In this document: positions 1-28,459 of the stretch, in pieces
How positions within the stretch are numbered: the stretch's first letter is position 1
Layout: each line of letters starts with the position of its first letter
DNA from: a virus
Taxonomy: Duplodnaviria; Caudoviricetes
Direction: 5' to 3' (one strand)
Length of the DNA stretch: 28,459 bases
IMG/VR virus record: IMGVR_UViG_3300049009_000331
Coordinates: 1-28,459 of that record
Made by a program: the position numbers and the translations under genes
The notes under the pieces: model-generated
Seen by the model: the letters and a program-made list of their open reading frames with translations, nothing else
Database searches by the model: none
Told to the model about the DNA's origin: nothing

Positions 1-30
1 TGTCTGTGTCTCGGTTAAGGTGTAACTCAT
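1..30 (-). CDS. 5' end of a gene running off the window (MSYTLTETQT...), probably terminase large subunit
   Basis: ATG at 30-28 overlaps the TGA stop of the upstream small-terminase-like gene (ATGA coupling). The identity is inferred from position only. Confidence 0.45.
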   Translation of the reverse strand, partial: MSYTLTETQT

Positions 31-332
31 TCAGCCTTTGGCTCGGTGCGAATAATCACAAGCGGCTCGGTGGTAGTGATGTTGGTGTCGGTGGTTTGCT
101 TTGGCTTGCCGTAGCCACGATCAAGTAGCATCTCCGCCGCCTTGATGTCGCCCTTCAATGCCTTGGCTTCAATCGCCTTAAGGATGCGCTCAGCAGCCGT
201 CAAGCCGTTCTTCTCATCGCCAAGGATGTCGGCCATGATTTTGTTCAGCTCGGGTAGCTTCTTGGGTCTCCCATTGGGATTGCCCGTCTGCCCCTTCTTG
301 AACTTATGCTTCTCAATGTCCTTGGCCGCCAT
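27..332 (-). CDS. Putative terminase small subunit (DUF5681-type)
   Basis: FKKGQTGNPNGRPKK N-terminal motif and KALKGDIKAAEMLLDRGYGKP helical segment, both typical of phage small terminases; 101 aa. Confidence 0.75.
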   Translation of the reverse strand: MAAKDIEKHKFKKGQTGNPNGRPKKLPELNKIMADILGDEKNGLTAAERILKAIEAKALKGDIKAAEMLLDRGYGKPKQTTDTNITTTEPLVIIRTEPKAE

Positions 333-353
333 TGTGCTGTATTTGTGCTGTAT
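332..353. repeat. Perfect tandem 11-bp repeat TTGTGCTGTAT x2 upstream of the small terminase gene
   Basis: Copies at 332-342 and 343-353 fill the intergenic gap. Confidence 0.8.
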
Positions 354-667
354 TAATCGTACTCCACCAACTCTGCATCAGAGTCAGTGTTCTCCTTGAT
401 TTTGTTGTATTGTTCCTCGTTGTTGTCGTAGTGCATCTCAATGCCTAAGCGTTGAATCGTCTTCCACTTATCCTCGCCGTTGGTGAAGTAAACTCTCAAC
501 CTCGGGATGCCGAGCTCTCGTGCAATTGCATAAACTTCTGCCGCCATGCGTTCCTCGTTTCTTGCCGTGATGATGTAAACACGATCACCATTGGCAATCT
601 TCCTGCGAGCAAGAGCCATTCCTTGTGGTGTGTCAAGTACTCCATCAACATCGAAAGATATCTTCAT
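353..667 (-). CDS. Small capless HAD-superfamily hydrolase/phosphatase-like protein
   Basis: HAD motif I (ISFDVDGVL), motif II (IITAR), Lys (EDKW) and an acidic motif IV-like segment (HYDNNE). Confidence 0.7.
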   Translation of the reverse strand: MKISFDVDGVLDTPQGMALARRKIANGDRVYIITARNEERMAAEVYAIARELGIPRLRVYFTNGEDKWKTIQRLGIEMHYDNNEEQYNKIKENTDSDAELVEYD

Positions 668-795
668 CGCTTCTTAAATTTAGATGCTTCTGCATTGGCT
701 ATTGCCACCGCTTGCTGAGGCGAGTATCCTTCATCGATAAGCTTCTTGATGTTCATCTGAATGATGGCAGGCGAGTCTCCTTGGAATAGTGGCAT
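664..795 (-). CDS. 43-aa small phage protein MPLFQGDSPAIIQMNIKKLIDEGYSPQQAVAIANAEASKFKKR (not in the ORF track)
   Basis: Hand-translated; ATG 795-793, TGA 666-664 overlapping the next ATG. Resembles the common small phage protein pattern MPL..G.S...I..NI..L..EG....QAVAIA. Confidence 0.75.
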   Translation of the reverse strand: MPLFQGDSPAIIQMNIKKLIDEGYSPQQAVAIANAEASKFKKR

Positions 796-797
796 GA

Positions 798-1097
798 TTA
801 CAAAGATAGTGTTTTGCTGCGTTTGATTTCGTCCTCTGTCAATTTCAATCTTACAACCTTGTTGTAGATGATAACATCGGCAGTGAAGTAGCCTTCATCA
901 TTCTGCTTGAGTGATCCGATTAGATATTCATTCGGCACTTCCATCTGAATGTCTTCCGATGCTTCCATTATCTTCTGCATGGCTTTCACCTTGAATGTCA
1001 CCTCAACATCTTGCAATGATCCGATTGGAGTCAAGTACCCAGTGAAGGTATCATCTTGGATGCGCATGTATCCACTTCGCCATCTATTAGCAGCCAT
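798..1097 (-). CDS. Hypothetical protein (99 aa, probable start MAANRW)
   Basis: Open frame in the phage operon with an A-rich region before the ATG at 1097. Confidence 0.6.
   Translation of the reverse strand: MAANRWRSGYMRIQDDTFTGYLTPIGSLQDVEVTFKVKAMQKIMEASEDIQMEVPNEYLIGSLKQNDEGYFTADVIIYNKVVRLKLTEDEIKRSKTLSL
801..808 (-). promoter_or_regulatory. Bacteroidota -7 promoter element TATCTTTG, 5 nt before the ATG at 795
   Basis: Matches TAnnTTTG; no clear -33 element. Confidence 0.5.
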
Positions 1098-1263
1098 GTA
1101 ATTTAGTTTTATATTGTTCCAGGTATGCGTACACAAGTCGCTTGATGTCTTCCTTCTTGCTCTTTGGTATGCGCAGGGTCACGTTGCAAGTCTCTTCGCC
1201 GTACTTAAACGGCGGCCCTGCTCCTGCTCTCTTGCCGCCTCTGCGCTCAATCTTCTGTTCCAT
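1087..1263 (-). CDS. Small DNA-binding protein, ribbon-helix-helix (Arc/CopG-like) with a basic N-terminal arm
   Basis: RRGGKRAGAG arm followed by a beta-strand (NVTLRIP) and helices; 58 aa from the ATG at 1263. Confidence 0.6.
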   Translation of the reverse strand: MEQKIERRGGKRAGAGPPFKYGEETCNVTLRIPKSKKEDIKRLVYAYLEQYKTKLHGC

Positions 1264-1501
1264 TGGGCGCAAAGATAGGAATTAACTTTTGATTGTGCAA
1301 TTTTAATGTCTTAATCCATTTAGCACATCGGCTTAGGTAGTAGGTGTAGACGATGCTGTCGGGGTTGGCATTGACTAAATGCTGTCTGAAGCTCTCATGC
1401 GTGCGCTGTGTTGAATGATATGTCACGCAGCCATCGACAATCTTACCTTCAATCGGATAGTAGTCGCACATGGTCTTTATTATCTTCTCTTCTGTCGTCA
1501 T
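1247..1501 (-). CDS. Hypothetical protein (84 aa)
   Basis: ATGA-coupled to the VRR-NUC gene. Confidence 0.6.
   Translation of the reverse strand: MTTEEKIIKTMCDYYPIEGKIVDGCVTYHSTQRTHESFRQHLVNANPDSIVYTYYLSRCAKWIKTLKLHNQKLIPIFAPNGTED
1270..1300 (-). promoter_or_regulatory. Bacteroidota-type promoter TTG-N20-TATCTTTG upstream of the RHH gene
   Basis: -7 element at 1277-1270, -33 TTG at 1300-1298; 6 nt before the ATG at 1263. Confidence 0.55.
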
Positions 1502-1821
1502 GCGTTTATGATGTTTAAAAATTCTGCTTCACTTCTTACAATGTGATACTCATGCCCCAGTGATCGGCAAAGCTTCTCGAATGACACTTGTTGAGGTGAC
1601 TGTCTTCCTGTTTCTGTCTTCCACTCAATCCAACAAGTCTTGCCTTCTGGCTTGAGGTAGCACATGTCGGCAACTCCTGCGATGACTCCCATCGCTTTAT
1701 TCATTGCTCCCTTGATGCCGTTTATGGAGTTGTTATTGATGGCGAATATGCGGCCACGTAGGTCTGGGCGTGCGTTCCAAAGGTTTTGGAATGCTCTCGC
1801 TTGGGTTGCAACCTCACTCAT
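1498..1821 (-). CDS. VRR-NUC domain nuclease (Holliday junction resolvase-like)
   Basis: GVIAGVAD...WIEWKTETGRQSPQQ is the PD-(D/E)xK VRR-NUC signature; 107 aa. Confidence 0.85.
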   Translation of the reverse strand: MSEVATQARAFQNLWNARPDLRGRIFAINNNSINGIKGAMNKAMGVIAGVADMCYLKPEGKTCWIEWKTETGRQSPQQVSFEKLCRSLGHEYHIVRSEAEFLNIINA

Positions 1822-1824
1822 AAA

Positions 1825-2106
1825 TGTTGCAGCTTACTTTGAAGGTGCAACAAATTTAAACAAGGCTGCAACACCTCAACCCTTAGAGCATCTAAGGTTG
1901 TAGCGATTTGTTGCAGCTTGGTGTAAAAAAACACCCTTTTAGTACCTAACGTGTGTGCGTGCGTGTGCATAATATGTGTGTGTGTATATAGTTATGTTAA
2001 TTATTAGAATTTAGGGTGTAAGCTGCAACAAACGTCTGAACGGCTTGGTAGCATTGAGCAATATTGTTGCAGCTTTGAAAATAGTAAGCTGCAACAAGCT
2101 GCAACA
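1825..2106. repeat. Iteron-like 10-bp repeat cluster (TGTTGCAGCT/AGCTGCAACA), putative replication origin
   Basis: Exact copies at 1825, 1909, 2065 (forward) and 2021, 2087, 2097 (reverse); one-mismatch copies at 1843 and 1864. An alternating purine-pyrimidine tract (about 1949-1990) and an AT-rich patch (about 1985-2012) lie in the centre. The cluster is directly downstream of the primase-helicase. Confidence 0.7.
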
Positions 2107-2107
2107 A

Positions 2108-4237
2108 TTAAGGCATCGGATTACGATCAACGTAGTACATCATAACGATGGAATGCCCTTGTCTCTTGCGATCCTTCTTGTATCCAAGGGATGTGAGTAT
2201 AGAGCCAATGCGCTGAGTGTTGAGGTAGTTAAACTTTGTATCCATCATCAAGAACTGTTGTATCTCAGTAAGTGACATCCACTCACCATACAAAGTTGCA
2301 GGCTTTAGCTTTTTATGTATTAGGTCATCCTCAGGAGTTGATACCTTGTACATCTCGGTTGCAGCGTTAAGCTTTAAGATGTCATCGCCAAGCAGCTTGT
2401 AGTTGGCTCCCATCTGGAACATGCAGAAGAGCTCGCGCCATAAGCCATCCTTGTCGCACTGGTTGTATAGGTCTTGGTCAATGTCAAGGATATGGATTGG
2501 CATGATGCGCCTGTTGCCTGTTGGATCACTAAGTATCTGCATCTCGTTTGATGTACCGCAGAATACTGCGAGTCTTTTTAAATCTGTCGACACTCTGCCA
2601 TAAGGCTCGCGCACGTTTATAAATTCTTTGGATGTGAGCTCCTTCATTCGCTTCTCTTCGCGCTTTGACTTTCCGCCGTACTCGTCATCATTGATTATGA
2701 TTTTGCCGCACATAAGAATCTCGTCATCCTTTCCTGCATCCATCTTGGACTCCGCGTATAGGTAACGGATTGGCTTTGGAAGGATATATCGGAACCAATG
2801 CGTCTTACCAGTGCCTTGCTTCTCTCCGCAGAAGACAAGCACAAGCTCTGACTTATGACCGTAAGCAGATGCGACTATTGAAAGCAGCCAAGTAAGTATG
2901 AAGAAGTCGGCATGCTCAGTGTCGGTGTTTACGCTGCTAAGTAGTAGCTGAATGTTCGGCCATTGGTCGTTGTTGTACTCATACAATTGTTCTTCAAAGA
3001 ACTCATGCAATGGGTTGTATGTTGGTATGCGATTGGAGAATATTATCGATGTGACCAGGTCTTTGTTGGACTCCTTGAATACTGCTTTTGTATCAAGGAA
3101 CATTGAGTTAATGTCACTATCATCGATTGCCCTGCCGTTAAGTTCAATCTTTCGAGTGATAAGATTCTTCTTAAGGTCGAATGTATTAATGTATGCAGCA
3201 ATGTCCTCGCTTACCGACTCTGATTTAAATTTGATATCCTTGCTTACTATCTGCTCAACTATTTCTGTCGACTCTTCCGCACTGAAGCCCCCTTGTTTTT
3301 CAAGTGTCTCGATTATGGCTTCCTTCGATAGCCCTGCCGCCTTTTGCGAGGTGGTGAATCTCGCAATTGCCTTGGTGTGCTCTGAGTAGATGTCGATGCC
3401 GTTCTGCTTAGCGTGGTAGTATATTGTGCCGATTGTCGACTTCTTGCCTTTTGTTTCGCTGTGATTCTTAAGGCAAGCGGTGAACTGGCTGTCGCAGTCC
3501 AGTGAGTTGTACTTCGAGCTGTGCGAAGATAAGGTGTGAAAGTAGTCGCGGCCTTGCTCTTGGAACTCTTGCACAAGGGCATAGCAGATGCGCACCCAAT
3601 CGGAGTAGTCTTCGCATAGGTTGATGCCTTTCTCATCCATCTGCTTTATCATTGCATCAAAGTCGGTTTTAATTACCATTACTTTTGGATGCTTGGGCTC
3701 TTTCTTTTTAGGTAGGTACTTCTTGAATATTGCTGATTTGGTATTAAGCAGCATGAATGGATCGTAAGAAACGAATCGAGCACGGGATACATTCTTTCCG
3801 GACTGATCTACGATAAGCTGATACTCGCTGTAAAGGTATGCAGCAATGCCATTGAAGGCATCGAGGTGACGAGTGCCGTCAATCTTTACAATAAGGCATA
3901 GGCCGTTGCCTCCGATAGATAGAAATGCAGCATAGAGATAGTGGTCAGCACCTATGCGGTCCTTGGTGGCTTGAGCATCTTCAAGGTTGTCGATGTCGAT
4001 GGCAATGAATCCTGAGTGCTGTCGGATTGCATCATCCTTGCGAGCGGAGAATGAGCCGCTGATGGTAACCAGTGGAGCGGTTTTCTTCTTAAGGTCTTTA
4101 ATTTCTTTTGTTGGTGCATTGCGCACATCGAATACTATGTCTTGCCATTTGCCTGACTGTACTCCTTCGAGAAAGCTTGCAAGTTCGATGTCGGTGTCTT
4201 GGGAATCATGAATGTTCTTATAGGAGGATATCAGCAT
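2108..4237 (-). CDS. DNA primase-helicase (BT4734-like/VirE N-terminal primase domain, PriCT-2 domain, VirE/VapE P-loop domain)
   Basis: SGFIAIDID and FLSIGGNGL primase motifs, YSDWVRICYAL PriCT-2 motif, Walker A GEKQGTGKT, Walker B IIINDDE, and RxPYG/DPTGNRR motifs typical of VirE. Confidence 0.9.
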   Translation of the reverse strand: MLISSYKNIHDSQDTDIELASFLEGVQSGKWQDIVFDVRNAPTKEIKDLKKKTAPLVTISGSFSARKDDAIRQHSGFIAIDIDNLEDAQATKDRIGADHYLYAAFLSIGGNGLCLIVKIDGTRHLDAFNGIAAYLYSEYQLIVDQSGKNVSRARFVSYDPFMLLNTKSAIFKKYLPKKKEPKHPKVMVIKTDFDAMIKQMDEKGINLCEDYSDWVRICYALVQEFQEQGRDYFHTLSSHSSKYNSLDCDSQFTACLKNHSETKGKKSTIGTIYYHAKQNGIDIYSEHTKAIARFTTSQKAAGLSKEAIIETLEKQGGFSAEESTEIVEQIVSKDIKFKSESVSEDIAAYINTFDLKKNLITRKIELNGRAIDDSDINSMFLDTKAVFKESNKDLVTSIIFSNRIPTYNPLHEFFEEQLYEYNNDQWPNIQLLLSSVNTDTEHADFFILTWLLSIVASAYGHKSELVLVFCGEKQGTGKTHWFRYILPKPIRYLYAESKMDAGKDDEILMCGKIIINDDEYGGKSKREEKRMKELTSKEFINVREPYGRVSTDLKRLAVFCGTSNEMQILSDPTGNRRIMPIHILDIDQDLYNQCDKDGLWRELFCMFQMGANYKLLGDDILKLNAATEMYKVSTPEDDLIHKKLKPATLYGEWMSLTEIQQFLMMDTKFNYLNTQRIGSILTSLGYKKDRKRQGHSIVMMYYVDRNPMP

Positions 4238-6584
4238 TATATATTGATTTTAGGGTTGTTTTTAGTTTCTCATCAGCCAAGTCTTTGTGGAAGCGGTTGA
4301 ATTTCCTGTTGCGTTCATGACACCAGAGCCTCGCAATTTCGTAATTCTTTTTTGCAATATGTTGGTAGTTGTCTGCATTTAATTTCTTGATGTTCTTTTT
4401 TGCAAGCAGGGCAACATGTTCGATGGCTACGAACAGGGATCGGTATTCCTTGTGGTGCTCGTTCATAGCGATGAGCTTCTTGATGTCCACGCTGTCGGTC
4501 ATTAGGATAAAGTCCTCAATGCCTTGATCAAGGACTATCTTCTTGGGGAAGACGTGGCCGCAATAGCATTCCATCTTCGATGTGTGCAATAACGCTGCAC
4601 ACTTGGGGCACTCTTTTACGGGAGCAACTCCTGCGCCTGGCTTCTTGGGATTGTGGAAGATATCCTCCCAATTTCGGGAAGCAGCCCATGAGCCGTGCGT
4701 CATGCAATTACCACCAAGGTCGATGATGGTGAATGCAAGCTTTATTGGATGCGGCCTTGCACCTCTGCCGCACATCTGAAGCCATAAGGGCATCGATGCT
4801 GTTGCCTTGTTAACGATGACGGTCTCGATGTCGGGTTGGTCGAAGCCTGTTGTTGCAATTCCGATGTTGTTAAGGATGGCATCTGGAGTATTTGCGAACC
4901 ACTCGAGTGTCTCAACGCGATCTGTTGAGGTAGCATCGAGATGGCGCGAGTTGAATCCTGCTTCGATGAATGCGGCATTTACTGCTTGCGAGTGCTCGAC
5001 ATTGCAATTGAAGATGATTGTCTTGCGCCCGAGTGAATGCTTTTGGTAGGCTTTGAGAGTGGTGTCGATGTACTTGGGCTCTTTGTACATTGCGCCCATC
5101 TGTGCTTGGTCGAAGTCGCCTGCTTTCATTTTTAGCTTAGCACGTTCCACAATGGATGATGATGAATAGGTCTGCTCAGGGCAAAGAAAGCCTTGCTCTA
5201 TGAGCTCGGGGATGTCGATGCCGCACACGATGTCATCGAAGTAGTTGCGAAGTGGATTGGTCTTCTTGGCGGCGAGTGGAGTGGCAGTGAAGCCGATGAT
5301 GTACTGCTCCTTGAAGTGGTCAATCACCTTGGTGAAGTTGCCGATGTGGCAATTATGCACAAGAACACCATTAGCAAAATAATTGTTATTGCCTTCTACT
5401 TCTATATTGTAGACAAAGTTTGAATTACTTTTGCTATCTGTTTCACATCGTTTAAAATCTCCTTGTTGGTAAATCTCAATACTTTGTACCCTTTGCTTTG
5501 AAGGAACTCTTGTTTTCTCTTGTCTTTCTTTTGAACAGTTAAAGAGAGGTGATTTCCCCCATCCACCTCTATTGCTATCTTCTTTTGAGGAAAACCTAAA
5601 TCTATTTTGTAATGATGAGGCTGATAACCATTTCCAGTAACAATAACTAATTCTGGAAACCAACCTTCTCCAAGTTCTTGTAAAAGCATTTTTTGTGGTA
5701 CTGTCATTCCCCTTCCATTGCCACCTTGAATTATTGGTTTGTGTCCAATCCTTTTCAAACTTTCTTTCATTTTTAAAAGAGTATCTGGATTCATCATTGG
5801 ATTTTTTAAGGTCATTCTTTCTGAGTGCATTTTTGCATAATAATACCCCTTGCAAGATGAAGAACAAAAAGTTGTTCCATTTTTTTTGTGTTTCCACATC
5901 CTCGATTTCCAAGCTCCTTCCGAATAATTTTCTTTTTTCAGTGTAAGATTGCAGCGTGTGCAGTTTATTGAGTCCATAAGTTAAATCATTTATTTGTAAA
6001 TCTTTTGCAGGAATATATCCTTTTCCTTCTACAAAGATAGGGTGTTCTTGTGTGCATACAAACGACGCACAAGAGAAATTTATTAACAATAAATCATTAT
6101 AAGTTTCTTTTTTAGAAGTAGCAATTACTTTTCTTTTTTCAATTAATCCAGTGCTATGATTATAGCTATCAACATAATCTCCGTAAACAATATCTTCAAT
6201 ATTTTTACCCGAAACTTTTGTTCCTGCTATAAAGCATTCATCTACTATTACCATTCCGATGTTCTCGAATAGATGCAGCCGCTTGTGAGCTGACTCCACC
6301 ATTGCGACATACACGCGAGCAGGCGGTATGTTCTTCATTCCGGCAACAACTTTCTGCACTGGAAGTCGAATGGCTTTGGCCGCTTGTGTGAGCAGTTCTT
6401 CTCGGTGAACTAAGATGAGCACATCTTGTGTGCTTCGAGCGCAGTAGCGGTCACATATCTCCGCGAAGCATACTGTCTTGCCTCCACCTGTTGCGAGCTG
6501 AGCAACCACCTTTCGATGGATGCGCAGCTTCGCAGAGATGTTGTTGATGAAGCGTTCTTGGTATTCTCTTAGTTGCAGCATCAC
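4218..6584 (-). CDS. SF2 DEAD/DEAH-box helicase (RadD/UvsW-like) precursor containing an intein; about 493 aa after splicing
   Basis: Q-motif LREYQ, motif I LATGGGKT, motif II DE/CH split by the intein, motif III TAT, motif VI QMCGRGAR, and a C-terminal CPKC...CYC zinc finger. Confidence 0.92.
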   Translation of the reverse strand: MMLQLREYQERFINNISAKLRIHRKVVAQLATGGGKTVCFAEICDRYCARSTQDVLILVHREELLTQAAKAIRLPVQKVVAGMKNIPPARVYVAMVESAHKRLHLFENIGMVIVDECFIAGTKVSGKNIEDIVYGDYVDSYNHSTGLIEKRKVIATSKKETYNDLLLINFSCASFVCTQEHPIFVEGKGYIPAKDLQINDLTYGLNKLHTLQSYTEKRKLFGRSLEIEDVETQKKWNNFLFFILQGVLLCKNALRKNDLKKSNDESRYSFKNERKFEKDWTQTNNSRWQWKGNDSTTKNAFTRTWRRLVSRISYCYWKWLSASSLQNRFRFSSKEDSNRGGWGKSPLFNCSKERQEKTRVPSKQRVQSIEIYQQGDFKRCETDSKSNSNFVYNIEVEGNNNYFANGVLVHNCHIGNFTKVIDHFKEQYIIGFTATPLAAKKTNPLRNYFDDIVCGIDIPELIEQGFLCPEQTYSSSSIVERAKLKMKAGDFDQAQMGAMYKEPKYIDTTLKAYQKHSLGRKTIIFNCNVEHSQAVNAAFIEAGFNSRHLDATSTDRVETLEWFANTPDAILNNIGIATTGFDQPDIETVIVNKATASMPLWLQMCGRGARPHPIKLAFTIIDLGGNCMTHGSWAASRNWEDIFHNPKKPGAGVAPVKECPKCAALLHTSKMECYCGHVFPKKIVLDQGIEDFILMTDSVDIKKLIAMNEHHKEYRSLFVAIEHVALLAKKNIKKLNADNYQHIAKKNYEIARLWCHERNRKFNRFHKDLADEKLKTTLKSIYNADILL
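5402..5977 (-). CDS. Vsr/DUF559-family endonuclease (putative homing endonuclease) nested in the +1 frame inside the intein
   Basis: 191 aa: CxxC...FCSSSC Zn finger, NUMOD3-like NPMMNPDTLLKMKESLK, and a Vsr-like catalytic core YKIDLGF...IAIEVDGGNH...KDKRKQEFLQSKGYKVLRFTN. Confidence 0.88.
   Translation of the reverse strand: MDSINCTRCNLTLKKENYSEGAWKSRMWKHKKNGTTFCSSSCKGYYYAKMHSERMTLKNPMMNPDTLLKMKESLKRIGHKPIIQGGNGRGMTVPQKMLLQELGEGWFPELVIVTGNGYQPHHYKIDLGFPQKKIAIEVDGGNHLSLTVQKKDKRKQEFLQSKGYKVLRFTNKEILNDVKQIAKVIQTLSTI
6032..6062 (-). promoter_or_regulatory. Consensus Bacteroidota promoter TTTG-N19-TATCTTTG inside the intein block-B codons, 54 nt upstream of the nested endonuclease ATG
   Basis: Minus strand reads TTTG TATGCACACAAGAACACCC TATCTTTG, which also encodes FVCTQEHPIFV. 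Confidence 0.65.
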
Positions 6585-6805
6585 TCGTAGGTTGAGGTGT
6601 AGTAAATTGCAGAGCTGCGATTGTAGTACTTTGGAACTCGAGTCTGTTGGTCTGTTCTTCCATCGCGATAAGCTTCAACTATCTGATCTCTTTCTTTTTC
6701 TTTGGCTTGGTCGAAAATAACTGTGTTCTTAATGTCAATCTTAACGTGGTGTTGTTCCAATTGCTCAACCAACCATTCAACTGCTGTTTGCTTTTTAGTT
6801 TCCAT
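6581..6805 (-). CDS. Small phage protein, KQTAVEWL family (74 aa)
   Basis: METKKQTAVEWL...FDQAKEKERDQIVEAY; paralog of the adjacent gene. Confidence 0.75.
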   Translation of the reverse strand: METKKQTAVEWLVEQLEQHHVKIDIKNTVIFDQAKEKERDQIVEAYRDGRTDQQTRVPKYYNRSSAIYYTSTYE

Positions 6806-7031
6806 AGGTTTCGTTGTAGTATTTTTCTGCTTCTTTTCTATATGCTGATTCAATCCAAGTATAATATTCAGGCTCGTTTACAACTGCGCCCTTTCTAAAT
6901 GATTGAATCATCTGCTCTTTTTCCATTGCGAGTGCTTGGTCAAATAAATCCAAAAATTGTGGACCAATATCGCTGCTTAACTTATTAGTCATGGCAATAA
7001 GTAACCAATGAACTGCTGTTTGCTTTTTCAT
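6795..7031 (-). CDS. Small phage protein, KQTAV.WL family paralog (78 aa)
   Basis: MKKQTAVHWL...FDQALAMEKEQMIQSF...AEKYYNETY. Shares an 18-bp identical DNA stretch with its neighbour (6779-6796 and 7011-7028). Confidence 0.75.
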   Translation of the reverse strand: MKKQTAVHWLLIAMTNKLSSDIGPQFLDLFDQALAMEKEQMIQSFRKGAVVNEPEYYTWIESAYRKEAEKYYNETYGN

Positions 7032-7243
7032 AATTTCTCAATTTGTTGTTTAACTTGTTTCCAATAACTATCCGAAAATTCATCAACATCTTTTCCTGCA
7101 TTAATTATCTCATCAACTGCAATCAATCCACATTGCTTAATAATTTCCTTCCTAATAAATCTATTAATTACACTTGATATTTGATGTAATCCTTCTTTAT
7201 TAAATCTTTCGAATAACTCTTTTGCTTTTTCTTTCGGGCTCAT
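7028..7243 (-). CDS. Small phage protein (MSPKEKAKEL type), AT-rich
   Basis: Start and stop overlap both neighbouring genes; 71 aa. Confidence 0.75.
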   Translation of the reverse strand: MSPKEKAKELFERFNKEGLHQISSVINRFIRKEIIKQCGLIAVDEIINAGKDVDEFSDSYWKQVKQQIEKL

Positions 7244-7497
7244 TGATACTTCTTTTTATATAACTGCTCACCCACGGGCTTTCCGAGGGAGATGTTGCCG
7301 CGAGTAATTTCCTGAGCACATTCGTTGCAGATGTCGATAAGCATCTGCTTTTCGTTTGGCAGTTCGGTCTCGCAGAATATTGCAATGTGCTCATAGACTA
7401 GTGCCATTGCCAGAGCGTATGGCTCAGTAGATTGGCGAAACTCTTGCGCTCCATTTTTGCAGAGCTGCTGTACTTTTTTCAAGGAAGTCGATGTCAT
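7240..7497 (-). CDS. Hypothetical protein (85 aa)
   Basis: In the operon; its C-terminus EKQMLID...GEQLYKKKY resembles the neighbouring small proteins. Confidence 0.6.
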   Translation of the reverse strand: MTSTSLKKVQQLCKNGAQEFRQSTEPYALAMALVYEHIAIFCETELPNEKQMLIDICNECAQEITRGNISLGKPVGEQLYKKKYQ

Positions 7498-7756
7498 AAA
7501 TATTTGGGGATTTGTAAGTTGTTTTTATCCTTCCACTGGCACTCCATACCAACTCGACATACTTCGTGTCATCGGCAAGAGTGATGAACACTGTTGCATC
7601 ATCGAAGTGATTGTACATCATTTTCAGATGCTTGAAATTTGTCTCTATATATATGAAGTCGCGATGCAGGAAGTAATACATCACATTGGTGAAGCTGTAA
7701 TTCTCAAAGCCCTCTGTGCTCCAAGAACTGCGCAATGAGGTCTTTTGCTTGTTCAA
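7424..7756 (-). CDS. Hypothetical protein (true start uncertain, possibly near 7681)
   Basis: The only minus-strand frame filling the gap between the exonuclease and 7497. Confidence 0.45.
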   Translation of the reverse strand: MNKQKTSLRSSWSTEGFENYSFTNVMYYFLHRDFIYIETNFKHLKMMYNHFDDATVFITLADDTKYVELVWSASGRIKTTYKSPNIYDIDFLEKSTAALQKWSARVSPIY

Positions 7757-8267
7757 TTTCGGTTGGTGTATGTCGGTGGATAAATAGTTCCCCTTTGAAC
7801 TTATTGGGCACTCCTATGTAGTAGAAGTTTGCAGGATCATAGCCAGTCAGGTACGAATACCAAACTGCTTGGATGTGGTTGTAGTGCTTAGTCATGTCGG
7901 CTGCGAAGCTTCGCAGATTGGTGCAGGAAGTCGTCTTGATATCTGCATTGATGGAGTACATTGGGCAGTGCAAGTCAAGGATGCCCTTTGCTGCCACCAT
8001 GCGCCCATCAATCTCAATCTCCTTGATGAAGGTGATCTCCTTCGCAGCCTTCTCAAATATCAGCTTCAGCAGCGGATGCTTCATGATGGTATCGTAAACA
8101 TCTCGCACTCTTTGGGGCATATCGGCAGGATCTGTTTCAAGTAGGTGATTATGAAACATCGCGCCTCTCTCGAGAGCACCGGCAGCGTATTGGATGCTGC
8201 CAGTGAAGTGCCTCTTGATGCTTGATGCGTTGATGGCTTCGATGCTGTTGTAGATGTCGCGGCTCAT
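7704..8267 (-). CDS. PD-(D/E)xK exonuclease (RecE/exonuclease VIII/DUF3799-like)
   Basis: ERGAMFH, KGILDL, ADIKTT and YNHIQAVWY motifs. Confidence 0.8.
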   Translation of the reverse strand: MSRDIYNSIEAINASSIKRHFTGSIQYAAGALERGAMFHNHLLETDPADMPQRVRDVYDTIMKHPLLKLIFEKAAKEITFIKEIEIDGRMVAAKGILDLHCPMYSINADIKTTSCTNLRSFAADMTKHYNHIQAVWYSYLTGYDPANFYYIGVPNKFKGELFIHRHTPTEIEQAKDLIAQFLEHRGL

Positions 8268-8647
8268 GGTAGAAGCTCAGGATTTTCGTAGATGTTGCCA
8301 ATTACTTCAATGATTTGAGAAAAATGTTTGCCTGTTTTTTTAGGTGCAAGTTCAATTGATTTTGCTAATGAAGCAGCTAATTTTTTTGTTTTTGCCACAA
8401 CATACCAATCATAACATGATACTTCATTATTCCACTCAATTCCAAAATAGGAATCTATGTATTGAGATTGAAGTATGTCACCTTCATAAATTTCAGTTCC
8501 ATTCATATCCTTAAGTCCAGTGTATTGCATAAGGTCATCAGTTTCTAATGTCTCATCATTAGCAATTAATCCTATGGAATATTGAAAGCCGTATGACTTT
8601 TTGTATCTGATGTATGTCCAGATTCTAAATTTGATTTCTCTGCTCAT
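8264..8647 (-). CDS. YopX family protein
   Basis: REIKFRIW...LMQYTGLKDMNGTEIYEGDIL...EVIGNIYENPELL signature; AT-rich. Confidence 0.92.
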   Translation of the reverse strand: MSREIKFRIWTYIRYKKSYGFQYSIGLIANDETLETDDLMQYTGLKDMNGTEIYEGDILQSQYIDSYFGIEWNNEVSCYDWYVVAKTKKLAASLAKSIELAPKKTGKHFSQIIEVIGNIYENPELLP

Positions 8648-8859
8648 GACCCTATCTGTCTTACATCGGCAGGAATGAATCCACTGCCGTTTCCGTGTAC
8701 AACTTTCATCATGTCAACCTCAACCTTTGCTGAGTTGATTATGACCTGGGCGATGTCTGCGATTGCTTTCGCCTTGTCGAGCTCCATGTCGTTTTCTTTG
8801 AGCATTTCGATGATTTCGAATAAGTGATCTCTTAGATCTTCGATTTTATTTCTTGCCAT
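8644..8859 (-). CDS. Conserved small phage protein (71 aa)
   Basis: KIEDLRDHLFE...AKAIADIAQVIINSAK pattern, which commonly follows this HNH type. Confidence 0.7.
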   Translation of the reverse strand: MARNKIEDLRDHLFEIIEMLKENDMELDKAKAIADIAQVIINSAKVEVDMMKVVHGNGSGFIPADVRQIGS

Positions 8860-9437
8860 AACTTGTTCAGTGTTTTGATTGTGTCTTGAATTGGTTTAGG
8901 GTATTTAGTTATGCGATTGCGCTCCATGTTTTCCACCTTGGTGATTGCTTCCAAGTTTTCTATATCGAAATTCGAGATGTTCTTATCTCGAAAAGTCACT
9001 ATCATGTGCGGCTCGAGATTACCGTGATGCTGCTCGTAGATGTGCCGATGTTTCAGCACCCACTTGCGAGGCTCTTGAATCTTTATGTATGTATAGCCTT
9101 CTTCATCGATGCGCTCTTGACTCACTGAGCGATGGTTGTGCGGCACATTGCCCTTCTTAAACTGCGTTTCTTGGCCACCTATTTGCAGCCCTTTCATGCC
9201 CTTATTCCAAGGCACATTGCCCTTTGGGAACTGCGTACCGATGTTGCCCTTCTTGAGTCTTCCGCTGAGCTCTGTTGCAAGATACTCGGCAGTCTTATGC
9301 AGTTGGAGTGCGTGAGCTTTAGCGTAACACTGGGAGATTGACTTGCCAGTTATGAATGCCACCTCTTTAGTCGAGCGATGCGGATAGTACTCAATGAGCA
9401 ACTCGGTCTCTTGCAGCGTCCAGTTATAGCGAGTCAT
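8832..9437 (-). CDS. HNH endonuclease-family protein (HNH_3-like, degenerate active site) with N-terminal helical and FxKGNVPxN repeats
   Basis: TQFPKGNVPWN/TQFKKGNVPHN repeats, GYTYIKI, and KHRHIYE...FRDKNISNFDIENL; probable start at 9437. Confidence 0.8.
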   Translation of the reverse strand: MTRYNWTLQETELLIEYYPHRSTKEVAFITGKSISQCYAKAHALQLHKTAEYLATELSGRLKKGNIGTQFPKGNVPWNKGMKGLQIGGQETQFKKGNVPHNHRSVSQERIDEEGYTYIKIQEPRKWVLKHRHIYEQHHGNLEPHMIVTFRDKNISNFDIENLEAITKVENMERNRITKYPKPIQDTIKTLNKLWQEIKSKI

Positions 9438-9660
9438 AATACTCGCGCCCTCCTTCTTCGCCTCCTTGAGATGATGGCCTTGGAAACCTGTCGATGATTG
9501 CTTTCTGCCCATCATGATAGCCATTGGAGTAGGCTTGGATGATTGCTTCTTTTACCATGCCTTGCATCGTGTCGTTTTCTACCTCGCGTGGATCAATGAT
9601 GGCACTAAGGAAGCGGTTGAATTGGGCGAACTCTGCGCCTATGTTGTCGAGTGTGTTCAT
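9424..9660 (-). CDS. Hypothetical protein (78 aa)
   Basis: ATGA-coupled to the upstream gene; KEAIIQAYSNG...REYY motif. Confidence 0.65.
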   Translation of the reverse strand: MNTLDNIGAEFAQFNRFLSAIIDPREVENDTMQGMVKEAIIQAYSNGYHDGQKAIIDRFPRPSSQGGEEGGREYYDSL

Positions 9661-10313
9661 CGGATTACTTGGTTTTTAACTTCGATTATTTCAATTCCTC
9701 TAATCTCTGCGATGTTGGTAATCTCCATCGCCTTTGGAAGCTTGCGGAGTAACTCTGCCACATCAAACATCTCTGCTTGCATAAGTGTCCAGAGCAGTGT
9801 TGCCCAATCTACCTCGCCAACTATCTCCGCTTTTTTGCTTATGCGAATGTTCTTGGTGTGGTCGAGCTCAAGCGTTGTTGAGGTTGTTGCATCGGTGAAG
9901 TTGGCGAAGATGCCTGAGACATCGCTCGTGACTGCTGACTTAAGAGCATCGGCTGCATCTTGTGCAATCTTTGCATCTGCCACGGCTTTCTTTACGGCGA
10001 GCTCGTTGGAGTAGTCTATCATCATTGCTTTGCGTTGCTCGATGTAAGCCTTAAGCGGAGCGATGGCATCACGCTCGACATCCATCACTGACTTCTTGTA
10101 GGTGTCCAGTGGAAGTGTTACCATCTTGCGATTGGTCTCAATGTGCTTGATGGCATCGTTTGCCGCTTTGATGGAAGCTGCGCTCATGTCATAGGTGAGC
10201 TTGTCTTCGATGGCTTGTGGAGCTGCTTGTATCATGCTCTGAGCATGTAGCACCTCTGTCGAGTTTAAAGCCTTGTAGAACTCGGATATGTTCTCTATAT
10301 TAGCTGCGTTCAT
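9657..10313 (-). CDS. Coiled-coil phage protein of the recombination module
   Basis: Long amphipathic helix IETNRKMVTLPLDTYKKSV...; lies downstream of the SSB-like gene and upstream of the exonuclease. Confidence 0.6.
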   Translation of the reverse strand: MNAANIENISEFYKALNSTEVLHAQSMIQAAPQAIEDKLTYDMSAASIKAANDAIKHIETNRKMVTLPLDTYKKSVMDVERDAIAPLKAYIEQRKAMMIDYSNELAVKKAVADAKIAQDAADALKSAVTSDVSGIFANFTDATTSTTLELDHTKNIRISKKAEIVGEVDWATLLWTLMQAEMFDVAELLRKLPKAMEITNIAEIRGIEIIEVKNQVIR

Positions 10314-10343
10314 AGTGTATTGATTAAGTGTATGTTTTTAATG

Positions 10344-10366
10344 AAGGGCGGCCTAACACCGCCCTT
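10344..10366. other. GC-rich hairpin AAGGGCGG-N7-CCGCCCTT between the SSB-like gene and the next gene
   Basis: 8-bp perfect inverted repeat; no U-tract on the coding (minus) strand. Confidence 0.6.
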
Positions 10367-10373
10367 TGTTATT

Positions 10374-11009
10374 TTAGAACGGGAAACCGTCATCTTCAGT
10401 AGACTCGACCTCAAACTCGGGAGCAAATGAAGCCACCTTGGTAATTGGCTTGCTAACTCTCGCAATCCACTCATCAGACATCTTGATTTTATCTTGAATG
10501 AACTCGGGCAGCTGAGCAAAGATTGCATCATCATGCTCTTCTGTGTTATAACATAGCGGAGTGTTAAATGATGGAGGGCAGACCAATCCTTTCGGCACTG
10601 GAGAGATTCCAATGATGTTGGCATAGGTCATGTCGCCCTTAGTTACGTGAGTCAAGTTCACCATGCAAGGCTTTCCAAGTAGCGTGAAGATGTCGAAGTT
10701 GCCTGCAATCTCGTTGCTCATCTTTTTGCCTGCCCAAGATTCGATGTCTCTGCGGAGCACCGCCTTCTCGTTCATGCTAAGGTTGTAGATGCTGCGAGCA
10801 TAGAACGGCTTCTCGTCTCCGCCTTCCTCGAAGACATGCGTTTCAGTCGGCAGTTCAAAGATGAATTGCACTTTACGTTTTTTGCCTGGAAATTGACCAG
10901 TTTGCATCGTTGTTCCGAGGTCAACAATTTGGTAACATCTTGCCAAGAATGCTCCTTCTGGAGCAATTTGACGGGAGGTGTTATTCCCTGAAGGTGCTTT
11001 TAAAGCCAT
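10374..11009 (-). CDS. Phage single-stranded DNA-binding/replication protein (NGO0469/DUF669-like)
   Basis: EGAFLARCYQIVDLGT N-terminus, LLGKPCMVN, and an acidic SSB-type tail EVESTEDDGFPF. Confidence 0.75.
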   Translation of the reverse strand: MALKAPSGNNTSRQIAPEGAFLARCYQIVDLGTTMQTGQFPGKKRKVQFIFELPTETHVFEEGGDEKPFYARSIYNLSMNEKAVLRRDIESWAGKKMSNEIAGNFDIFTLLGKPCMVNLTHVTKGDMTYANIIGISPVPKGLVCPPSFNTPLCYNTEEHDDAIFAQLPEFIQDKIKMSDEWIARVSKPITKVASFAPEFEVESTEDDGFPF

Positions 11010-11019
11010 AGTGTAGTTA

Positions 11020-11307
11020 TTAGAATTGAGTTATTAATTGATTGAATGATACTTGAGTATTGTGCAGTGTCTTTTGGTACATCTTGAAGAACTCGCCAAC
11101 GCTTGATGGATGATAAGTGCGAACCGATTCATGTAGCCCTTGAGTCATCTCCTTCGAGTATTGGCGAACAAGAACAAGGGAGCTCTTGTCGCATCTCTGA
11201 AAGAGGCCTTGATGGCAACCGTCTTGCACAATTGTTAGCATGATGCCGCTAAGATGGTCGTAGTTAAAAAACTGCGTGCTGTCGTGTGATTTGAAAAATG
11301 TGTTCAT
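11020..11307 (-). CDS. Hypothetical early protein (95 aa)
   Basis: ATG preceded by an AATCATTCACTC leader. Confidence 0.65.
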   Translation of the reverse strand: MNTFFKSHDSTQFFNYDHLSGIMLTIVQDGCHQGLFQRCDKSSLVLVRQYSKEMTQGLHESVRTYHPSSVGEFFKMYQKTLHNTQVSFNQLITQF

Positions 11308-11335
11308 AGTAAAAGAGTGAATGATTAAAGTATAT

Positions 11336-11354
11336 GGGCGGTGATTAGCCGCCC
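11336..11354. other. Hairpin GGGCGG-N7-CCGCCC, related to the one at 10344
   Basis: 6-bp perfect inverted repeat in an intergenic gap. Confidence 0.6.
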
Positions 11355-11361
11355 GATTAAA

Positions 11362-11562
11362 TTAGTATGAAAAATTAAATGTGTAAACGATTTCATCATT
11401 TTTCCAAATAACAAGAAGTGCATTTTCATCCTTGTCATAGTCGTATCTTGTTTTAGAATACTTTAAAAAGATTTCAACAAAATCTAAACAATGAGATGTG
11501 TTTTTAAACTCATCAGAGATAAGCTTGGATTCGGTGTTTGTTTCGATAGTTAATTTGTGCAT
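11362..11562 (-). CDS. Hypothetical AT-rich early protein (66 aa, MHKLTIET...)
   Basis: ATG at 11562 lies just downstream of a consensus promoter. Confidence 0.6.
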   Translation of the reverse strand: MHKLTIETNTESKLISDEFKNTSHCLDFVEIFLKYSKTRYDYDKDENALLVIWKNDEIVYTFNFSY

Positions 11563-11595
11563 GACTAAATGATTTATGAGTGAATGATTGATAGG

Positions 11596-11625
11596 CAAAT
11601 ATACAGCTATATTTTGATTGCGCAA
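11596..11625 (-). promoter_or_regulatory. Consensus Bacteroidota promoter TTG-N19-TATATTTG driving the early/replication operon
   Basis: -7 element at 11603-11596 and -33 TTG at 11625-11623, in the AT-rich gap between the lysis and early modules. Confidence 0.7.
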
Positions 11626-11701
11626 TAGGTATTTAAAATAAACGCAATTATTTTTCAACTCGCTATGCAAGTGCTTGATAATTAACCCAATAAAATTACA
11701 A

Positions 11702-12403
11702 TTATTTTACGGCCTTGACTACCGCCACCCCAATCAGCACTCCAACTCCTACCTTAAATGCGGTTGTTTGATGCCACTTCTTGTCCTGCTTGATGTAGAT
11801 ATTCTCAAGTCCTACTACTTGCACATTGGGATTGTCGACTCTTAGGCGGACCACTGTGTCCTTCTTCTTGAGCAGCCTATTGATTAGCCCAGTGCGCATG
11901 GTATCACCTACTGCATAGGTGAACTTGGCAGGGATCACGAGCGAATCAATCTGCAACCACCCGAGTCGATTAATCATGCCGCCTATTGTATACCACTCGG
12001 TCTGCTTTAGGAATGGCTTTGGCAGTTGGATGTAGGGCTTGCTCTGAATCATCACCGTATCACCTAACTTGATCTGCGTTTTGATGATGGTGCGAGTCTC
12101 AATCTTCACCACCTCAACAGCGTTCTTGACTTTCACTTCGAGCTCAGCAATCTGTTGTGCTTGTTTTGCCGCATCAGAGCCGCTCTGTGCGATTATCTTC
12201 TTCTGTGAAGCAATCACTATGCTATCCTCATATATCGTGTGCTTAAGGCGATAATCATTAGCCACGTTTTCACCGCAAGACTTAAGCAGCAAGAACAGGA
12301 GCACCACCAAGGCGATTAAGTAGATGGTTTCAGATCGTACAAATACCGTCTTGAATGAGTCTGATAAGCTCTTTCGATGATTCCCAAAATAGTCTTTTAT
12401 CAT
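11702..12403 (-). CDS. Membrane-anchored lysis accessory protein, spanin-like (start uncertain)
   Basis: N-terminal hydrophobic segment ending LLLKSC (lipobox-like), coiled coil, C-terminal TM segment; last gene of the lysis cassette. Confidence 0.5.
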   Translation of the reverse strand: MIKDYFGNHRKSLSDSFKTVFVRSETIYLIALVVLLFLLLKSCGENVANDYRLKHTIYEDSIVIASQKKIIAQSGSDAAKQAQQIAELEVKVKNAVEVVKIETRTIIKTQIKLGDTVMIQSKPYIQLPKPFLKQTEWYTIGGMINRLGWLQIDSLVIPAKFTYAVGDTMRTGLINRLLKKKDTVVRLRVDNPNVQVVGLENIYIKQDKKWHQTTAFKVGVGVLIGVAVVKAVK

Positions 12404-12512
12404 TGAGTTCAGTTTGAAGGATTGTTAGTGCAACACATACAGGCATACCACGCTCAATCACATACCAAGCGGCAACCTTAACCAGTCTCTTGTCCGCCTC
12501 CTGCTCTGTCAT
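12330..12512 (-). CDS. Hypothetical protein (60 aa)
   Basis: Start overlaps the stop of the HisKA-domain gene. Confidence 0.55.
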   Translation of the reverse strand: MTEQEADKRLVKVAAWYVIERGMPVCVALTILQTELNDKRLFWESSKELIRLIQDGICTI

Positions 12513-13075
12513 AACTCGCGAGCTGCTTTCTTGATTAGCACCTTGATGGCATCATCAAGCTTGTTGACCGATGTATGTATCATCTTAAGCAGGTCACGCT
12601 TCTCGGTGTTGTTGGCAACGGGATGGTCGAGCATCATCTGCACAAGCCCTGCTATGTTGGTCAGTGGTTGGCGAATCTCATGGCTGAGCATGAAGCGGAA
12701 CTCCTCAAGGAGCAACTTCTGCCGCTCATGATCGTGTGAGCTGATGGAGGTGACATCGACAATCTGGATGCCGACAAAGTGCAGAGTCTCGCCAATGGCG
12801 AAGCAGTTCCATACGTTGTACCGGTCGGATGTATTCTTCTGCCGAGTGCGAGCATAGACACGCGATGGCTCAGGCGCATGCTTGCGTGCCGTCTCAATGG
12901 CTTTGATGAAGTCATCCTTGTCACCTTCGATGCTTATGATGTCGGTGATTTTGGACGGCTTGATGTGGCTGCAATAGTTTTTGAACAGCTCATTGCTTGA
13001 CACAATTAGGCCGCTGTCATCACTCACCACATAGAAGAGGTCAATCGAATGTTCTAAGATGAAGAGCGAAGACAT
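12509..13075 (-). CDS. PAS-like plus histidine kinase dimerisation/phosphoacceptor (HisKA) protein lacking the ATPase domain
   Basis: PAS-like N-terminus (DLFYVVSDDSGLIVSSNELF...QIVDVT) and H-box FRFMLSHEIRQPLTNIAGLV. The ORF ends after DHp helix 2, with no N/G1/F/G2 boxes. Confidence 0.8.
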   Translation of the reverse strand: MSSLFILEHSIDLFYVVSDDSGLIVSSNELFKNYCSHIKPSKITDIISIEGDKDDFIKAIETARKHAPEPSRVYARTRQKNTSDRYNVWNCFAIGETLHFVGIQIVDVTSISSHDHERQKLLLEEFRFMLSHEIRQPLTNIAGLVQMMLDHPVANNTEKRDLLKMIHTSVNKLDDAIKVLIKKAAREL

Positions 13076-13530
13076 TGGTTGAGTTCGCTGTAAAGGTTAG
13101 ACCATGCGCCCATTGAGCTCCATGCCCATTGTGCGGTTAGGTAGATAGTAAAAGTCAACAGCATGCCCATGATAGGAGCATCCATCGTTGGCTTATACTG
13201 GGCGAACTCAGTGCGAGGCTTGATGATTATCTTGGCCTCTGGCTTTGGTGCAAGCAAGAATGCAGATGTGCTTGGTTGGATGGTGTCGCTTGCGTAGGTT
13301 TGCTGCATAAGTATCGGCTCTGGTATTGGCTCATCGGCAGGAAGCTCGTATGTTTGCCCCCATTGATTAGTGCAATATTGCTTGCCAAAGATAGTGAATT
13401 TTGTCATTGACTGATACACCACTTGCGGCTCGATGCGAATAGTATGATGATGCGTATGGACTTTGCAGCCAATACCCACCACGCACCCTGCATCGAGTGT
13501 TGTGATTACTGAGTCTCTTCCGTCATCCAT
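13054..13530 (-). CDS. Membrane protein with a C-terminal TM helix (158 aa)
   Basis: APIMGMLLTFTIYLTAQWAW hydrophobic segment; lies between the holin and HisKA genes. Confidence 0.6.
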   Translation of the reverse strand: MDDGRDSVITTLDAGCVVGIGCKVHTHHHTIRIEPQVVYQSMTKFTIFGKQYCTNQWGQTYELPADEPIPEPILMQQTYASDTIQPSTSAFLLAPKPEAKIIIKPRTEFAQYKPTMDAPIMGMLLTFTIYLTAQWAWSSMGAWSNLYSELNQCLRSSS

Positions 13531-13723
13531 TGTCGTTAGCTTTAGGTATGTATCCTGCTGCCACCATTGCGGCCACAATAGCTGCAAGTGTCTCTGTCGT
13601 TATCTGCTTAAATATTAAAGCAAACACGCTCGACAGAATCACCAACGAGCCAACAGTTGGCCTCCAGTGCTTAACGAAAATATCAAGCACTTGCCTTGGT
13701 TTGTTGACTCTCCTTGCCGCCAT
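13523..13723 (-). CDS. Putative holin (66 aa, two TM segments)
   Basis: Directly after the endolysin; hydrophobic segments VGSLVILSSVFALIF and TLAAIVAAMVAAGYI. Confidence 0.7.
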   Translation of the reverse strand: MAARRVNKPRQVLDIFVKHWRPTVGSLVILSSVFALIFKQITTETLAAIVAAMVAAGYIPKANDNG

Positions 13724-13728
13724 AGTTG

Positions 13729-14184
13729 TCAAACGATTGGTGTAAAATAAAGTTGCGCCTCTTTCTTGCGCCTTCTTACAAGACCCGTTGAAACCTCGCC
13801 GCCTGCCCTGTTCCACTTGGCAAACTCAGCTGCAATCTTCGGGTCGTTAGGGTTGGCTTTGATGAACCTCAACAGCTGCGACTTAGCGAGGTTGCCTGCG
13901 CCTAGGTTATAGCAGAAACTTACAAGCGCATCGAACTGATTCTGATTAACCTTGGTAGTGTTAAGCAGTCCAATCACGCTGCCCTCAAACTCCTTGAGAT
14001 GGTCTTTGAGCAGTTGATTCGCCTGGTCGCGAGTGATGGTCTGCCCGAGCTTCACCTTACTGCCGTCATGGTAATAGGTTGAGCCGTAGCCGATGGTAGC
14101 AACACCTGCCTGACAGAGGTAACTGGTCAAGCGCAATCCTTCGAACTCTTGTATGAGTCGGATGCCGCTATCAGATAATTTCAT
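13729..14184 (-). CDS. Endolysin, GH24 phage lysozyme (muramidase)
   Basis: FEGLRLTSYLCQAGVATIGYG catalytic segment, NQNQFDALVSFCYNLG and GLVRRRKKE. Confidence 0.95.
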   Translation of the reverse strand: MKLSDSGIRLIQEFEGLRLTSYLCQAGVATIGYGSTYYHDGSKVKLGQTITRDQANQLLKDHLKEFEGSVIGLLNTTKVNQNQFDALVSFCYNLGAGNLAKSQLLRFIKANPNDPKIAAEFAKWNRAGGEVSTGLVRRRKKEAQLYFTPIV

Positions 14185-14674
14185 ATTGGAATTGTAAGGC
14201 GCAGTATTGAAAACTAAAACCTGCTGTTACTACTCCAACAGCAACTTTGCAAGTGTTGTTTGTTGGCTCAGCACTAATATCTAAAGTAATAATCTCTTGA
14301 ACTGTACCAGCACCAAAAGAAAACTGCATCAATCCAAACAAGTTTTTTTGACTCGCAAAATCAGATGCCACTGGTAGCGACATCTCAAATTCTCCATCAT
14401 CTTCGCCAGCATCAAATTGGATATCTATCTGAGCCATTACACTCACGATGTTGCCAACCTTAATGTATGTTGTAGCGTTAGATGATGCTGTCAAATTTAA
14501 CTGAGCACTGATAGTCGGTGTGTATGCGCCACTTGAAAACATCTTACCCACCTCAATCTGCTTTGATGTTCCTTGTGGTGATTGCGAGGTGTCGCTGATA
14601 TCTACGATGTATAATAAGTCATTAATTGCTGCCTCACCAAGTGGTGTTAAATCTGTAATTTTTACTCCAGCCAT
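14171..14674 (-). CDS. Virion fibre/decoration-type protein (167 aa)
   Basis: N-terminal VKITDL...DLLYIVD...GTSKQI segment and a beta-rich C-terminal domain (YIKVGNIVSV...FEMSLPVAS) typical of fibre tips. Confidence 0.6.
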   Translation of the reverse strand: MAGVKITDLTPLGEAAINDLLYIVDISDTSQSPQGTSKQIEVGKMFSSGAYTPTISAQLNLTASSNATTYIKVGNIVSVMAQIDIQFDAGEDDGEFEMSLPVASDFASQKNLFGLMQFSFGAGTVQEIITLDISAEPTNNTCKVAVGVVTAGFSFQYCALQFQYEII

Positions 14675-14678
14675 TTGT

Positions 14679-14897
14679 TTAGTTATTAGTTATGTAATTG
14701 TATGCCTCAGTTGAGGTAGTGAATTTAATATTGTTGATGGTGAACTGCTCAATGTTGATTAAGAATACACCCACGTTAGTACCAAGATGTATACAATTAT
14801 CATCAATTACTTCGCACGTTTCAACATTGGATGCAATAGCACCAATTACCGATGTAGTAAAGGTTACATAGCCACCTTCAAGAGTTATGTCAATCAT
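14679..14897 (-). CDS. Hypothetical protein (72 aa, MIDITLEGG...)
   Basis: ATGA-coupled to the tail fibre gene. Confidence 0.6.
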   Translation of the reverse strand: MIDITLEGGYVTFTTSVIGAIASNVETCEVIDDNCIHLGTNVGVFLINIEQFTINNIKFTTSTEAYNYITNN

Positions 14898-17542
14898 AGT
14901 ATTGTCATTGATATTAGTGAGATTACAGATGAGTCTCCTGCATTGGCATTCTGAACTGCTCCGATGATGTACTTGTCGGTAGTCCAATCCACAGCGATTG
15001 CAGAGAATGTGGTATTTTGGTAATCAGTTGCTATATTAGTCAATGCAACTGACATTATCTCAGTGTTGGTGGTTGCGTTTTTTACCGCTCCCGTCCTTAT
15101 CATTTGCTGCCCGAATGCTCCCGTCTGACCACCCGAATATACTCCCAATAAAACAGCACCCGTCAAGTTGTTTGCTGAGTTGGCATAGAGTCGAATGGTG
15201 TAGATACCAAGAGAGCCCGTCTTGCGACCTCTAAGCTTGAACTCAAGGATGTTGTTTGCCGCCACCGAGTTAGCCGTCACAAGCAATGACTGACTGAAGG
15301 TGTTTAATATTCCACTTGAAGCAGCTCCATCGGTTGCCGACTTGTAGATGCCCATTGTTGGAATGCTTATATCACCACTTCCAAGCAATGAAGTAGAGTT
15401 GATTGTCTTGATGTTCGTGCCGCTTACAAGTGCATCCTGCTTGGCTGTAAAGGTTATGAAGTCACTACTGCTCAGCGCACCTCTATTGGCAGCACTTGCT
15501 GTTGGTAGGTTAAAGGTATGAGTAGCAGTTGCGGATGATATAGCGAAGTCAGTGCCATTTGTTCCAACTGCAAGGTATTGCGTGTTGGCAGTTAACCCAT
15601 TTAATGCTGATATGCCTCCTGCGAAGTTAGTCACCACCTGACAAAGGTGGCTGTCCTGCGTGTGCATGTTGATTGTTCTACCTCCGACTGAGTTGACAAT
15701 ATAAACGCGAAGAGCAAGCCTGTCTGTTACCAGTAGTGTTGTCTGTGGAATAGCAAGGGATGTAAGGTAAAGGTCAATGCTTGTTCCTCCTGTTATGTTT
15801 TCTGGTGCTGCTGAACTATTGGCGATGGTTGTGAATGACCCATCGTACTTGAGCAACTCAACATAGAATGCTGGTGTACCACCTGCTGAAGAAGCTGACA
15901 TATAAATCTCAAAGTTCCAATTCCCTGCTGGTATCTCCAATCTGTTTGGGTCGTTTGCATCAGTCAGCCATTGGTTTATCAGTCCGTTTCCTGCCAAGCT
16001 GAAATCGACACCTGTACCAATGACAGCCGTTTGGCTCATCTGAAAGTATGTAGCAACAGATGCAGGAGTACCCCCGTTGAGGTAGTAGCTGACAGCAGAG
16101 CCTCCGCTTGCGTTGCTTGGTAGAGTAGCAAGTTGCCCATCGCCTCTGATGTATTGCGTTGCAAGTCCTGCGGCCGTGATGGCGATAGCTGGTGTGGTAG
16201 TTGGGTCAGTTACGGTTACAGATAACGCAGGAGGAACAGTAGCCGAAACCGATATCACAGTACCCGTTGGTAAAGTCGGGAATGGCGTTGGTGTTCCAGT
16301 GCCATCCAAGTAGTCAGTGCCTGCTCCTGTTGGCACATCGAACTTGCCATCGAAGGTGTTCCAATCGGTTGAGCTCAGGTAGCCATCAGTGCTTGCATCT
16401 GCCTGAGTGATGCTGATGTCGGGACTGCTGCCGCCGCTTGATGCGAGTGGAGCTGTTGCGGTTACACTGGTCACACCTCCAACTGCAACAACTGCCCAAA
16501 CAGCTGCACCGATTGTGGCATCACTGCAAAGGTAAACAGTGCCATCATCTAAACTCCATCGAGAACCTGCAACGAAGCCCTTGGTTGAGTCATCTGTTAC
16601 CTGAGGCACAAAGGTAAAGTTGTGCGTCACATCGCGAATGGTGAAGCCGTCTTGCTGCATGTAGTACAACCGCCCTGCTTCCCACTTCAGCTCATAATTA
16701 ATTGAGCATATTTGCGCAGTGCCCTTTGCTCCGCCGTTGCCTGCATCCGTTGTACCCTTGCGGAAGAAAGCACCATTATCAAATGAAAGCCCTGCATTTG
16801 CAATGAAGTCGATGTCGTTGGTTGTGCTGTTGCCTAAGTCGGTAACTTGTTGTAATGTTCCAACACCGCCGCCACCTCCGATGGCCACCAATGGATCAGC
16901 CGCTGTTCCATTTCCTGTGATGGTAACACCATCAACAGCAACCTCAGTAAGGCATGGCACGCAGGCAGGAAGATCCGGAAGCGGAATGTCGCCTGTTGCG
17001 CATGTATCATAGCAGCCGTCTTCGCTTGTTGTGATTACTTGCACATCCATATCAACAGAAACACAAGCCCATTCGTAGTTCGCTGTTAAGGTCTTAATCT
17101 CGTTTGCATATCCACTGGGCACAACCTCGTAGTTGATGACTCCGATGCTCTGCTTAAACAATGGGTCAGTACCACTCGTCAGCTTGTACACTCTGGAAGC
17201 AAGCCAATCCTGTGCATCCTCCGCATCGCATGGCAAGTGCGATTTGCGTACGATGGCATAAGCAGTCAGCGGAAATGTTGTGACATACAACTGCTTGCAG
17301 CCACTCATTCGATAAGCATCCGTTTTTGCTACCGATACCTTTCCACGCTTCGCCCAGAACAGCGTGCCGTTCTTTGCATCGAAGTTAGTAACAACTTCCG
17401 CTTGACCATTGCCGATGTAGTGCACCCAAGCTTTGTCGTTGCCATTCGCGTTAAGCTCGCAGAGATTGAATTGCTTGTCGAATATATTGGCGACCTCAAC
17501 ACGTTGGTTGAGCCTTTCGATTATGGTCTTAAGTAAATTCAT
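14894..17542 (-). CDS. Tail fibre protein with an N-terminal globular (tail-completion-like) domain
   Basis: Gly/Thr/Ser-rich fibre motifs TLQQVTDLGNSTTN, DGYLSSTDWNTF, QYIRGDG and KQDALVSGTNIKTINSTSLLGSGDI; 882 aa. Confidence 0.8.
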   Translation of the reverse strand: MNLLKTIIERLNQRVEVANIFDKQFNLCELNANGNDKAWVHYIGNGQAEVVTNFDAKNGTLFWAKRGKVSVAKTDAYRMSGCKQLYVTTFPLTAYAIVRKSHLPCDAEDAQDWLASRVYKLTSGTDPLFKQSIGVINYEVVPSGYANEIKTLTANYEWACVSVDMDVQVITTSEDGCYDTCATGDIPLPDLPACVPCLTEVAVDGVTITGNGTAADPLVAIGGGGGVGTLQQVTDLGNSTTNDIDFIANAGLSFDNGAFFRKGTTDAGNGGAKGTAQICSINYELKWEAGRLYYMQQDGFTIRDVTHNFTFVPQVTDDSTKGFVAGSRWSLDDGTVYLCSDATIGAAVWAVVAVGGVTSVTATAPLASSGGSSPDISITQADASTDGYLSSTDWNTFDGKFDVPTGAGTDYLDGTGTPTPFPTLPTGTVISVSATVPPALSVTVTDPTTTPAIAITAAGLATQYIRGDGQLATLPSNASGGSAVSYYLNGGTPASVATYFQMSQTAVIGTGVDFSLAGNGLINQWLTDANDPNRLEIPAGNWNFEIYMSASSAGGTPAFYVELLKYDGSFTTIANSSAAPENITGGTSIDLYLTSLAIPQTTLLVTDRLALRVYIVNSVGGRTINMHTQDSHLCQVVTNFAGGISALNGLTANTQYLAVGTNGTDFAISSATATHTFNLPTASAANRGALSSSDFITFTAKQDALVSGTNIKTINSTSLLGSGDISIPTMGIYKSATDGAASSGILNTFSQSLLVTANSVAANNILEFKLRGRKTGSLGIYTIRLYANSANNLTGAVLLGVYSGGQTGAFGQQMIRTGAVKNATTNTEIMSVALTNIATDYQNTTFSAIAVDWTTDKYIIGAVQNANAGDSSVISLISMTIL

Positions 17543-18000
17543 GGTTTGCTTATCTGATTTGAGATTTGCTCAACAAGTAAGTCTGCGTGTAGCTGCAACA
17601 TTGCTGCTTGCTCTTCTGCTGTTGGTTTAAATATTGTGCCGTAAAGTTTTTCCAATCCTGTCACCTTTCCAACTTCATCGGCTTGAATGTATATCGCTGA
17701 GCCATAGCCTTCATTAAACACTGAACCTTGATCTGTTGCAAATGACCGCTTAAGAAATCCTGTGAGCTCCAATGGAGGTCTGCCGTTCTTCTGTTTGATT
17801 AAAGCGTATGCAGGAGTGTAAGGCTTAGTCGGTAGCTTTTGCCCTGCCGTGTTACTTCCTCCGCTTGTGCCTGTTCCAAAGATTCTAATAAACATCTCGC
17901 GGCGCATATCTAAAACAGCGGCAGACAAAGGAGTAAACCCTCCGCTCCATTCTGCGAACAGCCCATCAATCCTTCCACTTATCTCTTTGGGCGTTGCCAT
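17539..18000 (-). CDS. Virion morphogenesis/neck protein (Mu gpG/HK97 gp10-like)
   Basis: Basic Y...K.K.GRPPLELTGFLKRS motif; position after the head-tail connector gene. Confidence 0.6.
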   Translation of the reverse strand: MATPKEISGRIDGLFAEWSGGFTPLSAAVLDMRREMFIRIFGTGTSGGSNTAGQKLPTKPYTPAYALIKQKNGRPPLELTGFLKRSFATDQGSVFNEGYGSAIYIQADEVGKVTGLEKLYGTIFKPTAEEQAAMLQLHADLLVEQISNQISKP

Positions 18001-19037
18001 TATGGAAGAGCAGTAACATACTTCATATTACGTCTGCAATCAAAGCACGTATTGTCGTCTGGCAGTCGCATGTTCTGCAACATGGCCGTGAGCTCTTCGC
18101 TATATCTCGTTGCTGCAATGTCTCGCCCTGCAATCATACCATCGTTAGGGTCGGAAGTTGCAAAGCCAGTGTTCACGCTGACAACTGTGTTCACCCTTTG
18201 GTTGGGGCTTATCGTCAAGCCGTAGTTATAAATCTCAACCGCCGTTGCATAAGCAAGCGGCATCGCCATCAATCCACCTATGCTGCATAGCCAAGCCTCT
18301 CTGTCGCAGTTGACATTGTACACCAAGCTCATCCCTTGCGTGTACTTCTTTGACTTGGAAGATAGCACGTTGAATCCGTCCGTTGTCAACTCGATTCCGA
18401 TGGCATCAACAAATGGGCAAACGTGCACCGCTCTTAGGTTACCTCCGCAATCAGTGCAGCTGCCCTTCTTAGGAATCATCTTGGTGGTGTCGTACAATGA
18501 CTCATAGACAAATGCCAAATCCATCTTGCGGCGGTTAGCCTTAAAGGTCTTGCCGATAAACTGCTCCACCGCTTCCGATTGGTAGAAGAAAGAATCAATC
18601 AGCTTCAAGGTGCTCATGTCGTAGACGAATATCTCGACAGGTGTTGACATCGTGTAGATGTCAATCTTGAAATTCGATAGGTAGAAGTTTAAAAAGCTTG
18701 ATGTGTTCGGGTCGATGGTAACTCTTATACCAGTATACTTTCCTGCACCTACTGCCGTGTCCACATTGCTTGCGTTGGTCACCACTTGACCGATGCGCTT
18801 GGACTCAACAACCGTGTCCGCTTTCATCATCGGACTCAAGCGACTCAAGATATCGGTTGACATCTTGCGCCAAGCGAATGCTCGCTTTGCTTCGAACAAG
18901 TCAACTCCGCTGTTGTACTGGTCTGTGATTAGCTGCCCGAGTAAAGTTTGATTGATACCAAGGTCGTCAATGTAAAGCCCTGTTGTTGGCTCTGGTCTAT
19001 CGCAACCTTGCAAGCCGAGTAAAGATTCGTAGCACAT
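18000..19037 (-). CDS. Putative head-tail connector/structural protein (345 aa)
   Basis: Immediately downstream of the major capsid gene, with its own -7 element. Confidence 0.55.
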   Translation of the reverse strand: MCYESLLGLQGCDRPEPTTGLYIDDLGINQTLLGQLITDQYNSGVDLFEAKRAFAWRKMSTDILSRLSPMMKADTVVESKRIGQVVTNASNVDTAVGAGKYTGIRVTIDPNTSSFLNFYLSNFKIDIYTMSTPVEIFVYDMSTLKLIDSFFYQSEAVEQFIGKTFKANRRKMDLAFVYESLYDTTKMIPKKGSCTDCGGNLRAVHVCPFVDAIGIELTTDGFNVLSSKSKKYTQGMSLVYNVNCDREAWLCSIGGLMAMPLAYATAVEIYNYGLTISPNQRVNTVVSVNTGFATSDPNDGMIAGRDIAATRYSEELTAMLQNMRLPDDNTCFDCRRNMKYVTALP

Positions 19038-19055
19038 TGGCCTTTGATTTTTTTA

Positions 19056-19063
19056 CAAAGATA
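19056..19063 (-). promoter_or_regulatory. -7 element TATCTTTG immediately after the capsid terminator
   Basis: TAnnTTTG match 18 nt before the ATG at 19037. Confidence 0.5.
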
Positions 19064-19093
19064 AATAAAAAAGGAGAGGCTTGCACCTCTCCC
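19064..19093 (-). terminator. Rho-independent terminator after the major capsid gene
   Basis: GGAGAGG-TGCAAG-CCTCTCC followed by TTTTTTATTT. Confidence 0.85.
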
Positions 19094-19098
19094 TTAAT

Positions 19099-19185
19099 TC
19101 ATTGTGTCAGCAAATTATCGCTGCCCTCGCTCAACAGATCATCCGAGCCTTCGCTCAGTAGATTCTGCGAGCTCGTTATGGGTTT
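19099..19185 (-). other. Predicted -1 frameshift site (A AAC CCA TAA) and 26-codon C-terminal extension of the capsid protein
   Basis: The -1 frame reads ITSSQNLLSEGSDDLLSEGSDNLLTQ*, ending just before the terminator. Confidence 0.7.
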
Positions 19186-20219
19186 ACGATTGATACGCAG
19201 TTAACGTAGTTAACACCTGCATACTTATCGCCTGCCTCGTAGATGTCAGTCGGCAATGTTGCGATGATACCAGTTGTAGTCAATACAATTGATAAGTTAC
19301 CGCAATCATCCTTCATCGTCAAGTCAACTGGAACTCCTGCCGGTGTGAACACCAACGTCTTAGAGTAGTTGCTTCCTGCTGTTGGAGTGATGCCTGTGTT
19401 CCAATCTGCAAGGTTGAATGACAACCACTGGATTGCTCCTGCTGTTGTAATCAATGCAGATGTTTGGTCACCTTGTGCAGCTGCCAAACGAGCATCATAA
19501 GCAAAGCCGAAACCGTTCTGCTGAGTGATTGCAAGTAAGTCAATGCCGTACTGAGTGCAGCATCCTGCTGCCATCGCGTTAGCATAACGCTGCATCGCTG
19601 CTCCACCGAATGCAATTGGTGCACTTGGGTAGTTAGCCATGCGTGTTGCTTGCTGAATATCAGCGATAGCGAATGCGTTCGGCTCATTAGTGCCTGCCAT
19701 TGTTTCAACCTCTAAGCAGTCACCCGTTACCGTGTAGAATCCTTCTACCTCAGTTCCCCAGTTACCGATTGCAGCAACAGCTTGAACAGCAGCAGCAGAT
19801 GCAACCTTGCGGTCTAACACATCCATCAAGCGCATGATTGACTCTAATACGTAGCGGCTGTTCTCTTGGCAATGACGAGCGATGTCCGCTGCATTAATCA
19901 ATTGAGATGCTGTGTACGTGTCAGTTGTTTCAACCGTGTAAGTTGTTGTGCTGTCGCCGTAAGTGTTAGCAGAAGTACAAGTAAGGATGTCGCCACCTTC
20001 TTCAACTTCCGTCTCAGGCAAACGCTGAATCCAACGAGCTTGAACCGTCTTAAGTTTCCCGTTACCTGGAGCAACCTCTGTGCGGATCATCTTCGCGTTT
20101 TCTGGAGACAATAAGAATTCAAGGAATGGAAGCTGCTCGCGTTGACCAACCTCTAAAAATAATTCGCCCAGTGACATTTGCACGTTAGGGCATTCAGATA
20201 GTATTCTTGAAATAGACAT
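19176..20219 (-). CDS. Major capsid protein
   Basis: 347 aa; follows the scaffold gene and is bracketed by a promoter element and a strong terminator. Confidence 0.8.
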   Translation of the reverse strand: MSISRILSECPNVQMSLGELFLEVGQREQLPFLEFLLSPENAKMIRTEVAPGNGKLKTVQARWIQRLPETEVEEGGDILTCTSANTYGDSTTTYTVETTDTYTASQLINAADIARHCQENSRYVLESIMRLMDVLDRKVASAAAVQAVAAIGNWGTEVEGFYTVTGDCLEVETMAGTNEPNAFAIADIQQATRMANYPSAPIAFGGAAMQRYANAMAAGCCTQYGIDLLAITQQNGFGFAYDARLAAAQGDQTSALITTAGAIQWLSFNLADWNTGITPTAGSNYSKTLVFTPAGVPVDLTMKDDCGNLSIVLTTTGIIATLPTDIYEAGDKYAGVNYVNCVSIVNP

Positions 20220-20327
20220 GATGATAGTCGTTTGTAATTGTAGAATTGTTGCATCGTATTCTAAAGGCTGATGCGCTGATGCCTACTTTTTTGCAGCTGA
20301 AGTCCTGCCGACTACCATAGAGAATCA

Positions 20328-20335
20328 CAAAGGTA
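20328..20335 (-). promoter_or_regulatory. -7 element TACCTTTG upstream of the capsid leader
   Basis: TAnnTTTG match about 108 nt before the capsid ATG, directly after the terminator U-tract. Confidence 0.55.
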
Positions 20336-20369
20336 AATAAAAAAAGCCGCACTCATAACAAGCGCGGCT
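20336..20369 (-). terminator. Rho-independent terminator after the scaffold gene
   Basis: AGCCGCGCTT-GTTAT-GAGTGCGGCT stem followed by a T-run. Confidence 0.8.
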
Positions 20370-20400
20370 CTAAAAACATTAATACCCTATGCAAAGATAC

Positions 20401-21222
20401 TTATTTTTGGTAGAATCGTGGATTAATTCCTTTTAATTTTTTCTCTGATGCCGCCTCAAGTTGAGGTATCAATGGATTGCGTGCAGGAAACTTAGCCCCT
20501 GCATGTGGATTCTTTTGAATGATGCCTGCCTCTGTTGCCTCACGAATAAGCACATCGCTCATTGTTAGGAATGAGCCTGCTTTCTCCTTGCTCTTAAGCC
20601 GCTCGCCTGTTGCCTTATCCTTAACCACAAATGCGCCGTCCTCTTCAAGGTCGATTGCATACTTATCTGTGACTGCCGACTTAAAGCCGCGAATGGTGTA
20701 CTCGTTAACACTTGGGTCAAGCTTCAATGCGCTGAGCTCCTTCTCAAATGAGCTGTTGATTTTGCTTGTCTTGATGTCTGTTGCAACTTGCACCTTGTAA
20801 GACTCAAACTGAGTCATCACATCTTGGCGTGCACTGTCGAGCTCGTTGCTCTTGCGCTCAAGTGTCTTGTATTTTTTCTCCCACTCTTGGAGCAGTGCTT
20901 CACTGCCGTTGCCAGATGCACGCTTCTCCCAATCTTCGCGCTGCTTCTCGTATTCGCTCTTGGCTCTTTCTGATGCATTGCGGATTACTTCCTCAACCTT
21001 CTGCCCTTTGAAGTCCTCATCGGTGAGCACGATGCCAAACGGCTCAAATGCTTTGCGTGTTACGTTGGCTATTGTGCCTGTAAGCTTTCCAATCTTGCCG
21101 CTTACCTCTTCCTGCTTAATCCAATTTTCTTGGAACTTTTCTTTTGCCGCTTCGAGGTCGGCTGCTTCTTCGAGGTTTAAGAACTTCATCAGCTCCAGTG
21201 CTTCCTCCTGTTTGATTGCCAT
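20401..21222 (-). CDS. Capsid scaffolding protein
   Basis: Glu/Lys-rich coiled coil, 273 aa, between the minor head and capsid genes. Confidence 0.75.
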   Translation of the reverse strand: MAIKQEEALELMKFLNLEEAADLEAAKEKFQENWIKQEEVSGKIGKLTGTIANVTRKAFEPFGIVLTDEDFKGQKVEEVIRNASERAKSEYEKQREDWEKRASGNGSEALLQEWEKKYKTLERKSNELDSARQDVMTQFESYKVQVATDIKTSKINSSFEKELSALKLDPSVNEYTIRGFKSAVTDKYAIDLEEDGAFVVKDKATGERLKSKEKAGSFLTMSDVLIREATEAGIIQKNPHAGAKFPARNPLIPQLEAASEKKLKGINPRFYQK

Positions 21223-21337
21223 AGTCTATTGTTATTGGTGTTAGTTTCAATTCTCTTGCTCCTCGCTTGATAAGTTCTTTAGCGAGTACATCAGTGGCAC
21301 GCTTGATAGTGCCATCGCTCATGATGTAGTAAGTCAT
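21116..21337 (-). CDS. Small hypothetical protein overlapping the scaffold start
   Basis: ATG 4 nt after a TATCTTTG element (21349-21342); fills the gap 21223-21337. Confidence 0.5.
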   Translation of the reverse strand: MTYYIMSDGTIKRATDVLAKELIKRGARELKLTPITIDYGNQTGGSTGADEVLKPRRSSRPRSGKRKVPRKLD

Positions 21338-21361
21338 GAAGCAAAGATATAAAAGTTTTGA

Positions 21362-22270
21362 TTATGTATAACCTTCTGCCTTCGCTCTTGCTTTAACTGA
21401 AGCAGGCACACGCTGAGCTATCACTGGCACAAGGAAGTGGCGGCAGTTCCAACCACCAACAAAGGTGAAGATACTGCGTGAGTCAGTGCCGTCTATGCGC
21501 CCTGCCCATGTGCCGTTGCTAATATCGTTGATGCCTGCGCTGTTTTCCCCATCGCCCCATGCCTCAATCTCCTTGCGATGGAAGATAGCACCTTCACGAT
21601 GTTCGCAGAACGGTCTTGTGGTAGGTATCTCGCCGCCAAGGTATTGGAAGTACTCAATGCCGAGCTCTTCATTGACAGCCGCTGAATAGCTTCTATCGGC
21701 AATGGCTTGAGCCGTGTTGGCAGTGGTGCGTACGTTGGCAAGTAGCCTGCCGTCTGTTGTCTCTGTTCCTTCAATCACTCCTTGCAATGCTTTCACTGCT
21801 TGGTTGAGCGGAGCACGAGCGGCTACGTTTGCCGTAAGCTGCTCAAGGAATGGAACGGTTACATTGTCACGCAGCCCCGAGCCAAAGAAGGCATTGATTG
21901 CATTCTGCTTGGAGATGGCAAGTAGTTGCTTCTGAACATTGTCAGGCTCAAAGGTGCTGTTGATTTTTCTTGCGATGTCATCGGTCAGCTGAACACCTTC
22001 ATCGATGGAGCTCAAGAAGGATTGCACAGCATCTTTATATTCGCCGCCTGCCAGTACCTTATTGAGCTCCTCTGTTATCAGTCCAATTCGTCGAATGTTA
22101 TCCTCGGTCTGTCGGATGTTGCCTGTTGCATCAACATCCATCTCTGCGAGTAGCGGACTGAGCTTGCGCCACGCATCTCGCTGTGCCTTCTCTGCCGCCG
22201 TGATAATAGTCTCCGGAACAGTCTCGAGCAGCTTAATCTTTCGCGCAACAAGTTCATCAAATGATGCCAT
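21362..22270 (-). CDS. Minor head/head morphogenesis protein (SPP1 gp7/Mu gpF-like)
   Basis: TTRPFC and GGWNCRH motifs; directly after the portal gene. Confidence 0.85.
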   Translation of the reverse strand: MASFDELVARKIKLLETVPETIITAAEKAQRDAWRKLSPLLAEMDVDATGNIRQTEDNIRRIGLITEELNKVLAGGEYKDAVQSFLSSIDEGVQLTDDIARKINSTFEPDNVQKQLLAISKQNAINAFFGSGLRDNVTVPFLEQLTANVAARAPLNQAVKALQGVIEGTETTDGRLLANVRTTANTAQAIADRSYSAAVNEELGIEYFQYLGGEIPTTRPFCEHREGAIFHRKEIEAWGDGENSAGINDISNGTWAGRIDGTDSRSIFTFVGGWNCRHFLVPVIAQRVPASVKARAKAEGYT

Positions 22271-24164
22271 TTAGTAGAGTCTGTTGTGCTTGTGCAATTG
22301 GGTCGAGTGTCACTGCAATCTTTTCCGCTGCCTTCGCTCTGAGTGCTGCAATCTGTTGGCTCATTGGTAGGTCGAAGAATGCCGGTGCTTCCTCTGTCGG
22401 TATGTAGTCACGCATCAGCTCCATCACAAGTTGAGGTGCTGAGTTGTGGAGAACATCTTGCCACTTTTCAACTGTGCCACTTGCAAGGCGAGCAAGAACA
22501 TCAGCGTTGCTCATTAAGAGCAACTCGTCAGCGTTCACTATTAGCTCGAATAGAGCACTGCTTTCTTCGTCAGTGTAGTTGATTGCTCTGATGTAGTTGT
22601 ACACGTTGGAGTAAGTTACCGCAGGCGGCACTCCTGCCTTCACTCCTTCGCTGATGATAGCAAGGTAATCACTTGGAGTGCTGATGTCGAATGATGTCGG
22701 ATAAACTAAGTTGACACCGCCAAACAAATCACCATAACGCATGCGCCCCATTGTCACCAAGCAGAACTCATAGATGGTGAATAGCTGGTCACTGATAGGC
22801 TTCACGAATGCGTACAATGCGCGAAGCTTGTTTAAGCTTCCTGTTGCAGTCGATGCCTCGCCGATAGTTCCACTTTCATCGCTCGATGGAAGATGCAGGA
22901 TACGTCTTGCCTTAGCCATCTGCTGCTCAATCTCTGAGCGCAGGAAGTTAAGCGTGTCCATCGGAGGACTTACAAACTTAAGGTACTCGCCGCTAAGTCC
23001 GCTGTCGCCTTCGCTTAGTGATGTCTTAGGCTTAATCAAGAGCATACCCGTTGGACTAAATCGGCTCTTTACTCCACTACCTGAGCAGGAAGAGCAAGTG
23101 CGATAGCCGCCATTAATCGGATCGAATATCTGCCCGTCATTACACTTGTTGCCTTCGCGGTCGATGAACTCGCATATCTCCCCAAGTGCCACCATAAATG
23201 GGAATGCACTTGTGGCCTTGCTCATCTGCAAGTAACTCTCATCGAGTACCACCTGGTCAAGCAATGGCACTGCTGTGATGAATGGCGATTGGAATGCAAT
23301 CTCGTCTTGTATCAGTTGAGGTGATCCCATCAGCTTGATGCATGGCACATAGCCAAGATTATGCTGAAAGTATAGCACTGGCTCACTGAAAGTCATGTCA
23401 CCCTTCTTGCCTGTCTGCTCAATCTTGTAGATGGCATTTTGATCGTAGAGGTATAACACGATGCCGCTCTCTTCCGTCTTGCTACCAACCTTCACATAGC
23501 TGTGGTCATCGCTTATCACCAAGTAATACTCGCCGAACTTCTGCCCTACAATGTTCTTGCAGTTGTAGTAAGTCGGCATTGGGCGAAGCAGCTCATTGCC
23601 CATCACTGGCTCTTCAAACTCTTCGTCATCCAAGTACTGAATGTCATCTGGGTAGATGGCAATGATACCATTGGCATCGACAAGCTTCAGCGTTGGAAGC
23701 ATATTCTTGACGAACATTTCCAAGGAGCCGAACTTCTCAATCTCAGTATTGACATACCGCTGAAATGTCTCCTCGCCAAATCTCGGGTCTATCTCAGCTG
23801 AGTATCTGATGCTCCAGTTCTGATCTGCGAATGCTCTGCTTATCGTTGCTCTGAAGTCCTCAAACACACTCAAGGTTGTTGCCTTGTAGTTCGCCTTGAT
23901 GTACAACGCTTGCGCATCCGTTTGATTGGGAGCACGCACCGAAAGCAAGTGCTCAGGATAAACATCGGAGCGGCTATGCGGCAAGATGCTATCATACATC
24001 TTGGCGGCAAAGTTGTAACCGCTCCAATATTCTGGATACATCCCACCTGCTCGCTGCTTAGTGATAGGGTTGAGCGGCGATGATTGACTCATCTGCTCCC
24101 ATCCCTTTCGCTTAGCGGCGAATCGGTTTACTATCTTGGTAATATCCTCAGAGCTTAGTGCCAT
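22257..24164 (-). CDS. Portal protein
   Basis: 635 aa, upstream of minor head/scaffold/capsid; HNLGYVPCIKL segment and an internal Cys cluster (CSSCSGSG). Confidence 0.8.
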   Translation of the reverse strand: MALSSEDITKIVNRFAAKRKGWEQMSQSSPLNPITKQRAGGMYPEYWSGYNFAAKMYDSILPHSRSDVYPEHLLSVRAPNQTDAQALYIKANYKATTLSVFEDFRATISRAFADQNWSIRYSAEIDPRFGEETFQRYVNTEIEKFGSLEMFVKNMLPTLKLVDANGIIAIYPDDIQYLDDEEFEEPVMGNELLRPMPTYYNCKNIVGQKFGEYYLVISDDHSYVKVGSKTEESGIVLYLYDQNAIYKIEQTGKKGDMTFSEPVLYFQHNLGYVPCIKLMGSPQLIQDEIAFQSPFITAVPLLDQVVLDESYLQMSKATSAFPFMVALGEICEFIDREGNKCNDGQIFDPINGGYRTCSSCSGSGVKSRFSPTGMLLIKPKTSLSEGDSGLSGEYLKFVSPPMDTLNFLRSEIEQQMAKARRILHLPSSDESGTIGEASTATGSLNKLRALYAFVKPISDQLFTIYEFCLVTMGRMRYGDLFGGVNLVYPTSFDISTPSDYLAIISEGVKAGVPPAVTYSNVYNYIRAINYTDEESSALFELIVNADELLLMSNADVLARLASGTVEKWQDVLHNSAPQLVMELMRDYIPTEEAPAFFDLPMSQQIAALRAKAAEKIAVTLDPIAQAQQTLLNGII

Positions 24165-24222
24165 TGGGTCTCTCCATTATGTTTGAACCGCATGATTTAG
24201 ATCGGCAGTAGTTTGGTTTCAT
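24148..24222 (-). CDS. 24-aa mini-ORF MKPNYCRSKSCGSNIMERPNGTKL
   Basis: ATGA overlap with the methyltransferase stop; overlaps the portal start. Confidence 0.35.
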   Translation of the reverse strand: MKPNYCRSKSCGSNIMERPNGTKL

Positions 24223-24794
24223 CTGTGTAGTATTGAGAGCCCTCTACCTTCAGTGGTGTTGAGCGTGATTGTGTTATACTTATAGTGCGCTGCGTATTCG
24301 ACAAGCTTCTTTGGTCCATCCAAGTGGATGGTGTCATGGTAAGCAATCACACCGCCACGGCTCACCAACTTCTCCACAAGCTTGAACTCGGGAAGGATGG
24401 CAGCCCAAGAGTGGTCCGCATCCACGAAGATAAGGTCGAAGTGATTCTTCTGAAGCTTGCCAAGTTCATCCAATGAATTGCCCAAGATGAAGTCAATCGA
24501 CTTGCCACCCTCTGCCATCAATGCCGTTGTCTTGTCTGTGCGATAGTCATTGATGTCGATACCAATATACTGCCCACCCTTTGGAAGCGCATTGATTAAG
24601 TGCTGCGTTGTCTCACCCTCAAACACTCCAATCTCGAGCACCGTCATGTACTTGCTCATCTTGATTAGTGATGCTAAGAAAGCACCGCACTCATCCTCGG
24701 AGTTCCAGTCATGTCGAGCAACCTCTGTGAATGTCTCTGTTGTTACAATTGCCTTAGCCTTGCGGCCTCGTTTCTTTGGTTCAGCGTTTTCCAT
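24219..24794 (-). CDS. Class I SAM-dependent methyltransferase (Methyltransf_24-like, O-methyltransferase type)
   Basis: VLEIGVFEG, YIGIDI, FDLIFVDADH and GGVIAYHD motifs. Confidence 0.88.
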   Translation of the reverse strand: MENAEPKKRGRKAKAIVTTETFTEVARHDWNSEDECGAFLASLIKMSKYMTVLEIGVFEGETTQHLINALPKGGQYIGIDINDYRTDKTTALMAEGGKSIDFILGNSLDELGKLQKNHFDLIFVDADHSWAAILPEFKLVEKLVSRGGVIAYHDTIHLDGPKKLVEYAAHYKYNTITLNTTEGRGLSILHR

Positions 24795-25734
24795 CTGCAT
24801 ATTTATTTTGTGCAATCCTGCTTATTAGGTAGATATGTCGTTGACCAATTGCCTTGAAGTCCGCATTGAGCATCCTGTCAAGCCAGTTGATATAAAATAT
24901 CGGAGTGAAGCCTGCGCCGCCGTAGTAGCTTTGCAAGTAATAGTTTTCAGTAATCTCTTCAAAAGTCAAACCGCGCTGCATCGAGAAGTGAATCACTCCA
25001 CCCTCGCTGCCTTTGATTTGCTCGTAAGCTTTCAGCGCAGGGTCAATGCCATGAATCGCAAGTGCTACATTCATGTACAACTCATCTGGCTGCCCACCGC
25101 CCCACTTCATGCGAAGCTTCTTGATTTCGATTGGGTTGTTGGTGTAAAGGTCAAGCGCAGTGCGATAGATGGCTTCACTCTGTGAGCCTTTCACTATCCA
25201 CTGAATCGAGCTGTTGATGGCAGGCATCACGTAGGATGATAGCAAATTGAAGTGCTCCCACATTGTGTCAGCCCATGCCCACTGCATCTGCTTGAAGTCG
25301 CGCCCCTTGTCGATGGTGTGGTATCCCACGCAATGGCTTATGTAATTTTTGCCCGACTGACTTAGTTCGTCAATCATAGGCTGAATGTCTTTGAGCGCAA
25401 GAGCATCTACATCAAGGTAGAGGTTGCGGTCGTATGGCAGGTACTTGTATAAATTCATCTTGACCTTGCCCGGGTCAAGCTTCTTGTTGGTGTAGATATC
25501 ATCAGCATCGATGTCGCCAATGTCATTGATGTACTTCATGAACTCTGGGCAGTGTGATAGACCCTTTAGCTTGTCATCAAACAGCACCGTGATATTAACA
25601 TTCGGGTTGTGCTTCCTAATGCTGAAAGCAAGGTTGTAAGCAGCCCAATAGTATTGAGGCTTACCGAATGCCAAAAGCACCACCCCTGTGGTAGGAGTGA
25701 TGCTCTGAGTAGTAGCTGTTAATTCTTCCGTCAT
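24781..25734 (-). CDS. GT-A fold glycosyltransferase (GT8-like)
   Basis: GVVLLAFG..Y...AYNLAFSIR N-terminus, DxD motif NLYLDVD, NSS, and GQPDELYMN. Confidence 0.75.
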   Translation of the reverse strand: MTEELTATTQSITPTTGVVLLAFGKPQYYWAAYNLAFSIRKHNPNVNITVLFDDKLKGLSHCPEFMKYINDIGDIDADDIYTNKKLDPGKVKMNLYKYLPYDRNLYLDVDALALKDIQPMIDELSQSGKNYISHCVGYHTIDKGRDFKQMQWAWADTMWEHFNLLSSYVMPAINSSIQWIVKGSQSEAIYRTALDLYTNNPIEIKKLRMKWGGGQPDELYMNVALAIHGIDPALKAYEQIKGSEGGVIHFSMQRGLTFEEITENYYLQSYYGGAGFTPIFYINWLDRMLNADFKAIGQRHIYLISRIAQNKYADGKR

Positions 25735-26273
25735 TATGCGAATACTCCAGCAGGAGCGTCGTATTGTTCAGGTATGTTTTTGTTTCTCCAAGAGAAGGTC
25801 ACCTCATAACGCTGAAGCTCGTTGTTCTGCTCAGGCAAGATGAAGTTTGCAGATGTCGTGATGCCAACAGGAGCAGTGATATAAATCACCTTTCCGCTGT
25901 CGCACATGTACGCAAGTATCCAAGAGATACGGCGATTGTTTACATCGTTCCAGAATGTGTTGTTGCCATCGGTCACGTTAGCATCGTACAAAGTCGCAGT
26001 GCGATCTTCGTTGATACGGATTGAAGTGCCACAGCCGATTGGTGAATCGACAGTGATAGGAGATCCCGCAGGAAGTGCAAAGCGGATGTCGCTGATTAGT
26101 CTTGCTTCGCCAGATAAAAGTAAGGCATCGATTGCAACTGCATCCGATGGATCAACAAGTTCTGTTCCGCAAGCTCCTACAATAATAGCGGATACACCGC
26201 CGAGTTTATATTCGTTGCAGATCACTAAGTCGTGCTCTAGCAAGGATGTGTCGCAATATGATACACAGGCCAT
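25734..26273 (-). CDS. Putative major tail (tube) protein
   Basis: 179 aa, acidic and beta-rich, with its own promoter element and a leader like the capsid gene's. Confidence 0.5.
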   Translation of the reverse strand: MACVSYCDTSLLEHDLVICNEYKLGGVSAIIVGACGTELVDPSDAVAIDALLLSGEARLISDIRFALPAGSPITVDSPIGCGTSIRINEDRTATLYDANVTDGNNTFWNDVNNRRISWILAYMCDSGKVIYITAPVGITTSANFILPEQNNELQRYEVTFSWRNKNIPEQYDAPAGVFA

Positions 26274-26350
26274 TTGTAAAAAGAGTTTGTATTGTTGTTT
26301 CGCTGTTGGATAGGTCGCGGCAATACACCTACTTGGTCTCTATGTAATTA

Positions 26351-26358
26351 CAAAGTTA
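26351..26358 (-). promoter_or_regulatory. -7 element TAACTTTG upstream of the putative tail tube gene
   Basis: TAnnTTTG match overlapping the stop of the previous gene. Confidence 0.5.
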
Positions 26359-28011
26359 CAAAATAAATTCTTGATATAAGTTAACAGAATCTTCAGTTGT
26401 CAATCTTTGCTCATCCTGCGCCAACAAGAACGGCTCATCGTTGTTGTCCAATATACTTGGCAAGCAGTCAGCATCCGTGTTGCTGCAAATGGTCTTGCGC
26501 ACCTTAGATGACTTAAGAGCAAGGTCGATGTTCAATGCTCCAAGTTCGTCTGCATCATTGTACTCGATATCTGGGAACTCGCCATCGATGGCATAGTATA
26601 GGTCGCCGTTCACATAGCAGTTGTCGTAGTAGAAGATGGTCGACAAGAAGTCGAGCACGTATTCAGGTAATCGGCCAAAGGCGAATGTCCACTTCTTCTC
26701 GCGGTCAACGTATGTCGTCTGATATCTGCCAGAGGCAAAGCGGAAGTTGTTCACCTCTGTGACATACTGCGCTCTGAACTTGCGCCCCTCCAATCGGATG
26801 GCAGGCAAGAAGGATGAGCCGCCAAATGCAAGGTTGAACTGATCCTCTGCGTTGCAGCCTTCAATCTTGAAGTACTTGCACTCGTCATTGTAGTCGCCAA
26901 TAGCAATCACATCAGAGAACAAGTCCCACTGGATGTCCGCATCTGCAATTTGGATGTCGATGTAGTTGATGATTGCGCCGCCATCTCTTGGAGTTGGATT
27001 CCTAACAATCACTTGCACGTGTAGGTCTCCTGCCCCTGCTTGCACTAATACATTCTGATAGCCTGTGCCAAACACCTCAACCTCGTTGCCACCAATGCTG
27101 ATGAAGATGGTAACTTCATCACGTGATGCAATGAATATGCCGACATTATAGAACAAGTCCTCGCATGGAGTGTTGCCTCGATTAGATGTAAAGTATACTA
27201 CTTGACCACTATCAACAATAAATTCTACCTCTCCTTCGCTTAGTGATGTTGTACCTGTTCCGCTTGTTGTCCATCCATCTACACCTACCCTTGGCAAGCT
27301 TCTGAACTCACCATTGTAGACATAGTTCTGTCCGCAGGTGTTAGTACAGAAGTCAGTCATCGCAAGTCGGTAGCAGCCTGCTCCAAGCACCACATCCGTC
27401 AAGTCAAAGGCCGCAGTAATCTTGTTGTCCTTAAGCGTATAAAGCGGAGCAACAAGGTCAACCGTCTCCAATGTCACCGCATCGACTATGCCCACCTTCA
27501 TCTGATTGCCAGATGCAAGGCCGTCAACTTGGATGTATGTACTTAAGCAGCCAACCCATCCATCAATATTTGTTTGAAACACAAGAGTGACGCTGTTGCC
27601 AGTGATAGTTGGATTTGCAAAGAACAGCGTATAAGTGCCAGGTAAGGTGATTGCATAACTTGATGAGCCATACATCTCAACATTCAATGCGCCTTGATCC
27701 AATGTCAAGATAGTGAATGTCACTTGGTACACTTGGTATATGTAGTTGGTGTTTAAGTAAAGAGCAAAGATGCCGCTTTCATTTACATTAGTACTGCAAA
27801 CAGTACCATCAACAAGGTTGTTTCCCCATCCACCTTGAAATGTATCATAAAAAAACATCCTTGCACTATTGCATGGTGTCGTCTCCACTTGGAAGAACAC
27901 TTGGTCATTGAAGTCGAGCAGCTGCTTGTAGTCGCCGCCGCAGTCTGGGCAGTCGACAACAGTGTTGCTTGTGAAGATGATAGGCTGATTCGGTATGGAA
28001 GTGAAGCTCAT
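26356..28011 (-). CDS. Virion structural (tail/baseplate-type) protein, 551 aa
   Basis: Beta-rich acidic protein with a carbohydrate-binding-like middle region (NYVYNGEF...GWT) and a C-terminal LLAQDEQRLTTED motif. Confidence 0.6.
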   Translation of the reverse strand: MSFTSIPNQPIIFTSNTVVDCPDCGGDYKQLLDFNDQVFFQVETTPCNSARMFFYDTFQGGWGNNLVDGTVCSTNVNESGIFALYLNTNYIYQVYQVTFTILTLDQGALNVEMYGSSSYAITLPGTYTLFFANPTITGNSVTLVFQTNIDGWVGCLSTYIQVDGLASGNQMKVGIVDAVTLETVDLVAPLYTLKDNKITAAFDLTDVVLGAGCYRLAMTDFCTNTCGQNYVYNGEFRSLPRVGVDGWTTSGTGTTSLSEGEVEFIVDSGQVVYFTSNRGNTPCEDLFYNVGIFIASRDEVTIFISIGGNEVEVFGTGYQNVLVQAGAGDLHVQVIVRNPTPRDGGAIINYIDIQIADADIQWDLFSDVIAIGDYNDECKYFKIEGCNAEDQFNLAFGGSSFLPAIRLEGRKFRAQYVTEVNNFRFASGRYQTTYVDREKKWTFAFGRLPEYVLDFLSTIFYYDNCYVNGDLYYAIDGEFPDIEYNDADELGALNIDLALKSSKVRKTICSNTDADCLPSILDNNDEPFLLAQDEQRLTTEDSVNLYQEFIL

Positions 28012-28459
28012 CGAAGTATCTTGTTTGATTTAAGTGTTATGGAAGCATCCTGCTTGATGATGCTCTTGATGTCTACCTTGTTGATGTAACCCTCAATCAC
28101 TCGAAATCGGTCATCGTATCTACCGAATGATATTGGTCTTGATGTGTTATCAAGTATCTGCTCAATCTCAGTCATGGTCAATGGTCTCTCAAAGTTGTAA
28201 AGATATGCTCTTACGTCTTCAATGTTTACTGCTTCTAACTCGCTTGGTGGGTTGTTTGCTAATAATGGTATACCATTTATAATTAATTGAGTGGTGTATA
28301 GAATGCCGTCTTCTATACCATCATTTTGAATTGCTTGATTAACAGGTGGACCTGCCGTGCCAATTTTAGTTGAGACATTAATTTTTATTTTGTCCCCTGC
28401 ATTCATTAATATATTTATTTGCTTTGTTGCAATAGTAACATTGACTGATTGCTTTTGTA
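28008..28459 (-). CDS. C-terminal part of a tail structural protein, truncated by the window edge
   Basis: The frame stays open upstream of 28406 to the window end (QKQSVNVTIATKQINILM...). Confidence 0.6.
   Translation of the reverse strand, partial: QKQSVNVTIATKQINILMNAGDKIKINVSTKIGTAGPPVNQAIQNDGIEDGILYTTQLIINGIPLLANNPPSELEAVNIEDVRAYLYNFERPLTMTEIEQILDNTSRPISFGRYDDRFRVIEGYINKVDIKSIIKQDASITLKSNKILR

Follow-up and report, generated by a model that had tools for sequence, protein, structure and literature searches.

The window analysed here, the whole stretch of 28,459 nt, is a linear, 81%-complete virus record, and its phage is described as freshwater. A helicase gene on its minus strand is interrupted by an intein, and the DNA of this intein holds a second open reading frame in the +1 register (Table 1).

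Table 1. Coordinates of the helicase precursor, its intein and the nested reading frame in the window
Feature	Position	Strand	Description
SF2 phage helicase precursor	4218..6584	-	788 aa; ResIII/DEAD and Helicase_C, C-terminal Zn ribbon; phrog_16 DNA helicase E=2e-69
N-extein	6237..6584	-	ends at Walker B IVDE; intein-free relatives have the identical IVDE|CHIG junction
Class-1 intein	5352..6236	-	295 aa, helicase aa 117-411; 885 bp; 32% GC
Intein block B TQEH	6053-6042	-	intein aa 62-65
Leader of the nested ATG	5978..5992	-	A/T-rich, with in-frame stops (TAA ATG ATT TAA CTT ATG) and without Shine-Dalgarno
Nested ORF	5402..5977	-	+1 frame relative to the intein, 191 aa; DUF559 E=5.7e-13 (Pfam)
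Layout of the nested ORF			N-terminal CxxC...CSxxC predicted Zn-binding part; NPM/HKP/GGNG linker; C-terminal DUF559/Vsr-like EDxHD nuclease domain
Intein block F VYNIEV	from 5414	-	followed by the ...VHN end, then C+1
C-extein	4218..5351	-	begins with Cys+1 (CHIG); first 184 aa 80-97% identical to 80 intein-free phage helicases

The intein and the nuclease overprinted on it

The insert carries Cys1, the TxxH of block B, the terminal His-Asn and the Cys at +1, and it is matched by Pfam Intein_splicing (E=3.2e-10) and TIGR01443 (E=1.2e-8). It sits precisely and in frame within the conserved Walker B motif of the helicase (IVDE|CH), and its excision restores the host protein, with a computed product of 493 aa. 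This bears out the complete class-1 intein proposed in a preliminary description of this DNA, and the intein is predicted from its motifs to splice itself out. The host frame is continuous in the window, thus the gene is not a fractured one with a split intein. An Rfam scan of positions 4000-7000 for a group I or group II intron returned one chance snoRNA match only.

Between blocks B and F no nuclease family of Pfam matches the intein frame, as the preliminary description had held, and DUF559 is found in the +1 frame only; hence the element is not a canonical bifunctional intein. The single-sequence AlphaFold model of the intein frame has pLDDT 35.9 throughout, and since the value is low even in the Hint parts, the model is uninformative on disorder of the spacer. 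The overlap, described before as very AT-rich, is corrected to a GC content of 32-34%, still below the 48-50% of the exteins.

The nested ORF is intact over its 191 codons. A database search gives 125 relatives of its product, one of them 94% identical and likewise of 191 aa. The residues of the EDxHD nuclease are E109, D126, E137, H143 and D152 in the window protein; the last four are invariant in 113 sequences, and the Cys motifs at the N-terminus are conserved among the relatives. The AlphaFold model built with a 33-sequence alignment has a mean pLDDT of 86.7. Its top Foldseek match is 3R3P, the catalytic domain of I-Bth0305I (E=8e-4), followed at lower rank by 3HRL and Vsr, and the nuclease profile finds 3R3P by sequence as well (E=1.5e-5). 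The spacings D-H of 17 and H-D of 9 are those of D196/H213/D222 of I-Bth0305I. With a Vsr-like fold, conserved acidic residues and a catalytic His, the protein is by type a putative EDxHD homing endonuclease.

Searches of both frames thus place a Hint-type intein in the host frame and a DUF559/Vsr-like protein in the +1 frame. Of the domains named previously for the nested protein, the Zn finger is retained as a predicted Zn-binding part and the DUF559/Vsr-like core stands, the latter being of the Vsr-derived EDxHD type instead of canonical PD-(D/E)xK. The NUMOD3-like segment is not confirmed: Pfam gives no NUMOD family for the window protein and none among the best 25 of 41 families for 33 aligned homologs. 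In place of NUMOD repeats there are a basic helical linker and the Cys4 motif of the N-terminus.

That two frames are open over the same DNA is not expected by chance. Along the nested ORF there are 0 stops in the intein frame, as against 22 in the third. When the nuclease was recoded synonymously with its own codons, 13.9 stops appeared on average in the intein frame, and when its codons were shuffled, 17.1; in each case 0 of 20,000 sequences were stop-free. An assembly artefact or chance might also be considered, with indels having shifted what was a normal in-frame endonuclease of the intein into another frame, and the same nuclease core is indeed truly in frame in inteins of UvrD-type helicases (the P0123-P0142 group and P0111). 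However, an independent contig of 959 bp covers 5305-6257 gap-free, differing by 11 substitutions, and two further runs show no gaps inside the intein among the pieces listed. The register is common to 150 loci, the overprint is present in 5 of 5 cultured-phage records checked, and an indel error would not keep the host frame stop-free. The artefact, named in the preliminary description as what would overturn its reading, is refuted by the contig, the family register and the cultured-phage records, and we assign it practically no probability. The overlap of the intein and nuclease frames is real.

A family with a fixed register

Locus searches with a single protein as query returned no close relatives: one led to an intein of a different host that is unrelated, another to a generic DUF559. 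Only an alignment query brought up the family. The alignment-based search fetched 240 loci, of which 167 distinct full-family loci were kept; the other 73 were duplicates, had a profile score <60 or were without the N-terminal region that the family has (mostly generic DUF559). The host frame is open with the nuclease at +1 in 150 of the 167, and the third frame is open in none. Throughout the 150, the frame one base upstream is stop-free over the nuclease and part of a long ORF, short contigs excepted. The loci span GC 0.29-0.67.

By pattern, the C-terminal intein motifs were assigned in 141 and the N-terminal ones in 133 of the 150 (six doubtful assignments were later excluded). Every second of the 125 loci having both motifs was checked with Pfam, and at least 61 of these 63 host ORFs have a Hint-family match among the matches listed; the host proteins are for the most part helicases of the ResIII/SF2 or SNF2 kind, and three terminases and two UvrD-type proteins are also among them. 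C1, TxxH and the terminal Asn are present in 113 of 113 motif-selected relatives, and HN in 107. The junction reads DE|CH in 92 of 120 cases and DE|C or DE|S in 110, with the codon consensus GAYGAR|TGYCAY kept across very different hosts. Many homologs of the nuclease end with STI, STT or STISKL, which is block F (VYN[IL]EV) read at +1; the TAG inside block F noted earlier for the window was confirmed.

A search that was blind to the nuclease and used the extein-intein junction found 6 loci (4 distinct), all with a nuclease at +1. Forty cultured-phage records match. Five of these were inspected: none has a stop in the host frame, all have the nuclease at +1, and in each the annotation gives the host gene only. 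Hence, the +1 overprint is the normal state of a large family and not a one-off. An earlier note had missed this family-wide state.

Frame-specific dN/dS, proposed earlier as a check, was estimated on 56 non-independent pairs that do not include the window (its nearest DNA relatives are ~50% identical). It is 0.05-0.37 in the nuclease frame, where estimable and with three near-identical pairs aside, and 0.64-4.2 in the intein frame of the same pairs, where estimable; substitutions are concentrated at third positions of the nuclease. At the family level selection thus acts on the +1 frame. A complete ORF in another frame, an open intein frame and selection on the nuclease frame together make these elements inteins with an alternative-frame endonuclease.

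We suggest that the register follows from the genetic code. In the +1 register a silent T-to-C change in the third base of a nuclease codon would be enough to avoid any host-frame stop. In the +2 register Met followed by K, N, I, M or T would force TGA, and such a pair is present in 146 of 168 family members. Among contiguous members 0 of 2038 pyrimidine-ending codons before AA, AG or GA end in T, which is true by selection of the set; by comparison, the share of T endings is 58.5% elsewhere, 73% among the split and 61% among the free-standing forms. Since the code lets +1 avoid stops silently while +2 forces TGA, it is likely the code that sets the fixed +1 register. The middle ~190 aa of the intein frame are probably a mere spacer, with codons constrained against stops and not for residues. 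The family offers a natural overlap of ~190 codons whose choice of frame can be explained.

Predicted expression of the nested gene

In the window the TAA two codons ahead of the nested ATG, from which independent initiation had been argued, is present. The window's start lacks a Shine-Dalgarno, as do 8 of the 11 further genes of this phage that were checked. Over the 15 codons preceding the first CxxC at 107 loci ATG makes up 85 of 1605 codons (5.3%), against 12 of 1605 (0.75%) in the +2 frame and 203 of 6420 (3.2%) in the Hint region. An ATG lies within 20 codons of the first CxxC at 72 of the 107 loci, and these ATGs pair with the anti-Shine-Dalgarno with a median of -5.65 kcal/mol vs -2.9 kcal/mol for control ATGs (p=3e-7). 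The remaining 35 loci have no in-frame ATG at <=20 codons, most of them having one further upstream; by the rule used, 5 of 133 loci are without an ATG, GTG or TTG start. At several loci both the Shine-Dalgarno and the ATG are supplied by Hint codons, for example GGA GAT...TAT G; the Shine-Dalgarno signal may therefore come partly from conserved Hint 'GD' codons (GGAGA) and be incidental to that extent.

A sigma-70 scan of 5300-6400 for an internal promoter gave 5 sites vs 3.5 +/- 2.3 in shuffles and thus no sign of one, and RNA folding around the nested start found no sequestering hairpin (z=0.58). Neither of two RNA runs contained the element to a useful degree, with matches to 14% and 0% of words. 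From the enrichment of ATG and Shine-Dalgarno, which at the family level supports the independent initiation argued for earlier, we infer that translation of the nuclease probably begins at an internal ATG of its own.

A programmed +1 ribosomal frameshift could instead make a fusion of N-extein, Hint-N and nuclease with no internal initiation. Two database proteins (P0121, P0122) are such fusions and end at the nuclease stop, yet both are single sequences and may reflect indels. The nearby ATG is missing in a minority of loci, which also fits a frameshift, but ATG and Shine-Dalgarno are enriched in the family as a whole. In the window the +1-frame TAA two codons before the ATG leaves 6 nt in which to shift, and across 107 loci the last in-frame stop lies at a median of 25 codons before CxxC, with varying positions. 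The same folding result (z=0.58) reveals no stable RNA structure. Frameshifting is thus very improbable in our judgement, and we keep internal initiation as the preferred reading.

Proposed homing, split relatives and known systems

The element is patchily distributed. All 80 of the 80 closest viral helicases are without the intein, with junctions reading DE|CH, DE|VH or DE|IH. The same sediment runs hold intein-bearing contigs together with empty-allele joints or loose ends, among them an 885-nt skip joint in run X7. The summed depth of the intein is much lower than that of the empty allele, these depths pooling related phages and not being allele frequencies. In run X7, among the rows listed, a C>T at 5909 would give a stop at nuclease codon 23 unless neighbouring bases differ, and decayed nuclease alleles may thus exist. 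Of two cultured Corynebacterium glutamicum phages, phi673 has the element, with its hidden ORF, in gp43 and phi674 is empty, the exteins and flanks being 99.1% identical; the accessible text on phi673 (PMC6132909) notes the intein but not the hidden ORF. This pair makes homing directly testable in cultured phages.

We propose the following course. The EDxHD/Vsr-like nuclease probably cleaves helicase alleles that are free of the intein, close to the DE|CH codons, and repair of the cut would copy the whole 885-bp element in. Compared with 31 near relatives, the window has 17 rare alleles; five of them fall in the interval -19..+11 around the junction, where an even spread would place ~0.6, suggesting a short co-conversion tract. 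In some pairs the nucleases are 61-73% identical and the exteins merely 24-35%. The Mantel rho is 0.26 for Hint-nuclease, 0.32 for nuclease-extein and 0.25 for Hint-extein. Hint and nuclease are thus coupled no more tightly than nuclease and extein or Hint and extein, and the correlations lend no support to travel as one fixed unit.

The weak correlation of Hint and nuclease distances is also what a selfish passenger might show, that is, an active nuclease cutting elsewhere (e.g. competing phages) with the intein as its safe harbour only. Free-standing homologs point the same way: there are seven, and five of them, judged by motifs, lie directly upstream of a long helicase-like ORF. However, the codons at the insertion site are kept in hosts that differ widely, similar elements occur in divergent exteins, rare alleles cluster at the junction and the element is patchy among near-identical phages. 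We consider a passenger of this kind quite improbable. With high confidence we regard the helicase intein with its +1 EDxHD/Vsr-like nuclease as real and under selection, and as most probably an active homing element, in support of the dual-coding mobile element with a separately encoded homing nuclease that the preliminary description envisaged. Inteins scored as having a 'degenerate endonuclease' may thus be active homing elements.

In 17 loci the host frame is not open; these are the seven free-standing nucleases and 10 split inteins. The latter are at the helicase Walker B site with the nuclease still at +1; it begins 101-104 nt before the stop of the N-half and overlaps the start of the C-half by ~121 nt. 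A quick tree was built from 194 rows and 117 columns, with 3 sequences left out that have no anchor motif; of its 190 branches 99 are open. The split forms group in it as a single clade (SH-aLRT 91) that nests among the overprinted contiguous forms, which suggests the direction from contiguous overprint to split intein. The free-standing and in-frame forms are scattered or on open branches, the split clade alone being reasonably supported. One nuclease in four states (free-standing, in-frame, overprinted and split) allows a test of nuclease gain and of the origin of split inteins.

A wider proposal, to which we give even chances, is that of a widespread Walker-B intein lineage, invisible to annotation and likely counting hundreds to thousands of loci. 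In it the +1 overprint would be stable in the long term with its register fixed by the code, Hint codons would often provide the Shine-Dalgarno and the start of the nuclease, and natural split inteins would have arisen once the need to stay stop-free was lost, opposite to the published fractured-gene route. If true, the lineage would be a new source of naturally split inteins and of retargetable EDxHD nucleases.

The preliminary description overstated the novelty of the architecture, since two preprints report intein endonucleases that are out of frame or antisense. The accessible text of Gosselin, Arsenault and Gogarten (bioRxiv 10.1101/2025.01.02.630785) describes actinophage inteins with a separate endonuclease ORF over an unstructured in-frame spacer. 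The ORFs are LAGLIDADG and Vsr-like in antisense orientation and endonuclease VII-like in frame 3 of the same strand. They occur in DNA polymerase, minor capsid, terminase and thymidylate synthase genes, and the arrangement is called rare. Our inteins are likewise contiguous with the nuclease as a separate ORF, and a Vsr-like type is among theirs. Here, unlike there, a Vsr/EDxHD nuclease with a Zn-binding N-terminus lies on the same strand at +1, mostly at the Walker B of SF2 helicases, and the overprint is the majority state (150/167). A layout published as a rare oddity is thus kept across GC 0.29-0.67 and in SF2 helicase, terminase and UvrD-type hosts.

Phillips, DeSimone and Gogarten (bioRxiv 10.64898/2026.09.14.751524) report, in the part accessible, a cyanobacterial dnaX intein at a single insertion site with an out-of-frame LAGLIDADG, a putative Shine-Dalgarno, a dN/dS that is <1 in the nuclease frame but >1 in that of the intein, and filled alleles alongside empty ones. 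The overlapping alternative-frame ORF, the putative Shine-Dalgarno, the frame-specific dN/dS and the mixed alleles are shared with our family; the nuclease superfamily, host gene and clade differ.

Fractured genes with split inteins and a free-standing Vsr-like endonuclease, which lies between the intein halves and overlaps the C-terminal half, are described in the accessible text of Dassa et al. 2009 (PMC2677866). Ten of our relatives share this split layout, the intein of the window being contiguous instead, and a route from contiguous overprint to split is absent from the model as given there.

The nearest structural relative, I-Bth0305I (PDB 3R3P), lies in a group I intron of the recA gene and carries NUMOD2 repeats, and D196, H213 and D222 were mutated as its active-site residues (Taylor et al. 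2011, PMC3239194, accessible part). The Vsr-like catalytic fold, the Asp/His/Asp spacing and an N-terminal DNA-binding region are common to both; unlike I-Bth0305I, the window protein has a Cys4 Zn-binding N-terminus without a NUMOD match, and its gene is overprinted on an intein. The ShiLan insertion, as described in the accessible text of Arsenault et al. 2025 (PMC11855218), hides an out-of-frame HNH nuclease in a stop-free insertion of a phage gene. It differs from the window in its nuclease, in having no splicing domain and in its methylase host.

Our literature searches did not turn up a Vsr-like family encoded on the same strand within helicase Walker B inteins; preprint supplements and subscription papers may hold one. 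The architecture as such is known, and what is new is the nuclease type, the same-strand +1 register, the host site, the scale and the link to split inteins.

Split inteins with a +1 nuclease

Ten of the homologous loci (L131, L137, L139, L141, L176, L183, L263, L275, L277 and L286) carry a split intein in AT-rich helicase genes, and, judged from their sequences, they form one clade of natural split inteins. The start of the +1 nuclease falls within the Hint-N coding region, ahead of block B, and the nuclease overlaps the start of the C-half by ~121 nt. We suggest these inteins as candidates for new trans-splicing pairs.

The nuclease and the intein in other settings

The same nuclease is found as a stand-alone gene at L149, L166, L254, L256 and L264, and also at L180 and L301. 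At the first five loci it lies immediately 5′ of a long helicase-like ORF, frequently overlapping it, and this placement is consistent with intein-less homing. In the inteins of UvrD-type helicases (proteins P0123–P0142 and P0111) the same nuclease core is in frame, and its Zn-binding N-terminus is apparently absent.

The L001 intein, whose in-frame middle part is longer, resides in a gene that by eye is peptidase-like, an uncommon intein host, with a peptidoglycan-binding-like C-terminal tail (also by eye).

The independent sediment run X7 holds a second intein-bearing variant, whose exteins are more divergent. Inside its nuclease there is a diverged 92-nt patch of equal length, and a listed change may introduce a nuclease stop at codon 23.

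Other genes of the window

The HisKA-domain gene, which has no match to an ATPase domain, adjoins the lysis genes. Directly upstream of the portal gene lie the O-methyltransferase gene and the 317-aa ORF that precedes it; this ORF is without a Pfam match and looks glycosyltransferase-like by eye. The HNH_3 gene is a candidate second homing nuclease of this phage.

Coordinates of the features discussed
Feature	Location	Strand	Description
HisKA gene	window 12509-13075	-	small gene; HisKA match (phospho-acceptor domain), E=5.7e-10
O-methyltransferase and preceding 317-aa ORF	window 24219-25734	-	O-methyltransferase match, E=4e-18
HNH_3 endonuclease	window 8832-9524	-	free-standing gene; HNH_3 match, E=1e-14
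X7 diverged patch	window 5531-5624
X7 listed change	window 5909
L001 intein in peptidase-like gene	L001:2752-4812
phi673 gp43	L331:1152-3662
phi673 hidden nuclease ATG	L331:1786

A cultured phage pair

The helicase intein of gp43 in the Corynebacterium glutamicum phage phi673 holds an unannotated +1 nuclease ORF, whereas phi674 has the empty allele. Together, the two phages provide a cultured system, free of pathogens, for the helicase intein and its hidden +1 nuclease.
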